From a virus (lineage: Duplodnaviria > Caudoviricetes), in IMG/VR virus record IMGVR_UViG_3300025875_000027, positions 1 through 57,294 of that record: a stretch of 57,294 nucleotides of DNA; one strand, 5' to 3'. Every line of letters begins with the position of its first letter. Position 1 is the first letter of the stretch. The notes below the pieces were generated by a model. The model was not told the DNA's origin and searched no databases. It worked only from the letters and a program-made list of their open reading frames with translations. The position numbers and the translations under genes are program-made. This document shows, piece after piece, positions 1 to 57,294 of this stretch.

Positions 1-9
1 GAGCCGCAC
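1..9. repeat. 9-bp terminal direct repeat GAGCCGCAC (second copy 57286-57294); possible cos overhang or assembly overlap
   Basis: First and last 9 nt are identical; the right copy follows a GGGGGGCCCCCCC tract. Confidence 0.6.
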
Positions 10-19
10 CGGGACGCAA

Positions 20-360
20 AGCAGGTCAGCGGTTCTACGGGATGTAGAAATCAGACAGATGTATGAACAAGATCAACTTCTGTAGCCCCCGGCAGCCGCG
101 ACAGTCGATTTAGGTCTGTCACGGCATCGGTCACCAAGATCAACTTCTAAACTTGCTGGTCAAAGCCCTAACTACCTACTTCTGTGACAGATGACTGATG
201 TTACTGATCTTTAAGGGGGGTGTGTATGTGTATGTAAGTGTGTCGTGCCTCGTGTGTGTGTTGCGCACATGGAGCGAGCTCCTGAAACACATCTGTCACC
301 TGTCACTTCTGTCGAAAGCGCAGGTCAGAGGCTTGCAAAAGAGTCACCAGTTGATCTTGG
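20..360. other. putative replication origin / non-coding end region with short repeats
   Basis: Visibly AT-richer than the rest; CAAGATCAACTTCT at 68-81 and 135-148 with an inverted partial copy at 349-359; GCAGGTCAG at 21-29 and 320-328; several TGTCAC/TGACAG; lies downstream of the primase-helicase. Confidence 0.5.
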
Positions 361-421
361 TCGCCATCGGCGGCGCCAGCCGGTGGCCAGCTGCGGGTCG
401 GCGGCACGTCTCGGACAGCAG

Positions 422-456
422 GAGAGCCGGCCGCCCGAGGTGGACGACCGGCTCTC
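422..456 (-). terminator. hairpin, probable terminator of the primase transcript
   Basis: GAGAGCCGG-N17-CCGGCTCTC just after the stop of ORF 459-665. Confidence 0.5.
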
Positions 457-458
457 GG

Positions 459-665
459 TCAGCGGTGCTGCAGCCAGTCCTTGAAGACCAGCGGCCTTTC
501 GACGTCGCGGTAGAACGCCTCCAGCTCGGCGGCGTACCCCTTGCTCCACTCCTCGGCCCGCTCCTCCTGGGCCGCCCGCGCCGTGCGGTAGGACTCGACG
601 AGGTCTGCGTGCTCGTAGGAGCAGTGGTGCGGGTGATGATCGGGCCCCCGCCGGCAGGTGCTCAT
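459..665 (-). CDS. hypothetical protein (68 aa)
   Basis: ATGA overlap with the primase stop; GC3-rich codons. Confidence 0.6.
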   Translation of the reverse strand: MSTCRRGPDHHPHHCSYEHADLVESYRTARAAQEERAEEWSKGYAAELEAFYRDVERPLVFKDWLQHR

Positions 666-3358
666 CCTCCGGCGAGCGGGTCCACGTCGAACGAGTCAGG
701 CGTCGAGACACCCTGGTTGATCGGGTCGGCCCGCAGCGTGCAGTAGAACCCGCGGGTCGTCCGATCGTGGTACTGCCTGAAGCCCTTCTTCGACATCTTC
801 CGCCCGAACGCGATCTTGCTCATGGCCCGCACGCGGTTGCTGTCGCACCACCGCAGGTAGACCTGGAACAGCTGCTTCGTCGCAGTCCAGGTGACCTCGG
901 ACGGCGCGAACATCTCCCCGAGGAAGTCGCCGAACTCGTCCTCCTCCTCGAAGTAGTCCAGCGTCGCCAGGTGGGCGGCCGGCGGGCGGCCCAGGCGACC
1001 GCGATGCCACTCGGTCGCGCCCCTGACCGCCCAGGCGAGCACCCCCGGAAGCTCGCGGGCGATGATGTCGTCCTCCAGGTCGTAGTCGACCTCCTCCGGC
1101 GGCACGACGACGTTCCACGGGACGATGTGGATGCGGCGCCGCAGGGCCTCGTCGTCGGGGATGTGCGGCAGGTGGTTCGTGACGAGGTGGATCTTCCCGG
1201 CCAGCTTGAAGTCGATGAAGTCCTGCCCCATGCCGCGGGCGGTGATGAAGTCCGAGCCCGAGAGCCGCTTGACCAGCGCGGCGTCCAGGCGGGCGCCCTC
1301 GGGCGTCTCCGACGTCGTGAGCAGGCGACGGCCGGCCAGACCCATGATCTCGGTCGGGTGCCCCTCGTTCTTCTTCGCCAGCAGTGTCGTCGACGGCACC
1401 ACGCGGGCGAAGTCGCCCATGAGGTGCGTGAGCACGTTGATGAACACCGACTTCCCGGTGTTCGGCCGCCCCTGGTGGATGAAGAAGACCTGCTCGGAGG
1501 TGGAGCCCGTGATCGAGTAGCCGACGATCCGCTGCAGGTAGGCCCGCATCTCCTCGGCGGGGTGCGCGTGCTCGATGTATCCCAGCCACTTCGGCGCCGG
1601 CGCGTTCGCCTCGAAGCGCACCGGGGTCTGGCGCCGCAGCAGGTGGGCCGGGTTGTGCTTCATCAGCTCGCCCGTGCGCAGGTCGACCACGCCGTTCAGG
1701 CAGTTCAGCAGCATCGGGTCGGCGTCGAAGGCCGCGGGGTCGGCGTTGAGCAGCCCCGTGGTCTTCAGGACGCTCGACGTCGAGCGGTACTTGGCGTCGA
1801 AGCGCTGCGTGGCGCACCAGTCCAGGAACTCCTCGTAGTCCGAGGTCTCCTTCTTGCCCTTCTCGTACTTGCGGGTCGAGTACAGGTGTCCCTCCAGCGC
1901 GGGCAGCTGGTCGATCATCTCCATCGCGGCGCGCTGGCCCGCCAGCTTCGACTCCGACCAGCGCCCCTCCTCCTCGATGTACTCCATCCAGCGGTCGGTG
2001 GCCGAGATGTACTTCAGCCGCGTGCCGAAGAGAGCGACGACGCGCTCGGCGTTGCCCTTGTCGTCCCAGGAGTGCTTGACCCACTCGGCCGCCGTCTGCG
2101 TGGACAGAGGAGTCGCAAGCTGTACGGCTCCGGGTCCGTCGCCGACTGCCATAGCGAGATCAGCAGGAACCAGCTCGCCAGCAGCACTATCAGTATCTCC
2201 GCCATCGGTCAGCCCTTCCGGCCGCGGCGGTACTCCCAGTTCAGCATCGGCTCCAGGACGAACATCCACAGCAGCTGCCCGATTCCCGCCCCCAGGGCGA
2301 ACCCCAGCGGCACTCCCATCGTCCACACCAGCACTAACAGCCACAGTTCCATCGCTCACCATCTCCTCGAACGCGGCCTGCAGGTGAGCAGGCGGCTGAT
2401 AGCCCGGCGACAGGGGGTCGTCGGAGTCCTTCGGCGGCAGCGCGGGCTCCGCGCGACGCACCTGCGAGCGCCACTTGCTGGCGATGTCCCCGCCCGACCA
2501 CCCACCCCCGACGGGAGCGGCCTCACCGAACGCGCGCATCGCCTGCTCCATGGTGAGGCTGTTCCAGTCGGCCAGCGCGAGGCTCGCCAGACGGTAGGCG
2601 GCGTCGGCCTGGATCTTCTCCCAGCCGCGCCCCTTCTCGTCGGTCCTGCCCTCGGGCCACGAGGCGATGCCCTGCAGCTCGCGCACCACCGACTCGACCG
2701 CGGCCTGGGCGTAGGCGTCGCCGCGGCCCCCGACCAGCTCGACCGGCTCGCTCACCGCGTGCTTCTCGGGCACCGCCAGGCCCTCGACCCAGCTGGCCGG
2801 CAGCTCGGGGAGCTCCTCGCGCCGCATGACGCCCAGCCTGACGACGGCGTTCCCCTGCGGACCCGGCCGCGCCTCCAGCAGGCGGTACTCGGCGCCCGTG
2901 TCGGGATGCGTCGAGCCCGGCCCGACGGCGTAGCGGTGCTCGGGGCGGATGATCTCCACGTTGCCGCCAGGCAGCTCGCCCAGGAAGCGGTCGCTGGAGA
3001 CCCCCGCGGGCAGGCGGTAGAGGTAGATGCCCGAGCGGGTCGAGATCCGCGAGGTGATGCGCGGCGCCGGCGGCAGCTTGCCCCAGTTCTTGCTCGCCGC
3101 GGTGAGCGTGGTCAGCCCGTGCTTGCCCTCGTACTCGTCGACGTCGAGCCCGACGACGCCCTCGGGCAGCCGGAGGCCCAGGTTGGCCCCGGTGTGCTCG
3201 GGGTCATCGAGCCATGCCTGTACGTCGGCGGCCGACGGGTACGGCGCGCCGCGCCCGGTCCAGCCCTGCGGCGGCGGCGACTTCTGTCCTGCGGGGAGCG
3301 GCAGTGCACCCCATCCTGCGGCTGCCCAGTCGTGACCTGCCGCCTCGAAGGCGCTCAC
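662..3358 (-). CDS. bifunctional primase/polymerase (Prim-Pol) fused to a D5-like SF3 helicase
   Basis: N-terminal NLGLRL..VVGLDVD, GIYLY, GPGSTHP; C-terminal D5_N region LLNCLNGVVDLRTG, Walker A GRPNTGKS, ITARGM, LVTNHLP, ALRRRI; GTG start overlaps the upstream stop (GTGA). Confidence 0.92.
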   Translation of the reverse strand: MSAFEAAGHDWAAAGWGALPLPAGQKSPPPQGWTGRGAPYPSAADVQAWLDDPEHTGANLGLRLPEGVVGLDVDEYEGKHGLTTLTAASKNWGKLPPAPRITSRISTRSGIYLYRLPAGVSSDRFLGELPGGNVEIIRPEHRYAVGPGSTHPDTGAEYRLLEARPGPQGNAVVRLGVMRREELPELPASWVEGLAVPEKHAVSEPVELVGGRGDAYAQAAVESVVRELQGIASWPEGRTDEKGRGWEKIQADAAYRLASLALADWNSLTMEQAMRAFGEAAPVGGGWSGGDIASKWRSQVRRAEPALPPKDSDDPLSPGYQPPAHLQAAFEEMVSDGTVAVSAGVDDGSAAGVRPGGGNRAAAVDVRPGADAELGVPPRPEGLTDGGDTDSAAGELVPADLAMAVGDGPGAVQLATPLSTQTAAEWVKHSWDDKGNAERVVALFGTRLKYISATDRWMEYIEEEGRWSESKLAGQRAAMEMIDQLPALEGHLYSTRKYEKGKKETSDYEEFLDWCATQRFDAKYRSTSSVLKTTGLLNADPAAFDADPMLLNCLNGVVDLRTGELMKHNPAHLLRRQTPVRFEANAPAPKWLGYIEHAHPAEEMRAYLQRIVGYSITGSTSEQVFFIHQGRPNTGKSVFINVLTHLMGDFARVVPSTTLLAKKNEGHPTEIMGLAGRRLLTTSETPEGARLDAALVKRLSGSDFITARGMGQDFIDFKLAGKIHLVTNHLPHIPDDEALRRRIHIVPWNVVVPPEEVDYDLEDDIIARELPGVLAWAVRGATEWHRGRLGRPPAAHLATLDYFEEEDEFGDFLGEMFAPSEVTWTATKQLFQVYLRWCDSNRVRAMSKIAFGRKMSKKGFRQYHDRTTRGFYCTLRADPINQGVSTPDSFDVDPLAGG
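2014..2205 (-). CDS. putative nested membrane peptide MAEILIVLLASWFLLISLWQ... (63 aa)
   Basis: Same alternative frame, starting 3 nt after the previous nested ORF stop; hydrophobic N-terminus. Confidence 0.45.
   Translation of the reverse strand: MAEILIVLLASWFLLISLWQSATDPEPYSLRLLCPRRRRPSGSSTPGTTRATPSASSLSSARG
2209..2352 (-). CDS. putative nested membrane peptide MELWLLVLVWTMGVPLGFALGAGIGQLLWMFVLEPMLNWEYRRGRKG (47 aa)
   Basis: Alternative frame inside the primase linker; GAGGAG/GGTGA upstream; codons mostly end in G/C. Confidence 0.55.
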   Translation of the reverse strand: MELWLLVLVWTMGVPLGFALGAGIGQLLWMFVLEPMLNWEYRRGRKG

Positions 3359-3624
3359 GCCTCGATACCCGAGACGACCCGCTGACGCACAGCGCCGTGC
3401 GCGGCCATCGCCTGGTCCTCGACGGCCTCGTTCACGCGGTGCTGCAGCTGCGCGGTGGCCAGCTGCCAGTCGCGGATGTCCTGCTCGTCGTAGCGGCGGT
3501 GTCCACCAGCGGTGCGGGTGCACGGGGGGCCGATGGGCGGGTCTTGCAGGTCCCAGCCCTTCAGCGTCATCGGGTGCACCCCGATCTTGTCGGCGGCCTG
3601 CGCGAGGGTGAGCTTCATGGCCAC
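3355..3624 (-). CDS. MerR-type HTH DNA-binding protein
   Basis: LTLAQAADKIGVHPMTLKGW...RTAGGHRRY; GAGGAGG SD. Confidence 0.85.
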   Translation of the reverse strand: MAMKLTLAQAADKIGVHPMTLKGWDLQDPPIGPPCTRTAGGHRRYDEQDIRDWQLATAQLQHRVNEAVEDQAMAAHGAVRQRVVSGIEA

Positions 3625-3647
3625 CTCCTCTCAGTAGCGGGACGCCT

Positions 3648-3690
3648 ACCGTACACCGCCTTGCACCGCAGTCAAACGTAGTGGTAGCTT
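3648..3690. promoter_or_regulatory. overlapping divergent sigma70-type promoters
   Basis: Minus strand TTGACT-N16-TACGGT; plus strand TTGCAC-N18-TAGCTT. Confidence 0.55.
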
Positions 3691-3721
3691 CGTGCTCCCC
3701 GCCAACGACCAGGAGGTCGCC

Positions 3722-4162
3722 ATGACCGACACGAACCCCTCCGGCACCCAGCGCATCACGCAGGAGCGCGCCCGCCAGCTCAACGAAGAGGGCTACAGCA
3801 TCGCCGACGACCTCGGCTACACCGCCAACGAGCTGGCGCTGGCCGCTCAGGGGTACCTCTGGGCCAACGAGCAGCTGCAGTTCTCGATCCCCGCGAAGAT
3901 CAAGGAGCTGGAGCGCACCATCGCTGCGCTGCCCCGCCTTGCCATCACCAGTGGCGCCCGCCGCGAGCTGTCCAGCCTGATCCAGGAGATGAAGCTGGGG
4001 CCGCTGAACTTCGTCGGCCTCCCGCCGTCGTGGCCCTGGGCTCAGACGGCCTTCAAGCCCAGCGGAGACCCCGTGCGCAACCTGGAGAAGGCCGGCGCCC
4101 TCATCGCCGCCGAGATCGACCGCACCCAGGCGTCGATCGAGGGCATCGCGGTCTCCAGCTGA
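3722..4162 (+). CDS. conserved phage hypothetical protein
   Basis: ERARQLNEEGY..DD..ELALAA..WPW..FKP..RNLEKAGALIAAEIDR pattern; CCAGGAGG SD. Confidence 0.8.
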   Translation: MTDTNPSGTQRITQERARQLNEEGYSIADDLGYTANELALAAQGYLWANEQLQFSIPAKIKELERTIAALPRLAITSGARRELSSLIQEMKLGPLNFVGLPPSWPWAQTAFKPSGDPVRNLEKAGALIAAEIDRTQASIEGIAVSS

Positions 4163-4308
4163 TGCCCTACGTTCTCGCCGCGATCATCGGGATGCTGTTC
4201 CTGACCGTCTTCATCGTCGCGCTCGCCGGGCACAACCAGCGCCTCGACGGCACCGCGCCCCAGCCGACCGCGATCCCCGCCGCTCCCCAGGAGGCCCCCC
4301 GCCCATGA
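4162..4308 (+). CDS. small membrane protein (48 aa)
   Basis: MPYVLAAIIGMLFLTVFIVALAG TM segment; coupled start/stop. Confidence 0.65.
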   Translation: MPYVLAAIIGMLFLTVFIVALAGHNQRLDGTAPQPTAIPAAPQEAPRP

Positions 4309-4499
4309 AGCGCTTCCACTACGCCAGCATCCGCATCGAGCAGTCGGAGTATCAGCAGATGACCCACGCCCAGCTGAAGGCGCAGCTGCAGATGCTGCGC
4401 GACCGCCTGCCCATCCCCGCGGGGACGACGGTGCACCTGCGGGTGAACCGTGTGCGCAACGCCCCCCGCGTGCACCTCCTGATGACGGCCATGGCATGA
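4305..4499 (+). CDS. hypothetical protein
   Basis: ATGA coupling on both sides; SD. Confidence 0.65.
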   Translation: MKRFHYASIRIEQSEYQQMTHAQLKAQLQMLRDRLPIPAGTTVHLRVNRVRNAPRVHLLMTAMA

Positions 4500-4663
4500 A
4501 GATCTGCTCGATCTGCGCCTGGGTGCACATGGACGCGCCAGAGCGCGCGCAGGAGCCCATCACCGTCATCAACGGGCAGGCCGTCTGCCACGACCACATG
4601 GAAGCCGCCTCCCTCGGCCGTGACCACCGACACGCCGCCGTTCTCGCCGGCGCCCGACTGTAG
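4496..4663 (+). CDS. small Cys/His protein (55 aa)
   Basis: MKICSIC...VCHDH; ATGA coupling; not in the ORF track. Confidence 0.6.
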   Translation: MKICSICAWVHMDAPERAQEPITVINGQAVCHDHMEAASLGRDHRHAAVLAGARL

Positions 4664-4671
4664 GAGCGCTC

Positions 4672-4812
4672 ATGAAGCTCACCATCCGCTGGAACAAGAC
4701 CTACCGCACCTGGGATGTCAGGACGCCACACCAGGGATACCTGATCGCTGCGGACCCGACATGGGCCGGCGCGCTCGCCAAGGCGAACACCTATCTGCAG
4801 GTGCACGCATGA
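4672..4812 (+). CDS. hypothetical protein (46 aa, MKLTIRWNKTYRTWDV...)
   Basis: AGGAG SD; stop overlaps the next ATG. Confidence 0.6.
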   Translation: MKLTIRWNKTYRTWDVRTPHQGYLIAADPTWAGALAKANTYLQVHA

Positions 4813-5384
4813 CGCAGGTGCTTTATCTTCGCCGTGCTGACTGGCGGGCGCGCAGTTGCACACAGGCCGAGGTCGTCGACTTCATCGAGCGCGTGCACTA
4901 CGCCGGCGGCGCCCCGAACACGTCCGTAGCGCGACACGGCCTGTGCCCGGTCGATGACGACAAGCTGGCTGGTGTGGCTTTGTGGTTGCCGCCGACCCGA
5001 CGGGCCGCCGAGTCCGTTGACCGGGACAACCCGCGGGGTGTTCTGGCTCTCTCTCGACTGTGCATCGCGCCGGGGATGCCCACCAACTCCGCGAGCTTTC
5101 TGCTGGGCGCCTCGATGCGCCGGATAGACCGGGCGGCCTGGCCGACGCTGCTTACCTACGCCGACACCCGTGAGGGGCACACCGGGGCGATCTACCGCGC
5201 GACCAACTGGGAGTGTCTGGGCGAGGTTCCTGGATCTGACGCCTGGGCACATCGGGTTACCGGCGAACGTCGTGGTCGTAAGCGGGGGAAGCGAAACCTG
5301 TCGGCTGTGGAGATGCGTGAGCTGGGGTTCGAGCAGTTGCCGAAGATGCCGAAGATCAAGTTCGTCCATAGGAGTGACGCATGA
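4809..5384 (+). CDS. Mom-like (GNAT-fold) DNA adenine modification enzyme
   Basis: FIERVHY, LSRLC, NSASFLLG, TYAD..GHTGAIYRATNW motifs of the Mu Mom-like family. Confidence 0.8.
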   Translation: MTQVLYLRRADWRARSCTQAEVVDFIERVHYAGGAPNTSVARHGLCPVDDDKLAGVALWLPPTRRAAESVDRDNPRGVLALSRLCIAPGMPTNSASFLLGASMRRIDRAAWPTLLTYADTREGHTGAIYRATNWECLGEVPGSDAWAHRVTGERRGRKRGKRNLSAVEMRELGFEQLPKMPKIKFVHRSDA

Positions 5385-7252
5385 GCGGCACGCTGCAGAC
5401 CGTCCTCGACTCCATCGGCTATTTGCTGCGCCCCCAGCAGCAGCGCCTCTACGACGCCCTCTCGCCGAACAACACCGACATGCGCACATCCGGCGTCGTC
5501 GCCCAAGCCGGCACGGGTACCGGTAAGTCCCTCGCCGTGCTGTGCGCCGCGGTCGACTGGGCCCGCAAGACGCACAAGACCTCCCTCGTGGTCTGCCCGA
5601 CCAACGTGCTGCTCGACCAGTACCTCACCGTGGACGCCCCGCGGGTCTCGGCCGCCACCGGTGTGACGATCGAGAGTCTGAAGGGCCGCAACCGCTACCT
5701 CTGCGAGTCCGCGAACGGCTTCAGCGACATCTCCCAGCCGCCGGCGTGGGTCATGCCCGAGATCCCCGCCATGAGCGACCACCTGGCAGACATGTTCAAC
5801 GGCGGGCCCGCGTTCGAGCCCGAGAACACCCAGTGGTTCGGCTGCCCCGGTGGCGAGGAGTGCGACCCCGAGCTCACCTGCCACTACCGCCAGCAGAAGA
5901 TCCGCGCGCAGGCCGCTGACGTCATCGTCACGAACAGCCACCTGCTGATCATCGACAACCAGTTCAAGCGGATGCAGGCCGCCGACCCCGACTTCGGCCG
6001 CAAGAAGCCCCCGGCCATGGAGCAGGACGACCGCGACTTCGAGCCGGACGAGTACCAGCAGCCCGAGGAGGAGCTGCCCATCCTGATCTTCCCGCCGCTC
6101 GGCGTCGTCTTCGTCGACGAGGCCCACGTCTTGGAGGACAGTCTGCGCGAGTTCGCCAGCCGCTCGATTCCCTCCAGCGCCTGCGACGGCCAGCTCCTCG
6201 GCTACTGGATCGACAGCCAGGTCAACCAGCTGCCGACCGACCGCCGCGGCCAGAAGGAGGCCACGGCCATCACCGGCGACGCCGACCTCGCCGCGGCGCT
6301 GCAGGACATGGCTGCCGTCCCCGAGAACACCCCGAAGGGCATCAGGCTGGCCAAGCGGGTGCGCGAGGCCGCCGAGTCGGCCGCCTACGTCCTCCAGCGC
6401 GCCCAGAACAAGGCGTACAGCTCGGGGTCCGCGGTGCTCTACCTGCAGCCCGCCGAGCGCGGGACCAACCAGTCGAACAAGCTCGTCTCGACGCAGATCG
6501 ACATGAGCCTGGCCGCCGCGGGCATCCTCACCTCGCAGCCGTTCGGGATGGTCTCGGCCACCATCCCGAAGTCGATGCGCAACGCGCTCGGCGTGCCCGA
6601 GGCGCTCTTCGTCGACGTCGGCCACCCCTTCGACTACTCGCGCCAGGCCCGCCTGGGCTTCTCCGCGTACACCGGGGCCTGGAAGTACGCCGACCGCGCG
6701 AACAAGCAGGCTCGCGCCGAGGAGATCCAGCAGCGCGTGCTGGCCGCGGGCGGCGGCGCCCTCCTGCTCTTCCCGAGCTACCGCGATCTGGAGGAGGTCT
6801 ACAAGCAGATCGCGGGCCCCCTGCACCTGGCGGGCCTGACCGTGCTGAAGCAGGAGCGCGAGTCGAACAAGGCGCTGCTCGGCGAGCGGTTCAAGCGCGA
6901 CGGCAACGCCGTCCTCTTCGGTACCGAGAGCTTCGCCACCGGCTTCGACGCGCCGGGTAGCGCACTGCGGTTGGTCAGCATCTGGAAGCTGCCCTACCCC
7001 GGCCTCGACCCGGTGACCAAGGCCATCAGCGCGCGGGACTACACCCGCTACCAGGACATGATGCTGACCAAGGTCGCCCAGGCCGCAGGTCGCCTCATCC
7101 GCACCTCCACCGACGTCGGAGAGGTCTGGATCTCCGACGTGCGTGCCCGCGGCACGATCCTCGGCACGGGCGACCCGATGCTGCGCCACTTCGACGAGTT
7201 CCAGCTGATCCCCGCCGCCCCGCGGCCGGCCGACGACATCGAGATGAACTGA
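5381..7252 (+). CDS. DinG/YoaA-family SF2 helicase
   Basis: Q motif RPQQ, AGTGTGKS, LKGRNRYLC plus Cys cluster, ADVIVTNSHLL, DEAH, SAT, LFPSY, QAAGRLIR..DVG. Confidence 0.88.
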   Translation: MSGTLQTVLDSIGYLLRPQQQRLYDALSPNNTDMRTSGVVAQAGTGTGKSLAVLCAAVDWARKTHKTSLVVCPTNVLLDQYLTVDAPRVSAATGVTIESLKGRNRYLCESANGFSDISQPPAWVMPEIPAMSDHLADMFNGGPAFEPENTQWFGCPGGEECDPELTCHYRQQKIRAQAADVIVTNSHLLIIDNQFKRMQAADPDFGRKKPPAMEQDDRDFEPDEYQQPEEELPILIFPPLGVVFVDEAHVLEDSLREFASRSIPSSACDGQLLGYWIDSQVNQLPTDRRGQKEATAITGDADLAAALQDMAAVPENTPKGIRLAKRVREAAESAAYVLQRAQNKAYSSGSAVLYLQPAERGTNQSNKLVSTQIDMSLAAAGILTSQPFGMVSATIPKSMRNALGVPEALFVDVGHPFDYSRQARLGFSAYTGAWKYADRANKQARAEEIQQRVLAAGGGALLLFPSYRDLEEVYKQIAGPLHLAGLTVLKQERESNKALLGERFKRDGNAVLFGTESFATGFDAPGSALRLVSIWKLPYPGLDPVTKAISARDYTRYQDMMLTKVAQAAGRLIRTSTDVGEVWISDVRARGTILGTGDPMLRHFDEFQLIPAAPRPADDIEMN

Positions 7253-7689
7253 TGCCCAGCGGCCACCCCGGCACTCTCACGCATGGCCTGAGTGCTGCGA
7301 TGAACGGTTTATGTAAGTGCAAGGAGATATGTCGTCCTGCAGCCAATGCTAATCAGCGTGCCGAACGTGCAGCGCGCAAGGCCGCACGTCACGACCTCAC
7401 TCCGTTGTGCTTCGATGCCAAGGGCACCTTGCTCATCAGTTCATCCGACGGCGCCTGCCTGCGCGCCTTCCTGATCGACGGTGGCGACAACGAGACCGTT
7501 GGCCGACGAGCCAACATGAGTAGCAAGCAGGCCAGCCTCCACCTGAAGCGCATCCAAGACGCCTTCGGATTCACCAGTCGCGCCGAGCTGGCCGTCGCCC
7601 TCCTTCGCAGCACTGTGACGGCACGTGTAGCCTCGTCCTCCAGCGGCGAGACGCCGTCCGATCTGGCGAGAAGCCAGGAAGGAGCATGA
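7252..7689 (+). CDS. putative DNA-binding protein (HG..CKC..C motif plus LuxR-like HTH)
   Basis: NETVGRRANMSSKQASLHLKRIQDAFGFTSRAELAV. Confidence 0.65.
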   Translation: MPSGHPGTLTHGLSAAMNGLCKCKEICRPAANANQRAERAARKAARHDLTPLCFDAKGTLLISSSDGACLRAFLIDGGDNETVGRRANMSSKQASLHLKRIQDAFGFTSRAELAVALLRSTVTARVASSSSGETPSDLARSQEGA

Positions 7690-8246
7690 TCATGGCAGGG
7701 ATGTTGCCAGGCCCGGCCGCGAAGCCGGATGACGTGCGACAGCGCGCGAACCAGCCCGCCTCCGGCGAGCAGACCGTCGTCACCCCCGAGGGCGTGCCGT
7801 CCTACGTCGACATGGTGCCCGAACCGCCGGAGCCGCCGGCCCAGTGGCACCCGCGGGCCCGAGCCTTCTACGACCGACTGCTCCACGACCCGGCGCGCAT
7901 GACCATGACCGGCGCCGACTGGGAACTGGCCATGTTCATGCTGGAGAACTTGCACCGCTCCCTGCAGCCGCAGGTGGTTGCCACCATCCCCAGCAAGGTC
8001 GAGGACGGCGTCGCCATCCCCGGTGACGTCATCCGTGAGCCGGTGCCCATGAACGGGAGCCAGCAGATGGCCTTCCTCCGCTGGGCGGCGATGGTCGGCA
8101 TCACCGAGGGCGCCCGTCGCGCTCTCGGGATCCACGTCAAGCTCGGCGTCACCACCGAGACCGTCCAGGGCGGCCAGCCCGTGGGCGTCGTCAAGAGCCG
8201 TGCGGACCTCATGCTGGTCCCGCCGCCGGAAGAGGAGCAGGGCTGA
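7686..8246 (+). CDS. terminase small subunit
   Basis: GPAAKP..RQRAN, WHPRARAFY, DW, GITEGARR; upstream of TerL. Confidence 0.75.
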   Translation: MIMAGMLPGPAAKPDDVRQRANQPASGEQTVVTPEGVPSYVDMVPEPPEPPAQWHPRARAFYDRLLHDPARMTMTGADWELAMFMLENLHRSLQPQVVATIPSKVEDGVAIPGDVIREPVPMNGSQQMAFLRWAAMVGITEGARRALGIHVKLGVTTETVQGGQPVGVVKSRADLMLVPPPEEEQG

Positions 8247-8403
8247 TGGCCACAAGGCAGGAGCTGTGGGAACGCATCCCTGGCTGGACGGTCGAGGACA
8301 CGGTGGCTGCTCAGCAGATCGTCGAGCTCGACCAGCCCGACCATCGGGCGCGCGGACCCCAGGGCGGTCCGTTGTCGGAAGAGGAGCAGGGCTGATGGCC
8401 ACA
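8227..8403 (+). repeat. 28-bp direct repeat (8227-8254, 8376-8403) flanking a 49-aa ORF
   Basis: CGGAAGAGGAGCAGGGCTGATGGCCACA present twice. Confidence 0.9.
8246..8395 (+). CDS. hypothetical protein (49 aa, MATRQELWERIPGW...)
   Basis: SD and TGATG coupling supplied by the repeat. Confidence 0.55.
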   Translation: MATRQELWERIPGWTVEDTVAAQQIVELDQPDHRARGPQGGPLSEEEQG

Positions 8404-8709
8404 GTCGTCACCACCGAGCATGTCGACCTCCGCGAGACGAAGGTCGAGCTGGGCGACTGGCCCATCGTCGTCGCGGTCAACCACGTCCAGCACGAGCTCA
8501 TCTGCCGGGCGCTCGGCCTGTCGCCGCACCGCACGACCAGCGGCTCTGCGGCCCGTCGAGTCGAGGGCACCCGCCCCACCTCGATCATCTACGGGCCGAA
8601 CTGGCGCATGCTTCCCGACTCGGAGGACATCGCCGCCACACTGGAGCGCACCTCGATCAAGCTGCCCAAGCCCCCGCTCGTCGTGCATCTGCGCCAGGGT
8701 GAGTTCTGA
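8395..8709 (+). CDS. hypothetical protein
   Basis: TGATG coupling; SD; codon bias. Confidence 0.7.
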   Translation: MATVVTTEHVDLRETKVELGDWPIVVAVNHVQHELICRALGLSPHRTTSGSAARRVEGTRPTSIIYGPNWRMLPDSEDIAATLERTSIKLPKPPLVVHLRQGEF

Positions 8710-9092
8710 TGTCCATCGAGTTCGGAGTCGGCCTCGACGCCAAGCGCTCCCCGCACCTCATCAGCTTCTCGCCGGCGCGCGATGGGTGGTTCACCTGCTG
8801 TGGCGACCGTCCGGCCACCGAGACGGCCATGGGCACCGCCATCCCCTGCGAGCAGTGCCTGCAGATCGCGCAGGACATCCAGCAGGGCACCGACATGATC
8901 GACCAGGACCGCCCCGGCTGGCTGCAGACCTGGAGCGACGACGACATCGTCATCGTGCCCCTCGACGACCACATCATCCACGAGGTGCACGGCGGCGCCT
9001 CATGCCCCTGTGGCCCCACGCCGGAGACCCTGTCCGAGGTCACCACGATGTGGGCCCACCACTCTCTCGACGGCCGAGAAGCCCGTGAGTGA
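8709..9092 (+). CDS. Cys/His-rich hypothetical protein
   Basis: CPCGP..HHSLDGRE motif; coupled start. Confidence 0.7.
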   Translation: MSIEFGVGLDAKRSPHLISFSPARDGWFTCCGDRPATETAMGTAIPCEQCLQIAQDIQQGTDMIDQDRPGWLQTWSDDDIVIVPLDDHIIHEVHGGASCPCGPTPETLSEVTTMWAHHSLDGREARE

Positions 9093-9225
9093 GCCGGTCG
9101 ACTCTCGCGGCGGTCAGCACAGTATCGGGAACCTCGTCGCCGCGTGTGTAAGCTGTAACTCCTCGAAGCGCGACAGCTTCGTGATGGAGTGGCGCCGCCG
9201 GCGCCCCGTTGGGCGAGGGAGGTGA
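9089..9225 (+). pseudogene. truncated HNH endonuclease (C-terminal half only)
   Basis: SRGGQHSIGNLVAACVSCNSSK present; the N-terminal CxxC and DH motif are missing. Confidence 0.7.
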
Positions 9226-9227
9226 TC

Positions 9228-11177
9228 ATGGCTACCCCCCTTCAGACCTCAGGACTTCCTGCATTCCACGTTCAGGCCCAGCACTATGGGCCGACCTGGG
9301 AGGAGAACCCCGACTGGGACGGCATCGACCAGTTCGAGCGCTACCTCCTCCCCGAGTGGACTCTCGGCTACCAGGCCATCGACTGGGCCTACGAGAACTT
9401 GCTGTCTCCCGACTCCACCGAGCATGACCCGAAGCCGTACCGGCCCACGCCGGAGCAGTATCGGTTCATCCTCTGGTGGTACGCAGTCGACGAGAACGGC
9501 GCCTTCAGCTACCGCACCGGAATCCTGCAGCGTCTGAAGGGGTGGTAGCTGCGCACATGAGGCAAGGACCCGATCATCTCGGTCATCGCTGCGATCGAGT
9601 TCCTGGGGCCGTGTCGCTTCGCCGGCTGGACGCCGGTCGACCGCCCCGAGTTCGGCTTCCGTCCGAACGGTGAGCCCGCGGTGCGCGCCGGCGACCCAGT
9701 GGCCAAGGACAACCCGGTCGCCTGGATCCAGATCGCCGCGGTGTCCCGCACTCAGACCAAGAACACGATGCTGCTCTTCCCGCAGCTCCTGTCCCCGCAG
9801 CTGCGCAAGAAGTCGGGCATCACGAAGGCCACGATGCACACCAGCATCATCACGGCCTACAACAACACCCGGCGCATCGAGGCCGTCACCTCGAACCCCC
9901 GCACCCTCGAAGGTGGCCGCCCGACCCTGACCATCGGCAACGAGCCGCACCAGTGGGTCTCGGCCAACAAGGGCCACGACATGGCCGACGTGATCGACCG
10001 CAACGCTGTGAAGTCGAAGAACGGCGAGTCGCGCGTCCTGTGGATCACGAACGCCTACGAGCCCAGCGAGGACTCCGTTGGCCAGCGGCTGCGCGAGGCG
10101 TGGGAGGCCCAGGAGGCGGGTCTGGCGTTCAAGACGGGTACGCTCTACGACTCCCTCGAAGCCCCCCGCGGCATCGGCCTGCGCCCGCCTCAGAAGGACG
10201 GCGAACCCGACCCCGACGAGCGCACCGTCCGCGCCTGGCTGCGCGCGGTGCTGCTGGCCGTCCGCGGCGACAGCTTCTGGCTGAACATCAAGTCGATCAC
10301 CGACGCCATCCTGAACCCGAAGAACGCGCCCTCGACCTCGCGGCGCTTCTACCTGAATCAGGTCGTTGCCGACGAGGACGCCAGCTTCGACCCCGGCGCC
10401 ATCCTCGCGGCGGCCGACCCGATCGCCCGCTCGGAGCGCGAGCTGGCCAGCCGTGACGGCCGGGACATCACCCGCGCCGGGTGGATCGTCGCCCCCGACG
10501 AGCCGATCGTCGCCTTCTTCGACGGCTCGAAGTCCGACGACTCCACCGCCCTCGTGGCCTGCCGCATCTCCGACGGCTACTGCTTCACCATCGGCACCTG
10601 GAACCGCCCCCTGCAGAAGGAGCGGGCCAAAGGCTGGCTCGCGCCGCGGCAGGACGTCGACGATCGCGTGAAGGAGATGTTCCGCCGCTTCCGCGTGGTG
10701 GCCTTCTTCGCCGACCCCTCGCACACGAAGGACGACTCGGGCCTGCGCTACTGGGACAGCCTGATCGACGACTGGCACCGCCTCTACGGTGAGCAGCTCC
10801 TGCTGTGGTCGATCAAGAGCGGCGCGAACACCCACTCGATCCTCTGGGACATGACCAGCATCGAGCGTCAGCGCCAGTTCGTGGCCGGCGTCGAGCGCAC
10901 CACCACCGAGCTGGAGCACAAGGACGCCTTCGGGGACTGGCAGCCCGAGTTCCGCCACGACGGCGACCCGATCCTGATGACCCACATGAAGAACTCCCGG
11001 CGCGCGCCCAACGACCTCGGGGTGTCCATGCGCAAGGAGAACCGCGAGTCCCTGAAGAAGATCGACGCCGCGGTCTGTCTCGTGGGGGCGCGGATGCTTC
11101 GGCGAGCCGTACTCAATGCCGGGATCGAGGAGCAACCCGAGGAGCACCCGTCGGTCGGGTACGCTTACGCCGTCTGA
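9228..11177 (+). CDS. terL: terminase large subunit, interrupted by a 15-nt in-frame insert (9546-9560) containing TAG and TGA
   Basis: TPEQYRFILWWYAVD, Walker A RLKGW|GKDP, VSRTQTKNT, EGGRPT..NE, ITNAY, RRFYLNQ, FDGSKSDDSTAL, KIDAAV; both halves are in the same frame. Confidence 0.92.
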
Positions 11178-11184
11178 GGAGGCG

Positions 11185-12783
11185 ATGGTGGCATTCACCC
11201 CGGTGCTGATGCAGCACCCGAAGAACCCGGAGCTCCAGGAGACGGCCAGCACGCCCGCTGAGCTGGCCCAACTGGAGTGGGACGGGTGGCGCAAGGTCGG
11301 CACTCCTCCCGTGTCTCAGACCTCTCTCCAGAAGCTCCTGAGCTACTTCACGACCGAGGGCAAGGTCAAGGAGGTGGCTCTGCCGGCCCGCCTGTCCCAG
11401 ACGGAACTGAGGGCGGCCTCTGGGACAGTCGCCCGGCAGGCGGCCGTCTCCGCTGCCGGCACGGCACTGGGCAACACGCTGGTGAAGATCGGGGTGGTCC
11501 TGGACAAGGGCGCCCCGGGCGACTTCGACAGCGAGGCCGTTGAGTCGCTGTCGCCCTTCCATGACCCGGAGTCCGGCCGGATCGGTGGCGTCTACACCGG
11601 CTACGGGCTGAACGCCGACGGGAAGATGGTCGCCAGCATCGGCCTGGCCTACAGCGACGACGGGATCAGCTGGGAGAAGGCTGGCCAGCTCATCGGTGGA
11701 TCCGGCATCGACGGCTCACCCGACAAAGCCGGCTGCACCGGGCCGCTGATCATCTGGCACGGCGGTATCTACTACCTGTTCCGCATCGGGCTGACCGAGG
11801 TCGGCTACGAGGCCGGTCTAAAGCAGGTGGTCGTCTCCTCCACGCCGTCGCTGGCGAACCCCGCCTGGACTCACCACGGGGTGGCGCTCGCCCCGAACCC
11901 GGCGGTGTCGTGGCGATCCGACGCGGTCTGGCACGCCAACATCGTCGAGTGGAAGGGCCGGCCGTACTGCTTCATCAACGCCACCAGCTCCGACGGCAAG
12001 GAGCGGATCGGCTACGCCGTCTCCACGTGGGAGCAGTTCCCCCTCGGCTGGGTCTTCGACGACGTCAACAGTCCGCTGCTGGAGGGCGGCGAGTACGACT
12101 TCATCGCAGGTGACCCTCACGTCCGCAAGACCCCGGACGGTTGGCGCATGGACTACTTCACCGCCTGGGCGGAGGGTGCCTACGACTGGTACACCACCAC
12201 CACGGAAGAGGCGTTCCCGCTCGGCTGGAAGCCCCACGACGGAAACGACACCCGGCGCATGACCATTGCCCCTGGACCGCCTGGCTCGTACGACAGCTTC
12301 TACGCGCACAAGCCGATCATCTTCCACCAGGCTGGGCGGCTGCTGCACTACTACACCGCGGTGATGGCGGGCGGCACTAACCGCCGGGTCGCCCTGGCCA
12401 TCGACCCCGCGGCCTACGGCTACGCGACCAACCCGATTCCCGAGGTCGCCGCAGCGCGCACGACCACCGGCACGATGGCCACGATGGCCACCTCCACGAT
12501 CATGTTCCCTTCTGCCGGGCGAAGGGGGCTGGAGATGCGCCTCGCCATCCGGGGCAATCCCGGAGCGACGGCGACGATGAGCGTCCGCGTGCTCGACCGC
12601 CCCGACTCGGCAGTCACTCTCGTCGGGAACGGCGATCCCAACAACTGGCAGAACGCCGCTGGCCCCTGGGTGCCCGTCCCCGACGGGGACATCTTCTTCG
12701 CCTACCTGCAATGGACGAGTAGCGACGGCACCCCCGTCACCTTCGGCAACGGTTCCGTCGAGTTCCGCTGGGTCGACATCTGA
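11185..12783 (+). CDS. virion-associated protein with a glycoside-hydrolase-like beta-propeller and a C-terminal beta domain
   Basis: Repeated IGLAYSDDGISWEK / IGYAVS blades, GDPHV, HKPII (GH32/43/130-like). Confidence 0.65.
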   Translation: MVAFTPVLMQHPKNPELQETASTPAELAQLEWDGWRKVGTPPVSQTSLQKLLSYFTTEGKVKEVALPARLSQTELRAASGTVARQAAVSAAGTALGNTLVKIGVVLDKGAPGDFDSEAVESLSPFHDPESGRIGGVYTGYGLNADGKMVASIGLAYSDDGISWEKAGQLIGGSGIDGSPDKAGCTGPLIIWHGGIYYLFRIGLTEVGYEAGLKQVVVSSTPSLANPAWTHHGVALAPNPAVSWRSDAVWHANIVEWKGRPYCFINATSSDGKERIGYAVSTWEQFPLGWVFDDVNSPLLEGGEYDFIAGDPHVRKTPDGWRMDYFTAWAEGAYDWYTTTTEEAFPLGWKPHDGNDTRRMTIAPGPPGSYDSFYAHKPIIFHQAGRLLHYYTAVMAGGTNRRVALAIDPAAYGYATNPIPEVAAARTTTGTMATMATSTIMFPSAGRRGLEMRLAIRGNPGATATMSVRVLDRPDSAVTLVGNGDPNNWQNAAGPWVPVPDGDIFFAYLQWTSSDGTPVTFGNGSVEFRWVDI

Positions 12784-12855
12784 CCCAGAGGGGGCGCTTC
12801 GTTCCGCTGAGGTAGCATCGGTTCGACCCGTCGGTAGAGCAGGAGGAGCGCCCTC

Positions 12856-14268
12856 GTGGTGATGAGCAAGGGCGCCGTCCTGGATCTGGCCCACACGTAC
12901 TTCCCGTCGGCCCGCGCGAGCTACTCGCAGGCCCGGTACCTTGACTACTGGGGCAAGGGGCAGCAGTCCACGCACTCCTCCGGCGCACTCTTCGTGCCCA
13001 ACCGTGGACAGACCCCGACCGAGGAGTACAGCGACCTCGCCGAGCGCTCCTACACCCCCTGGCTGCCCCTGGTCATCACCGCGCTGGTGCAGACCATGTT
13101 CGTCTCGAACATCAAGATCCCCGGCCTGGCACCGGATGCCGTCGCCGCGGTGCAGAAGGTCTGGAACCGCAACGAACTCGGCGGCAAGCAGGTCAGCCTG
13201 TACCGCGACACCTTCAGCCACGGCACCGGCTTCGGCGTCTCCCTTCCCGGCCGCGATCCGCTGACCGGCGCACCGATGCCCGTCATCCGCTTCGTCTCCG
13301 CTCGCCGCATGGCCGCCTTCTGGGCTGACACCACCGACTACCCGATGTTCACCATCGAGGCCGACCGCTACGTCGATCAGCGCAACAGCGGCTGGAGCGT
13401 CCAGATCATGGACGAGAACGCCACCCACTTCATCATGTGCAAGGGCGACGGCGAGGCCCGCAGCGACTGGTTCTACAAGGACTACGTCGAGCACGGCACC
13501 GGTGTCACGCCGGCTGCGATGTACGTGAACATGATCGACCTCGACGGACAGGCGAGCTCGGAGATCGAGCCTCTCATCCCGATCGCCAAGCGCATCGACC
13601 AGACCGAGTTCGATCGGCTTGTGGTTCAGCGGTTCGGCGCCTGGAAGGTTCGCTACATCACCGGCCTCGTCAAGCCCTCCAACGTCACCGAAGAGGAGCA
13701 CGCTCGCACGCTGATCAAGCTGAAGATCAGCGACCTCCTCACCGTCGAGGGCAAGGATGCCCATATCGGCACGCTGGACGAGACTCAGCTGGACGGCTTC
13801 ATCAAGGCGCGCGAGGCCGACATCCGCGACCTGTCCGCGGTGTCCCAGACGCCACCGCACCACATGCTGGGCCTGGCGAGCAACATGCAGCCGGAGTCCC
13901 TGGCCGCGGTCAACGCCAACCTCGTCAACAAGAGCTTCGAGCGCAAGACGGGCGCCGAGATGGCCCACCGTCGGCTCCTCCGCGTCGCCGCCATGCAGAT
14001 GGGCGAGCGCCGCGAGGCCGAGGCGTACGACATGCAGTTCACCTGGCGCGACACCGAGACCCGTTCGCTCGCGCAGGCGGCCGACGCTCTCGGCAAGCTG
14101 GCCACCGGGCTCAATGTCCCCGTCGAGATGCTCTGGCGCCGCATCCCCGACTGGAGCGAGTTCGACACCCAGGAGGCCAAGAGCCTCGTCGAGAGCGGCG
14201 CCTTCGATCGCCTCCTCGACGGGCTGGCCGGGCAGGGCCTCCAGATCCGCGAGCCTGCGGCAGCCTGA
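12856..14268 (+). CDS. portal protein (SPP1 gp6-like)
   Basis: SEIEPLIPIAKRID, QRFGAWKVRY.TG, SQTPPH, WRDTETRSLAQAADALGKL; synteny. Confidence 0.9.
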   Translation: MVMSKGAVLDLAHTYFPSARASYSQARYLDYWGKGQQSTHSSGALFVPNRGQTPTEEYSDLAERSYTPWLPLVITALVQTMFVSNIKIPGLAPDAVAAVQKVWNRNELGGKQVSLYRDTFSHGTGFGVSLPGRDPLTGAPMPVIRFVSARRMAAFWADTTDYPMFTIEADRYVDQRNSGWSVQIMDENATHFIMCKGDGEARSDWFYKDYVEHGTGVTPAAMYVNMIDLDGQASSEIEPLIPIAKRIDQTEFDRLVVQRFGAWKVRYITGLVKPSNVTEEEHARTLIKLKISDLLTVEGKDAHIGTLDETQLDGFIKAREADIRDLSAVSQTPPHHMLGLASNMQPESLAAVNANLVNKSFERKTGAEMAHRRLLRVAAMQMGERREAEAYDMQFTWRDTETRSLAQAADALGKLATGLNVPVEMLWRRIPDWSEFDTQEAKSLVESGAFDRLLDGLAGQGLQIREPAAA

Positions 14269-15140
14269 TGGTCCCCGCCGCCGTCCTCACCCAGCTCGAC
14301 CTGCAGCACCGCGCCCAGCAGGCCGAGCTGGCAACCCGCGTCGCCCGCCTGATCCAGGGCTACTGGCTGGTCGTCGAGCCCGAGAACCTGTCCGGCCCGA
14401 CCGGGGCCGAGTGGCTGACCCGCAGCGTCAGCGCCGTCCAGAACGGCCGGCGCAGCTCCATCCTGCTCGCGCGGGCCTACGCCGAGATGACCCACCAGCT
14501 CCAGGTGCCCCGCTCGCCCCGCCTGGAGCTCCCAGACGTCCCCGACGCCCCCGAGGCCAAGCTGTACCGCTCGCTGGCCTACACGGGCCTGGGGAACGCC
14601 GCTGTGGCGCTGAAGAAGAGCCCCACGCCGCAGGAGCCCGAGCCTGGCGCCTCGCTGGAGGACATCGACCGCGCCGAGCGTGAGCGCGCCATGGCCGATC
14701 GTCGACAGGCGTTCGCCATGGACAACGCCATCGCCGCCGCCGCGGCGTCCGCCGTGAAGCTCGTGGTGAGCGGCGCCCGCGACCTCACCGACACCCTGGT
14801 CACCCAGAGCGTCGCCATCGGCTACGTCCGCATCACCCAGTCCGAGAAGCCCTGCGGCTTCTGCCTGGCGCTGGCCAGCCGAGGGCCGGTCTACTCCGAC
14901 GACAGCTTCGACGAGTCCGACGAGCGCTTTACGGGCCCTGGCAACCACAAGGCGCACGACGAGTGCATGTGCACGCTGCGGCCGGTCTTCGTCCGCGGCG
15001 AGGAGCACTGGCCCGACCAGGCGCGCGTCGCCGATGAGCTCTGGACCGAGGTCGGCAAGGCGGCCAACGGGCGCAGTGCGATGGAGAACTTCCGGCGCGA
15101 GGCCCGGCTGCGCGGGCTGGCCGACGCCAACCGCTGGTAG
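14268..15140 (+). CDS. MuF-like minor head / capsid maturation protein
   Basis: CGFCLALASRGPVY...HDECMC; follows the portal. Confidence 0.8.
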   Translation: MVPAAVLTQLDLQHRAQQAELATRVARLIQGYWLVVEPENLSGPTGAEWLTRSVSAVQNGRRSSILLARAYAEMTHQLQVPRSPRLELPDVPDAPEAKLYRSLAYTGLGNAAVALKKSPTPQEPEPGASLEDIDRAERERAMADRRQAFAMDNAIAAAAASAVKLVVSGARDLTDTLVTQSVAIGYVRITQSEKPCGFCLALASRGPVYSDDSFDESDERFTGPGNHKAHDECMCTLRPVFVRGEEHWPDQARVADELWTEVGKAANGRSAMENFRREARLRGLADANRW

Positions 15141-15249
15141 CGCTGGCCCAGACGACGCAGAACTCTCGGGGCCAGCTACGAGAGCGCGGCAGTACCGGCG
15201 TCCTGAGTAGGCTACCATCGGACTCACCCGATCCGACCAGGAGGCAGTC

Positions 15250-15723
15250 ATGCCGCTCACCAGTGCCGTCACGGCGCCGCCCATCGAGAACCTGCCCGAC
15301 CCGGCCGGCGGGTTCGAGTTCGACGTCGCCGCCGCCCAGCCCGACCTGTTCGTCGTCAGCCTCCCCGGCGCCGCGGCGACCGGCAACGGCGTCGGCACCT
15401 ACACGAACACCCACCGCTACCCCGTGCGCCTGCGCGAGGTCCGCGTGCACGCCGACACCGCGCCGACCACGGCGGCCGGTCTCGTCGTGGACGTCAACGT
15501 CGAGGGGACGTCGGTCTTCAACCCGACCGGCCTGCGGCCCAAGGTCGCCCAGGGCGAGAACGACGTCACCGCCGTCCCGTCCCGCGACGGCGACACGCGC
15601 CAGCTCGTCCAGCCGGGCGAGACGGTGACGGTCGACGTCGACACCGCTTCGGGCGCCGACGTCACCATCACCGTCGAGTGCGTCGAGATCGCCCCGCTCA
15701 ACCGCGAGGGCGTGCTGTACTGA
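15250..15723 (+). CDS. beta-rich hypothetical virion protein
   Basis: SD CCAGGAGG; lies within the head module. Confidence 0.7.
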   Translation: MPLTSAVTAPPIENLPDPAGGFEFDVAAAQPDLFVVSLPGAAATGNGVGTYTNTHRYPVRLREVRVHADTAPTTAAGLVVDVNVEGTSVFNPTGLRPKVAQGENDVTAVPSRDGDTRQLVQPGETVTVDVDTASGADVTITVECVEIAPLNREGVLY

Positions 15724-15803
15724 GCCTGACGGCTCCCTGAGTTCCCAGCGCCGAGTTGGCACGGCTCGGAAGTGCGGGAAGCCGGCGGGCATACCACGCA
15801 GGC

Positions 15804-15837
15804 GAGACCCCGTTCCCCACAGGGGGGCGGGGTTTTC
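15804..15837 (+). terminator. intrinsic terminator
   Basis: GAGACCCCGTTCCCC-ACA-GGGGGGCGGGGTTTTC. Confidence 0.7.
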
Positions 15838-15903
15838 GTCTATGCTGGGCGCTCCTGACCGCGGCGAGAGGCTGCGGTCGACAACGCCGAGAGGGCGTGC
15901 ACC

Positions 15904-16497
15904 ATGGCCAAGCTGCCGAGCACTGTCACCGACTGGACGGCTCCCTGGGAGAAGGAGGGGGCCAAGCCCTTCGACGCCGCGGAGGCCAAGCAGTGGGCGT
16001 TCAACATCTCCCAGGACCGCGAGCGCGAGGAGGACGCCCACGCGGCGACCAAGCTGCTGCTCAACACCGCCATCAGCGAGCGCGACGCGGTGACCGTCGA
16101 GCGGGACGCCCTGAAGGCGGACACGACGGTCTCCGACCTCCAGCGGGAGAACGCCCAGCTGAAGGCGGACAAGGAGCGGGCCGAGCAGGCGTCGCGCAAG
16201 ACGATGCTCGACGCCGTCAAGAGCGAGTTCGGCCTGACGGACAAGCAGGCGGCGAAGCTGGAGGGCGCTGACCTGGAGGCCCTGCGCAACGACGCCCGCG
16301 AGACCTTCCCCAACGCCAAGCCCAAGGAGGGCGAGGAGGGGGAGACCGACGAGCAGAAGGCCGCCCGCGAGGCGGCGGCCGGCGCCAGCTCCCTGTCCGG
16401 CCCGCAGGGGACCGGCGTGCGCAACGCCGGTGACCCGAACGGCCAGACCGCGACCGGCCCCAGCGCGAAGGAAGCGCTGGAGATGATCAGGGACTGA
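15904..16497 (+). CDS. head scaffolding protein
   Basis: Helical and acidic; APWE..FDA..A, FGL..A..LEG..EAL..DA; precedes the capsid gene. Confidence 0.8.
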   Translation: MAKLPSTVTDWTAPWEKEGAKPFDAAEAKQWAFNISQDREREEDAHAATKLLLNTAISERDAVTVERDALKADTTVSDLQRENAQLKADKERAEQASRKTMLDAVKSEFGLTDKQAAKLEGADLEALRNDARETFPNAKPKEGEEGETDEQKAAREAAAGASSLSGPQGTGVRNAGDPNGQTATGPSAKEALEMIRD

Positions 16498-16594
16498 CCT
16501 CGCTCGAAGTCGGGGTCGCTCGGGTTGATGTACGCTCTGACCTGAGTGGCCCCGACCCGCGGCGGCCCACGCCACAGATGGAGGGACAGACGCC

Positions 16595-17614
16595 GTGGCT
16601 GTCATCAAGGCCCAGCCCGAGGTCTTCGTCGACCAGTACCTCTTCCCGCTCGTCGAGCGGAAGCTGATCACGCCGCTGCTCGTCACGCGGGTCGCGGACG
16701 ACAAGTTCATCGGCGCGCAGAACCAGCAGGTCAACTTCAAGCTCGGCGAGCTGCGCACCCGCGCCCGCCGGCAGGAGTTCCGCACCCGGTCGCGCCCGAT
16801 CGTCATGGACGACATCGAGGGCGGGGACTCGATCCCCGTCTTCCTGAACACGCACACCTACACCTCCACGGGTCTAACCCTGGAGCACCTGACGCTGGAC
16901 AACATCAAGTTCACGCAGGAGGTGATCAACCCCCAGACCCGCGCCATCGCGGACCAGCTGGAGGAGGACGTCGCCTTCGCCTTCGCCAACATGCGGTTCA
17001 AGTACGAGCTGCCCTACGTCGAGGGCGAGACCGACCCGTACGAGCTCGGCATCGACGCCGGCGAGCTGCTCGACCGGCACGACGTGCCGGACGACGGCAA
17101 CCGCTTCTGGCTGGTCGGCTCCCGCGTCTGGGCGGCCATCGCCAAGTCGAAGCGCTTCACCACGGTCGACAAGGCCGGCGAGGGGCGCCTGGTGGCGGCC
17201 ATCAGCCGCGCGGAGGTCGGCGAGATCGCGGGCTGGCGGATCGTCAAGAGCCGCGCTGTCGCGCCGAACGCCAGCTGGTTCATGCACAAGTCGCTGCTCG
17301 TCCTGGGCAACGTCGCGCCGGTCGTCCCCGAGGGCGCCAAGATCGGCCGTCGGTACACCCAGGACAACTGGGACATGACCTGGATCCAGGACTACGACGG
17401 CAACTTCCAGCGCGACCGTTCCACGATCCAGACCTTCACCGGGCTCACCCCGATCTACGACGAGCGGGTCGGCGGCGAGGGCCGGGACCGGCACGACCTG
17501 AAGAAGTTCGACAACCCGCTCGACATGAAGAGCGTCCGCGCGGTGAAGGTCAACTTCACGCCGGCCGCGGGTCAGATCCTCGACGACCTGGCGACGGACA
17601 CCGTCGGCGCCTGA
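16595..17614 (+). CDS. major capsid protein
   Basis: 339 aa after the scaffold; VP..NRFWLVG, GEIAGWRIVKS, WIQDYD..RDRS. Confidence 0.88.
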   Translation: MAVIKAQPEVFVDQYLFPLVERKLITPLLVTRVADDKFIGAQNQQVNFKLGELRTRARRQEFRTRSRPIVMDDIEGGDSIPVFLNTHTYTSTGLTLEHLTLDNIKFTQEVINPQTRAIADQLEEDVAFAFANMRFKYELPYVEGETDPYELGIDAGELLDRHDVPDDGNRFWLVGSRVWAAIAKSKRFTTVDKAGEGRLVAAISRAEVGEIAGWRIVKSRAVAPNASWFMHKSLLVLGNVAPVVPEGAKIGRRYTQDNWDMTWIQDYDGNFQRDRSTIQTFTGLTPIYDERVGGEGRDRHDLKKFDNPLDMKSVRAVKVNFTPAAGQILDDLATDTVGA

Positions 17615-17626
17615 CCCTGATCGCCC

Positions 17627-17660
17627 TGGGCCCCGCATCTCCTCGGAGGTGCGGGGCCCC
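17627..17660. terminator. hairpin between convergent genes
   Basis: GGGCCCCGCATCTCC-TC-GGAGGTGCGGGGCCC. Confidence 0.75.
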
Positions 17661-17667
17661 TCGGCGT

Positions 17668-17895
17668 TCAGACCCGCGGCGGCCAGAACCAGGAGCCCGG
17701 CTGCGGGTTGTTCATGTCGGGCGCCGGGGGCACGTTGACCGCGACGCCGGGGGTCACGCCAGGCTCGAACAGCGTCAGGTCGACGTAGTCGTCTGCGTCG
17801 GCCGAGGTGATGATGGCCGCGATGGACTCACCCTCGGGCCCGAACGGCTGGTAGTGGACGATGCGGCCCTTGGAGGGCGGGGGGCTCGGTTTCAT
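17668..17895 (-). CDS. conserved small phage protein, reverse-oriented and probably leaderless
   Basis: PSKGRIVHY..AAIIT..VDLTLF..WFWPPRV pattern; promoter 6 nt upstream of the ATG. Confidence 0.7.
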   Translation of the reverse strand: MKPSPPPSKGRIVHYQPFGPEGESIAAIITSADADDYVDLTLFEPGVTPGVAVNVPPAPDMNNPQPGSWFWPPRV

Positions 17896-17901
17896 AGCGA
17901 G

Positions 17902-17930
17902 ACCGTAGCGGGTTACTGGCCGCTGTGCAA
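17902..17930 (-). promoter_or_regulatory. promoter TTGCAC-N17-TACGGT (CCGC before the -10)
   Basis: Consensus-like hexamers, 17-bp spacer. Confidence 0.6.
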
Positions 17931-17950
17931 GCTCGGGTACTCTGTGGCGC

Positions 17951-18445
17951 ATGAGCGAGCCGACGCAGCCCCTGATCACCGTCGCCGCGCTGCGCTCGTG
18001 GACCCAGGAGCAGATCGACGACAACGACCCCTTCGCGGGCAACATCCTCATGGGCGTCTCGATCCGGCTGTGGCAGTACGGAAGCGAGGCGTGGACGGTG
18101 GACAGCCTGCCGCGCGAGGCCCGCCTGATCGGGGAGCTGAAGGCCAAGAACTACTGGCAGCACCCGACCGGCGCCAGCCGCGAGCAGGTCGACGTCATCA
18201 GCGAGAGCTTCATCAACGACGTGCTGCTCGGGCTCACCTTCACCGAGACCGAGCGGGAGGAGCTGCGCAAGCTGGCCGGCGAGTCCGCTGGCGGCACCCC
18301 CAGCATCGGCGTGTGGGTCATCGAGACCACCCGCGGGGAGCTGGAGACGCACCAGGGCCACCGCAACGGCACGACGTACTACAGCGACTCCTGGGGCTCC
18401 CCGCTCCCCCTGCTGCCAGCTGGGCACTTCCTGGGGCCGCACTGA
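17951..18445 (+). CDS. head-to-tail adaptor
   Basis: HPTGASREQVD..SESF..LTFTETEREEL; synteny. Confidence 0.75.
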   Translation: MSEPTQPLITVAALRSWTQEQIDDNDPFAGNILMGVSIRLWQYGSEAWTVDSLPREARLIGELKAKNYWQHPTGASREQVDVISESFINDVLLGLTFTETEREELRKLAGESAGGTPSIGVWVIETTRGELETHQGHRNGTTYYSDSWGSPLPLLPAGHFLGPH

Positions 18446-18759
18446 TGGACAAGGAGACCGTCATCGTCCGCACGGCGGCCAGGACCGACCGCTCCGGCCG
18501 CCCCGTCGGCGAGCCCAAGGACGACCCGCGCCCCGGCTGCGTCGTTGTTCCCCGCCGCTCGGCCGAGGGCGACCAGGGCCGCATCGTGCTGTCCGGCTGG
18601 CGCGTCGTCTTCCCCAAGCGCAGCCGCCCCATTCCCGCCGACGCCGTTCTTGTCGTCCGTGGCGAGGAGTACGAGCTGTTCGGCAAGGTGGCCGACTACG
18701 GCCCCTCGAAGCAGAAGATCGCCGACTGCCGCTCGACGGGAGAGACCGATGGCGCGTAG
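18445..18759 (+). CDS. head-to-tail stopper
   Basis: DRSG..GCVVVPR..VVRGEEYELFG; synteny. Confidence 0.7.
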   Translation: MDKETVIVRTAARTDRSGRPVGEPKDDPRPGCVVVPRRSAEGDQGRIVLSGWRVVFPKRSRPIPADAVLVVRGEEYELFGKVADYGPSKQKIADCRSTGETDGA

Positions 18760-19132
18760 GGCACGCTACCGCGCCAACAACAGCAAGATCGACGGCTACG
18801 GCGCCTTCATGCGCTCCTACCAGATCCAGCGGCCGACCACTCAGATCGCCGAGGACATCGCCACCGAGGCGGCCATGTTCGACGGCACCAGCATCGCGGC
18901 GGACTACCGTGCCGAGGATGGCCCACTGGTCATCGTCGCCGGCAACGAGCGCGTGAGCGCGCGGGCGGTCAACGACAACGAGAAGGCCGCGACCTACGAG
19001 TTCGGCTCGGGCCCCGAGAACGAGGGCGCCACGGGCGCCAACCAGCGCCGCCAGGGCGGCTCCAGCCCTGCGCGGCGCCACCTGGGCTACATCGCCGCAG
19101 GACACCACGACGTGCTGGGAGAGCCAGGATGA
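18749..19132 (+). CDS. tail completion protein (HK97 gp10-like)
   Basis: AATYEFG..RRHLG; synteny. Confidence 0.65.
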   Translation: MARRARYRANNSKIDGYGAFMRSYQIQRPTTQIAEDIATEAAMFDGTSIAADYRAEDGPLVIVAGNERVSARAVNDNEKAATYEFGSGPENEGATGANQRRQGGSSPARRHLGYIAAGHHDVLGEPG

Positions 19133-19569
19133 GCGCCCCCGCACGGCGGTTCCCAAGCCCTGGCCAGCTGGTCGTCCAGCTCCTCCTGCGCGGCGAGGAG
19201 GCGCTGGCCAACACCGGGACCGAGGCTGCCCCCGTCTACCACGTCGGCGACCCCGAGAAGCGCCCCGTCGAGCTGGTCAAGCAGCTGCCCTACGCCTGGG
19301 TCGTCCAGGGGCCGGGCACCCGCGACGACATCACCGACACGACCTTCGTGGACGTCTATTTCTACACGTCGTCGAAGACCGACGACGGGCTCCAGATGGC
19401 AGAGCGGGCGGCCGATGTCCACATCCGGCCGCGGAAGTGGATCAAGGGCTTCGGGGTGCTCGACCGGGTCCGAGTGGCCATCCGCCCGCAGGCTGTACCA
19501 TCTGGGACGACAGGAGTCAGTTGCCACTTGGTGCAGTTCCAAGTGAGCGCACGCCGAACTGGAGGATGA
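19129..19569 (+). CDS. tail terminator
   Basis: LPYAWV..GPG..DD..VDVYFY; synteny. Confidence 0.7.
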   Translation: MSAPARRFPSPGQLVVQLLLRGEEALANTGTEAAPVYHVGDPEKRPVELVKQLPYAWVVQGPGTRDDITDTTFVDVYFYTSSKTDDGLQMAERAADVHIRPRKWIKGFGVLDRVRVAIRPQAVPSGTTGVSCHLVQFQVSARRTGG

Positions 19570-19573
19570 CACC

Positions 19574-20248
19574 GTGGCGACGTACGACGACCTCGCGGAG
19601 AAGCAGGAAGAGCTGGTCCGCAAGCCGCTGGACGGGAGCGCGTTCTTCGCGCCCCTGACCGCGCCCACCATCGACGAGAACTTCGTCGGGCCGGGGGGTG
19701 TCCTCGCCGAGCTCCCCGACGAGGACTGGGGCGACCTCGGTCTCCTCACCCCCGACGGCATGGGCTTCAGCCGGGAGGTGTCGAACTCCGACATCATGGC
19801 CTTCGGCCGGCAGACCCCGGTGCGGTCGGACATCACGAACGACACCACCACGCTCAACATCGTCGCGCTGGAGACCAACCTGCGCACGATCGGCATGGCG
19901 ACCGGCGCCTCGATCACCGCGGCCTCGCGGAACTCGACGACCGGCGCCCTGATGATCAAGAAGCCGCCGCGGCCGACCCCCAAGCAGTACCGGGTCTTCT
20001 GCATGTCGGTGGACAACACCGAGGACGGCGAGATCTACATCTGCCGGTACCTGCCCAAGGCCAAGGTCACCGGCTTCTCCGACCAGGCCCTCGGCGGCAC
20101 CGACAACGCCATCGAGTGGGGCACCACGCTGACCAGCCAGTTCGACAAGACCCTCGGGTTCTCCGAGGCGTGGCTGTTCGGCGGGCCCGGCTGGAACGCG
20201 CTCCTGGAGCGCATGGGCTTCGACCCGCTGGCTCTGCCCGCGGGCTGA
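19574..20248 (+). CDS. major tail protein
   Basis: DLGLLTPDG..FSRE..FG..PVRSDIT..LET; synteny. Confidence 0.88.
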   Translation: MATYDDLAEKQEELVRKPLDGSAFFAPLTAPTIDENFVGPGGVLAELPDEDWGDLGLLTPDGMGFSREVSNSDIMAFGRQTPVRSDITNDTTTLNIVALETNLRTIGMATGASITAASRNSTTGALMIKKPPRPTPKQYRVFCMSVDNTEDGEIYICRYLPKAKVTGFSDQALGGTDNAIEWGTTLTSQFDKTLGFSEAWLFGGPGWNALLERMGFDPLALPAG

Positions 20249-20260
20249 TTGACCTCGACT

Positions 20261-20298
20261 GCCGGGGTGGTGGGCTGGCGGGCCTCCACCACCCCGGC
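20261..20298 (+). terminator. hairpin after the major tail gene
   Basis: GCCGGGGTGGTGG-N12-CCACCACCCCGGC. Confidence 0.6.
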
Positions 20299-20356
20299 TC
20301 CTCGTCCGTAGGCCCGCCGCCCCCAGCACGTCCCCCCGAGCCAGAGGAGGCCCGTC

Positions 20357-20725
20357 GTGGCCAAGTTCGAGTCCCCCGTCAAGCTCCAGCGCGGTGAGGT
20401 CGTCCGCGAGGTCGCCAACGACCTCACCTTCAACCAGCTGGTCTGGGACGGCTTCGCGCTCGTCGAGGGCGAGACCATCGTCCGCGCGGGCGACGGCACC
20501 CAGGCGACGTCTTCGTCCGCCAAGGCCGACGTTCCGGTCGAGGAGACCATGACGCCCGCCCAGAAGGCCGCGGCCACGCGTCGGGCGAACAAGGCCGCCA
20601 AGGAGGCCGAGGAGCGCACCCGCGCCGAGCTCGGCACCGCCCCCGCCGACGAGCCGGAGGCCAGCCTCGCTGCCTCCGGCGGCACCGCTGCCAGCGAGAC
20701 CACCGTCGGCACGAACGGCTCCTGA
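20357..20725 (+). CDS. hypothetical tail-region protein
   Basis: GAGGAGG SD; N-terminal QLVWDGF module followed by a low-complexity tail. Confidence 0.7.
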   Translation: MAKFESPVKLQRGEVVREVANDLTFNQLVWDGFALVEGETIVRAGDGTQATSSSAKADVPVEETMTPAQKAAATRRANKAAKEAEERTRAELGTAPADEPEASLAASGGTAASETTVGTNGS

Positions 20726-20778
20726 CTCCCGTCAGGTAGCATCACCACCCCAGCCCTAGACCAGGAGGCCCGCCAGCC

Positions 20779-21135
20779 ATGGCCGTCGACACCACGAAGA
20801 GCACCGCGATCGACCTGACCACCCTCGACCGCGAGCAGGTCGAGCCGGGCTACGAGCGCGAGAAGTTCGCCATCAAGCTCGGTGACCCCGAGAACCCGAC
20901 GCAGATCGAGTTCACCGACCCGCAGGAGCTGGCCTGGGACGTCGTCGTCACCATGGACGAGACCCCGCGGCGCTTCTTCTCCACGGCCATCGAGGACGAG
21001 GAGCAGCGCGCCTTCATCCTCCGGCTCGACCGCAGCCAGGCGCTGAAGCTCTGGCAGATGAAGTTCATCATGGAGAAGTACCGGGAGCACTTCGGCATCG
21101 ACCTCTCGGGAAACGCCGTCGGCTCGCGGCGCTAG
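20779..21135 (+). CDS. tail assembly chaperone (G)
   Basis: Position before the tape measure; ends in a slippery site. Confidence 0.85.
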   Translation: MAVDTTKSTAIDLTTLDREQVEPGYEREKFAIKLGDPENPTQIEFTDPQELAWDVVVTMDETPRRFFSTAIEDEEQRAFILRLDRSQALKLWQMKFIMEKYREHFGIDLSGNAVGSRR

Positions 21136-21692
21136 TCGCCAGGTACCGCGAGCCGATCGAGCGCGACCTTGTCCAGCTGACCCAGAACCCCGAGGCTCTG
21201 GGTCAGCTGTGGCGTCGGCGCCAGTGGCGCCTCCTGCTCTCCCTGATCGACACGCGCTCGCCGTACTCACACCTGTCGATGGCCATGGCCAACGACGTCG
21301 AGTACGTCCAGTCGCAGATCGACCGCGCCGGCAACACGGCCGACCTGACCGGCTCGGGGCCTCGCAACCCTCCCCTCACCGAGTGGTCGATGCTCGCCGA
21401 GAAGATGGCCGAGAACACCGAGGAGGTCCGCGCGCTGAAGGTGGCCTTCGTGGCGGCCAACAGCAAGAAGGGCGCCAAGAAGCCCGAGTGGCGCCCCGTC
21501 CTGCGACCCATCGGTGTCATGGCCGAGCTGCTGAAGAAGAAGCGCTACGAGAACCACTACGCGCTTCGGGCTAGGCTGATGCCGGGGAAGTACGGGACAC
21601 CCGAGCAGAAGGCCGCGGCCAGAGCTCGCGCCGCGACCAAGACGAAGGAGACCACGGTGGACAAGCGGGCCAACTTCGTCAGGCGACCCTGA
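20779..21692 (+). CDS. tail assembly chaperone GT via -1 frameshift at G GGA AAC (21108-21114)
   Basis: X XXY YYZ heptamer in the correct phase; -1 frame open (LVARYREPIERDL..LWRRRQWRLLLSLID) to 21692. Confidence 0.85.
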
Positions 21693-24600
21693 TGCCGGCG
21701 CCCTACTCGGCCGGCTCGATCTTCGTGTCGGTCGTCCCGAGCTTCAAGGACAACCAGCGCAGCATCGCCCGCGAGTACCAGCGCCGTGGCGAGGAGGCCA
21801 GCAAGTCGTTCTCTGACGGCTTCGACAAGCAGATCGCCCGCGACCTGCCCAAGGCCATGGAGAAGGCGGCCAAGGCGAGCAAGCCCGCCCAGGCCGAGGC
21901 GGGCAACGAGGCGGGCAAGGAGTACAGCAGCGCTTTTCGCAAGAGCCTCGTGGACGGCCTGAAGTCGGCCGAGCGCGACCTGGAGCGGGCGGTCGGCCCG
22001 AACGGCGAGATCAAGGTGCCGATCGACGCCGACCCGATGAAGTTCCGCAACCAGTTCAACGCCCTGGTGCGGGACGTTCGGCTCACCCGAGCGGATCTGG
22101 AGGTCGGCGCCGACGTCGGTCAGGCCCTGTACGACGTGGATCGCCTCCAGGCGAAGCTGGCCAGCTTGCGGGACCAGTCGGTGGACATCGACACCCGCAG
22201 CAACCTCTCGGCCGGTGCAGGGGCTCTGGACACCGCGGCCACTCGCGTGCGCCAGCAGGCCAACCTGATCCCCGAAGAGAGCCAGCAGGCGCAGCCGCAG
22301 CTCGGCGCCTTCCAGGCGTCCCTGCGCAGCCGCCTGGGCGCCGCCATGACCGCGCTGCCTCCGATCCCCGTGGACGCCGACATCACTCCGGCTGCGCAGA
22401 AGATCATCGAGTTCCGCACCGACGCCATGAACCTCATCGGGGACCTGGAGACCGATGTCCATCTCGACGGCGACGACACCCTCGCTCGCGCCCGCGCGCT
22501 CATGGCGCTACTGGAGGGCGTCGTCGAGACTGCCGATCCCGAGGTCGAGGTCGACGCCTCTTTCAACGCGGCCGGCGCGCTCGCCCAGTTGAAGACCTGG
22601 GAGGGTGCGGTCGATCCTGTCGAGGTGCCGATCGAGCCCGAGCTGGGCGCCTTCCGCCGCAAGCTGGCCGCCGCCACGCAGGCCGCCGCGTCCAACCTGC
22701 CCGAGCAGGGCGTCGGCAGCGCCACCCGCGGCGCCCTCACCAAGCTGTCCGCCGACGTCGACATCGACGACGCCGACGCCATCGCCGAGATGCAGGGCGT
22801 CATGGCCGTCCTGCAGGCCATCGTCGACAGCGCCGACCCGACGGTCGACGTGGGCACGAAGTACAACGCCGCCCAGGCGTTCGCACAGGTGAAGTCCTTC
22901 GTCGAGTCCGTCTCCCCGATCGAGATCCCCGTCGAGCCCGAGATGGGGTCCTTCCGCCGCAAGCTGGCCAGCGCCGCCGCGAGCGCTGCATCGAATCTGC
23001 CCGACGGCGGGGAAACCGGCAGTATCCGCGACACCCTGACCAGCCTGTCCACCGACCTGGACATCAACGCCGCGTCCGCGGTCGCCGAGATGCAGGGCGT
23101 CATGGCCGTCCTGCAGGCCGTCATCGACAGCGCCGACCCCACGGTCGACGTCGACACCAAGTACAACGCCGCGCAGGCGCTCGCGCAGGTCAAGGCGTTC
23201 GTCGACAGCGTCTCCCCGGTCCAGGTCGTCGTCGAGCCCGAGCTGGGGGCCTTCCGCACGCTGGTGGTCCGGCAGGTCAAGGAGGCCGCCGCCCAGCTGC
23301 CGAAGCTGGAGATCGACGCCGACTCCACTGACGCGCAGCGCGAGCTGGCCAGCATCCGCACCGAGCTGTCCACCCTCGCCGAGGACGTCAAGCTCGACAT
23401 GGACATCGAGGCGGTGCGCGAGAAGAGCCGCGAGCTGCAGGCCCGCCTCGCTGACCTCCGTGCCGAGAACGTGGACATCGACGTCGACGTCGACACCGCC
23501 CGCGCCATCGCCTCGCTGGAGAAGGTGGACCGAGCGGCCAGCGACGCTGACGGCGCGCTCCGGCGCAGCGGTCGCGGCGCCGACGACGGGGCCAACTCGT
23601 TCCGCGCCTTCTCCGGCGTCATCCTCGGTGTCGCCACGCTCGGCCCGGCCGCCATCCCGGTCATGGGCGCCATCGGCGCTGCCGCCGCGGCCACCGGCCC
23701 ACTGGCAGTCGCTGGCGCCCTCGGGCTCGGCGTGTTCGCCATGGGCATCATGGGCGTCTCGGACGCCCTGAGCGCCATGGGCAAGGTGCAGGACAACGCG
23801 GTCAAGGACGCCAAGGCGTACTCCGACGGCGTGCGCAACGCCAGCCGCGCGCTCGACGGCGCCGAGCAGGCTCTGGCCAGCGCCCAGCGCGCACGAGAGG
23901 ACCAGGCCAAGGACGGCCAGCGCTCCATCCGCAACGCCATCCGCTCGGTCGACGACGCCCGCCAGAACGCCGCCGAGGCTGGCGCCAGGGCCGAGGAGAA
24001 CGTCCAGCGGGCAGTGGAGGGCGTCGAGGACGCCCAGAAGGCTCTGACGTCCGCTCAGAGGGATGCCGAGCGCACTCAGCGCGGCCTCTCCGACGCCAAC
24101 CGCTCGGCGACCCAGGCCGAAGAGAACTTCGCCGACGCGCAGCGGGACGCCGAGAAGGCGCAGACCCGGCTGACCGAGGCCCGCGAGGAGGCCGGCGAGC
24201 GCATCCTGGAGCTGCGCGAGCAGATCCGCGGCGGCGCGCTCGACGAGCGCCGGGCCATCATGCAGCTGGCCGAGGCCGAGGTCGCCTACGCCAACGCCAT
24301 GGCCGACCCCGGCGCCACCCGCACCGAGCGCGAGCAGCTGCTGCTGTCCCTGGACGAGCAGCGCTTCCGGCTGGATCAGGTGCGCGACTCCAACCGCGAG
24401 CTCGCCGAAGAGGAGGCCGAGCGCGCCGCCAGCGGGATCGAGGGCAGCGAAGAGGTCGTCGCTGCCCAGGACGGCATCGTCGCCGCCAACGAGCGGGTCG
24501 AGGACGCCCAGCAGGGTGTGGTCGACGCCAACCAGCGGGTCGTCGACGCCCAGCAGGCCATCGTCGATGCCAACGAGCGCGTCGTCGAGGCCCAGGCCGG

Positions 24601-27600
24601 CGTGGTGGACGCCGTCGGCGAGGTCACCCGCGCACAGGCCGAGCAGCGCGCGAGCGCCGAGGACTCGGCCCGCTCGATCGCCGACGCCGAGGAGCGACTG
24701 CAGGACACCCGCGAGGACGTCGCCGATGCAGCCCTGCGTGCCAGCGAGGCCGTCACCGCGGCGCAGGCGCGGGTCGCCGACGCCCAGGCCGACTACGCCG
24801 ACGCCGTCGCCAAGACGTCGTCCTCCCAGGATGCCCTCGCGCTGTCCATGGCCAAGCTGTCCCCGGCCGGCCGCGAGTTCGCCGAGTACCTCTTCTCGCT
24901 GAAGCCCCTGCTGTCGGACCTGCAGGACACCGCGGCGGCTGGTCTGCTGCCCGGCCTGCAGGAGTACATCCAGGGCATCGTCACCACCCACGGCCCCCAG
25001 TTCAAGTCGATCATCGGCGGGATGTCCGAGGCGCTCGGCCAGATGTTCGTCGGCTTCGGCGAAGCGCTGCAGGGGTCGGAGTGGAGCGCCTTCTTCGACA
25101 TGCTGGAGAGCAAGGGCCCCGTCTTCCTCGGGCAGATCGGTGACGTCCTCACCAGCCTCGGGAACGGCGTCGCCTCCCTGCTGACCGCCTTCGCCCCCAG
25201 CGCGGAGAACTTCGGCAACGATCTGGTCGGCGCGGCCGGGGCCTTCGAGAAGTGGGCAGCCGGACTGAGCGAGACGCAGGGCTTCCAGGACTTCATGGCC
25301 TGGTGGGAGCGGGTCGGCCCCAAGGTCGTCGAGTTCTTCAAGCAGCTCGGTGACGCCGTGGTCAACATCGGCATCGCCCTCGCCCCCTACGGTGAGGATC
25401 TGCTGGAACTCTTCACCGGCATTCTGAACTGGATCAGCGAAACCGACACCGACAAGCTCGACGTCATCGTGACCACGATCCTCGGTCTGGTCATCGCCTT
25501 CCAGACGCTGGTGGGCCTCAACGCCCTCATCGGTGGCTTCTCGGTCATCACCGGCATCGCCTCCTCGGCCCTGACCGTCTTCAGTGGGTCGGCCGTAGCC
25601 GCCCAGGGGGCCATCGCGCCGATCGCCGCGCTGGTGATCATCGTGGTCGCCGCGCTCGCGCTCATCGGCATTGCGCTCTACCTGCTGTGGACGAACAGCG
25701 AGACCTTCCGGGACATCGTGATCGGCGTCTGGAACGCCGTGAGGACCGCGGCCGGCGCGGTCGCTGACTGGTTCATGGATCACGTCTGGCCGATCATGCA
25801 GACCGTCTTCCGCGCCATCGGCGACCTCGCCAGCTGGCTGTGGAACGACATCCTGCAGCCGATCTTCGAGGTCTGGCAGATCGCCTGGGGCGTCCTGTGG
25901 GGCTTCATCAAGGACGCCTGGGACACCGTCGGTTACCCGATGTTCCAGCTGATCTGGTCGATCATGCAGGAGACCTGGCAGATCATCGAGCCACTGCTGC
26001 AGTTGATCGGCATGGCTTTCGGCTTCCTCTGGGATCTGGTCAAGCTCGCCTGGGACGATACGGGCAAGCCGATCTTCGACGCCTTCATCGCCATCGTGAA
26101 GTTCTTGTGGGAATACGTCATCAGCCCGATCCTCGGGTTCGTCGTTGACCGCTGGGAGTGGATGTTCGGCATCATCAAGTCGGCCTGGGAAACGGTCGGC
26201 AAGCCGATCTTCGACTTACTGCAGGCCGTCGTTGAAGGTCTCGTCGGCGTCTTCCAAGGCAGCTTCGATGGCATCAAGGGCATCTGGGACGCCCTACTGG
26301 AAGTCTTCAAGGCGCCCATCAAGTTCGTCGTCGAGACGGTCCTCAACAAGGGGCTGATCGCGGGCATCAACACGCTCGCCGCCCCGTTCGTGGACGGCGA
26401 CTGGATCGCTCCGATCCCGCTGCCGGCAGGCTTCGCTTTCGGTGGTGCGATCCCGGGGAACTCGCCGAACAAGCGGGCCGACAACATTCCGATCATGGCG
26501 ACGGCCGGCGAGTTCATGCAGCCGGTCGATTCGGTGGACTACTACGGCACCGACTTCATGGAGGCCCTCCGCTCTCGCGCCATTCCGAGAGAGGCCCTGG
26601 CGGGCTATGCCTACGGTGGGCTCATCGACCCGATGTGGGATGCGGTTCGAGCGAAGCACCCCACCGCTCGGCTGACCAGCCACTACCGCCCTGGCGACCC
26701 CGGTTACCACGGCAAGAAGAAGGCCATCGACGTGGCTGGCTCAATGCCCTACCCCAGCGTCACGGGCGTTCGAGAGATGCTGGCCATCAACCGCACCATG
26801 GCCCAGCTGTTCCCGTACGCGGCCGAACTCATCCACAGTCAGCCTGGTGCCATCAACCTGATGGACGGTAAGCCGCACACCTACAGCGCTCAGACCCGCC
26901 GCGACCATGCCGACCACAACCATCTGGCGCTGGACTCGATCCTGCCCGGTAAGCACATGGCCAGCTTCACCGACGACGGTCTCGGCGCCTTCCTCGGGGA
27001 CCCGCTGGGCACGTTGCGGAACATGGTCACTGGGGCAGCGGGCTCACTGGGTGACACCGAAGTCGGTCAGATGTTGCTCAACATTCCCTTCGGTGTCGCC
27101 GACATGGCCAAGGATCGACTGGTCGGTATCGTGAGCGGTCTGCTCGATGCCGCCGGCAACGCGCTGGAATCCATCGGCGACGGCATCCTCGGGACAGTCG
27201 GCTTGGGTGACGACAACGACGTCGTTATGAAGAAGGCGAAGGGTGGCGTTCAGGAGCAGGTTCGCGGCGTTGCCGATCGTTACGGCTGGGGCTCCGGCGC
27301 CCAATGGACCGCGCTCTCCAACCTGATCCAGGGCGAGTCGGGCTGGAACATGAACGCGGCCAACCCGACCAGCTCGGCCCGCGGCCTGCTCCAGAAGATG
27401 ACTTCTCTGCACGGACCCGTCGAGAAGACTGCCGTCGGCCAGGCCGAGTGGGGCCTGAACTACATCGAGGACGCCTACGGTGACCCGGTGACCGCCTATC
27501 GTCGGTGGAACTCTCGCACCCCGCACTGGTATGCGGACGGCGGGCCGATCGAGGAGCGCTCGATCGCTGGACTGATCAACGGTGCGGGGATGACCCCCTA

Positions 27601-27856
27601 CTTGCACGACGACGGCGGCACCATCGACCCGGGTTGGAACCTGATCTACAACGCCACCCGTCAGCCCGAGGCATCGCTGAACCCGCAGCAGCTCGACAAC
27701 ATCGAGCGCATCGCCGACAGCGAGGGCGGGCGCAGGACCACCATCAACCTGCCTATGATGCCTCCCAAGAGCACCGCCGAAGAGATCGCTGGCGCGGTCG
27801 ACCACACCATCCGGTCCATCGAGCACGGCGGCGTTTGGGCAGAGGAGATCGGATGA
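21692..27856 (+). CDS. tape measure protein with C-terminal peptidase-like and lytic-transglycosylase-like domains
   Basis: 2054 aa; coiled coil; W-spaced repeats; TSHYRPGD..YH..AIDV..H.H; ESGWN..AANPTSSARGLLQ..YI..YG. Confidence 0.95.
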   Translation: MPAPYSAGSIFVSVVPSFKDNQRSIAREYQRRGEEASKSFSDGFDKQIARDLPKAMEKAAKASKPAQAEAGNEAGKEYSSAFRKSLVDGLKSAERDLERAVGPNGEIKVPIDADPMKFRNQFNALVRDVRLTRADLEVGADVGQALYDVDRLQAKLASLRDQSVDIDTRSNLSAGAGALDTAATRVRQQANLIPEESQQAQPQLGAFQASLRSRLGAAMTALPPIPVDADITPAAQKIIEFRTDAMNLIGDLETDVHLDGDDTLARARALMALLEGVVETADPEVEVDASFNAAGALAQLKTWEGAVDPVEVPIEPELGAFRRKLAAATQAAASNLPEQGVGSATRGALTKLSADVDIDDADAIAEMQGVMAVLQAIVDSADPTVDVGTKYNAAQAFAQVKSFVESVSPIEIPVEPEMGSFRRKLASAAASAASNLPDGGETGSIRDTLTSLSTDLDINAASAVAEMQGVMAVLQAVIDSADPTVDVDTKYNAAQALAQVKAFVDSVSPVQVVVEPELGAFRTLVVRQVKEAAAQLPKLEIDADSTDAQRELASIRTELSTLAEDVKLDMDIEAVREKSRELQARLADLRAENVDIDVDVDTARAIASLEKVDRAASDADGALRRSGRGADDGANSFRAFSGVILGVATLGPAAIPVMGAIGAAAAATGPLAVAGALGLGVFAMGIMGVSDALSAMGKVQDNAVKDAKAYSDGVRNASRALDGAEQALASAQRAREDQAKDGQRSIRNAIRSVDDARQNAAEAGARAEENVQRAVEGVEDAQKALTSAQRDAERTQRGLSDANRSATQAEENFADAQRDAEKAQTRLTEAREEAGERILELREQIRGGALDERRAIMQLAEAEVAYANAMADPGATRTEREQLLLSLDEQRFRLDQVRDSNRELAEEEAERAASGIEGSEEVVAAQDGIVAANERVEDAQQGVVDANQRVVDAQQAIVDANERVVEAQAGVVDAVGEVTRAQAEQRASAEDSARSIADAEERLQDTREDVADAALRASEAVTAAQARVADAQADYADAVAKTSSSQDALALSMAKLSPAGREFAEYLFSLKPLLSDLQDTAAAGLLPGLQEYIQGIVTTHGPQFKSIIGGMSEALGQMFVGFGEALQGSEWSAFFDMLESKGPVFLGQIGDVLTSLGNGVASLLTAFAPSAENFGNDLVGAAGAFEKWAAGLSETQGFQDFMAWWERVGPKVVEFFKQLGDAVVNIGIALAPYGEDLLELFTGILNWISETDTDKLDVIVTTILGLVIAFQTLVGLNALIGGFSVITGIASSALTVFSGSAVAAQGAIAPIAALVIIVVAALALIGIALYLLWTNSETFRDIVIGVWNAVRTAAGAVADWFMDHVWPIMQTVFRAIGDLASWLWNDILQPIFEVWQIAWGVLWGFIKDAWDTVGYPMFQLIWSIMQETWQIIEPLLQLIGMAFGFLWDLVKLAWDDTGKPIFDAFIAIVKFLWEYVISPILGFVVDRWEWMFGIIKSAWETVGKPIFDLLQAVVEGLVGVFQGSFDGIKGIWDALLEVFKAPIKFVVETVLNKGLIAGINTLAAPFVDGDWIAPIPLPAGFAFGGAIPGNSPNKRADNIPIMATAGEFMQPVDSVDYYGTDFMEALRSRAIPREALAGYAYGGLIDPMWDAVRAKHPTARLTSHYRPGDPGYHGKKKAIDVAGSMPYPSVTGVREMLAINRTMAQLFPYAAELIHSQPGAINLMDGKPHTYSAQTRRDHADHNHLALDSILPGKHMASFTDDGLGAFLGDPLGTLRNMVTGAAGSLGDTEVGQMLLNIPFGVADMAKDRLVGIVSGLLDAAGNALESIGDGILGTVGLGDDNDVVMKKAKGGVQEQVRGVADRYGWGSGAQWTALSNLIQGESGWNMNAANPTSSARGLLQKMTSLHGPVEKTAVGQAEWGLNYIEDAYGDPVTAYRRWNSRTPHWYADGGPIEERSIAGLINGAGMTPYLHDDGGTIDPGWNLIYNATRQPEASLNPQQLDNIERIADSEGGRRTTINLPMMPPKSTAEEIAGAVDHTIRSIEHGGVWAEEIG

Positions 27857-28767
27857 CCGACCTGGAGCCCTTCCAGTTCGAGCTGGAGGGCGTCGTCTTC
27901 GGCATCGACACGCCCTTCTTCACGAAGGACGACGGCTTCGCCCCTGGTGGCATGTCCTGGCGCACCCAGAGCCAGGACATGCCCACCGACGGAGCCCGCC
28001 TGTTCGGCAAGGACCGGCAGGCGGCGCCAACGTGGAGCTGGAGCCTCTACACGGACGGGGAGGATGTCGAGTCTGCCCTGCGGCACCTGTCGCAGCTGCA
28101 GAAGGCGTGGCGGGCCGGGCGCATCCGCGAGCGGGCCGGCGAGGTCGTCGAGCTCCGCTACTGCCTCGTGAAAGGCGTGACCCGTCGGATCTCCGGTCGC
28201 CCGGGTAGCTTCTCTGCGCCCATGAGCAACCTCCTGCTCAACGGGGTCGCTGCCATCACGGCCGACTTCGACTGCTCAGACGGGCTGACTTACTCCGAGC
28301 ACGAGGAGAGCGTCAAGCTGACCCTCACCGCGGAGACCAGTGACGAAGGCTTCATGGTCCACGAGGACGGCTTCGACGTCCCGATCGAACTCGCCGCGGC
28401 CGAGGGGCAGCGCACCAGCCGGATCATCGTGGGCGGCGACGAGCCCACGTGGTGCACCATCACCTTCAAGGGGCCCGTCTACCGCCCCGGTCTATCCATC
28501 GACGAGGGTGTCTGGAAGTTCATGCTCGACGGCACGCTGGCCTACGACAGGTCCGCTACCCTGGACACCCGTCCCTGGAGGCGAACGATCCTGCTCGACG
28601 GGGGGGCGTCAGTGGGTGGCTGGTATCGCGGCCCGAAGATGGCCAAGATCCTGCTGGAACCGGGAGCGCACGATCTCACCTTCACCGGGGATGATCCGAC
28701 CAACACCGCTACGTGCACGGTAACCTGGCCGACGGCGAGCGGATCACTGCAGGAGGTGGCGGGATGA
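27853..28767 (+). CDS. distal tail / minor tail protein
   Basis: Follows the tape measure; ITFKGPV..P, LEPGAH. Confidence 0.8.
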   Translation: MTDLEPFQFELEGVVFGIDTPFFTKDDGFAPGGMSWRTQSQDMPTDGARLFGKDRQAAPTWSWSLYTDGEDVESALRHLSQLQKAWRAGRIRERAGEVVELRYCLVKGVTRRISGRPGSFSAPMSNLLLNGVAAITADFDCSDGLTYSEHEESVKLTLTAETSDEGFMVHEDGFDVPIELAAAEGQRTSRIIVGGDEPTWCTITFKGPVYRPGLSIDEGVWKFMLDGTLAYDRSATLDTRPWRRTILLDGGASVGGWYRGPKMAKILLEPGAHDLTFTGDDPTNTATCTVTWPTASGSLQEVAG

Positions 28768-29738
28768 CGAACTGGGACAACTCGACGTGGATGGTCCGCG
28801 GCAAGCGGCACGCCGCCGAGGTCGGGCGGCTCGTCGCCTACGTGGCCAGCCAGGGTGGTGAGGGGATCATCCTTGGCGGCGACCTGAAGCCGCGCCCTCG
28901 CGCCCAGGCCGGCGCGGGGATCACCCTGGACCCCGGTGCGCTAGTGGTCCGCAACCGCTTCAGCAACGCCGGGGGCGCCCAGAGCTACTACGGTCGACTC
29001 CCGATCCTCGAAGACGTCCCGATCCGTCCCACGAGCTCCACGGGCGGCCGGAGCGACCTCGTGGTCGGCGAGGTCATCGACCCCCAGTACGTCGGCGACC
29101 CCGTGGCCGACATGGTCAGCTTCCAGCCCATGGTCACCTCGGTGATCGAGGGCGTATCGCTGGCCATCACGAAGGCCAGTCAGCTCGGGCTCCCCCGCTC
29201 GATGACCGAAATCTGCCGAGTCGACCAGCAGGCCAGCAACAGCCAGATCGGCAACGGACCCGGCGGCACGATCGTCGACCTCCGGAAGCTGGCCAACGCG
29301 CGCAACCACCCCGAGCATGCAGCTGCATCGGACCTCAACGTCGACCACGTCAAGGCCGCCGCACCGAGCTTCCGGCAGTTCAGCGGCTTCGCCCCCCAGT
29401 TCTTCGTTCCCGAGTGGGCCAGCCAGGTCACCATCAAGACCACGATGTCTCAGGCCATCAACTACTCGGGCGAGACCGTCGGCAGCTTCAACAACGTCAT
29501 CGGCGCGGGTTCCCAGCGCGTCTTCGGTCCTCCGGTGATCTGGGACGAGAAGGACCCCGTGACCTCCGACGGCATCCGGCACACCTACATCATCCCGAGC
29601 ATCAACCTCGACTGCCGCAAGTTCGCCGGCACCGTCCAGCCCGTCGCGCTCTGGGCCGAGACCGGGATCGGGGTTCTGTCGATGAGGAGCTGGGCTCAGC
29701 TTCTCATCGAGGTCGTCTTCCACGAACGCGTCGTCTGA
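28764..29738 (+). CDS. minor tail protein
   Basis: GGRSDLVV..DPQY; synteny. Confidence 0.75.
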   Translation: MTNWDNSTWMVRGKRHAAEVGRLVAYVASQGGEGIILGGDLKPRPRAQAGAGITLDPGALVVRNRFSNAGGAQSYYGRLPILEDVPIRPTSSTGGRSDLVVGEVIDPQYVGDPVADMVSFQPMVTSVIEGVSLAITKASQLGLPRSMTEICRVDQQASNSQIGNGPGGTIVDLRKLANARNHPEHAAASDLNVDHVKAAAPSFRQFSGFAPQFFVPEWASQVTIKTTMSQAINYSGETVGSFNNVIGAGSQRVFGPPVIWDEKDPVTSDGIRHTYIIPSINLDCRKFAGTVQPVALWAETGIGVLSMRSWAQLLIEVVFHERVV

Positions 29739-30886
29739 TGCCCGGGTCGTCCTGGCGCTACATCGCGCAACGGATCGACGGCGAGGGTCCCGGCGTCTAC
29801 CTCGACTGGGACGTCCCGTTGTTCGACGTGCAGCACACCGACGTGCTGTCCGGCCCCTGCCAGCTGAACGCCAGCATCCCGGTGGAGATCGGTCGCCTGA
29901 AGGCCGAGGATGGCCGGCCTCTCCTGGACGAGTGGGGCACGATCATCCTGGCCGAGGTCGATGGGCGGCTCGAAGACGGTGGCGCCTTCATCGTGGTCAA
30001 CTCAGAGTTCGCTGGGCCCGACTGGAGCCTGAGCTGTCTGGGCTTCAGCACGTACCCTAAGGGCATGCCGTACACCGAGAGCTGGTACGGCGTAGGGGTC
30101 GACCCCCTTGATGTCTACCGACGTATCTGGAGCCACCTGCAGGCGCAGCCTGGCGGGAACCTCGGCGTGGTCCTGGACGGCACGACATCCCCGGTGCGCA
30201 TCGGCACCCAGCTGGAGAACGTCCAGTTCCAGACGCAGGCTGGTCAGATGGTCGCCTTCGAGGCGGGACCCAAGAAGCTGGCCTGGTACGTCACCGACGA
30301 CCTCGGCAACGAGCAGGACAGCCTCGCCAAGGACACCCCGTTCGACTACCACGAGAAGACGACCTGGCTGGACAAGGACGCCGGGACGTTCGAGATGCGG
30401 ATCGAGCTGGAGTACCCACGCCGCGGCCGACGCCTGGACAACCGCTTCGCCGTCGGCGAGAACATCCACCAGACGCCCACCGTGAGCCGCACGGGCGACG
30501 ACTACGCCAACGGCGTCATGGTGCTCGGGGCCGGCGAGGGTCGCGACATGGTGCACACCCTCGTCCAGGGGCCGCGCAGAGGTCGCTTGCGCCGCGTGGC
30601 CACCGTCTCGGACAAGGAGTGCAACACTCTGGCCAAGGCAACCGCTCGGGCCAACCGGGAGCTGGCCAGCCGTCTGCTCATCGAGGACGTCACGCAGGTC
30701 GTCATCAGCGACCACCCCCACGCCCCGCGAGGCTCCTACCGTGTGGGCGACGAGATCCTCATCGTCATCGAGGACGACTGGGTCTCGGCTACTCTGTGGT
30801 TCCGCATCCTGGCCATCGGCTCGACCCCTGACGGCAGCAGCGACGCCACGGTGACCATCAAGCGCTCGGACAAGGCGGCGGCATGA
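29738..30886 (+). CDS. minor tail / baseplate hub protein
   Basis: LSGP, YANGV.VLGAGEG, GSYRVGDEI. Confidence 0.8.
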   Translation: MPGSSWRYIAQRIDGEGPGVYLDWDVPLFDVQHTDVLSGPCQLNASIPVEIGRLKAEDGRPLLDEWGTIILAEVDGRLEDGGAFIVVNSEFAGPDWSLSCLGFSTYPKGMPYTESWYGVGVDPLDVYRRIWSHLQAQPGGNLGVVLDGTTSPVRIGTQLENVQFQTQAGQMVAFEAGPKKLAWYVTDDLGNEQDSLAKDTPFDYHEKTTWLDKDAGTFEMRIELEYPRRGRRLDNRFAVGENIHQTPTVSRTGDDYANGVMVLGAGEGRDMVHTLVQGPRRGRLRRVATVSDKECNTLAKATARANRELASRLLIEDVTQVVISDHPHAPRGSYRVGDEILIVIEDDWVSATLWFRILAIGSTPDGSSDATVTIKRSDKAAA

Positions 30887-33030
30887 GCGACCTTAAGCAG
30901 CTCGGTCGAGACATCGCCAAGCTCCGCAAGGCTGAGCGCGCGCGCACCCCCCAGCTGCCCCACACGGCACTGGAGGACGCGGCGTTCAACGCCTACGTTC
31001 TCGTGCCGAACCCGAACGATCCGAGCGAACTCCTGCCCCAGCTGGGCGCAGTTATCGGCCGGCAGTTCGACGGCTCGATCATGGCTCAGACCGTAAGTGG
31101 GCCCGTGCCTCCGGTCCCTCTCGTGGCCAACGTGCAGCCCGCGGTCGGGGGCCTCGACATCGAGGTGACCGGCTTGTTCGTCGGCGGTGAATCCGTGGTC
31201 GCCCCGAGTGACTTCGCTCGCTTCGAGATCCACGTCTCCACAGACCCCTCCTACGCCTCGGTGCTGCCGCCGGCCACAACGATCGAGACCCCTCGCGGCG
31301 GCCACGCGCTCGTCGCCGTGGCACCGGGGAGCTACTACGTCTGGGTGCGCACCCGGACGCTGTCGGGCAAGCTGTCTGCGCCCAGCGCGGTGGCTGGCCC
31401 CGTCTCCCCTGCGTCGGCAGGCAGCACCGCGAACAGCACGATCCCCGGCGTCCCGATCTGGCAGTCCCCGTTCCTGCACTCCACCTACGAGGGTGGCGGT
31501 GCCGTCCGCGCCCAGGTGCAGCTGGACTGGCTGGAGCCCCAGAACACCGACGGCTCCATCATCGACGACCTCGCCTTCTGGGAGATCCGCTACCGGATCG
31601 TGGCCATCCCGATCCTCCGCAGCGCCAGCCATGTCGAGATGTCTGCCTTCAGTCACCAGGACCTCCTGACCCACCGCAGCCCACTGCCTGGCGGGCCGAC
31701 AACGGTGAGCTCCTGGCAGTACGCCCGCGTGGCCCTTGACGTCACCTCGACGCTCCTGCAGGGCCTGGACCCCAGCACGCAGTACGAGTTCCAGGTCCGC
31801 GGCGTGGACACGGGAATCCCCCCGAACATGGGCGGCTGGTCGCTGCCCGCCACGCTGGTGACCAGCGCCGGTCTGTCGACGCCGAGCACGCCGGCGCCCC
31901 CGCAGGTGGCGGGCAACCCCCTCGCCATCATGGTGCAGCACACTCTCGGGCGTGCCGAGGGCGGCACCTTCAACCTTCCGCTCGACCTGCACCACCTCGA
32001 AGTGCATGCCGAGTACGAGCCGCTGTTCATCCCCGTCTCTCGACCACCGACCGACGGTGGGACGATGATCGGCAAGCTCATGATCGGTGCCGGTCTGATC
32101 AACGGACAGATCCCCGCGATCGGCAGCTTCAGTATCGCCAACGCGGGTGAGGTGTTCGTCAAGGTCGTCGCAGTCAACAATGCCGGCAAGAGGTCATCTG
32201 CATCTGAGCCCACCAAGGCCAGCGCCACCCTCGTCGACAGTGCGCACATCTCCGAACTTTCTGCCACGAAGATCACTGCTGGAACCATCCGATCCATTGT
32301 CACCATTTCGGGATCGTTTCGCACGGGTACCACGGCAGGTACGAACCGTTCGTACATGACCGGAGATAATGGCTTCTACTGTTACAACGACAAGGATGAG
32401 TTGACCTTCTGGGCGGGTGGCCCAAATGGCTATACCACCATTCGTGGTCGACTGGAAACTGGAGGACCGAACCAGGCGCGCATCGTCATTGATCCAGAGA
32501 AGAATGAGCAACGGTTCTATCCCGTCGCCGGTAGCAATCAGTTTTTCTGGCTCAAGGCTGTCTATGTTGACCAGCCCGATGATCCCACCGACGCGCCCGG
32601 CATGGAGCTGGCGGGCTTCAATGGGGAGTGGGGGCGAGTCGGCGGCAACTTGATGATGACCGAGGATGCTATTACTCTCGGAATCCGCAAGGACACCGGC
32701 AACTCCGACGACGGCGAGTGGGCTGGTTACCACTCCATCGACTCGAATGGAGTGCATCGCTTCCGGGGCATGTTCGACGCCTCGGATGCTGCTGGCGGTC
32801 AAGGCGCTCTGTTCGTCGATCGCTGGGATGTTGCTGCGGGGTTTGGATCTCTCAACATCAACTATGGTGCGACGATGGTAACTCGCATGGTCACCATTGC
32901 TACGATTTACGATGGCTTCGGCCCTCCTGACGCCTGGGCCATCACCAGAGAGTGGAATGCTGGATTCACGGTGGCCTACACCAACGCTCGGGCCGTTCGA
33001 GTCAACTACATCGCAATGCGGATTCCGTGA
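30883..33030 (+). CDS. minor tail protein with fibronectin-III-like domains (central fibre / RBP candidate)
   Basis: LQGLDPSTQYEFQVRGVD, VKVVAVNNAGKRS, KITAGTI. Confidence 0.8.
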   Translation: MSDLKQLGRDIAKLRKAERARTPQLPHTALEDAAFNAYVLVPNPNDPSELLPQLGAVIGRQFDGSIMAQTVSGPVPPVPLVANVQPAVGGLDIEVTGLFVGGESVVAPSDFARFEIHVSTDPSYASVLPPATTIETPRGGHALVAVAPGSYYVWVRTRTLSGKLSAPSAVAGPVSPASAGSTANSTIPGVPIWQSPFLHSTYEGGGAVRAQVQLDWLEPQNTDGSIIDDLAFWEIRYRIVAIPILRSASHVEMSAFSHQDLLTHRSPLPGGPTTVSSWQYARVALDVTSTLLQGLDPSTQYEFQVRGVDTGIPPNMGGWSLPATLVTSAGLSTPSTPAPPQVAGNPLAIMVQHTLGRAEGGTFNLPLDLHHLEVHAEYEPLFIPVSRPPTDGGTMIGKLMIGAGLINGQIPAIGSFSIANAGEVFVKVVAVNNAGKRSSASEPTKASATLVDSAHISELSATKITAGTIRSIVTISGSFRTGTTAGTNRSYMTGDNGFYCYNDKDELTFWAGGPNGYTTIRGRLETGGPNQARIVIDPEKNEQRFYPVAGSNQFFWLKAVYVDQPDDPTDAPGMELAGFNGEWGRVGGNLMMTEDAITLGIRKDTGNSDDGEWAGYHSIDSNGVHRFRGMFDASDAAGGQGALFVDRWDVAAGFGSLNINYGATMVTRMVTIATIYDGFGPPDAWAITREWNAGFTVAYTNARAVRVNYIAMRIP

Positions 33031-33039
33031 GAGGGTGAC

Positions 33040-33681
33040 ATGGACATCACCGTGCTGAACGCTGAGCTATGCGAGAACCCGAACGGCTCGCAGGCGTGGG
33101 TGCTCGCGCTCGACGTGACCGATGCGAGCACGGGGGTTACCACGCGCACCGCGATGGTCGTGCCCACTGATGCACTGGAGTGGCGCATCGCCGAGTACGA
33201 GCTTGACGACTTGGAAGACGACGAGGTCTGGGAGATGATCCTCCGGGAGCCCTTTTCGGCGTTGCCCAAGATGGATGACGAAGCCGGCCTGGCTCTCGCG
33301 CCCACCATCGCCGAGGCGCGTGACGTCTACGTGGGCCAGATCCGCGCCAGCAAGGGCAAGGGGCAGTTGAGGCGAGCGAAGAAGACCCCGACCAAGCCTG
33401 CAGGTAAGGGTGCCAAGGTCAAGGTCGAGGAGCCGGAGGTGTTCGAGCGGGTCAAGGCGGCCGGCAACGGCCTCACTGTCATCGTCGACAGCGACGGGAA
33501 CGATCCCATCGAGCTGATGAAGAAGCACTGCCCCCGTCGGGCCGAGCACGTTGACGCACGTCGTACCATCGTCACGCGCGAGCGCGAACGTGCGACAGTT
33601 CGACGAACTCGCCGTGGTCCAGCTCGTGACGACGTCATCCTGAGCGAAGCTCGTCGCATCAAGGACAGGAAGAAGGACTGA
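33040..33681 (+). CDS. hypothetical protein (tail-associated)
   Basis: SD; DALEWRIAEY..ILRE. Confidence 0.7.
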   Translation: MDITVLNAELCENPNGSQAWVLALDVTDASTGVTTRTAMVVPTDALEWRIAEYELDDLEDDEVWEMILREPFSALPKMDDEAGLALAPTIAEARDVYVGQIRASKGKGQLRRAKKTPTKPAGKGAKVKVEEPEVFERVKAAGNGLTVIVDSDGNDPIELMKKHCPRRAEHVDARRTIVTRERERATVRRTRRGPARDDVILSEARRIKDRKKD

Positions 33682-34649
33682 TGTCGATCACCAGTAGTCG
33701 TGCGCGACTCGTCAAGCCCGCGCCCGAGGAGGACTACGACGTTGGCGTGGTCAACGCCAACACCGACCTCATCGACCGAGCGCTGGGCGCTGTGCGATCG
33801 ACGTCGACCACGCGGCCCTCGCAGCCGTTCGACGGCATGCTCACCCGCGACTCCGAGACCGGCCAGTTGCTCTGGTGGGACGTAACTGTTACTGGCGGTG
33901 GTGACTGGCGCCCGGCGGGCGGCAACATCACTCTTGCCACCAGTGCGACGCGTCCCACCGGGGTCGCACGTCGTTCCGACCTCATGGTCTTCGAGGTCGA
34001 CACCAAGCGCATGATCTGGTGGGACGGTGCCATCTGGCGCTACGTGGGCGACCGCGTGACGGTGGCAGTCGAAGCAGACCTGTCCACCGTAGTCGCCCCC
34101 TACTCCGCACTGGTCGCCTACGTCACGGCTACCAACTGCTTCTATCGTTGGGTGCGCGACACGCTGTGGGTGCCCTATCAGGATGCGGGCGGAGGGATCG
34201 CGCCGTCCACCCGCTCCGACTGTCACTACATCTCCTCGGTCGGTCAGGCCATCCCGAACCAGACGAACCGCTACCTGGCGTTCGGTGTCGCCGATCGGGA
34301 GACCGACATCGTCAAGCGCGAGATCGACGAGTCCGGGATCGGCCACAAGTTCACGCTGAACAGGGCGGGCATCTGGGCAATCACTGCCATGTACCGCTGG
34401 TCTCCGATCGCTGCCACCGGGGCAAGGTACGGCGCCCTGACGCTCAACGGTGCCAACGGAGATCCACTGGCGGCCGACGACAACGAGCCGCCAGCCAACT
34501 ACACCGGCAACGTCACCCTCACCGTGGGCACGACGCGCTTCCTGTCGGCCGGCGCGGTGATCCGCGCGCTCTGCTACCAGGACACGGGCAGCGAGCTCCA
34601 GATGGTGGCCGGCTGGACGAAGTTCTCCGCAGTCTGGCTCCGGGCGTAG
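33681..34649 (+). CDS. minor tail protein
   Basis: LVKPAP..NANTDLID, TSATRP repeats, WDG..W. Confidence 0.75.
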   Translation: MSITSSRARLVKPAPEEDYDVGVVNANTDLIDRALGAVRSTSTTRPSQPFDGMLTRDSETGQLLWWDVTVTGGGDWRPAGGNITLATSATRPTGVARRSDLMVFEVDTKRMIWWDGAIWRYVGDRVTVAVEADLSTVVAPYSALVAYVTATNCFYRWVRDTLWVPYQDAGGGIAPSTRSDCHYISSVGQAIPNQTNRYLAFGVADRETDIVKREIDESGIGHKFTLNRAGIWAITAMYRWSPIAATGARYGALTLNGANGDPLAADDNEPPANYTGNVTLTVGTTRFLSAGAVIRALCYQDTGSELQMVAGWTKFSAVWLRA

Positions 34650-34684
34650 TGTAGGCTGAGCGATACCATAGCGAAGGGATCGCC

Positions 34685-35035
34685 ATGCTCGCCCCCTACA
34701 GCAGGTCAGCCGGGGTGGACCCGTCCGACGAGACGCTCGATGCCACCAAGGCACACGTCCGTGACCACCTGGCGTCGATCGCCGACAGCGACGACGATCC
34801 GACCACGCACGCCGAAGACGTCAACGTGTACGCCGTGCGCAACCCTGACACCGGCGAGGTCGTCGTGCACGGCACGCTCGATGCCGAGCCGCAGGCACCC
34901 TACCTGCGCCCCGACTACGACCCCGACGCCGAAGAGCGCCCGAGCTGGGTAGCCTGGACACCGGCCGACGACGACGCCAAGCTCGACGAGATCGACGCCG
35001 AGCTCAACAACATGCTGGGGAGGCTGGAGCCGTGA
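34685..35035 (+). CDS. acidic hypothetical protein
   Basis: GAAGGG SD; coupled to the lysin. Confidence 0.7.
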   Translation: MLAPYSRSAGVDPSDETLDATKAHVRDHLASIADSDDDPTTHAEDVNVYAVRNPDTGEVVVHGTLDAEPQAPYLRPDYDPDAEERPSWVAWTPADDDAKLDEIDAELNNMLGRLEP

Positions 35036-36135
35036 GCGTCGTCTTCGCCAAGGCCGTCGCCGAGGGCCTGCGGCGCTACGGCGTGCCCGTCAGTTTCGAG
35101 CCCGACCACGAGATCCGCGGGAACGGTCAGACCTCGAACTACTCGGGCCTCTCCGTGCACCACACGGGAGGCGGCAGACTGAACACCCGTACCAACGATC
35201 TCGTCAACGGTCGAGTCTCCCCGCCGCTGGGCGGGCCGCTGTGCAACAGCGCCGGCTTCGACAACGGCGGCATCCACATCATCGCAGACCACCCGGCGAA
35301 CCACGCCGGCGCCTCGGGCGGTCGTTCGATGGGGCCGCTGCCGACCACGGGGCTGTTCAACAAGCTCATGTGGGGCCACGAGATCATGTACCCCGGATCG
35401 TCTCCCATGAGCGACGCGGCGTACCGCAGCGCCCAGATCCTGGGCAAGGTCATCAGCGACATCCTGGGCCGCCCGAGCCCCGAGTGGGTGCGGGCACACA
35501 TGGAGACCAGCATCACCGGCAAGTGGGACCCCGGCTACGCACCGGGCAAGACCATCGACATGGCCGCGTTCCGTCGCGGCCTCTGGACCCTCGCGACAGG
35601 AGACATCACCGTGGCGCAGATCGACGACGTCCTCGTCAAGCTCGACACCCTCATCGCCAAGATGAACCGCAGCGTCGACATGGGCGTCCGCGTGCTGGAG
35701 CAGGACATGGGCGGCGACATCCGCCCCGGCGGCAAGCTGGACGAGGAGGGTCGCGGTCACGACCTGTGGGACGGCGTCCCCCTCGACCCCAAGAACCCCG
35801 CCAAGGGCCCGCGGCGCATGACCCACCTCAACATCTCCCGCGAGACCGAGAAGGAGGTCCGGCAGGAACTCCTCGCTGTCCCCGGCACCCACTTCCCGGC
35901 CAAGGACACGGTCGCCGGCTGGGCCCGCACGGGGGCCGCCCAGGCTCAGCGCGGTGCCGATGCTGCGGTGGCCGCCGGCGGCGCCGTCGCGGTCGTCCTG
36001 GAGCGCCTGGGGGCACTGGAGGCCCAGCTGAAGGACCTCCAGGTCGGCACCCCGGCGCCGACCGACGTGGCCGCAGTCGTCGAGGGGGTCAAGGAGCTGC
36101 TCGACGGCACCTCCCTGGCCGTCCACAAGGGCTGA
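35032..36135 (+). CDS. endolysin (N-acetylmuramoyl-L-alanine amidase)
   Basis: VHHTG, LGGPLCN, ANHAG, GHE, AHME..GKWDPG. Confidence 0.88.
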   Translation: MSVVFAKAVAEGLRRYGVPVSFEPDHEIRGNGQTSNYSGLSVHHTGGGRLNTRTNDLVNGRVSPPLGGPLCNSAGFDNGGIHIIADHPANHAGASGGRSMGPLPTTGLFNKLMWGHEIMYPGSSPMSDAAYRSAQILGKVISDILGRPSPEWVRAHMETSITGKWDPGYAPGKTIDMAAFRRGLWTLATGDITVAQIDDVLVKLDTLIAKMNRSVDMGVRVLEQDMGGDIRPGGKLDEEGRGHDLWDGVPLDPKNPAKGPRRMTHLNISRETEKEVRQELLAVPGTHFPAKDTVAGWARTGAAQAQRGADAAVAAGGAVAVVLERLGALEAQLKDLQVGTPAPTDVAAVVEGVKELLDGTSLAVHKG

Positions 36136-36141
36136 AGAGCC

Positions 36142-36363
36142 GTGGCCAGCATGCACGATCCCAGCACCGAGCAGCGCGACGGGACTCCGACAGCCAAGGT
36201 CGCAGCCGGGACCTTGGCGGGCGCGCTGGCCAGCGCCGTCCTGTTCACCGCCGGACGCTTCGACATCCCGATGACCGCCGGCGAAGGGGCGGCGTTCGCC
36301 ACCCTGGCCATGTACTGCGTCGCCTGGTGGAAGCGCAGTCGCCCGGCCGACAACGACAGGTGA
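36142..36363 (+). CDS. holin-like membrane protein
   Basis: PTAKVAAGTLAGALA; two TM segments. Confidence 0.6.
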   Translation: MASMHDPSTEQRDGTPTAKVAAGTLAGALASAVLFTAGRFDIPMTAGEGAAFATLAMYCVAWWKRSRPADNDR

Positions 36364-36370
36364 TCATGGA

Positions 36371-36409
36371 CACAGCGCCTCCCTCGATGCACATGAGGGA
36401 GGCGCTGTG
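36371..36409 (+). terminator. hairpin
   Basis: CACAGCGCCTCCCTC-N9-GAGGGAGGCGCTGTG. Confidence 0.65.
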
Positions 36410-36459
36410 TTGTGCGTGATGTACTCTCGGTTGACCGCTGAGCGAGATGGGGGACCAGG

Positions 36460-36774
36460 GTGCTGACCGATCTGATCGGCGACCTCCCGTTGGCGGATCT
36501 GAGCGGCTGGGGCGCCTTCTTGCTGCTCAGCTTCCTCATCCTGCGCATGGTGCTGAAGGGGGACGTGGTCCCCTCCAAGCAGCACGACGAGGTTCGTGCG
36601 GATCGGGATTCTTACCGTGAGCTGTTCCAGGGACAGCAGGCTGTGAACAACGAGCTGGCTGCGGCCATCAAGGTGGTCATCCCCTTCGTCGAATCCGCTG
36701 ATCATGCGCTACGGTCCATCCAAGCGATGGGAGCTGCAGCCTTCGCTGCGCATGAGGAGAAGACGACGCCGTGA
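36460..36774 (+). CDS. membrane protein (lysis cassette)
   Basis: One TM segment then a coiled coil. Confidence 0.7.
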   Translation: MLTDLIGDLPLADLSGWGAFLLLSFLILRMVLKGDVVPSKQHDEVRADRDSYRELFQGQQAVNNELAAAIKVVIPFVESADHALRSIQAMGAAAFAAHEEKTTP

Positions 36775-36983
36775 GCATCTGGCCCTTTGCGAAGCGCGAG
36801 CCCGCCCAGCCCTCCCAGGAGGCGCAGGCGGCCCGCGTGCGCACCGAAGAGCAGCTGGCCGAGGCTCGTGCGTTGCGCGCTCGCGCAGCGCAGGCCGGCC
36901 GCTCGCTCGATCAGTCCCGAGATGTCAACCACTACGCCATGGCCCTTGCCGGCGTGCTCAGCGAAGGGAGGCGACGAGCGTGA
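36771..36983 (+). CDS. small lysis-cassette protein
   Basis: MSIWPF..NHYA; GTGA coupling. Confidence 0.65.
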   Translation: MSIWPFAKREPAQPSQEAQAARVRTEEQLAEARALRARAAQAGRSLDQSRDVNHYAMALAGVLSEGRRRA

Positions 36984-37336
36984 TCAACGCACTTTCGGTC
37001 ATCCTGTTCGTGATCGGCCTGCTGTCGATCTTCTACCTGCTCTACCGCTACATGCGGTACATGCCCTGGCGGGAGAACGGGATCAGCAAGGCGTTCGTGC
37101 AGATGAAGAGCGCCGTGCTGGCCATCTACCTCTACGCGCTCATCCGCGTGCTCTGGCCGGACTGGGACGGTCGGGCCATCGCACTGGTGCTCTTGATCGG
37201 CTACGCGGACATGGCCATCCTGCGTCAGCTGAAGGTGGTCATCGGCTACCAGGGTGGCTTCAGTCGCCGGAACCCGATCGAGGACGACATCACGGGCCCC
37301 GGCTACGAACCGCGACCCCCGCGCGTCAGCCGGTAG
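36980..37336 (+). CDS. putative holin (3 TM)
   Basis: Hydrophobic helices, PWR motif; GGGAGG SD. Confidence 0.65.
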   Translation: MINALSVILFVIGLLSIFYLLYRYMRYMPWRENGISKAFVQMKSAVLAIYLYALIRVLWPDWDGRAIALVLLIGYADMAILRQLKVVIGYQGGFSRRNPIEDDITGPGYEPRPPRVSR

Positions 37337-37916
37337 CGATGGCCGGCAGGCCCGCCTTCATGCGCTCGAAGGGGTGCTGCAGCACGTAGGCGTAGGCCCG
37401 CCGCGCCATCTCGGGGTCGTTGAGCAGCTTGCGCAGCGAGACGTTGCAGCCCCACTCGTCGTCCGCGCACAGCAGCCCGCGCACCTCGTTGCTCTTGTGG
37501 TCGTGGTCGATGGCCAGCCGCTTCTTCGTCACCCGCCCACAGATGGCACAGCGCCCGCCCTGGAAGGCCAGGAGCTCGTCGCGCTCCTTCGGGGTGATCT
37601 CGTACGTCTTCGCCAGGCGACTCTCATAGCTCGCCCGCGAGTTGCACGCCTTGCACCGACTGCCCGAGACGTAGAACAGCGGGACCCACCACTGGCAGCC
37701 CGAGCACCACCGCTTGCCCGCTGGCCACTCGGGCTGCGGGACCCGCTTCCGCTCAACGTAGCCCTCACGCTCGCTGGCCACCTTCAGCCGATGAGTGGCG
37801 TAACGCACCTGCTCGTCTATCGGCTGGGTCATCAGCCAGTGCCAGATGCACCGCTGGTACTGCCTGAACTTCGGGAGCTCGCAGTCGGGCTGCTTGCAGG
37901 GTTTCTTGGCGGCCAC
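37326..37916 (-). CDS. endonuclease VII-family protein
   Basis: QGGRCAIC..LAIDHDH..VRGLLC..CN. Confidence 0.9.
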   Translation of the reverse strand: MAAKKPCKQPDCELPKFRQYQRCIWHWLMTQPIDEQVRYATHRLKVASEREGYVERKRVPQPEWPAGKRWCSGCQWWVPLFYVSGSRCKACNSRASYESRLAKTYEITPKERDELLAFQGGRCAICGRVTKKRLAIDHDHKSNEVRGLLCADDEWGCNVSLRKLLNDPEMARRAYAYVLQHPFERMKAGLPAIATG

Positions 37917-37943
37917 CGTCAGTCCTCTCGCTGATGTACGGGA

Positions 37944-37979
37944 GCCGCCCCGCAGCTCTGGCGGGAGCTGCGGGGCGGC
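37944..37979 (-). terminator. hairpin
   Basis: GCCGCCCCGCAGCTC...GAGCTGCGGGGCGGC. Confidence 0.6.
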
Positions 37980-37996
37980 GGGGGTGGAGCTGGAGA

Positions 37997-38494
37997 TCAG
38001 AGACCGGCGAACGGGTCGTCCGGGTCGCCGTCGGGGTCGGCGGCCGGCGCGGGCGTCGGCGCGGTGGCGACGACCTCACCCGTGTTGGTGGCGACCAGCT
38101 GCTCCGGCGACTGCACCGCGGGGTCGGTGACCGCGCCAGCGTCCTCGTGCGGCGGGGCGCCGTCCGCGGGCTCCCCGTCACCCTGGTGCGGGCCGGCTGC
38201 CAGCGCCTCCTCCTGCGCCTTCAGGAACTCGACGACGTTGAACCCCTCCGGGAGGTCGGGGTGCAGCTGGGTGGTGCCCAGCAGGCGCTCCTGGTACGCC
38301 TCCAGCCGCTCCAGCTCGCCGAAGCGGAGACGGATGGCCTCCTGCTCCTCGCGCGTGGCGGTGAGCTTCTCGTAGGCGCGGACGGCCTCGTTCTGGGCCT
38401 TCTCCAGCGGGGTCACCGTGACGCGCGTCTTGCGCTCGGTGGCGGCGCCGGTCTCGGCGGGGGCGGACTTGGTGTTGGGGACTCCACGGGGCAT
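37997..38494 (-). CDS. hypothetical protein
   Basis: GAGAGG SD; coiled coil and acidic tail. Confidence 0.75.
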   Translation of the reverse strand: MPRGVPNTKSAPAETGAATERKTRVTVTPLEKAQNEAVRAYEKLTATREEQEAIRLRFGELERLEAYQERLLGTTQLHPDLPEGFNVVEFLKAQEEALAAGPHQGDGEPADGAPPHEDAGAVTDPAVQSPEQLVATNTGEVVATAPTPAPAADPDGDPDDPFAGL

Positions 38495-38546
38495 GGCGGT
38501 ACCTCTCTCTGTGCGATGTGGGACGTACGGGAATCAGGGGTGGTAC

Positions 38547-38586
38547 TGACGGGGGCCGGGCCTGGTCGGCAGCCGGCCCCCGTCAG
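38547..38586 (-). terminator. hairpin
   Basis: CTGACGGGGGCCGG...CCGGCCCCCGTCAG. Confidence 0.6.
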
Positions 38587-38588
38587 GC

Positions 38589-39374
38589 TCAGAACGGGGG
38601 CTCGTCCGAGCTGCTCGCCGGGATGGCGAACGGGTCGTCCGTGACCGGCGCAGCCGCGGCGAGTGCCGGGGCAGCAGTGGGCTGTGCCGGGGCCGCAGCG
38701 GCGGGCTGGGCGGGCTGCTGGGCAGCTGCCGGGGTGGCCCAGGGGTCGCCGCCGACCGCGGGGGCCGGGGTGCTCGCCCAGGGGTCGCTGGCTGCGGCCT
38801 GGGGGGCGGGCTGGACCGGCTGCGCAGCGGGAGCCGCGGGCTGGCTCGCCGCCGACTCGAACGGGTCCGCCTCGCCCTTCGGGGCCGGCAGCACGCCGGG
38901 GCGCACCTTGGCCTCGAAGATCTTCGGCGCGTTCATCATCGGGTCGTTGCTGGTCTTCTGGCCGTTGGCCGCCCAGCGGACGGCGAGCAGGTCACCGGGA
39001 CGGATGCGGCGGTCGGCCTCGCCCGTGGTCTCGGCGAGCTCCTTCTGGGCATTGCGCAGCGCGGTGAGCAGGCCGCCGGGCACCTTCGACCAGAGCGACT
39101 TGTCGACGCCCTTCTCCTTGACGGCGATGACCATGGACATCATCGGCTTGCCGGTGTCCTCGTAGGCCATGAGCGCCTTCGTCTTCGGGTCGCGGCGCTG
39201 CACCATCTGGGCGTAGCCGTCGACCTCCAGCTGCACCCACTGGCCCATGGAGTGACCGGGCTCGCCGGTGATCTCGGAGACGCGGCTGGGGTCGAAGCTG
39301 ACCGCCGGCCGCTTGTCGAAGCTGGCGAGCGGGTCGTAGTTCGGGTCGTTCAGGGGGTTCGGGCTCTGCGTCAT
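38589..39374 (-). CDS. putative single-stranded DNA-binding protein
   Basis: Beta-rich core, P/A/Q linker with DPW repeats, C-terminal DEPPF. Confidence 0.65.
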   Translation of the reverse strand: MTQSPNPLNDPNYDPLASFDKRPAVSFDPSRVSEITGEPGHSMGQWVQLEVDGYAQMVQRRDPKTKALMAYEDTGKPMMSMVIAVKEKGVDKSLWSKVPGGLLTALRNAQKELAETTGEADRRIRPGDLLAVRWAANGQKTSNDPMMNAPKIFEAKVRPGVLPAPKGEADPFESAASQPAAPAAQPVQPAPQAAASDPWASTPAPAVGGDPWATPAAAQQPAQPAAAAPAQPTAAPALAAAAPVTDDPFAIPASSSDEPPF

Positions 39375-39425
39375 GTGACTGTCCTGACTCTCGTGGCTTC
39401 CGTTGGCGTCCGTGTTGCGGTTCTG

Positions 39426-39454
39426 ACCTTAGCGGTCTTCTAGCGGGTATGCAA
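39426..39454 (-). promoter_or_regulatory. promoter TTGCAT-N17-TAAGGT
   Basis: CCGC before the -10; three TAGCGG half-sites nearby. Confidence 0.6.
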
Positions 39455-39719
39455 CCCCCACTCTAGCGGCGAACTCCGACAGCGTGCGCCGGAGGTCGTC
39501 GCGCATCGCCTTCTTCAGGGCCTGGATGTCCATCAGGTAGGCGACGTGCTTGATCTCTCCGACCAGGGCGACGCCTGCCGCGCGGTCGGGGATGACCTCG
39601 TCGTAACGCAGGTCGGGGTGCTCCATGAGCGACCAGCCCCCGAACTGCACGAGGGGGAAGCCGCGGCGGCTCGCGGCGGCCCGCGGCGGGGTGATGGGCT
39701 CGAACGGCAGGCCGCTCAT
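39429..39719 (-). CDS. hypothetical protein
   Basis: ATGA coupling. Confidence 0.6.
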   Translation of the reverse strand: MSGLPFEPITPPRAAASRRGFPLVQFGGWSLMEHPDLRYDEVIPDRAAGVALVGEIKHVAYLMDIQALKKAMRDDLRRTLSEFAARVGVAYPLEDR

Positions 39720-39916
39720 CCCCAACCGTCCAGGTAGTCGGCCTCGTCGGGGCCGTCGATGGAGAGCGGATCCTGAGCGCGGGCTGCCTGGTCACGCTTC
39801 TGGGAATCCGGACCGAACGGCTGGGCGCCCTCCACCTTGTGCCCGCAGTAGGGGCAGCGCCCCCGTGCATCGGTCAGCCCGTGGATGCCGTAGATGGCAT
39901 CGGGACAGCTCGTCAT
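39716..39916 (-). CDS. small Cys/His protein
   Basis: C..H..CPYC; ATGA coupling. Confidence 0.6.
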   Translation of the reverse strand: MTSCPDAIYGIHGLTDARGRCPYCGHKVEGAQPFGPDSQKRDQAARAQDPLSIDGPDEADYLDGWG

Positions 39917-41007
39917 GCTCCAGCCGCCACGAGGCCGCGCCCGAACTCGGTGAGCTCGTCGGTCCAGTCGCTCATCCAGCGGTTGTAGATCGCACCGAGC
40001 GCGCCGGGGCGAGTGACGTCGGGGCCGAGCGCGATCATCTCCCGCCGAGCCCGAGCCCTGGCCAGCTCGCGCGGGTCGAGGGTGGAGACGACGCCCAGGC
40101 TCTGCTCCTTCTGCATCTGCCGAATGTAGGCCGCCACCTTCGCCAGCCGCCACCCCTCGTTCAGGTCGACCAGCAGCAGCTTCACCCGCTTGCTCGGGTC
40201 GGGGTGGTTGGCCAGCTCGGGCGGGATGCGGACCACCAGGCCGACGTCGGTGCGCATCGGCCGGCCGAAGTGCTCCTCGAAGGTCTGGCGGGTGTCGGTG
40301 GCCGCGTCGTACAGCTCGCCACGGCAGTAGACCGCCAGCTGGACGACGTGCTCGACGATGTGCGGCTGCCCGGTCTTCCAGTCGCCGATGACGAGGTTGT
40401 CGGGCTGCCCCTCGCTGCCGTCCCCGTTGATCAGCGGGATGTCCAGGGCGCCGTCGAAGGTGCCCGCGGCGAGCACCTCGTCGTTGGCGATGAAGAGCTC
40501 CGAGCCGACGATCTCGATCCCCCGCATGGCGGCGTGGAACCCCTCGACCGACTTGCGCAGCTCGACGTCCTCCTCGGCGATGATGCCCTGGCTGCCGGGG
40601 CGCACCAGCGAGTGGACAGCAGTGCCCCAGTTCGCCTTCTCGTGCCCGCCGGCCGCCTCGATGGCCTGGTCGACGTAGCTGTCCAGGTTCTGGCCAGCCT
40701 CGCGGTACAGCACGTCCTTCTCGGTACCCGGTGCCTGCTCGTAGCTCTCGGCCGCTGCCATCCGGGCGAGGTCGGGACGGATGCCGGCGCCGCGGATGAT
40801 CAGCCGCTTCTGCCAGCGGTTCAGGCCCCACTCGTTGCCGCCGGAGATGTAGTCCGACAGTGAGCTTGCGCGGGTGTACTCGACCCGCGTGCTCAGGCCG
40901 CGCGGGATCAGCTTCGGGCGGCCCTGCCGACCACGGCGCAGACCCTCCTCGGGGTGCGGCGCCGCGGCCAGCGGATCGTAGTCGGGGACTGTGGGGGCGG
41001 TGCTCAT
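39913..41007 (-). CDS. PD-(D/E)XK (RecB/Cas4-like) exonuclease
   Basis: YTRAS, WGTAVH, AGTFD, IGDWKTG, QLAVY. Confidence 0.85.
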   Translation of the reverse strand: MSTAPTVPDYDPLAAAPHPEEGLRRGRQGRPKLIPRGLSTRVEYTRASSLSDYISGGNEWGLNRWQKRLIIRGAGIRPDLARMAAAESYEQAPGTEKDVLYREAGQNLDSYVDQAIEAAGGHEKANWGTAVHSLVRPGSQGIIAEEDVELRKSVEGFHAAMRGIEIVGSELFIANDEVLAAGTFDGALDIPLINGDGSEGQPDNLVIGDWKTGQPHIVEHVVQLAVYCRGELYDAATDTRQTFEEHFGRPMRTDVGLVVRIPPELANHPDPSKRVKLLLVDLNEGWRLAKVAAYIRQMQKEQSLGVVSTLDPRELARARARREMIALGPDVTRPGALGAIYNRWMSDWTDELTEFGRGLVAAGA

Positions 41008-41234
41008 AGCTGGTACTCGATGGGGAGATAGCCGACCGCGTTGCAAACGCCGCTCAGGCGTCCACGTTCGTACCAGGGGTCGGCTGTGGGCCAGAGGATC
41101 AGCAGGGCGCTCTCTAGGCCGGCGAGCTCGGTGTAGCCCTCGCCCGACTCGGCGACCGTCCTGCTGATGGCCACCCTGAATCGCCAGCGGAACTCGCCCG
41201 CGGCATCGCGGTAGACCTCGATGCGCTTGTTCAT
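41004..41234 (-). CDS. DUF1508/YegP-like protein
   Basis: IEVYRDAAGEFRWR..VAESGEGY. Confidence 0.7.
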   Translation of the reverse strand: MNKRIEVYRDAAGEFRWRFRVAISRTVAESGEGYTELAGLESALLILWPTADPWYERGRLSGVCNAVGYLPIEYQL

Positions 41235-41539
41235 CAGACCTCCTCGAAGCGGACGTCGAACCAGCGCTTGCGGCTGGCCGACTCGACCTCGCGCAGCGTG
41301 CGGTTACGGATGCGGGACAGGTAGTGCTCGGGGGTGGCCTTCAGGTCGAAGACCGAGCACAGCAGTACGACCAGTCGCTCGATGTCCCGCGAAACCGTTT
41401 CGCGAGCAACGACCTCGCCCTTTTCGCTCTGAAGCTGCCAGGTCCACAACGTCTCGCCGTTGATGAAAGCTGTGTGCAGAACCAGCGTGTTGGCCTCGAC
41501 GACCTGGAGCTTTTCCTTCGCCGCGGCGGGCGCGCTCAC
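41234..41539 (-). CDS. hypothetical protein (weakly DUF1508-like)
   Basis: WTWQLQSEKGEVVA. Confidence 0.6.
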   Translation of the reverse strand: MSAPAAAKEKLQVVEANTLVLHTAFINGETLWTWQLQSEKGEVVARETVSRDIERLVVLLCSVFDLKATPEHYLSRIRNRTLREVESASRKRWFDVRFEEV

Positions 41540-41802
41540 GGCGCCCGCCGGACAGGGACCTGGCGCTCGCCGACGATGACGTAGTCGATGCGAACGGGCA
41601 CCGCGTCGTCCTGCAGCGCCATGTAGCTGTCCGGCTTCGAGAAGACGATCTGGAGCGCGCTGGCCTCGCCGTTGACGACGTCGACCACCGTGCCCTGCTC
41701 GTTCATCCGCTCCCCCCCGAGCTGGAACTTCATCACCTCGGGGTACTCGACCCGCTCGCCGGCCTTCAGCAGCGCGGGCTTCTCGGTCTGGCCATCAGCC
41801 AC
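41536..41802 (-). CDS. hypothetical protein
   Basis: Coupled ORF; codon bias. Confidence 0.6.
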   Translation of the reverse strand: MADGQTEKPALLKAGERVEYPEVMKFQLGGERMNEQGTVVDVVNGEASALQIVFSKPDSYMALQDDAVPVRIDYVIVGERQVPVRRAP

Positions 41803-43021
41803 GGTGGGTCACCTGTCCGTCCTCGATGACGAAGCCCATCTGCTTCGACTCGTCCACGACCTCCAGCCACACCTGGAAGTCCTTGTCCTCGGCCATCTGA
41901 GAGATCAGCGCGAGGTTGGAAGAGTCTAGCAATGACGCGTCCGCGATGCGGATGACGCGCAACCGGGGGTTCATGGCCATGGCCATGGCGACCGACGTGC
42001 GCAACCGCTCGGCGGCCGACGCCTGGCTGAACGGCTGCCCGTTGAGCAGCACGCCGTCGTCGTCGACCCCGAGGCCACCGATCGGCAGGTCGGCGCTGGC
42101 CAGCAGCTCCTGGCGCCGCGCGTCCGCCTCCTCGATCATCTCTGTCGCCTTGCGGGCCGCGGCCTCGGACGCCTTCGCCTCCTCCGCGACCTCCTCGCGG
42201 CGCAGGCGCCGCTCGACTGCCTCGTTGATGGTCTGGGCGTTACCGAGCTGCAGCTGCAGCTCCTCGACCCGCGGGGGCAGGTTCTTCTTCGCCAGCTCTC
42301 GACCGCGGGCGACCATCCCCTCGCGCGTCTGCTCCAGGCTGGCCAGGCGCTCGCGCAGGCTGACCATCTCGGCATCGACCGAGGCGACCTGCGTGCGCAG
42401 CCGGAGGAACTCGTCGAGCTCCCGGCTGGCAGTGGACAGCTCGACGGCCACCGCGCTGATGTCGACCTTCTCGGCGGTGGACAGCTCGGGTGCAGGGCGG
42501 GGGAGCCCGTCGAGCTGCGCCTTCAGCCGCTTGGCGTCGCGGTTGTGCTGGGTGCGCGCGTCGTAGGCCGTCTGCCGCTTGCCCTGGATCTCGGCGTCGG
42601 CCGCGGTGAGGCCGGCGACCTCCAGCAGCATCCGCCGCTGCTCCTTGGCCTCGGCCTGGGCGAACGAGAGGGGGTCGAACGACAGCCGACCGATGAGGTC
42701 GTCGAGCACCTGGCGGGGCTTGGGCACCGCGGCGCCGCTGGCCAGCGTGACCTCCAGCTGGGACCGCTCGCCCCGCCAGCGACGGCGGACGACGAAGTCA
42801 CCCAGGTCGACCTCGACGACCGCTTCGTCGGCGCCCTCGTGGATCGGCTTCTCCAGCTTGAAGGCCCGCTCCCCGAGCAGTGCCGCGGAGATGGCGTCGA
42901 GGACCGACGTCTTCCCCTCGCCGTTGCGGCCGGAGATGGTGACGACGTTGCCCGTGGGCTCGATCTCGACGGCGACGAGCCGCTTGAAGCTCTCGGCGGT
43001 GAGCCTGACGATCTTGGTCAT
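41795..43021 (-). CDS. SMC/RecF-like ABC ATPase
   Basis: GRNGEGKTSVLDAI, coiled coil, QASAAE, DASLLD. Confidence 0.85.
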   Translation of the reverse strand: MTKIVRLTAESFKRLVAVEIEPTGNVVTISGRNGEGKTSVLDAISAALLGERAFKLEKPIHEGADEAVVEVDLGDFVVRRRWRGERSQLEVTLASGAAVPKPRQVLDDLIGRLSFDPLSFAQAEAKEQRRMLLEVAGLTAADAEIQGKRQTAYDARTQHNRDAKRLKAQLDGLPRPAPELSTAEKVDISAVAVELSTASRELDEFLRLRTQVASVDAEMVSLRERLASLEQTREGMVARGRELAKKNLPPRVEELQLQLGNAQTINEAVERRLRREEVAEEAKASEAAARKATEMIEEADARRQELLASADLPIGGLGVDDDGVLLNGQPFSQASAAERLRTSVAMAMAMNPRLRVIRIADASLLDSSNLALISQMAEDKDFQVWLEVVDESKQMGFVIEDGQVTHRG

Positions 43022-43173
43022 CAGACCCCCACCTTCACCGCGACGACGACCGAGCCGATGATGGCCAGCCACATGCCGCAGTAGCTGGCGCGCTTGCTGA
43101 ACGCGCTGCCCGACTTCAGGTTGAGGAAGAGCAGGAACCCTGCGAGCAGCAGGAGGTAGACGGCGAGCAGCAT
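43021..43173 (-). CDS. small membrane protein
   Basis: Two hydrophobic helices; TGATG coupling. Confidence 0.6.
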   Translation of the reverse strand: MLLAVYLLLLAGFLLFLNLKSGSAFSKRASYCGMWLAIIGSVVVAVKVGV

Positions 43174-43793
43174 CAGCCGATCACCGGACGCAGGTCGTCC
43201 AGGCCCATCTCCTGGGCCTCGCGGGAGAGCTCGTCGGCGGCGAAGCGGGCGTTGACCGCGGCCTCCCCGCGCTTCGTGCCGAGCCGGAAGCGCAGCTCGC
43301 GCTCCTCGCGCTGGGCGCACAGGGCGTGGAACTGGTCGACGTTGTCCCGCATCCCGGCCTCGACCTGGGCGAGCGCCGTGCTGAAGGTGATCTTCGCCTT
43401 CGGGTCGGCCGCCAGGGTGTCGGCGACCACCTTGCGGGCCTGCCCCTCGACGCGGGAGACGATGGCCGCCCGCGTCTCGGGGCGCACCGGCCGCGTGCCG
43501 AAGTAGATCTCGGCGAGCGGGCCGGCGGTGTCGTAGAAGTCGGCGCGGGCCTGCTGGTTGCGCAGGTAGTTCCGCTGCTCGCGCTTCTGCTGGCGGGCCC
43601 GGTCGCGCTGCCGCTGACGCCGGACGCTGCGGGCGTAGCCGGTCGGGAAGGTGGCGGCGCGGTGGCCGCGGTTCTTCGCCTGCAGCGCGGCGTCGCGGGG
43701 CGACAGGTCGCCGATGGCCTCGGCCGCCGACGACTTCTTCAGGCCGAGGGCCTCGCTGACCGACTGGGCGAACTTGATCGGGTTCATGTCCAT
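43173..43793 (-). CDS. hypothetical protein
   Basis: Strong SD; Arg/Gln-rich helix. Confidence 0.75.
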   Translation of the reverse strand: MDMNPIKFAQSVSEALGLKKSSAAEAIGDLSPRDAALQAKNRGHRAATFPTGYARSVRRQRQRDRARQQKREQRNYLRNQQARADFYDTAGPLAEIYFGTRPVRPETRAAIVSRVEGQARKVVADTLAADPKAKITFSTALAQVEAGMRDNVDQFHALCAQREERELRFRLGTKRGEAAVNARFAADELSREAQEMGLDDLRPVIG

Positions 43794-43829
43794 GGGTGAC
43801 CTCCTGGTCGATGCGGTGCGGTGGATGGA

Positions 43830-43858
43830 ACGGTAGCGGAAGACCGCTAAGACTGCAA
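43830..43858 (-). promoter_or_regulatory. promoter TTGCAG-N17-TACCGT with TAGCGG-N4-CCGCTA palindrome (43834-43849)
   Basis: Read directly. Confidence 0.65.
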
Positions 43859-44158
43859 GTGCTCTGCGACGGTCTCGAAGAGCTTGACGTCCTCGATAAG
43901 GTCGTCGTCCTCGACCTCGGGCTTGTTGCCGTTGTAGCTCTGGTGCCAGACGATGGCCGCCTTGACGACGGCCTCCTCCTCGGACGTCTTCAGGCGGCCG
44001 GCGCGGTCGAGCTCCCAGATGGTCTGCTCGGCGATCCGGCGGTGCATGCTCGACAGGCGCTTCTTGCCGGCGCGCTCGATCTGCTCGGCGATGGCGTCCT
44101 TGACCTGCGGCCAGACCGCCTGGAGGGCGTCTCTGACCTTGTCGACCTGTGCGGTCAT
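43847..44158 (-). CDS. hypothetical protein
   Basis: TGATG coupling. Confidence 0.65.
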   Translation of the reverse strand: MTAQVDKVRDALQAVWPQVKDAIAEQIERAGKKRLSSMHRRIAEQTIWELDRAGRLKTSEEEAVVKAAIVWHQSYNGNKPEVEDDDLIEDVKLFETVAEHLQS

Positions 44159-44436
44159 CAGCCCGACACCTTGTCGAGCCGCTTCGGCGGGCGGGCCATC
44201 TTGCGGACGGTCTTCAGGTTGCGCAGCGTGGCCTCGATCGCGCTCTCCATGGTGTTGCTGTACTGGTCGAGCCAGCGGTGGGTGTCCACGACGATGACGC
44301 CGTCGCAGGTATAGCCGTAACCCAAGTGGACCGAGACGTTCCACTGCTCGCGCCCGGTCGGATCGAGTGACCCGTTGATGGTGAAGAAGCGGTTGACGCT
44401 CAGGTCGGCCTTGCAGAACTCGATCAACTCGTTCAT
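44158..44436 (-). CDS. hypothetical protein
   Basis: GGAGG SD; coupling. Confidence 0.65.
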   Translation of the reverse strand: MNELIEFCKADLSVNRFFTINGSLDPTGREQWNVSVHLGYGYTCDGVIVVDTHRWLDQYSNTMESAIEATLRNLKTVRKMARPPKRLDKVSG

Positions 44437-44951
44437 CGTGTGCCTCCGTGGTGGTGCGGGGTGGACATCTCCATGTGCTCGGCGGCGTGCATCTCCTCGT
44501 GGGCCTCGGCCGCCTTCTTGGCCGTCATCGAGGGCTCCAGGTAGACACTGTGGTACTCGTCGACATGCCAGTGGATCCGCTCCTTGGCGCCCTTACCAGC
44601 AACATCGACAGGGTCCATGCGGAACCTCATCGCGCGCAGCGGCAAGGTCTTGTCGTTCTCCCGCCTGGTGACCGCGGCGGCCAGCCCGCCCTCCCGGGTG
44701 TTGAAGCCGGCGAGCATGACGGCTTCGGTCTCACTGGCCTCCATGATCGTGACCGGCTCGTCGTCGGGACGCCGCTCAATCGTGCGCTCCTCCTTCCACT
44801 GGCCGCGGATGCGCAGGAAGCGCTTCCCGTCCGGCCGCGCTGGCTGGCCAGCTCGCGGCGCCTCGTCGATCACCAGCCAGTGCTTCAGGCTGGGGTCGCG
44901 GAGGACGACGGACGGGCCAATCTCCTTCCAGGTGCCCTGACGTGCCTCCAT
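44433..44951 (-). CDS. hypothetical protein with His-rich C-terminus
   Basis: Coupled ORF. Confidence 0.65.
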   Translation of the reverse strand: MEARQGTWKEIGPSVVLRDPSLKHWLVIDEAPRAGQPARPDGKRFLRIRGQWKEERTIERRPDDEPVTIMEASETEAVMLAGFNTREGGLAAAVTRRENDKTLPLRAMRFRMDPVDVAGKGAKERIHWHVDEYHSVYLEPSMTAKKAAEAHEEMHAAEHMEMSTPHHHGGTR

Positions 44952-45229
44952 CAGGGCAGGGTGGGAGCGACGCGGACTTCGACGATCCGGCGCATCGGGA
45001 TGTTGATCTGCTCCTGATCGTGGAGCACGGTGTCGATGTCCAGGATGCCGATCATCATGTCGGTGCCGGCGCTCCCGCCGAAGGCGTTCGGGCTGCCCGT
45101 GTTGCTGTAGCCGAACCAGCCCTTCCAGCTCTTGATCTCCAGTCCGGCCTCGTAGAAGACCTCGCCGAACTTGAAGCCCTGCTTCTGCATGGCGAGGATC
45201 TGCTGCTTCTGCTCATCGCTGTGGCTCAT
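44951..45229 (-). CDS. hypothetical protein
   Basis: Strong SD. Confidence 0.7.
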   Translation of the reverse strand: MSHSDEQKQQILAMQKQGFKFGEVFYEAGLEIKSWKGWFGYSNTGSPNAFGGSAGTDMMIGILDIDTVLHDQEQINIPMRRIVEVRVAPTLP

Positions 45230-45272
45230 GGGTGACCTCCTGGTCGTCTCGAACGTCGCTACGTTCCTGCTA

Positions 45273-45302
45273 AGGTTATGCCCAACGACCGATAGGAGTC
45301 AA
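45273..45302 (-). promoter_or_regulatory. promoter TTGACT-N18-TAACCT in a divergent intergenic region
   Basis: Read directly. Confidence 0.55.
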
Positions 45303-45303
45303 C

Positions 45304-45480
45304 ATGGCACGGCAGAGGCAGTACGCAGACCCCATCAGCATCCCGTTCACCTTCCCGAAGAAGGACGAGATCCTCGCGCTGGCCGACGAGAACGACCTGG
45401 CCCAGGCGGACGTCGTGCGCATGGCGGTGGACGTCGGCCTGCCCGAGGTGAGGAAGCGCCTCGAACAGGCCAAGAAGTAA
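45304..45480 (+). CDS. ribbon-helix-helix-like DNA-binding protein (58 aa)
   Basis: MARQRQYADPISIPFTFPKKDEILALADENDLAQADVVRMAVDVGL; TAGGAG SD; not in the ORF track. Confidence 0.7.
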   Translation: MARQRQYADPISIPFTFPKKDEILALADENDLAQADVVRMAVDVGLPEVRKRLEQAKK

Positions 45481-45483
45481 CGA

Positions 45484-45521
45484 CGAAGGCCCCTTCTGCA
45501 GCTTGTAGAAGGGGCCTCGTC
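45484..45521. terminator. hairpin between convergent genes
   Basis: AGGCCCCTTCTGCA..TGTAGAAGGGGCCT. Confidence 0.7.
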
Positions 45522-45530
45522 ATGTCGGGG

Positions 45531-46004
45531 TCAGTCCCACCATGTGACCCAGTCGACGACCTCGCTGGCCAGCGCGAGCCCGCCCAGCGCGAAGAGCACG
45601 ACGAGCAGCGTGATGAAGACGACGGGCACCGACTCGCGCCACCAGCCCTCGCGGCGCAGCGGGTTCTTCAGGGCGCCCCAGCGCACCCCGGCCCACATCA
45701 CCCAGCGCAGGATGAACTGGACCTCGGCCTCCCGCATGGTGCGCCGGAAGAGCCCGTCGGCGTCGTTCGAGCTGATCTGCCCGCGCCCGCCCGTGAGGTT
45801 CCAGTCGTGCAGCACCGCGGCATCCTCGTAGAGGCCCGTGGGCGGCACGATGGCCCAGAAGATCCGCGGCACCGAGGCCAGATCGGTCTCGAAGCCGTCG
45901 GGGATCTCGATGAGCTCCTCGTCGCCCTTGTAGATGCTGATGCCGTCGGTGCGGTACCGGCCTCGGCCGGCGTAGTCCAGCTTCGGCTTGACGACCCAGG
46001 CCAT
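45531..46004 (-). CDS. DUF1353-like protein with a C-terminal TM segment
   Basis: IPDGFETDLASVPR..AAVLHDW..ADGLF..AGVRWG. Confidence 0.8.
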   Translation of the reverse strand: MAWVVKPKLDYAGRGRYRTDGISIYKGDEELIEIPDGFETDLASVPRIFWAIVPPTGLYEDAAVLHDWNLTGGRGQISSNDADGLFRRTMREAEVQFILRWVMWAGVRWGALKNPLRREGWWRESVPVVFITLLVVLFALGGLALASEVVDWVTWWD

Positions 46005-46438
46005 CAGACGCCGTACCCGATGCGCTTCAGGTCGATGGCCGAGACCTCGACGATGTTCGGGCGGATCGGGTCGCCGACCTGGCCGCCGACGTCGACAGGC
46101 GCCAGCGAGCGGATGTAGGCCAGCGCCTTGTCGCGGGCGGCCTCCAGGCGCTCCTTCTGCCGCTCGAAGTCGGTCACCGCGTACTTCTTGCCGTACGGGT
46201 CGGGCGGCGAGGAGATGCTGAAGCGCGACAGCTCGGTGTCGGTCGCCTCCCCCGACAGGATGCGGCGGTGCAGCAGGTGCACGCGCTCGGCCGCCTCGGT
46301 GCGCCACAGCGCGTGCGCCTTGTCGTGGGACTCCTCCAGCTGCTCGAACAGCTTGTCGACGACCTTCTGGATCTGGGCGTTGTAGTTGGCCTCGACCTCT
46401 CGCGCGAGGTCGCCCTGGTTGAAGCGCGTTCCGGCCAT
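46004..46438 (-). CDS. hypothetical protein
   Basis: GAGGAGG SD; helical. Confidence 0.7.
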   Translation of the reverse strand: MAGTRFNQGDLAREVEANYNAQIQKVVDKLFEQLEESHDKAHALWRTEAAERVHLLHRRILSGEATDTELSRFSISSPPDPYGKKYAVTDFERQKERLEAARDKALAYIRSLAPVDVGGQVGDPIRPNIVEVSAIDLKRIGYGV

Positions 46439-46440
46439 GG

Positions 46441-46602
46441 TCAGACCTCCTCGATCTCGATGTCCGTGGTGGTGCCGGCGGCGATGAGCGCATCGACGAT
46501 TTCGTCGTGCGCCCGGCTGGTCAGCTCGCGCGTCGACAGGTCCACCATGGTCAGCGGCACCTTGACCTTGATCGTCAGCTCCAGCGTGTTGGCCATGTGC
46601 AT
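46441..46602 (-). CDS. hypothetical protein (about 53 aa)
   Basis: GAGGAG SD; fills the gap between ORFs. Confidence 0.55.
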   Translation of the reverse strand: MHMANTLELTIKVKVPLTMVDLSTRELTSRAHDEIVDALIAAGTTTDIEIEEV

Positions 46603-46934
46603 CAGCTCCTCTTGATCATCCCTGGGTGTTCTTCCTTCGGGCGGTAGCGTAGCGCAGCCTTAGCGGCTTTGCCCGCATTTCCCTCCTGACTGCTCTTCCT
46701 GCTGTGGTGCCGGTGGCAGCTGTCGCGCAGGGCGTCGATGTCGTGGTTGAGCCGACCCTTGTAGTGGTCGACCCCGCCGTCGGCGTCGTTCGGGCAGCGC
46801 CGGTAGTTCTTGTTCTTCGGGTCGATCTTCCATTCGCAGCGCCCGCCGGAGCGGGCGCGCACCGCGGCGACGCGCTGGTCCCAGTCGGGAGGCAGCGTGT
46901 CGCTACGGTTCGAGCCCCCCCAGCCGCCCGCCAC
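46602..46934 (-). CDS. HNH endonuclease (packaging-associated type)
   Basis: LPPDW..RSGGRCE..RC..VDH..H..LR..C..HH..KS..E..HPG. Confidence 0.8.
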   Translation of the reverse strand: MAGGWGGSNRSDTLPPDWDQRVAAVRARSGGRCEWKIDPKNKNYRRCPNDADGGVDHYKGRLNHDIDALRDSCHRHHSRKSSQEGNAGKAAKAALRYRPKEEHPGMIKRS

Positions 46935-46935
46935 G

Positions 46936-47340
46936 TCAGACCTCTGGCGAGATGACGGTGTAGCCCAGCTTCTCCAGCTCGATGATCAGGACGGCGCGCA
47001 GGGCCTGCTCACGCAGGCGGGCGCGGATGTGCGTCACCGCGGTCACGCGGTCCTCGATCATCTCCAGCAGGTCGCCGTTCTCGGCGTCGTACTGCAGCTT
47101 CTCGCGGACGGACGCGGCGAACGTGATCTTGTCGGGGTCGAGCCGCGTCGAGCTCTGGCCAGCCGGGCGCAGGTCGGGACCAGCGGTGGCTCGGGGCAGT
47201 ACGCCGCCTTCGAGGTACTGGATCTGCTCGCGCTGCTGGAACTGCCGCAGTCGCTCACGGTGGTCGGCCGCGGTCAGCTCGATCAGCCGTTGGTACTCGG
47301 CCGCCGCCTCGCTGGGCAGCTTCTGGTCGCCGCCAGGCAT
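46936..47340 (-). CDS. hypothetical protein
   Basis: Coupled ORF. Confidence 0.65.
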   Translation of the reverse strand: MPGGDQKLPSEAAAEYQRLIELTAADHRERLRQFQQREQIQYLEGGVLPRATAGPDLRPAGQSSTRLDPDKITFAASVREKLQYDAENGDLLEMIEDRVTAVTHIRARLREQALRAVLIIELEKLGYTVISPEV

Positions 47341-47597
47341 CAGCTCGCCTCGACCTTCTGCAGGGTGACCTGGCCGTCGACGACCTGGGTCGGCTCGAAG
47401 ACGAGGAAGTCGCCACGGTTGCTCACGCCGCGCACCTCGGCCGGCGCGTCGGGGCCGATGAAGTAGCTGGCCGAGCCGCGCGAGCTGGCGACGTAGGGGT
47501 GCGTGTCCAGGTAGCGCTGGCTCACGACGAGGGTGTCGTCGGCGCGCAGCACGCGGCCGGTCTCGTCGTCGAGCAGGAGCTTGCCGATCGTGTCCAT
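47340..47597 (-). CDS. hypothetical protein
   Basis: GAAGGAGG SD. Confidence 0.65.
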   Translation of the reverse strand: MDTIGKLLLDDETGRVLRADDTLVVSQRYLDTHPYVASSRGSASYFIGPDAPAEVRGVSNRGDFLVFEPTQVVDGQVTLQKVEAS

Positions 47598-47665
47598 GGT
47601 GGCCTCCTTCGGAGTGTGGTTGAACTGGGCCTCGAAGCGCGGCTGCGACGCTGACGTGGTCATCG

Positions 47666-47983
47666 CTACAGCGCACGCATGAGGTGCATGGTGGCATCGC
47701 CCTGGTTGGGCAGCTGGCCCTCGACCGCGGGCTGGATGTCGCTGGTGGACATGATGCGCCAGCAGGTGACGTCGAGGTCGCTGACGCGCTGGCCGCGGGC
47801 GTAGCGCTGGAACGCCAGCACCGCGTCGGGGCCCGCGAAGACGAACGTCTCGCTGGCGACCATGAACAAGTGGTTCGACAGCTCGAAGCGGGTGACCGTG
47901 GCGGGCTCGCCGACCGCGGGCAGCTCGACGGTGGCGTGGCCCATCAGCACGTCGAAGGAGTCCTGGCTCAGGACGAAACTCAC
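47666..47983 (-). CDS. hypothetical protein
   Basis: GTGA coupling. Confidence 0.6.
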   Translation of the reverse strand: MSFVLSQDSFDVLMGHATVELPAVGEPATVTRFELSNHLFMVASETFVFAGPDAVLAFQRYARGQRVSDLDVTCWRIMSTSDIQPAVEGQLPNQGDATMHLMRAL

Positions 47984-48348
47984 GACTCGCCATCCCACAG
48001 CTCGCGGTCGAACTGCTCCTCGACCTGCTTCGTGGTCCAGGAAGTCTGGCCGTTGAGCCACTGATCGGCGCCGACGCAGACCACCACCTGCTTCTCGCCG
48101 CGGTTGTCGATCAGCACGGTGCGGTTCCGCGTAGCCTTCAGCTCGACGACCTCCTCGACCACCATGCCAGCCGTCTCGCGGTGCACAGTGACCTGCTCGG
48201 GCATCTCGCCGAGGTAGATCCAGTAGGCGTCGGACGGCTCCTGGGTGATTCCCTCGGTGACCTGGGAGACGGTCGGGCGGGTCATGATGATGCGGACGTG
48301 CATCCCCACCCTCACGTCCTTGGGTCTGATCGGTCGGTGCATGGTCAT
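47980..48348 (-). CDS. hypothetical protein
   Basis: CCAGGAGG SD; ATGA coupling. Confidence 0.65.
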   Translation of the reverse strand: MTMHRPIRPKDVRVGMHVRIIMTRPTVSQVTEGITQEPSDAYWIYLGEMPEQVTVHRETAGMVVEEVVELKATRNRTVLIDNRGEKQVVVCVGADQWLNGQTSWTTKQVEEQFDRELWDGES

Positions 48349-49070
48349 GTGTCCTCCTGGAAGCACGCCGGCATGTCCTCCGGCATCGGGTGTTCGTGCG
48401 GGGGCAGCCCGCACGTCGTGCACTGCAGCACCGGCGCCTTGGCATAGGTGGTCAGCTCGGCCGACTTCAGCTTGACCGGCCCGAGGCTAGGAGTGAGACG
48501 GTAGCCGAGCTCGAACTTCCCGTCACGCCACGACGCCACCATGCGCTCGCGGTTGGTCAGCCGCTGGCCGCGGACGACGACGATGTCGCTGGCCTCGCCG
48601 TCGGCCGCCCGGTACCCACGCGCGTACAGGGCCTCGACCTGCCAGCCGCTGGCCAGCATCGTGGCCCGAAGCGCCGCCGCGGTCGTCGGCAGCTCGCTGT
48701 CGAAGGCGGGCCGCGCGGGCTCCACGGGTGGGGGGATCGGCTGGGCGACCTTCTCCTCCGACGGCGGGCGCCAGGGCGCGGGCCGGTGCGGGGTGAGGTC
48801 GATGTCCCCGAGCGCCTCCCGCATCGCCCGGCCGCGCGCCATGGCCTCCTCGCGCGACGTCTCGATCCTGCGAGCCTCGGCCCGCTCGCGCTCGATGAGC
48901 TCGGGCGTGAAGCTGGCCAGGATGCGGTCGCTGATGGCGGCACGGTGGGGCTGGACGCCCGCGGGGACGGCGGTGTGCTTCCAGGACTGGCTGCCCTGGA
49001 AGAACGCCACCGTGCCACCACAGGTCAGGCAGAGGATGCCGGCGGGTTGGGCCTGCTGGTCAGGTGCCAC
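48345..49070 (-). CDS. hypothetical protein with CxxC motifs (start uncertain)
   Basis: CLTCG, CTTCG..H..C. Confidence 0.6.
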   Translation of the reverse strand: MAPDQQAQPAGILCLTCGGTVAFFQGSQSWKHTAVPAGVQPHRAAISDRILASFTPELIERERAEARRIETSREEAMARGRAMREALGDIDLTPHRPAPWRPPSEEKVAQPIPPPVEPARPAFDSELPTTAAALRATMLASGWQVEALYARGYRAADGEASDIVVVRGQRLTNRERMVASWRDGKFELGYRLTPSLGPVKLKSAELTTYAKAPVLQCTTCGLPPHEHPMPEDMPACFQEDT

Positions 49071-49228
49071 TTCCCACACTCCTCGTGCTCGTAGGCCCGG
49101 CACTCGACGACGGCGTCGCCGCGGTCGGCTCGCTTCTGCCGGAGGACGCCCATCTCCAGGAGGGCCGCGGTCTCGGTCGGGTAGGCCACCTTCATGCACC
49201 CGCGGCGGGCGCGACTCGCCTTGCTCAT
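49025..49228 (-). CDS. conserved small phage protein
   Basis: C.KVAY..RAY..CGKWHLTS. Confidence 0.7.
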   Translation of the reverse strand: MSKASRARRGCMKVAYPTETAALLEMGVLRQKRADRGDAVVECRAYEHEECGKWHLTSRPNPPASSA

Positions 49229-49596
49229 CCTTTTGCCTCCCCGGTGCCGTCGAGCAGCGCGAGGACCTCGGCCAGTGCATTCTCCCAGCCGGTCTCGTAG
49301 TCGTCCTCGGGATACAACCCGTGTACTGGCTTCGCAGCGAGGGCGAGGACGGCGTCACGCAGTTCCCGCTGCTGCTCCCCGGCCCCGCCGCGGGCGGAGG
49401 CGAGACGATCTCGCTCGTCCTGGCGGGTTACGGTCAGCGCTTCCTCGATCAGCCGTACCAGTCGGGGTGCGCCCTTCCGGGTGAGCAGTCGACCGACGTA
49501 CTGCGCTGCGAGGTGCTCGGCGATGACCGTGTCAGCCAGGCGCGGCTGCTCTTGCCCCTCGTCGTGCCCGTTGTCGGGCCGGTCCACGGCGGTCAC
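49225..49596 (-). CDS. hypothetical protein
   Basis: Coupled ORF. Confidence 0.55.
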   Translation of the reverse strand: MTAVDRPDNGHDEGQEQPRLADTVIAEHLAAQYVGRLLTRKGAPRLVRLIEEALTVTRQDERDRLASARGGAGEQQRELRDAVLALAAKPVHGLYPEDDYETGWENALAEVLALLDGTGEAKG

Positions 49597-49853
49597 CGGG
49601 CAACATCGGCGTCATACACCGTGCCGACAGGGCGACGCGGGTGCCACCCGTGCTCGCAGTCCTGACAAGTGATCCACGATCGCTTGGGCAGCACCTCGCC
49701 TGGCTCGCGGATGCCGATTCCGGTGGGACAGACAGCGCCGTCCACTAGCACCAACTCGCCGCTGTCGAAGATGTGGAACTCCTCGTACACCTCGGTGAGC
49801 GTCAGGCGTGTGGACCGACACCGGGCACACCCGAGCGTCGCCACGCCGCTCAC
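49593..49853 (-). CDS. small Zn-ribbon protein
   Basis: CARC..CQDC. Confidence 0.6.
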   Translation of the reverse strand: MSGVATLGCARCRSTRLTLTEVYEEFHIFDSGELVLVDGAVCPTGIGIREPGEVLPKRSWITCQDCEHGWHPRRPVGTVYDADVAR

Positions 49854-50452
49854 CGCTCACCGTCCAGGGCGGCGCGGCGACCGATGATCCGAGCGGCGGT
49901 CAGCTCGCACATCGCGTAGGGCTGGCCAGCCGACGGGCCGCCGTTGTAGGTGCCGTGGTCGCACTGGTCGTACTGGAACTCCCACGCCTCGTGGATCTCG
50001 GCGGCCAACGTCTCCGTGTCAGCGGACGGCCGGGCGGCGATGAACGCGGCCACGGCAGCTGCGGTGGTGCCCGTGTACGACATGTCGCTGCCGAACTCTC
50101 CAGTGAGCGCCCGCGCCAGCTCGTCGTCCTGCTGCGCCTCGGGCGGGGGCTGCACGACGTCGCCCGGAAGATAGATGTCGTCGTGCAGATCAGCCGGGGG
50201 CTCGGACGGCGCGGCGGGGATGACTGCCCAACCCACCAGATGCCGCTGAGCGGGGGGTGCAGCGGCCACCGCTGCTTGATACGAGACGGCGTCGGGATCG
50301 TTCTGCCACCCCGGGCTGTACGGGTCCCACTCGTCGCCGGGCTGCCGACGCGCCACGGGCCGGTGGTTGTTGCACCAACGCCAGTGCAGGCCCTCGGTGC
50401 GCTCGCATACTGCGCACACCTCCCCGTCCCCGGGCGGCGGAACGGCGGTCAT
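49850..50452 (-). CDS. hypothetical protein
   Basis: CAVC..H..C; ATGA coupling. Confidence 0.55.
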   Translation of the reverse strand: MTAVPPPGDGEVCAVCERTEGLHWRWCNNHRPVARRQPGDEWDPYSPGWQNDPDAVSYQAAVAAAPPAQRHLVGWAVIPAAPSEPPADLHDDIYLPGDVVQPPPEAQQDDELARALTGEFGSDMSYTGTTAAAVAAFIAARPSADTETLAAEIHEAWEFQYDQCDHGTYNGGPSAGQPYAMCELTAARIIGRRAALDGER

Positions 50453-50619
50453 GACTGGCTCTCGACGTCGTTGGCGACCTTGCGCAGGTGGGCCGGGACG
50501 ATGCTCATGACGACGCCCTGCAACTCCGGGTTGGCCAGCTCGAACTCGGCGTCCAGGTGCACGTCCAGCGTGTCCAGGTCGTCCACGTGCGCGGTGATGG
50601 TGATCGAGTACAGCTTCAC
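50449..50619 (-). CDS. hypothetical protein
   Basis: GAGGAG SD; GTGA coupling. Confidence 0.6.
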   Translation of the reverse strand: MKLYSITITAHVDDLDTLDVHLDAEFELANPELQGVVMSIVPAHLRKVANDVESQS

Positions 50620-51389
50620 GGCTGGGTCTCCTCGCTGGTTGTGGGGTGGGCGGCACGGAGCGCAGCGGCGCGGGCGACCAAGTCCTCGGCCTTGACGAGG
50701 AAGCAAGTCAGGCTCTCGACCGGACTGAGCTTCGCCACAGTCGTTCGGTCCTCGCGGATAGCTGCCTCCAGCGCGTCGGCTGCGGCTTCGGCGCACAGGC
50801 GGTCCACCAGCGGGAGCAGGGCGTCGGCGACCACCTCGCCGTTGGTCCGGCCGTCCCACCATTCGACGTCCATGCAGCAGGGGCCGTCACAGCCGCAGTC
50901 GTGCGCGTCCGCGTCGTCGGTCTGGTAGCGGCAGCCGCAGTCGTTAGGGCACAACGTCCGCTGCTGGTGCAGTCGCTCGGCCAGCTCTTCGCCAGCGGCC
51001 TCGGCGATCTCCTCGCGGCGGGTCATGCTGCGACCTTCTTCCGCATCTTGTAGCGGCGGACGGCTTCCCTGTTGCACGCGCGGCATTGCCTTCACCTGAC
51101 TGACCGTGGCGAGAGCGGTGCGGATGCCGGTGAGAGCCCGCTCGTAGGCCATCGCCCGCGCCCGGGCCTCAGATCGCACTGCCGGTTCCCAAGCGTTTTC
51201 GTGGTAGTTCGCGGCGTTCTTTCGCCAGCCCTCCAGCTCCTCGGCGAGCGCTTCGACTGCGCGGAGGGCGGCGGCCTGCCTGCGCACCTCGGCGATCAAC
51301 TCGGGCACGGCGTTGACGGCGGCCACGATCAGGGCGGAGTCGGCGGCACCCTGCGTCCCCGGGAACGTGCCGAGCAACACGTCGATCAT
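50616..51389 (-). CDS. hypothetical mosaic protein (Ead/Ea22-like segment plus Cys-rich segment)
   Basis: DSALIVAAVNAVPELIAEVRR; CP.DCGC..DCGCDGPCC; possible internal start at 51026. Confidence 0.55.
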   Translation of the reverse strand: MIDVLLGTFPGTQGAADSALIVAAVNAVPELIAEVRRQAAALRAVEALAEELEGWRKNAANYHENAWEPAVRSEARARAMAYERALTGIRTALATVSQVKAMPRVQQGSRPPLQDAEEGRSMTRREEIAEAAGEELAERLHQQRTLCPNDCGCRYQTDDADAHDCGCDGPCCMDVEWWDGRTNGEVVADALLPLVDRLCAEAAADALEAAIREDRTTVAKLSPVESLTCFLVKAEDLVARAAALRAAHPTTSEETQP

Positions 51390-51610
51390 GCCCAGTGGCC
51401 CTGGCGACGGTAGCCGGAAGCCCGACGACGACCCGTGGGGTGGTGGCTCCAACTGCGCCTGGCCTGACGCCGCTCGCGGCGCTTGCGCACCAAGAGGGAT
51501 GCCAGGGCGAACGTGCCGGTGAAGATGAACATGACCGGCCAGGTCGTGATCGACACGGCGAGGAGCAGGACTGCGAGCGCGAAGCGCCACATGATCAAGA
51601 ACGGGTTCAT
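51386..51610 (-). CDS. small membrane protein
   Basis: Two TM segments, basic tail; strong SD. Confidence 0.65.
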   Translation of the reverse strand: MNPFLIMWRFALAVLLLAVSITTWPVMFIFTGTFALASLLVRKRRERRQARRSWSHHPTGRRRASGYRRQGHWA

Positions 51611-51639
51611 GCCGACCTCCTGGTCGTTCGGATGAAGTG

Positions 51640-51668
51640 AGCGTAGCGGAGTCCCGCTAGGAAGTCCA
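51640..51668 (-). promoter_or_regulatory. promoter TGGACT-N17-TACGCT with TAGCGG-N4-CCGCTA palindrome (51644-51659)
   Basis: Read directly. Confidence 0.65.
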
Positions 51669-51670
51669 GT

Positions 51671-52096
51671 TCAGCTGGACTGCAAGACGTCCGCGGGGAT
51701 GAAGATGCTGACCGCGATCGGGTTCGGGATGATCGGCACCTTGGGCTGCAGGAGCTCGGACACCAGGCGCTCCTTGGCCTGGCTGGCGCAGAGCCGCGCA
51801 GCGTCTAGAACGTCCTCGGTGCCCGTGACGTTCCAGCGCATCGGCTGCATCGCGGTGCCCTCGACCTCGCGCACCGCGCCCGTCGTGCGGGTGTAGACGC
51901 GGCGCAGGCTCGGCACCCACTGCCCCAGCCCCGAGCTGTAGGACACCTGCAGGCACGCCCAGGCCCGCGTGCCGTTCTTCGCACGGAGGTCGCTGGGGGT
52001 CTCCCAGAGCTCCCGCCAGGCAAGGCGACCCGTCGCCCCCCGGCCGTCGGGGAGCTCCACCGTGTTGCGGAAGGCCGCAGGCCTGAGCGTGGCCAT
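51671..52096 (-). CDS. hypothetical protein
   Basis: TGATG coupling. Confidence 0.65.
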   Translation of the reverse strand: MATLRPAAFRNTVELPDGRGATGRLAWRELWETPSDLRAKNGTRAWACLQVSYSSGLGQWVPSLRRVYTRTTGAVREVEGTAMQPMRWNVTGTEDVLDAARLCASQAKERLVSELLQPKVPIIPNPIAVSIFIPADVLQSS

Positions 52097-52383
52097 CAGG
52101 CGGCGCGCGTGCTGACGCGCAGGTGGGTGCCGGCCGGGTCGTTGAGCTTCTCGAAAATCTTGGTCAGCTGCCTGCTCTGCCTGTTGAGCGACTCGCGGGC
52201 GATCGCCTCGGCCAGACGCTCGGGGTGGAGCTCGACGGGCCCGGTGTAGTCCTCCGGCAGCGTGAAGGTGGCGATCGAGCGGGTGGTGGTGAGCACGCCG
52301 GCGGCGACGCAGGCCGGCAGGGCCTCGCGGAGAGCGGAGAGCTGCGGCGGGGTGAGCTTCTGGATGGCGAGGGTCTGGATCAT
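52096..52383 (-). CDS. hypothetical protein
   Basis: Strong SD. Confidence 0.65.
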   Translation of the reverse strand: MIQTLAIQKLTPPQLSALREALPACVAAGVLTTTRSIATFTLPEDYTGPVELHPERLAEAIARESLNRQSRQLTKIFEKLNDPAGTHLRVSTRAA

Positions 52384-52397
52384 GGTGGACCTCCTGG

Positions 52398-52610
52398 TCA
52401 CTGCTGGCGGAAGGAGTCGAGGGACTGCGCGAGCTTGTCGAGACCGTCCTGGAAGTTGAGCAAGCCGGCCATGGAGTCGGCGCGGGACTGGTCGCCCTTG
52501 ACCGCGGCGGCGATCTCGCCGTCGGTCTCGGTGTCGCGGACGACGAAGTCGTACCCGTTGGCCATCGTACCGCCCGTGCTGGCCGGCTGGACGACGTAGC
52601 GCTGAGCCAT
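52398..52610 (-). CDS. hypothetical protein
   Basis: GAAGGGA SD. Confidence 0.6.
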   Translation of the reverse strand: MAQRYVVQPASTGGTMANGYDFVVRDTETDGEIAAAVKGDQSRADSMAGLLNFQDGLDKLAQSLDSFRQQ

Positions 52611-52612
52611 GA

Positions 52613-53248
52613 TCACTTTCCCTTCGGAACGGTGTGGATCGGGTCGTGACCGTCGCGCCCGCAGCCGTGCACCTTGCACGTCCAGTTGGGCCGGTCCCGG
52701 AGGAAGCGGTGCGGCGCGAGCGGCCGCGACGGCGCCGTCGCGGTGGGCATGTCCAACACGATGGGCCGGCCGGCCTCGTCGCCGAGCAGTGCACGCTGGG
52801 CGTCGTTGAGGTCATCGACCGTGACGCTGCCGCCCTCGTCCAGCCTCTTGCGCTGGTCGGGGGTCAAGTCCTCGGGACGGGCCCGCTGCACCATCCGCTC
52901 CCCCGTGGTCATGGTGACGTGGTCGGGGAAAAGCTGGATCGCGGTCGCCCGGGCGGCAGCGATGATCGCGTCGGTCGGCGGGTAGTCCGTCGTCTTGGCG
53001 ACGACCTGCAGGCAGGTGGCGTTGGCGTCCACAGCCTCGATGTCGTAGCCGCTGCTCGTGCTGTCGCACACGAGCTGGAGGTCGACGCCGAGCATGACGC
53101 TCCAGCCGTGCGCCGCCGTGCTCTCGATCAGGTTCACGGTCAGTCCTCCTGGCTTCCGGCTGTAGCGCGGCACGAGACGTTCGAGCGTCTGGATCTCGGC
53201 GCGCACGGTGCGCTCTTGGCGGACGGTCTGACTGATGATCTTGCTCAT
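52613..53248 (-). CDS. hypothetical protein
   Basis: Strong SD; C-terminal H..C..C..H. Confidence 0.7.
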   Translation of the reverse strand: MSKIISQTVRQERTVRAEIQTLERLVPRYSRKPGGLTVNLIESTAAHGWSVMLGVDLQLVCDSTSSGYDIEAVDANATCLQVVAKTTDYPPTDAIIAAARATAIQLFPDHVTMTTGERMVQRARPEDLTPDQRKRLDEGGSVTVDDLNDAQRALLGDEAGRPIVLDMPTATAPSRPLAPHRFLRDRPNWTCKVHGCGRDGHDPIHTVPKGK

Positions 53249-53293
53249 GGTGACCTCCTGGTCGTCAGGCTCAGCACTAGCTGAGCTAGTTGG

Positions 53294-53322
53294 AGCTTAG
53301 CGGGTCTGTGCGTCGGTGTCCA
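53294..53322 (-). promoter_or_regulatory. promoter TGGACA-N17-TAAGCT
   Basis: CCGC before the -10. Confidence 0.6.
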
Positions 53323-53335
53323 CTTCTGACAGTCC

Positions 53336-53373
53336 CCCGAACGCCCGCCCGAGATGAGGGACGGGCGCTCGGA
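53336..53373 (-). terminator. hairpin with G-U pairs on the minus strand
   Basis: CCGAGCGCCCGTCCC...GGGCGGGCGTTCGG. Confidence 0.6.
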
Positions 53374-53378
53374 GCGTG

Positions 53379-53651
53379 TCAGAGGTCCAACAAGGTGGAG
53401 AGTTCGGCGGTGGGCTCCTCGCCGGCGATCCAGGCGAGGACGTCGCGAACGGCGTCGGCGTAGGTGAACGTCTCGCGGGTCCGCGGGTCGCCACTCCACT
53501 CGCTGCGCGCATTCGACGTGCTCTCGGCGATCTCACGAAGCACCTGGAGACGAGTGCGATCGAACGCCTCGACGGCGACGGGCGCCGCGTGCCGGCCGGC
53601 GACCTCCAACGGCTGGACGAGGATGCCCCGCACCGGTCGGCCGTTGGTCAT
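53379..53651 (-). CDS. hypothetical protein
   Basis: TY.DAVRDVLAWIAG; ATGA coupling. Confidence 0.6.
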   Translation of the reverse strand: MTNGRPVRGILVQPLEVAGRHAAPVAVEAFDRTRLQVLREIAESTSNARSEWSGDPRTRETFTYADAVRDVLAWIAGEEPTAELSTLLDL

Positions 53652-53956
53652 CGGTCGAAGTCCGGGTGACCGACCTCGCGGAGGTGGTCGGCGAGCAACG
53701 GCCGGTTGATCCCGTTCCCCCCGACGACGCCGCGCGAACAGAACGGGGGCGACCCGGCCCCCAGTGGGACGGTGTAGCGATGGGCATCCGCGACGGCGTC
53801 CCCGTCCGGGTCCAGCAACCCATGGGCACAGTGGGCGCAGACTTCGGTACGCCCATCGGTGTCTCCCACGGCGCCGGTCACCACGTAGGTCGTGGCGGTC
53901 ATCGTGCCACACTCGGCACAAGCGAACTCGGCGCCCAGGTTCCGGCCGTTGTTCAT
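53648..53956 (-). CDS. small Zn-finger-like protein
   Basis: CAEC..CAHC. Confidence 0.6.
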   Translation of the reverse strand: MNNGRNLGAEFACAECGTMTATTYVVTGAVGDTDGRTEVCAHCAHGLLDPDGDAVADAHRYTVPLGAGSPPFCSRGVVGGNGINRPLLADHLREVGHPDFDR

Positions 53957-54123
53957 CGGGTGCGCCGGTCGGAAGCGATGCGGCCGGCGGCGGCCAAGGT
54001 CGTCGGCATGTCGAAATCCGCGAGCGCGGCGGCCACGGCGGCGGCGCGGGTGTCGCTGTAGCGCGGGCGGCGGATCTTGCGCGTTTCGGTGGCGGGGAGG
54101 TTCGCGGCGTGCACGGTGCTCAT
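53953..54123 (-). CDS. hypothetical protein
   Basis: Strong SD. Confidence 0.6.
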   Translation of the reverse strand: MSTVHAANLPATETRKIRRPRYSDTRAAAVAAALADFDMPTTLAAAGRIASDRRTR

Positions 54124-54165
54124 GGTGAGGTGTCCTCCTGGACATGTGCGTCGAGACTGTCTCGG

Positions 54166-54221
54166 CGTCGTGCCCTGCCGACCCATGACGAGTCGCTGGC
54201 CAGCTACGTGCTGGGCAGGGC
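54166..54221 (-). ncRNA. mini-tRNA-like structured element E3
   Basis: GCCCUGC/GCAGGGC 7-bp stem, CCAGC/GCUGG hairpin, 5-bp stem with 7-nt loop, ACGACG tail. Confidence 0.55.
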
Positions 54222-54230
54222 TAGTGGTGC

Positions 54231-54599
54231 TCAGACCTCGGTGGCGGTCATGTGGTAGCAGTTGGCCGTCTTGGTGTGGAAGTCGGCCGCGTCGGCGTAG
54301 TACGGCGTGACCATCTTCGGGTCGATGGCGAAGAGGTGGGCGAGAAAGTGGCCCCACTCGTCGTAGGTGGCGGCCGGCGTCCGCGGGTCGTGCTGCTGAC
54401 CGCGGGTGTTCGATCCGGTCAGGATGACGTCGAACGCGCGGGCCCGCTTGCGGCTGCCCTTCGGCTCGCAGCGGGTGGTCCGCACCATGGCGTACCGGTA
54501 GACACCGGTGTTCTCACTGTTCGCGCGGGTGATGCTGGAGGCGTGCGTTGCGGCGCTGGCGATGTCGGTCGCGGTGATGATGTCACTGTGGATCTTCAC
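54231..54599 (-). CDS. conserved early phage protein
   Basis: GSRKRARAFDVIL..AATYDEWG.FLA.LF..DP. Confidence 0.75.
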   Translation of the reverse strand: MKIHSDIITATDIASAATHASSITRANSENTGVYRYAMVRTTRCEPKGSRKRARAFDVILTGSNTRGQQHDPRTPAATYDEWGHFLAHLFAIDPKMVTPYYADAADFHTKTANCYHMTATEV

Positions 54600-54638
54600 G
54601 GTGTGTCCTCCTGGACATGTGAGCCGAGACTGTCTCGA

Positions 54639-54694
54639 CGTCGTGCCCTGCCGACCCATGACGAGTCGCTGGCCAGCTACGTGCTGGGCAGGGC
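54639..54694 (-). ncRNA. mini-tRNA-like structured element E4 (identical to E3)
   Basis: As for E3. Confidence 0.55.
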
Positions 54695-54718
54695 TGGGCA
54701 GGTGGTGCTGACCGGTGG

Positions 54719-55075
54719 TCAGACGCTCTCCAGCCCCCTGGAGAGGTTGCTGTACTCCTGGCCCCAGCGGTGCCCCCACGCGCTGCGAAGCTGGTACTGA
54801 TGGCGAGCGGTGGTCCTGCTGTAGCTCACCCGGGGGATCACCCGCGTGCCGTCGCTGCTCTCCCAACCGATCGGGGTGCCGTAGCTGAACACGATGTACG
54901 CCAAGCCGTCCGCGGTGTCCTGCATGTACGTCGTGTTCCACTCGAAAGGAAGTCGGCCGGAGGTGCCTCGGTACTGCTCGCCGGGCTGGCCTCCGCGGGC
55001 GCTCATGCTGCCGGCGTTGAACTCCTGGCGAGCTGCGATGGCCTCGTGCGCGTTGCGAACCGTGGTGCGGATCAT
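54719..55075 (-). CDS. conserved early phage protein
   Basis: YIVFSYGTPIGW..YSRTTARHQ. Confidence 0.75.
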   Translation of the reverse strand: MIRTTVRNAHEAIAARQEFNAGSMSARGGQPGEQYRGTSGRLPFEWNTTYMQDTADGLAYIVFSYGTPIGWESSDGTRVIPRVSYSRTTARHQYQLRSAWGHRWGQEYSNLSRGLESV

Positions 55076-55233
55076 GTCGTTGTCCTCCTGGACAGGTGTG
55101 CGCTTGCGCGCATCCGGGGCGCTCTTTGCGCCTCTGGGTTCATCGTGGCAGGCTCTGGCCTCCCCCGCAACCCACCCGCCGGCGTGGCGGATGAGCTGCG
55201 AGCGGGTCAGATCCAGCGCTGGCCCTGCGTGGG

Positions 55234-55788
55234 TCAGATCCAGCGCTGCGAGACGGCGTACCCGGCGTCGCTGTGCAGGCGGGTCGTGCTGTAGTTCGGG
55301 GTCTGCCACTCGTTGACGTGGTCGTTGCTCGGACAGTTCAGCCCGCGCGGTCCCTGACACATGAACGGCACCCGGTCGTCGTTCTCCAGCTCGGTGAGGT
55401 GCTGGCGCTCGTAGGGCTCGAACGCCTCGCCGGCGTCCCGCTTGGTCCGGAGACGGGCGAAGGTGTCAGCGTCGCGCTGGTCGCTGTAGAGGGCACGGGC
55501 GAGGCCGTAGACGAGGGAGAAACCCATGTCCATGCCACACCCGCCCATGGACACACCGTGCGTCGTCTTGTGCATCTTCTCACCGGTGGCGATGGCGACC
55601 AGGGGGGACACGTTGCGCACCGTTCCGTCGGGGCGGCCGAACATCACGGCGACCGAGCGGAGCATTCCGGACTTGCTCACGTACAGGAGCTGGGTAGAGA
55701 CGGTGGAGCCGATGGGGAACAGCTCGCGGAGCGCCTGGCGAGCCTCGGTACGAGCGGCGAGCTGAGCGGCGGTGAGCTTGCGGGTCAT
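55234..55788 (-). CDS. conserved early phage protein
   Basis: VSKSGM.R..GCGMDMGF.LVY.L. Confidence 0.8.
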   Translation of the reverse strand: MTRKLTAAQLAARTEARQALRELFPIGSTVSTQLLYVSKSGMLRSVAVMFGRPDGTVRNVSPLVAIATGEKMHKTTHGVSMGGCGMDMGFSLVYGLARALYSDQRDADTFARLRTKRDAGEAFEPYERQHLTELENDDRVPFMCQGPRGLNCPSNDHVNEWQTPNYSTTRLHSDAGYAVSQRWI

Positions 55789-55852
55789 GTCGTTGTCCTC
55801 CTGGACTGTTGGACGCTCTCTGCGTCTCTAGTGGTGACCGTAGCACGAGCTA

Positions 55853-55898
55853 CGTCGTGCCCGCCACGGACTCGCACCGTGGTGTGTGCTGCTCGGGC
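55853..55898 (-). ncRNA. mini-tRNA-like structured element E5
   Basis: GCCCG-N11-CCACGG-UGCGAGU-CCGUGG-CGGGC-ACGACG. Confidence 0.6.
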
Positions 55899-55906
55899 TA
55901 GATCGG

Positions 55907-56191
55907 CTACTCGGCGAAGTGGGCGGCGAGCTCGGGGAACTGCTCGGCGCAGGTCACGGCGTCGGTAGCGTCGGACGGGCCCGCCGAGAGGATGTCGGTG
56001 CAGCGCATCTCCACGTCCGAGCGGCCCGCCATGCCGAGACCGAGGACGAGGACGGCGGCGACCAGCAGACCGCCGAAGAACTTCACCACGCGCCGGCTGA
56101 TCTTGGTCGCACCCTGCGGGGCGCCGCAGGTGTCGGCGTGCTCGGCGCGCTCGGCCTCGATACGGGCCCGGTCACGAGTGGTGCTGTACAT
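55907..56191 (-). CDS. small membrane protein
   Basis: One TM segment; SD. Confidence 0.65.
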   Translation of the reverse strand: MYSTTRDRARIEAERAEHADTCGAPQGATKISRRVVKFFGGLLVAAVLVLGLGMAGRSDVEMRCTDILSAGPSDATDAVTCAEQFPELAAHFAE

Positions 56192-56232
56192 GGCGACTCC
56201 TGTCGCTCGGTGCCGACACTGAGTGTGTCGGT

Positions 56233-56284
56233 CGTCGTGCCCACCCTCCCCACGACGGGAGGCGGCCAGCTGTCTGGCGTGGGC
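56233..56284 (-). ncRNA. mini-tRNA-like structured element E2
   Basis: GCCCAC/GUGGGC stem, GCCAG/CUGGC and CCUCCC/GGGAGG hairpins, ACGACG tail. Confidence 0.55.
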
Positions 56285-56291
56285 TAGTCGA

Positions 56292-56537
56292 TCACTCGGG
56301 CAGGGGGTTGGCCAGCTCCCACGCTGCACGCTCGGTTTCGCTCATCTCCAGTTCCTGACCGGCGTCCGTTCGTCCTCCGCGGCGGATCGCGGCGCGCACC
56401 GAAGAGGCGCAATAGCGGCCAAGGTCACGCGGCTTGTGCTTGGTGGCACCGATGAGCCCGTTCACCATCAGCTGCTCCAGCGACTCCACCGTGCCCTCGG
56501 TACGGGTCCGGCGCTTGTGATCTACGAGGGTTGCCAT
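56292..56537 (-). CDS. hypothetical protein
   Basis: SD; sits between structured elements. Confidence 0.6.
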   Translation of the reverse strand: MATLVDHKRRTRTEGTVESLEQLMVNGLIGATKHKPRDLGRYCASSVRAAIRRGGRTDAGQELEMSETERAAWELANPLPE

Positions 56538-56580
56538 TGCTGCGACTCCTGTCGCTCAGTGCCTCGGCGGAATGCTCTGG

Positions 56581-56626
56581 CGTCGTGCCCGCCGGGGACT
56601 CGAACCCCGGTGCCTGCCTGTCGGGC
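56581..56626 (-). ncRNA. mini-tRNA-like structured element E1
   Basis: GCCCG-N11-CCGGGG-UUCGAGU-CCCCGG-CGGGC-ACGACG; canonical T-loop. Confidence 0.6.
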
Positions 56627-56634
56627 GGCCGTGC

Positions 56635-57018
56635 TCAGGCGTCGGGGTGCTCGCCACCGAGTCGGCCGTAGGCGACCCAGCCACACACGTCGGTCATGGT
56701 GCCCTCGGCGTCGCTGGTCACGGGATAGTCCTCTGAACAGACGGTGGCGGTGAGGCTCACCGTGGGGGCGCCGGTGGCGAGCCTCTCGCACAGCTCGGGC
56801 GTCCCGCAGATCTGGTGACCCCGTGCACACGTGGCCACGGCGAGACACTTCTGGCACGTCACCGCCTCGCTAGTGGCCCACACGTCGGACTCGGGGCGGC
56901 GATACCCGCACGGCGTCATGACTCGCACGGTGGCACCGATGCGCTCAATGAGGTGCACCACACCACCACCGCGAAGCGTGGCGTGCTCGTGGAGCGTGTA
57001 GAGGCGGGGGCTGGACAT
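56635..57018 (-). CDS. Cys/His-rich hypothetical protein
   Basis: VVHL..TPCG..VTCQKC; SD. Confidence 0.65.
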   Translation of the reverse strand: MSSPRLYTLHEHATLRGGGVVHLIERIGATVRVMTPCGYRRPESDVWATSEAVTCQKCLAVATCARGHQICGTPELCERLATGAPTVSLTATVCSEDYPVTSDAEGTMTDVCGWVAYGRLGGEHPDA

Positions 57019-57294
57019 GGGGGGCGACTCCTGCCGCTCGGGGGCCTAGCTCCTGCTCGGCCCGACACCCAAAGCATCGGCGCATCGGCACCTGAAAGCA
57101 AGCCGAAACGGGCAACTTGCAGCTCAGCACGGCGTTTCGCAGCTAGAGCTCACCTGGAGCTCACCGCCCCTCTCTGCCGCTGTGCGCCTCGCTCTGCCCC
57201 ATCCCGCCACTCGGCTACCCCCTCGCCCTGGACGGGCGGCAGGCGACGGCTGGCGGGGCGGGGGGCCCCCCTTGCGTCGTTCGCCGAGCCGCAC

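Follow-up and report, generated by a model that had tools for sequence, protein, structure and literature searches.

Two small membrane-type open reading frames nested out of frame in the inter-domain linker of a phage primase-helicase gene

The primase-helicase gene of the uncultured phage described here is likely to harbor, in the linker between its PrimPol and D5 helicase domains, genuine overprinted genes for accessory membrane proteins; two proteins are probably encoded by the same stretch of DNA. The candidates are two small open reading frames, ORF1 and ORF2, each lying wholly inside the primase coding sequence, on its strand and in another frame, with its own ATG and SD-like site. The source is a 57-kb high-GC virus sequence (57,294 nt; IMGVR_UViG_3300025875_000027; Caudoviricetes), the whole of which was analyzed and is called the window below. 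The phage is known from metagenomes only, and groundwater samples contain it. The host gene and its surroundings comprise the following features:

662..3358, minus strand: primase-helicase coding sequence of 898 aa with a GTG start, a single open frame in the ORF list
2867..3328, minus strand: Prim-Pol domain, aa 11-164 (Pfam PF09250, E 2e-18)
1571..2050, minus strand: D5_N domain, aa 437-596 (Pfam PF08706, E 1.9e-21)
3355..3624, minus strand: helix-turn-helix/excisionase-like gene upstream of the primase (phrog_66, phrog_4745, E about 5e-5)
2090..2383, minus strand: predicted disordered inter-domain linker, aa 326-423 (AlphaFold2, homologue comparison)

The identity of the host gene is further defined by a PHROGs match to the DNA primase family phrog_1156 (E 2e-146) and by two additional Pfam domains, DUF5906 (aa 629-741) and Pox_D5 (aa 805-866). 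Its GTG and the TGA that terminates the upstream gene share the sequence GTGA, a 4-nt overlap between genes on the same strand, and the start residue is the same in homologues; no sigma-70-like promoter was found in 1800-3800. In an AlphaFold2 model built from a 23-sequence alignment (mean pLDDT 80.3), residues 326-423 fall below a pLDDT of 50 and are devoid of secondary structure, whereas the flanking domains mostly reach 85-98. This linker is hypervariable in length and sequence among homologues, close ones having a shorter or different version. Since it is predicted to be disordered, the host stretch should tolerate overprinting. An intein was rejected as an account of the insert: the Pfam scan of the whole primase returned Prim-Pol, D5_N, DUF5906, Pox_D5 and a sub-threshold GTPase match, with no Hint or splicing domain, and the low complexity and modelled disorder of the insert also disfavor it.

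Within this stretch sits a segment of anomalous codon usage, over which the nested features are distributed:

2123..2353, minus strand: segment of host codons 336-412 in which the +1 frame, in place of the primase frame, carries the codon-position signature (GC3, A/T-ending codons)
2363..2368, minus strand: GAGGAG, SD-like site for ORF1, 10 nt before the ATG
2209..2352, minus strand: ORF1, 47 aa and TGA, +1 frame, ATG start
2213..2219, minus strand: GGAAGGG, SD-like site for ORF2, within the end of ORF1, 7 nt before the ATG
2014..2205, minus strand: ORF2, 63 aa, +1 frame, ATG start
2122..2205, minus strand: first 28 codons of ORF2, with an N-terminal hydrophobic helix and a Pro-x-Pro-Tyr motif, bearing the nested-frame coding signature
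2014..2121, minus strand: tail of ORF2, 35 codons and TGA, Arg-rich and then Ser/Thr/Pro-rich, overprinting the start of the conserved D5_N region

The preliminary description of this DNA had remarked that the primase frame switches to T/A-ending codons in the linker, and the counts bear this out: among host codons 336-412, 33/77 end in T and 45/77 in A or T, where the 42 remaining confident genes have 4.8% and 7.7% (binomial p 2.5e-23 and 2.8e-30); the primase outside the segment has 42/822, to be set against the segment's 33 T-ending and 45 A/T-ending codons of 77. Host GC3 there drops to about 0.35-0.5 (0.42) from about 0.97 for the primase, and the nested +1 frame has GC1/2/3 values of 0.62/0.42/0.90, a gene-like order (GC1>GC2<<GC3); the antisense frame that shares the nested third position has the shadow pattern GC1<GC2. 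The same picture emerges from the frame-specific GC3 plot that had been suggested as a check: in 90-nt windows primase GC3 runs at 0.87-1.00 along the gene and dips to 0.40-0.63 between about 2413 and 2084, while the third-position phase of the nested frame rises to a GC of 0.77-0.93. The total GC of the segment (0.64-0.67) stays inside the range of the gene (0.63-0.78).

This frame-specific shift in composition is unique in the genome. Among same-strand nested ORFs of at least 30 aa in 43 confident genes (n=68), nested GC3 exceeds host GC3 in only two, namely ORF1 (0.91 vs 0.40) and ORF2 (0.76 vs 0.67). Genome-wide, 120/10,745 windows of 30 codons have a GC3 below 0.6, and 109 of these 120 fall in the ORF 662-3523, a figure that takes the linker together with a spurious 5' extension, which is the upstream gene read in the wrong frame; the remaining ones (9 and 2) are at the ends of two other genes. 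Windows with a Gly/Ala/Asp/Val fraction of at least 0.6 number 129 elsewhere in the genome, with mean GC3 of 0.86-0.91 and a minimum of 0.70, and 40 in the primase ORF, with GC3 means of 0.41-0.48. As such windows elsewhere keep a high GC3, amino-acid composition alone is not the cause of the codon anomaly.

ORF1 and ORF2 share one frame, +1 relative to the primase, and are joined by the junction TGA-CCG-ATG; the coordinates first given for them (2352-2209 and 2205-2014, minus strand, 3 nt apart) hold, as do the GAGGAG and GGAAGGG reported upstream of their ATGs. The GAGGAG doubles as conserved Glu-Glu codons of the primase. With duplex energies computed against an anti-SD tail, the ORF1 site is the strongest among 48 out-of-frame internal ATGs (-10.1 kcal/mol), and the ORF2 site (-7.0 kcal/mol) is equaled or surpassed in 4/48, itself and ORF1 included. 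In both ORFs a hydrophobic segment is followed by a basic tail: ORF1 runs from about 30 hydrophobic residues into a basic C-terminal end, the 19-residue Kyte-Doolittle maxima of ORF1 and ORF2 are of transmembrane grade (1.93 and 2.21), and the two rank as the top 2 in hydropathy of 227 alternative-frame segments. One correction concerns ORF2: its coding-like signal is confined to about the first 28 codons, and in the tail of 35 codons it is the primase frame that has the normal signature.

Relatives with DNA were sought in viral, metagenome and genome contigs, and five were informative (L004, L005, L006, L002 and L003); the genome-contig search found nothing. L004 is a metagenomic relative whose primase is 67-72% identical to that of the window (dS 0.52, dN 0.20 outside the linker). 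Its linker has 16/30 A/T-ending codons against 68/819 elsewhere, and carries one ORF2-like nested ORF of 61 aa (19-residue hydropathy maximum 1.79) with the stop position of ORF2, the same SD and the same stop-CCG-ATG-G start context as in the window; the duplex energy of its SD-like site equals that of the ORF1 site. This ORF aligns gap-free, codon for codon, with the first 28 codons of ORF2, and the tail is nearly identical because the primase sequence is conserved there. ORF1 is an in-frame unit of 147 nt, absent from L004 and bounded at both ends by the same stop-3 nt-ATG-G context. Comparative support comes from one relative with DNA for the ORF2 type and from none for ORF1. As a side observation, the nested stop in L004 is made by an AGG codon (2 AGG among 59 Arg codons), which is suggestive; this codon could equally reflect simple descent from or to the AAG codon that the window has at that site.

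Over the 28 aligned codons, identity between ORF2 and its L004 counterpart is 8/28 in the nested frame and 11/28 in the host frame, and the most-changed position is the host third, i.e. the nested second, with 16 differences against 11 and 11. Hence, any constraint on the nested product acts at most on its hydrophobic character. In the shared segment, 11/17 of the A/T-ending codons of the window are also A/T-ending in L004, against 7/25 at four-fold sites outside it (Fisher p 0.027), and at 4/11 further sites L004 has A/T endings specific to its lineage, where the background is 8.3% (p 0.01); four-fold sites of the window and L004 agree in 57% of cases, where independence would give 42%. This persistence of A/T endings argues for continuing selection for T at the nested second position, and thereby for hydrophobic residues.

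It also bears on a different history, in which a former +1-frame cassette was recombined in frame into the linker and the nested ORFs are now silent fossils. That such an insert stays open is almost automatic, because host-frame stops need a T at the nested third position, where it is rare; moreover, the residues of ORF2 are no better conserved than those of the host frame, and ORF1, a self-contained unit of 147 nt that L004 lacks, has neither homologues nor comparative support. However, at a GC3 equilibrium of about 0.92 and with L004 substantially diverged from the window, A/T endings should have been lost under neutrality, whereas both lineages keep 15-17/28 of them, lineage-specific ones included, along with an intact start, SD and stop. 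We regard a silent relic as unlikely for the locus, and as possible for ORF1 alone.

The preliminary description had left it open whether a two-gene unit was overprinted on, or inserted into, a tolerant linker. The anatomy, the open primase frame, the predicted disorder and the ORF of L004 speak for such a unit, and selection on the individual nested residues did not emerge from the comparison; insertion fits ORF1 as an in-frame unit missing from L004. It had also named, as the observation that would count against the idea, homologues that conserve the primase-frame residues and carry stops in the nested frame. In the alignment with homologous primases the linker is variable and the nested frame is open in L004; stops are found in L005, where they belong to an unrelated linker with normal codon usage. 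This relative, at 60% identity, lacks both a nested ORF and the GAGGAG and shows normal GC3; the whole anomalous segment is absent from it and from the short linker of P0004.

The remaining relatives, and the composition of the segment itself, are pertinent to the reading that only the primase frame is translated: the anomaly would then be a cluster of rare codons, for instance one slowing translation between the domains. Because codons with T in second place always specify hydrophobic residues, hydrophobic +1 ORFs would be a by-product of such a cluster. When the host protein and the regional third-base composition were held fixed in simulation, the joint p for few nested stops, ATG-ORF coverage and hydropathy was 0.045 for the window and 0.20 for L004; hence the ORF features are not independent of the T-rich third positions and, given these and the host protein, are only mildly surprising. 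The linkers of L006 and L002 also have a relaxed GC3 (0.56 and 0.64) with +1 ORFs that are not hydrophobic; these ORFs were rejected as genes, being dissimilar to each other and to the membrane type, with openness p of 0.36 and 0.55. What makes us consider a rare-codon cluster very unlikely is that nothing of the kind occurs in L005, in L003, in three cultured actinophage primase-helicases or elsewhere in the genome, and that it leaves unexplained the preference for Asp over Glu, the Gly/Ala/Asp/Val make-up and why, in two lineages, an SD-ATG coincides precisely with the left edge of the anomaly. To our knowledge, described pausing clusters are far below 77 codons at 58% rare endings.

An element acting at the level of DNA or RNA, be it a replication origin, a structured RNA or a programmed frameshift fusing a membrane anchor to one half of the primase, appears extremely improbable. 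Origins inside replication genes are known, e.g. the lambda ori in gene O, and one match in the phage database, Lactobacillus phage A2, has a rep_origin annotated under a primase. An embedded origin was rejected here as no iterons were found and the total GC of the segment is, as given above, within the range of the gene. A structured RNA was rejected on a fold z-score of +0.79 and the lack of any Rfam match up to E 1, and a programmed -1 frameshift on the same z-score and the lack of an XXXYYYZ heptamer on the minus strand over 2420-2000. Furthermore, a shift upstream cannot fuse PrimPol to the helix, because a nested-frame TGA stands directly before the ORF1 ATG (window, L004).

Sequence searches with the nested products themselves were consistently empty. 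Pfam and PHROGs gave no family for ORF1 or ORF2 at E up to 0.1; tblastn of the products against phages gave nothing below E 8; a word search for ORF2 gave no candidate; phmmer with ORF1 as query returned 0 matches among 1.84 billion representatives; and an Atlas search gave nothing usable. In local tblastn against the window and nine loci, ORF1 found itself only (best other E 0.5) and ORF2 found only low-complexity tail matches to out-of-frame junk. No free-standing small hydrophobic homologue adjoining the primase was seen in the metagenomic relatives. Pairwise scores of ORF1 against ORF2 and against the L004 ORF are at the level of shuffled sequences (z 0.3 and 1.0), and for this reason the grounds for deriving ORF1 by tandem duplication are restricted to the shared start context and the similar layout.

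Contigs from sequencing runs were compared with the locus. In run X1, a contig of 541 nt (depth 42) matches 2063-2603 with zero differences, and no variant letters are reported within 2108-2345 in the run contigs. In two further X1 contigs, 2089 is connected to 2349 and 2098 to 2350 across a run of unknown letters, an indication of relatives whose linker differs. In run X2 the contigs stop at 2135 and restart at 2378, with no cover between. The sequencing runs listed for the phage include no RNA data set.

Genes embedded out of frame in phage genes are already known. The Rz1 gene of lambdoid phages is embedded in Rz in the +1 frame and specifies a small envelope-directed protein, a lipoprotein spanin of the lysis cassette that partners with the product of the host gene; the likeness lies in a small envelope-directed protein wholly inside another phage gene in the +1 frame. 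A spanin of this type, or a holin, was rejected: the primase that hosts the ORFs belongs to the replication module, there is no family match, and no lipobox was apparent by eye. In mycobacteriophage Patience, embedded out-of-frame ORFs were found by mass spectrometry, one of them inside a DNA polymerase III alpha gene (PMC4324244); like those described here, they lie on the same strand, in another frame and wholly inside an annotated actinophage gene. The Patience ORFs rest on peptides, whereas ours rest on composition and one relative, and the portions of the Patience report drawn on here do not describe them as membrane proteins or as located in an inter-domain linker (PMC4324244). A GC3 phase shift was not employed there, Patience having a lower GC content.

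A second parallel is the ShiLan type, in which an in-frame insert of a phage DNA methylase hides an out-of-frame HNH gene (PMC11855218). According to the parts of that report considered here, the insert leaves the host frame stop-free while carrying a gene in another frame, is predicted to loop out harmlessly, and is present or absent among homologues in actinophages; its hidden gene is a homing endonuclease, which explains its mobility, and no RBS was seen (PMC11855218). Our locus likewise has an insert that is missing from homologous host genes and is read through in frame. It differs in specifying small hydrophobic peptides with SD-like sites and no nuclease domain, and therefore nothing indicates homing; a ShiLan-type homing element was rejected, given products of 47 and 63 aa that are hydrophobic and, at E up to 0.1, fall in neither a Pfam nor a PHROG family. 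A third parallel comes from eukaryotic viruses, where the polymerase spacer in hepatitis B virus is overlapped by the preS/S envelope gene and a linker of apple stem grooving virus by the movement-protein gene (PMC8227390). As far as the sections of this review used here go, both are cases of a poorly conserved tether between replication-enzyme domains that is overprinted, with a membrane protein as the partner in hepatitis B virus, and the overlaps evolve asymmetrically or under weak constraint, the linker being the tolerant partner (PMC8227390). Those are long, well-documented overlaps in small viruses (PMC8227390), whereas the present one is in a 57-kb dsDNA phage with no evident compression pressure, and its nested genes are tiny and variable in number.

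Under our favored reading, that of overprinted accessory membrane-protein genes, the primase mRNA would be read in two frames across the inter-domain linker. Ribosomes that start at the primase GTG would yield a disordered tether, rich in Gly/Ala/Asp/Val, that links PrimPol with the D5 helicase; others would start internally at the SD-ATG sites in the +1 frame and produce two small, presumably bitopic membrane proteins, ORF1 of 47 aa and ORF2 of 63 aa, with ORF2 translationally coupled to ORF1 via TGA-CCG-ATG. Each protein would begin with a short N-terminus, continue as a single hydrophobic helix and end in a basic tail; by the positive-inside rule the basic tail of a membrane protein should stay in the cytoplasm, and we predict the same for these. 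The ORF2 type would be the older gene, common to the window and L004, whereas ORF1 would have been added in frame, as 147 nt, in this phage only, be it as an inserted unit or as a tandem copy that has since diverged. Because close relatives carry none, one or two such genes, these most likely specify accessory, moron-like membrane proteins whose expression accompanies that of the early or replication genes. We would guess that their target is the host envelope or a superinfecting phage and that they are not essential parts of the replisome.

A more far-reaching proposal, which we consider quite unlikely, is that in this clade the linker of the primase-helicase serves as a permanent cradle, or landing pad, of overprinted genes: the ORF2-type product, translated from the primase mRNA, would be a membrane tether of the replisome, its Arg-rich cytoplasmic tail binding DNA or the acidic linker, and the non-hydrophobic +1 ORFs of L006 and L002 would be independent births at the same place. 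The locus would then be the dsDNA-phage counterpart of the hepadnavirus case, where a membrane-protein gene is read across the tether of the replication enzyme. The membrane protein p16.7 of phi29 offers a parallel for a membrane tether with a DNA-binding cytoplasmic tail.

Gene callers give this locus one gene, and the protein databases lack the nested products; phage annotation misses small membrane proteins nested in the manner of ORF1 and ORF2. What is the wobble base of a host codon serves as the second base of the nested one, and therefore a hydrophobic +1 peptide can arise or be tuned by changes that are silent in the host. If real, the locus would give a dsDNA phage a clean example of a second gene sharing the disordered tether between two domains, and it would display a change in copy number (none, one, two) among close relatives. 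In that event, a simple frame-specific scan of GC3 could find such genes in high-GC phages.

The virus record (57,294 bases; G+C 68.5%) is complete or near-complete (CheckV 98%). The features of the primase locus are:

3358..662, minus strand, primase-helicase CDS of 898 aa with a GTG start
3355-3624, minus strand, upstream helix-turn-helix gene, the stop of which overlaps the primase GTG start as GTGA
2352..2209, minus strand, ORF1, 47 aa, nested in the primase-helicase gene
2205..2014, minus strand, ORF2, 63 aa, nested in the same gene

An extension of the primase to 3523 in the ORF list is spurious; homologues begin at the GTG. The protein matches phrog_1156 'DNA primase' across its full length (E 2e-146) and contains the Pfam domains Prim-Pol (residues 11-164), D5_N (437-596), DUF5906 (629-741) and Pox_D5 (805-866). 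AlphaFold2, with a 23-sequence alignment, models the PrimPol, helical and D5 domains confidently and leaves inter-domain residues 326-423 structureless (pLDDT 27-45). This linker is the sole hypervariable part in the alignment of close homologues, and the version in the window is the longest there.

Several further elements flank the locus. Immediately past the stop of a small minus-strand gene (459-665) lies an inverted repeat of 15 nt (422-456; loop of 5 nt) that resembles a terminator for the primase operon. Three copies of a 13-14-nt motif (65-81, 133-148 and 349-362; two direct and one inverted, 93-100% matching), adjoined by a CA-rich tract at ~200-260, occupy the low-coding left end downstream of this operon and may be operators or iteron-like sites. 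The divergent plus-strand arm has a gene at 4620-5384 that matches phrog_1384 (E 1e-26), a family of Mom-like DNA modification proteins, and is followed by a helicase gene (5381-7252).

The preliminary description had reported a switch to T/A-ending codons in the linker, and a frame-specific profile of third-position G+C (GC3; 90-nt windows) confirms it: values for the primase frame are 0.87-1.00 over the gene but drop to 0.40-0.63 from ~2413 to 2084, where the phase corresponding to the nested third position reaches a G+C of 0.77-0.93. This is among the strongest signals in the genome. Among host codons 336-412, which fall wholly within the predicted disordered stretch, 45 of 77 end in A/T (33 of them in T), versus 7.7% in other genes; the count for the rest of the primase is 42/822. 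Nested GC3 exceeds host GC3 in only ORF1 and ORF2 of the 68 same-strand ORFs of at least 30 aa inside 43 confident genes. Thirty-codon windows with GC3 <0.6 number 120 of 10,745: 109 of these lie in ORF 662-3523, a count that pools the linker with the spurious 5' extension, and the other 11 at two gene ends. When 2122-2352 is read in all six frames, G+C is 0.62/0.42/0.90 at the three codon positions of the sense +1 frame, the pattern of real genes here, whereas a shadow pattern (0.42/0.63/0.89) appears in the antisense frame that shares its third position.

The two ORFs are themselves present as first described, in one common +1 frame with the junction TGA-CCG-ATG, as are their upstream sites: GAGGAG 10 nt before the ORF1 ATG and GGAAGGG 7 nt before that of ORF2. 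About 30 residues of the ORF1 product are hydrophobic, and its end is basic. The ORF2 product has a hydrophobic helix at its N-terminus, a Pro-x-Pro-Tyr motif, a cluster of Arg and a tail rich in Ser/Thr/Pro. Of 227 alternative-frame segments genome-wide, these two have the highest 19-residue Kyte-Doolittle maxima (1.93 for ORF1 and 2.21 for ORF2); the usual cut-off for a membrane helix is 1.6. The nested coding signature of ORF2 stops after ~28 codons: its tail, with the composition of ordinary out-of-frame text, overlaps the conserved start of the D5_N region, and there the signature of the primase frame prevails. Profile and sequence searches of protein and phage databases detected no homologue of either product.

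Simpler causes of the shift were also considered. Gly/Ala/Asp/Val residues abound in the host-frame linker, but 129 windows in other genes with a fraction of these residues of 0.6 or more have mean GC3 of 0.86-0.91, never <0.70, versus 0.41-0.48 for the 40 equally rich windows of the primase ORF. In overall base composition the segment is unexceptional (G+C 0.64-0.67). A DNA or RNA element, or a frameshift, is very improbable as the source; the segment was searched and found to be without iterons, a stable RNA fold (z +0.79), an Rfam match or a slippery heptamer. An assembly slip is ruled out because an independent public-run contig is identical to the window over 2063-2603, with zero differences. 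Two more contigs from a public sequencing run holding the phage match both linker flanks (2089-2350) and skip ~250-260 nt, the gap being filled by unknown letters, which suggests that relatives whose linker is shorter or otherwise different occur alongside the phage.

Five relatives with DNA were informative, and the nested frame stands in one close homologue, L004, and fails in another, L005. L004 (primase 67-72% identical; dN 0.20 and dS 0.52 outside the linker; four-fold sites there 57% identical versus 42% expected if independent) displays the same GC3 drop, with 16/30 linker codons A/T-ending versus 68/819 elsewhere. It has a single +1 ORF of 61 aa with the same stop-CCG-ATG-G start context and the same GAGGAG ahead; the first 28 codons of ORF2 align with it gap-free, codon for codon, the hydrophobic helix is kept (1.79), and the same TGA terminates both. 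In L004 this TGA is formed by a rare AGG Arg codon (2/59 Arg codons in that gene) at codon 401, in an Arg-Leu-Arg-Tyr stretch; the window has AAG Lys there and L005, which is without the nested ORF, CGC. The 147 nt extra in the window (49 codons, in frame) are exactly ORF1, its stop and three bases, with the same start context at both ends. The rival reading of a fossil cassette that now serves only as linker is rather unlikely, and is at its most plausible if confined to ORF1; with base composition in these genomes pushed so strongly towards G+C, such a relic would be expected to have decayed.

In L005 (60% identical), linker codons are used normally, GAGGAG is absent and the +1 frame is interrupted by stops; the linker anomaly is likewise absent from L003 (44% identical) and from the primase-helicases of three cultured actinophages, SpecialK, Pumpkins and BAjuniper. 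L006 and L002, 44-48% identical, form a sister clade with another N-terminal domain; in their linkers (L006:2064-2345 and L002:3377-3571), host GC3 is lowered to 0.56 and 0.64, and the +1 frame stays open for 93 and 64 codons (GC3 0.89 and 0.84). The sequences encoded there are protein-like, non-hydrophobic and similar neither to each other nor to ORF1/ORF2. Directly downstream of its primase/helicase gene, Curtobacterium phage SpecialK, a distant relative, has a free-standing 61-aa 'membrane protein' gene (gene 37, L027:3827-4012; hydropathy maximum 2.25), with no sequence similarity seen to ORF1 or ORF2 products; small membrane genes adjoining the primase may be a recurring neighbourhood.

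The comparative evidence is weaker than it first appears. Over the 28 codons shared with L004, the nested proteins are identical at 8/28 positions and the host proteins at 11/28, and the host wobble is the most changed position (16 differences versus 11 and 11). When only wobble bases were redrawn, with the host protein and regional third-base composition fixed, the observed combination of few nested stops, ATG-ORF coverage and hydropathy was reached in 4.5% (window) and 20% (L004) of draws; the open frames of L006 and L002 were unremarkable (p 0.36 and 0.55). Therefore, the ORF features follow largely from T-rich wobbles in a Gly/Ala/Asp/Val-rich linker. A rare-codon cluster with the nested ORFs as its by-product is distinctly unlikely. 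The data favour selection maintaining these T's, since A/T endings are shared with L004 at 11/17 sites of the common segment versus 7/25 four-fold sites elsewhere (p 0.027), and L004 has further lineage-specific ones (4/11 sites versus a background of 8.3%, p 0.01). If the +1 frame must encode hydrophobic residues, the T-rich host wobbles are directly explained, and so are the predominance of Asp over Glu in the host frame and its Gly/Ala/Asp/Val-rich composition, because nested position 3 sets the host first base and nested position 1 the host second base.

ORF1 and ORF2 are probably genuine overprinted genes whose translation starts internally on the primase mRNA, that of ORF2 being coupled to that of ORF1. 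Embedded out-of-frame phage genes are already known: such ORFs have been seen by mass spectrometry within genes of the actinophage Patience, one of them in a DNA polymerase III alpha gene (PMC4324244), and a phage methylase is described in which an in-frame insert hides an out-of-frame HNH gene (PMC11855218). The closest analogues in logic are the spacer of the hepadnavirus polymerase, which is overlapped by the envelope gene, and the apple stem grooving virus linker overlapped with the movement-protein gene (reviewed in PMC8227390). The literature searched held no account of genes nested within the primase-helicase linker of a phage. The products are predicted to be small single-pass membrane proteins whose basic tails would be cytoplasmic. 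As close relatives have none, one or two such genes, we regard the proteins as accessory and not as replisome components, and our guess is that their target is the host envelope or a superinfecting phage.

What the first reader, a model, noticed from the sequence alone, without database searches (positions are those of the whole stretch)
9540..9572. Terminase Walker A split by a 15-nt stop-containing insert: candidate programmed translational bypass
Seen: CAG CGT CTG AAG GGG TGG [TAG CTG CGC ACA TGA] GGC AAG GAC CCG. Removing 9546-9560 restores QRLKGWGKDP and gives one ORF of about 644 aa that is otherwise intact, and there is no in-frame start for the 3' half before GKDP. Known: KGWGKDP is the P-loop of this actinophage TerL family and TerL is essential. 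T4 gene 60 bypassing uses a take-off codon, a stop and a matched landing codon. From memory (please verify), a short bypass candidate was also proposed in the terminase of Streptomyces phage Hau3. Inference: peptidyl-tRNA-Trp takes off at UGG when the A site meets UAG, lands on the near-cognate UGA five codons later and resumes at GGC. That would be a stop-triggered, in-frame hop with a mismatched landing site that limits or times terminase synthesis.
Basis: partly seen in the sequence, partly recalled or inferred. Interest (0 to 1): 0.92.

Follow-up and report, generated by a model that had tools for sequence, protein, structure and literature searches.

The report
Stop-codon hop gap in phage terminase
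A phage's essential DNA-packaging gene is interrupted inside its ATP-binding loop by 15 bases carrying two stop codons, and dozens of related phages carry similar tiny gaps at the same spot, which points to ribosomes routinely hopping over them.

Summary
The large terminase (TerL) gene, 9228-11177, is interrupted after its Trp codon by an in-frame 15-nt stretch, TAG...TGA. Both halves are otherwise intact and sit in adjacent columns of an alignment of uninterrupted relatives. I examined 182 distinct TerL junctions from viral, metagenome and isolate-genome contigs. 67 carry gaps of 5-16 nt at this same P-loop site (46 distinct sequences, all three frame classes). In the two homology-picked sets, the gap starts with a stop or rare UUA codon in 26 of 28 cases. 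It ends in a codon matching the take-off codon in 25 of 28. One relative at 51% identity has TGG[TAG CTA TTT TGG]GGT, the same design with a cognate landing codon. The gaps are scattered over the TerL tree, with at least 29 gains or losses. The UUA-started form is published for Streptomyces phage phiHau3, with mass-spectrometry support for bypassing. I did not find the stop-started, in-frame and Trp take-off forms in print. My best reading is a programmed short translational bypass ("stop-hop"), at about 0.65. No protein or RNA data exist for this phage.

The parts
7686..8246 (+). small terminase subunit gene (context)
   Evidence: Pfam Terminase_7, E 1e-11
9010..9225 (+). HNH endonuclease gene directly upstream of TerL (context)
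   Evidence: Pfam HNH, E 1e-5. Its stop TGA 9223-9225 lies 2 nt before the TerL start.
9228..9545 (+). TerL 5' coding part (106 codons), ending ...ILQRLKGW. It would also be released as a short product when termination occurs at UAG.
9506..9513 (+). 5' arm (CAGCTACC) of a predicted hairpin. Its 3' arm GGTAGCTG (9544-9551) covers the take-off codon, the UAG and the start of the gap. GCCTT 9501-9505 can also pair with GAGGC 9559-9563.
   Evidence: MFE fold. The whole-region z-score is -0.43 (not significant) and the stem is not conserved in L225 or most Trp-class relatives, so this is only an observation.
9537..9542 (+). purine-rich, Shine-Dalgarno-like AAGGGG (codons Lys-Gly) directly 5' of the take-off codon
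   Evidence: Sequence. The Gly codon here is GGG or GGA in 18 of 18 Trp-class junctions, against GGC in 83 of 115 uninterrupted ones. Any stimulatory role is inferred.
9543..9545 (+). proposed take-off codon UGG (Trp) in the ribosomal P site
   Evidence: Last sense codon before the UAG. It aligns to the invariant W of KGWGKD.
9546..9560 (+). 15-nt coding gap, TAG CTG CGC ACA TGA. UAG (9546-9548) would be the slow A-site codon. UGA (9558-9560) would be the proposed near-cognate landing codon.
   Evidence: The 15-mer is not a repeated element in the window (3 matches at up to 3 mismatches, against 1.48 expected).
9561..11177 (+). TerL 3' coding part. It resumes at GGC (the Gly of the GK in the P-loop), runs for 538 codons and ends with a stop. 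Walker B-like ..IGNE.. and the nuclease Asp motifs are kept.

Best explanation
The 15 nt are a translational coding gap that a fraction of ribosomes hop over, so that one 644-aa TerL is made. The proposed steps are as follows. The ribosome decodes ...Lys-Gly-Trp. UAG then sits in the A site; it is a rare stop in this phage, so release should be slow. Peptidyl-tRNA-Trp un-pairs from UGG and the mRNA slides 15 nt. The anticodon re-pairs with UGA, matching at the first two positions. Decoding then resumes at GGC AAG GAC and rebuilds the invariant P-loop KGW-GKD. Ribosomes that do not hop terminate and release a 106-aa N-terminal fragment. The gap would therefore also set a low full-length:fragment ratio. 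Shown here: the anatomy, the integrity of both halves, and the family-wide pattern of such gaps. Inferred: that the hop occurs in this phage, the landing codon, the efficiency and the purpose.
For: (1) Both halves are intact and abut exactly. They fall in adjacent alignment columns and keep 77 of 78 invariant residues. The C part is 51% and 49% identical to its nearest relatives over its full length.
(2) The rest of the 57-kb genome looks functional. CheckV completeness is 98%. The 952-aa primase, helicase, portal, major head, minor tail, endolysin and exonuclease genes are all open with PHROG hits, and a 2054-codon ORF (21692-27856; not searched against any family) is open.
(3) The site is recurrent. 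8 of 77 IMG/VR relatives and 20 of 75 relatives in isolate or MAG genomes carry a gap at this site. Pattern scans added 17 Trp-class, 26 Gly-class and 4 further Trp-class cases in TerL context. In total there are 67 gapped junctions among 182 distinct ones, with 46 distinct gap strings.
(4) The gaps have the grammar of hops. In the two homology-picked sets the first gap codon is a stop or UUA in 26 of 28 cases; 4 of 64 codons would do this by chance. The last gap codon shares its first two bases with the take-off codon in 25 of 28. Lengths of 5-16 nt fall in all three frame classes (20/24/23). Only bypassing, not readthrough or a single-base frameshift, restores KGWGKD in every case.
(5) Every first-site gap in the IMG/VR set is followed by a full-length open C part of 451-537 aa; one runs open for 828 codons to the end of its locus.
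(6) The nearest gapped relative, L225 (51% identity), has an in-frame 12-nt gap, TGG[TAG CTA TTT TGG]GGT, with a cognate landing codon. That gap is unchanged in 4 variants that differ at flanking synonymous sites.
(7) In a Trp-class clade of 12 distinct junctions, only gap positions 4 and 5 vary. TAG and the landing AGG are invariant although the flanks carry many synonymous changes.
(8) Plaque-forming phages (phiHau3, GreenWeasel, Triumph, BroPlease) carry the UUA form at this site. For phiHau3, Antonov et al. 2023 report full-length product in Streptomyces. In E. coli, with UAA replacing UUA, they report a junction peptide GWG|NDPLL by mass spectrometry (PMC10732093, passages and sections 3.4 and 'Phage UUA' read).
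(9) The insert is not an assembler artefact. UAG ends only 2 of 37 genes in the window, against 34 for TGA.
Against: There is no protein, ribosome-profiling or RNA evidence for this phage. The exact 15-nt gap is a singleton. The only other holder is a 151-nt, depth-2.2 contig from another study, which covers the gap with 5 differences and no indel but reaches only 8 nt beyond it. The landing codon is near-cognate (UGA). Among relatives, 43 of 49 Gly-class gaps land on GGN, and the other 17 Trp-class gaps land on AGG (13) or TGG (4). An out-of-frame AGG at 9559-9561 could compete as a landing site. The predicted hairpin is not statistically supported (z -0.43) and is not conserved. Antonov et al. 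describe the recoded phiHau3 g6/7(UAA) product in E. coli as a faint band, so the yield here may be small. No cultured, plaque-forming phage with a stop-started gap appeared among the rows I could see: the top 40 of 1586 records and the top 25 of 582.
Confidence: 0.65

Rival explanations
1. This is a dead allele. A recent 15-nt insertion inactivated TerL in a defective or dying phage lineage that the metagenome happened to capture. The resemblance to hop gaps in relatives would be a coincidence of a mutable site.
For: The gap sequence is a singleton. The landing codon is only near-cognate, and a competing out-of-frame AGG is present. No expression data exist (one search lists no RNA holder). 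8 of the 20 gapped prophage genes in isolate genomes also have a second break, so some gapped genes could be decaying.
Against: 77 of 78 invariant residues are kept and there is no other lesion in 644 codons. All the other large genes checked are intact. The insert begins with a stop exactly after the take-off codon, ends one codon before the invariant GK, and is in frame. The second breaks in prophages are themselves the known phiHau3-type UUA gap with matched Ser codons, not random damage. A near-identical stretch, with no indel over the gap, is present in a contig from a second study.
Confidence: 0.15
2. Full-length TerL is made by another route. The candidates are double readthrough of UAG and UGA (adding 5 residues to the P-loop), removal of the 15 nt from the mRNA, or a sub-population of genomes that has lost the insert.
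For: The gap is in frame, so readthrough would keep the frame. Contigs cannot show rare insert-less variants. tRNA-Trp is the classical near-cognate reader of UGA (recalled).
Against: The window encodes no tRNA. TGA ends 34 of 37 genes, so it is not reassigned. Readthrough would place 5 extra residues in a loop that is invariant in 15 of 15 relatives, and it cannot explain the 47 of 67 relatives whose gaps change frame. No joint skipping 9546-9560 and no 15-nt deletion was listed in any of 4 runs. No excision of 5-16 nt from bacterial mRNA is known (recalled).
Confidence: 0.07
3. TerL works as two polypeptides. One would be a 106-aa N-terminal fragment. The other would be a separately initiated C-terminal protein.
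For: Gene callers annotate the pieces as separate genes in GreenWeasel, Triumph and BroPlease. At least 30 clusters of such short N-fragments exist in the protein library.
Against: The split falls inside the Walker A loop. There is no in-frame start before GTG 9681, 40 codons past the P-loop lysine. No promoter-like site is present. In relatives the C part is often in another frame, with no start codon.
Confidence: 0.03
4. The insert is a sequencing or assembly artefact.
For: The window is a metagenome-assembled viral contig.
Against: A separate Logan assembly of the probable source run matches 9294-10000 exactly at depth 27. A contig from another study also covers the gap without an indel. 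Similar gaps occur in complete isolate chromosomes and in cultured phages.
Confidence: 0.03

Closest known systems
Streptomyces phage phiHau3 terminase g6/g7 bypass (proposed by Smith et al. 2013, which I could not read; tested by Antonov et al. 2023, PMC10732093)
   Same: It is the same protein family (40% identity) and the same P-loop site. There is a short gap directly after the take-off codon, a slow A-site codon, and resumption at the GK/KD codons.
   Different: phiHau3 takes off from GGC (Gly) one codon further 3'. It meets the rare sense codon UUA, skips 10 nt with a change of frame, and lands on a cognate GGU. Its proposed logic depends on bldA-tRNA availability in Streptomyces. Here take-off is from UGG (Trp), the trigger is a UAG stop, the gap is 15 nt and in frame, and the landing codon UGA is near-cognate. 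The nearest TerL relatives are in an Aeromicrobium MAG, not Streptomyces.
Phage T4 gene 60 bypass of 50 nt
   Same: A take-off codon is followed at once by UAG, peptidyl-tRNA is retained, and decoding resumes after a landing codon. A conserved nascent peptide lies upstream (abstracts and passages).
   Different: T4 skips 50 nt at about 40% efficiency, using matched GGA codons, a take-off stem-loop and a defined nascent-peptide signal (passage). Here the gap is 15 nt, there is no supported structure, and the efficiency is unknown.
Synthetic 'stop-hops' in E. coli (matched codons flanking a stop; 9 nt encode one residue), as described in Atkins et al. 2016, PMC5009743
   Same: These are in-frame hops over a stop from a codon to a matching codon. 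Relatives such as L131 (GGT TGA GGT) and L018 (GGT TAG CTA GGT) have exactly this form.
   Different: Those are engineered, low-level events. The review states that for natural in-frame stop hopping 'no occurences are known' (passage). Here the sequences are natural and lie in an essential gene.
Mitochondrial bypassing elements (byps) of Magnusiomyces capitatus
   Same: Many short inserts in essential genes are skipped by ribosomes, with an unused or slow A-site codon (passage; abstract-level text).
   Different: Byps occur at many sites in many genes of one genome and appear context-independent. Here there is one site (plus a second one in some Streptomyces prophages) in one gene family, spread across many phage genomes.
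prfB (RF2) programmed +1 frameshift
   Same: A stop codon sits in the A site with a Shine-Dalgarno-like purine run just upstream (passage).
   Different: RF2 shifts by one base onto an overlapping codon. Here a non-overlapping codon 15 nt away must be used.

Membership tests
Programmed translational bypassing (hop) | A non-coding block interrupts a coding sequence whose two flanks are contiguous in homologues | tested here: met
   The N and C parts fall in adjacent columns 110/111 of 15 uninterrupted relatives.
Programmed translational bypassing (hop) | The take-off codon is followed at once by a stop or slow-to-decode codon | tested here: met
   UGG is followed by UAG. UAG ends 2 of 37 genes in the window.
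Programmed translational bypassing (hop) | A landing codon matches the take-off codon and lies directly 5' of the resume codon | tested here: inconclusive
   UGA matches UGG at 2 of 3 positions. Relatives have cognate or two-base matches in 25 of 28 cases, and L225 has UGG...UGG.
Programmed translational bypassing (hop) | One polypeptide spanning the gap is made, without extra residues | not testable with these tools
   This needs mass spectrometry or a reporter assay. It is shown only for phiHau3 g6/7 with UAA in E. coli (PMC10732093).
Programmed translational bypassing (hop) | Stimulatory signals are present (nascent peptide, mRNA structure, internal SD) | tested here: inconclusive
   The conserved nascent peptide ...LWWYA.D...LQRLKGW and AAGGGR are present. 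The hairpin is not significant and not conserved.
phiHau3-type UUA-triggered TerL bypass | The gap lies in the TerL P-loop between KGWG and KDP | tested here: met
   It is the same motif, one codon 5'.
phiHau3-type UUA-triggered TerL bypass | The rare Leu codon UUA is the A-site trigger (the bldA logic) | tested here: not met
   The trigger here is UAG. There is no TTA in the gap.
phiHau3-type UUA-triggered TerL bypass | The gap is frame-changing and 7-10 nt long | tested here: not met
   The gap is 15 nt and in frame.
Large terminase subunit (TerL) | An ATPase plus nuclease two-domain fold with a Walker A loop | tested here: met
   PHROG 9 hits on both halves. A model of an uninterrupted relative matches HK97, Sf6, T4, D6E and P74-26 TerL structures. 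KGWGKD lies in a strand-loop-helix element. Pfam TerL_ATPase matches only weakly (E 0.024, below the cut-off), and a PDB sequence search found nothing.
Stop-codon reassignment or suppressor-tRNA readthrough | In-frame TAG or TGA codons occur in many genes, or a suppressor tRNA is encoded | tested here: not met
   No tRNA gene is present. Long genes are open under code 11. TGA ends 34 of 37 genes.
Pseudogene in a decayed prophage | There are further frameshifts or stops, lost conserved residues, and broken neighbouring genes | tested here: not met
   77 of 78 invariant residues are kept. Neighbouring and distant genes are intact. CheckV completeness is 98%.

The most novel reading that the evidence does not exclude
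The Walker A loop of a large clade of actinobacterial phage terminases is a natural hot spot for stop-codon hops. Short gaps of 4-16 nt arise and are lost repeatedly, with at least 29 events on a 160-tip tree. They are kept under selection for a stop (or UUA) right after a Gly or Trp take-off codon and for a matching landing codon, and ribosomes read across them. This would be the first natural family of stop-hops, including in-frame ones. The implication would be that the conserved context (nascent ...LQRLKGW(G) plus the AAGGGN purine run) makes ribosomes hop-competent. Phages could then use the gap as a dial for terminase dose or timing, or to produce a separate N-terminal fragment. It might also blunt host sensors of TerL or nucleases that target this conserved DNA.
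Probability: 0.55. Interest if true: 0.9.

Novelty: new variant of a known kind. Interest (0 to 1): 0.82.

Why it matters
Utilised translational bypassing is known from very few cases. The 2016 review by Atkins and colleagues states that no natural in-frame stop hop is known. If these gaps are hopped, they supply 46 or more natural sequence variants. These vary in take-off codon (Gly or Trp), trigger (UAG, UGA, UAA, UUA, AUA), length and landing codon (cognate or near-cognate), so the rules of short-range bypassing become directly testable.

The result also changes annotation practice. In my homology-picked samples, about 10-27% of these terminase genes are split at this site. They are currently called as two or three 'hypothetical' genes or as pseudogenes, which can wrongly mark a phage or prophage as defective.

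Finally, it raises a biological question. It is unclear why so many phages throttle the synthesis of their packaging ATPase at the codons of its catalytic loop.

Tried and rejected
Megablast of the TerL region against 50,697 phage records found nothing.

Pfam found no family for either half. It gave only a sub-threshold TerL_ATPase hit for uninterrupted relatives. A profile search of PDB sequences found nothing, so I used a predicted fold instead.

RNA structure: the 121-nt region folds no better than shuffles (z -0.43). The 8-bp stem that pairs the take-off/UAG region with 9506-9513 is absent from L225 and most Trp-class relatives. I do not count it as a signal.

Mobile-element idea: the 15-mer is not repeated in the window.

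Internal promoter or terminator: none found beyond chance.

Expression: no RNA holder is listed among the sequencing runs. X2 is labelled RNA-Seq, but the tool flags it as probably DNA, and it holds only relatives' fragments.

Cultured phage with a stop-started gap: none appeared among the 25 of 582 rows listed or the 40 of 1586 rows listed. The remaining rows were not inspected.

Host: the nearest TerL relatives are in an Aeromicrobium MAG at 49% identity. That is too distant to name a host.

Literature: six searches found only the UUA-type phiHau3 work. No report of stop-started or Trp take-off gaps in terminases turned up. Smith et al. 2013 (PMC3807479) is not held, so I know it only through Antonov et al. 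2023. That paper's supplements (Supplementary Data 9, Tables 1-2, Figures 9-10) were not opened and might list further gapped genes.

Sampling caveats: the pattern scans required a TRR first codon, and one search also required a TGR landing codon. Counts of first and landing codons from those scans are therefore biased by design. The unbiased figures come only from the two homology-picked sets. The count of split N-fragments among the 150 library representatives (5 end in KGW, 18 end in KGWG, 7 have short out-of-frame tails, 39 are uninterrupted; 45 lacked my motif) is inflated, because short fragments form their own clusters.

Rows dropped: loci without the xRxKGW motif or without AARGAYCC within 45 nt were dropped (3 of 80; 5 of 80, one of them L214). 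C parts under 300 aa were left out of the trees.
Full report
**What is in the window**

The window is a complete-looking phage genome: an IMG/VR record of 57,294 bp with a CheckV estimate of 98%. GC content is about 68%. The genome encodes no tRNA.

The + strand carries a packaging and structural module:
- small terminase, 7686-8246
- HNH endonuclease, 9010-9225
- TerL
- portal, major head protein, minor tail protein and endolysin
- a 2054-codon ORF at 21692-27856, in the position of a tape-measure gene; it was not searched against any family

The - strand carries replication genes (a 952-aa primase, an exonuclease), and a helicase gene lies on the + strand at 5381-7252. Every one of these long genes is open under the standard bacterial code.

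**The observation**

One search shows ...CTG AAG GGG TGG | TAG CTG CGC ACA TGA | GGC AAG GAC CCG..., with the 15-nt block at 9546-9560.

The 5' ORF starts at ATG 9228, behind a GGGAGG ribosome-binding site, and ends ...ILQRLKGW. The 3' part is open for 538 codons, from GGC 9561 to the stop at 11175-11177. Both parts hit PHROG 9, terminase large subunit.

I added the two parts, as separate fragments, to an alignment of 15 uninterrupted relatives. They occupy adjacent columns and keep 77 of 78 invariant positions.

K-G-W-G-K-D-P is invariant in those relatives. In an AlphaFold model of one of them (mean pLDDT 77) the motif forms the loop between a strand (83-87) and a helix (94-107), the classical P-loop arrangement. 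The model's best PDB matches are TerL structures: HK97 at E 1.6e-15, then Sf6, T4 gp17, D6E and P74-26.

There is no in-frame start between the gap and GTG 9681, and the ATG inside the gap is out of frame.

An independent Logan assembly of the probable source run (a groundwater metagenome) reproduces 9294-10000 without a single difference, at depth 27. A 151-nt contig from a wastewater metagenome of another study covers 9429-9568 with 5 substitutions and no indel. It reaches only 8 nt past the gap and has depth 2.2, so it is weak support. No 15-nt deletion and no joint skipping the gap was listed in any of the four runs.

**The known precedent**

A tblastn search against 50,697 phage records found 1586 records with a TerL relative, all below 60% identity. 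Four cultured Streptomyces phages matched in two or three pieces: phiHau3, GreenWeasel, Triumph and BroPlease.

Their junction reads GGT TGG GGC [TTA CYC CGG T] AAG GAC. This is a 10-nt insert one codon 3' of ours.

According to Antonov et al. 2023 (PMC10732093; I read the abstract, sections 3.4 and 4, 'Phage UUA', and passages of 3.5-3.6), Smith et al. 2013 proposed UUA-triggered bypassing for it. Among 100 ter genes, only 3 had such UUA gaps (phiHau3 and the prophages of Streptomyces C.1 and S. catenulae). Antonov et al. obtained full-length product in Streptomyces. In E. coli, after replacing UUA by the stop UAA, they found a mass-spectrometric junction peptide, GWG|NDPLL. A stop codon at this very site can therefore trigger a hop, at least in that construct.

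*Protein library.* Searching the 5.8-billion-protein collection with the 105-aa N-fragment, restricted to proteins of similar length, returned 25 proteins. Their sequences break down as follows:
- 4 end exactly at ...KGW, including the window's own
- 10 end at ...KGWG
- 6 run on for 3-17 out-of-frame residues
- 5 continue into GKD.. as fragments

*Homology-picked DNA sets.* With an alignment of these fragments I fetched DNA.
- Of the best 80 of 557 IMG/VR relatives, 77 had the motif and a resumption site, and 8 of those were gapped.
- Of the best 80 of 122 relatives in species-representative genomes, 75 qualified and 20 were gapped. These were mostly Streptomyces prophages, but also Actinoplanes and Lentzea.

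*Pattern scans.* Scans of IMG/VR added 17 Trp take-off cases (of 18 matches) and 26 Gly take-off cases (of 32 matches) in TerL context. One scan of metagenome contigs added 4 more Trp-class cases (of 10 matches).

*Totals.* Together this gives 206 TerL loci and 182 distinct junctions, of which 67 are gapped, with 46 distinct gap strings.

**The grammar of the gaps**

Gly-class gaps read TGG GGN [stop or UUA ... GGN] AAR GAY. Examples:
- GGT[TGAGGT]AAG, 6 nt
- GGT[TAGGT]AAG, 5 nt
- GGT[TGACTAGGC]AAG, 9 nt
- GGT[TAGTTGAACAGGC]AAG, 13 nt

Trp-class gaps read TGG [TAG .. AGG] GGY AAR (8 nt), TGG[TAG CTA TTT TGG]GGT (12 nt), and the window's own 15 nt.

In the two homology-picked sets, which put no condition on gap content, the counts are:
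- First gap codon: a stop or UUA in 26 of 28 (TTA 15, TGA 5, TAG 4, TAA 2; the other two are GAT and ATA).
- Last gap codon: shares its first two bases with the take-off codon in 25 of 28.

Gap lengths run from 5 to 16 nt and are spread over all three frame classes (20, 24 and 23). Readthrough, or a +1/-1 shift, could restore the invariant KGWGKD only in some cases. A hop from the take-off codon to the landing codon restores it in all.

Every first-site gap in the IMG/VR set is followed by a full-length open C part (451-537 aa; one runs open to the end of its locus).

Two groups show selection on the gap itself:
- In a Trp-class clade of 12 distinct junctions, TAG and the landing AGG never vary. 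Only gap positions 4 and 5 vary, although the flanking codons differ at many synonymous sites.
- In the L225 group, 4 variants differ at flanking synonymous sites while the 12-nt gap is unchanged.

**Phylogenetic spread**

A tree of 160 C-part sequences needs at least 29 changes between gapped and ungapped states (an earlier 103-tip tree needed 20).

The window's TerL is sister to two ungapped genes from an Aeromicrobium MAG (support 0.855; 49% identity). It lies in a 9-tip clade (support 0.92) that also holds:
- the L225 group (Trp class, 12 nt)
- L008 (Gly class, 13 nt)
- further ungapped genes (five of the nine tips are ungapped, counting the two MAG genes)

Gaps therefore turn over quickly. 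I cannot say whether the window's gap and L225's gap share an origin, although both begin TAGCT after an identical CAGCGTCT.AAGGGGTGG.

**Mechanism proposed for the window**

With UGG in the P site and UAG in the A site, release should be slow, because UAG ends only 2 of 37 genes here, against 34 for TGA. Peptidyl-tRNA-Trp un-pairs and the mRNA slides 15 nt. The anticodon re-pairs with UGA at codon positions 1 and 2, and GGC enters the A site.

Possible stimulators are the conserved nascent peptide (...LWWYA.D...LQRLKGW) and the purine run AAGGGG directly 5' of the take-off codon. Atkins et al. 2016 suggested a nascent-peptide effect for KGWG (passage). The Gly codon in that run is GGG or GGA in 18 of 18 Trp-class junctions, but GGC in 83 of 115 ungapped ones. 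These junctions represent only about four lineages, so this is a hint, not a test.

A predicted hairpin pairs 9506-9513 with the take-off/UAG region and brings the landing site close. It is not significant and not conserved.

Weak points specific to this sequence are the near-cognate landing codon and an out-of-frame AGG at 9559-9561. AGG is the triplet that 13 other Trp-class gaps use for landing.

Ribosomes that terminate would release the 106-aa fragment. Whether that fragment has a role is unknown.

**Function**

That the gap lowers or times TerL synthesis follows from the design, but it is untested. The bldA/UUA growth-phase logic proposed for phiHau3 cannot apply to stop-started gaps.

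Two further ideas are speculative:
- The gap might protect this conserved DNA from a homing nuclease, as suggested for the T4 gene 60 insert (passage).
- It might reduce exposure of TerL to host sensors that recognise it. I saw only the title and abstract of PMC13601566.

**Comparison with what is known, and novelty**

The kind is known: short bypassing at the TerL P-loop in phiHau3. It is only partly proven. The window fails two defining features of that published type, since it has no UUA trigger and its gap is not a frame-changing 7-10 nt. So it is not a member of the UUA class, although it most likely works the same way.

Six full-text searches found no description of the following in terminases:
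- stop-started gaps
- in-frame gaps
- Trp take-off
- the scale of the phenomenon

The 2016 review says natural in-frame stop hopping is unknown. Smith et al. 2013 and the supplements of Antonov et al. 2023 could not be read, and they may contain more.

**Verdict**

I rate it a new variant of a known kind and of high interest. The window's case opens onto what looks like a large natural family of stop-hops.

Noticed in passing
L214 (Amycolatopsis sp. genome contig), junction about 2720-2760: A different micro-gap lies two codons further on: GGC AAG GAC [AGAT] CCC CTC. Asp GAC is followed by the rare Arg codon AGA, and GAT sits 4 nt on, which would fit a 4-nt hop between matched Asp codons.
   Followed up: partly
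L001, L002, L111, L132, L164, L174, L180, L186, L192, L197, L203 (second break, about 108-129 codons after the first): A second gap lies just before the Walker B strand (LEGARS|TFVVLNE): TCY [TTA RCG GKC C] ACG. It has matched Ser codons and UUA as the trigger. It is the UUA type even in genes whose first gap starts with TGA (L111, L132, L164, L174). 8 of the 20 gapped prophage genes in isolate genomes have a short C part of this kind.
   Followed up: partly
L116 (IMG/VR contig), 327 codons after the first gap: An in-frame TGA sits at the position of the Ala in the conserved nuclease motif ..VVxFxADPxH.. (VVGAF*DPAHW), and the frame stays open after it. This could be readthrough, an error or decay.
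   Followed up: no
L009 (IMG/VR contig, 53 kb), junction at about 2785: This is the only gap without a stop or a rare Leu codon: GGC [GAT TTT TTG GC] AAG, 11 nt with a T6 run. The resumed frame runs open for 828 codons to the end of the locus.
   Followed up: no
L195 (Streptomyces sp. genome contig): The gap GGC [ATA CCC CGG T] AAG is the phiHau3-type 10-nt gap with AUA in place of UUA. AUA is another very rare codon in high-GC genomes (1 use in about 11,000 codons of the window).
   Followed up: no
window 11185-12780 (+): A 532-aa ORF lies between TerL and the portal gene. It has no PHROG hit at E 1e-5, which is unusual for that position.
   Followed up: no
window 9501-9563: There is an 8-bp perfect complement between CAGCTACC (9506-9513, codons Ser-Tyr-Arg) and GGTAGCTG (9544-9551, the take-off codon, UAG and CT). 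GCCTT can also pair with GAGGC at the landing site. This would fold the gap interior out as a 7-nt bulge. It is not significant by shuffling and not conserved.
   Followed up: yes
GreenWeasel, Triumph and BroPlease records (L002-L004): The public annotations call the TerL pieces as separate 'hypothetical protein' and 'terminase' genes. The phiHau3 record uses a misc_feature instead.
   Followed up: no
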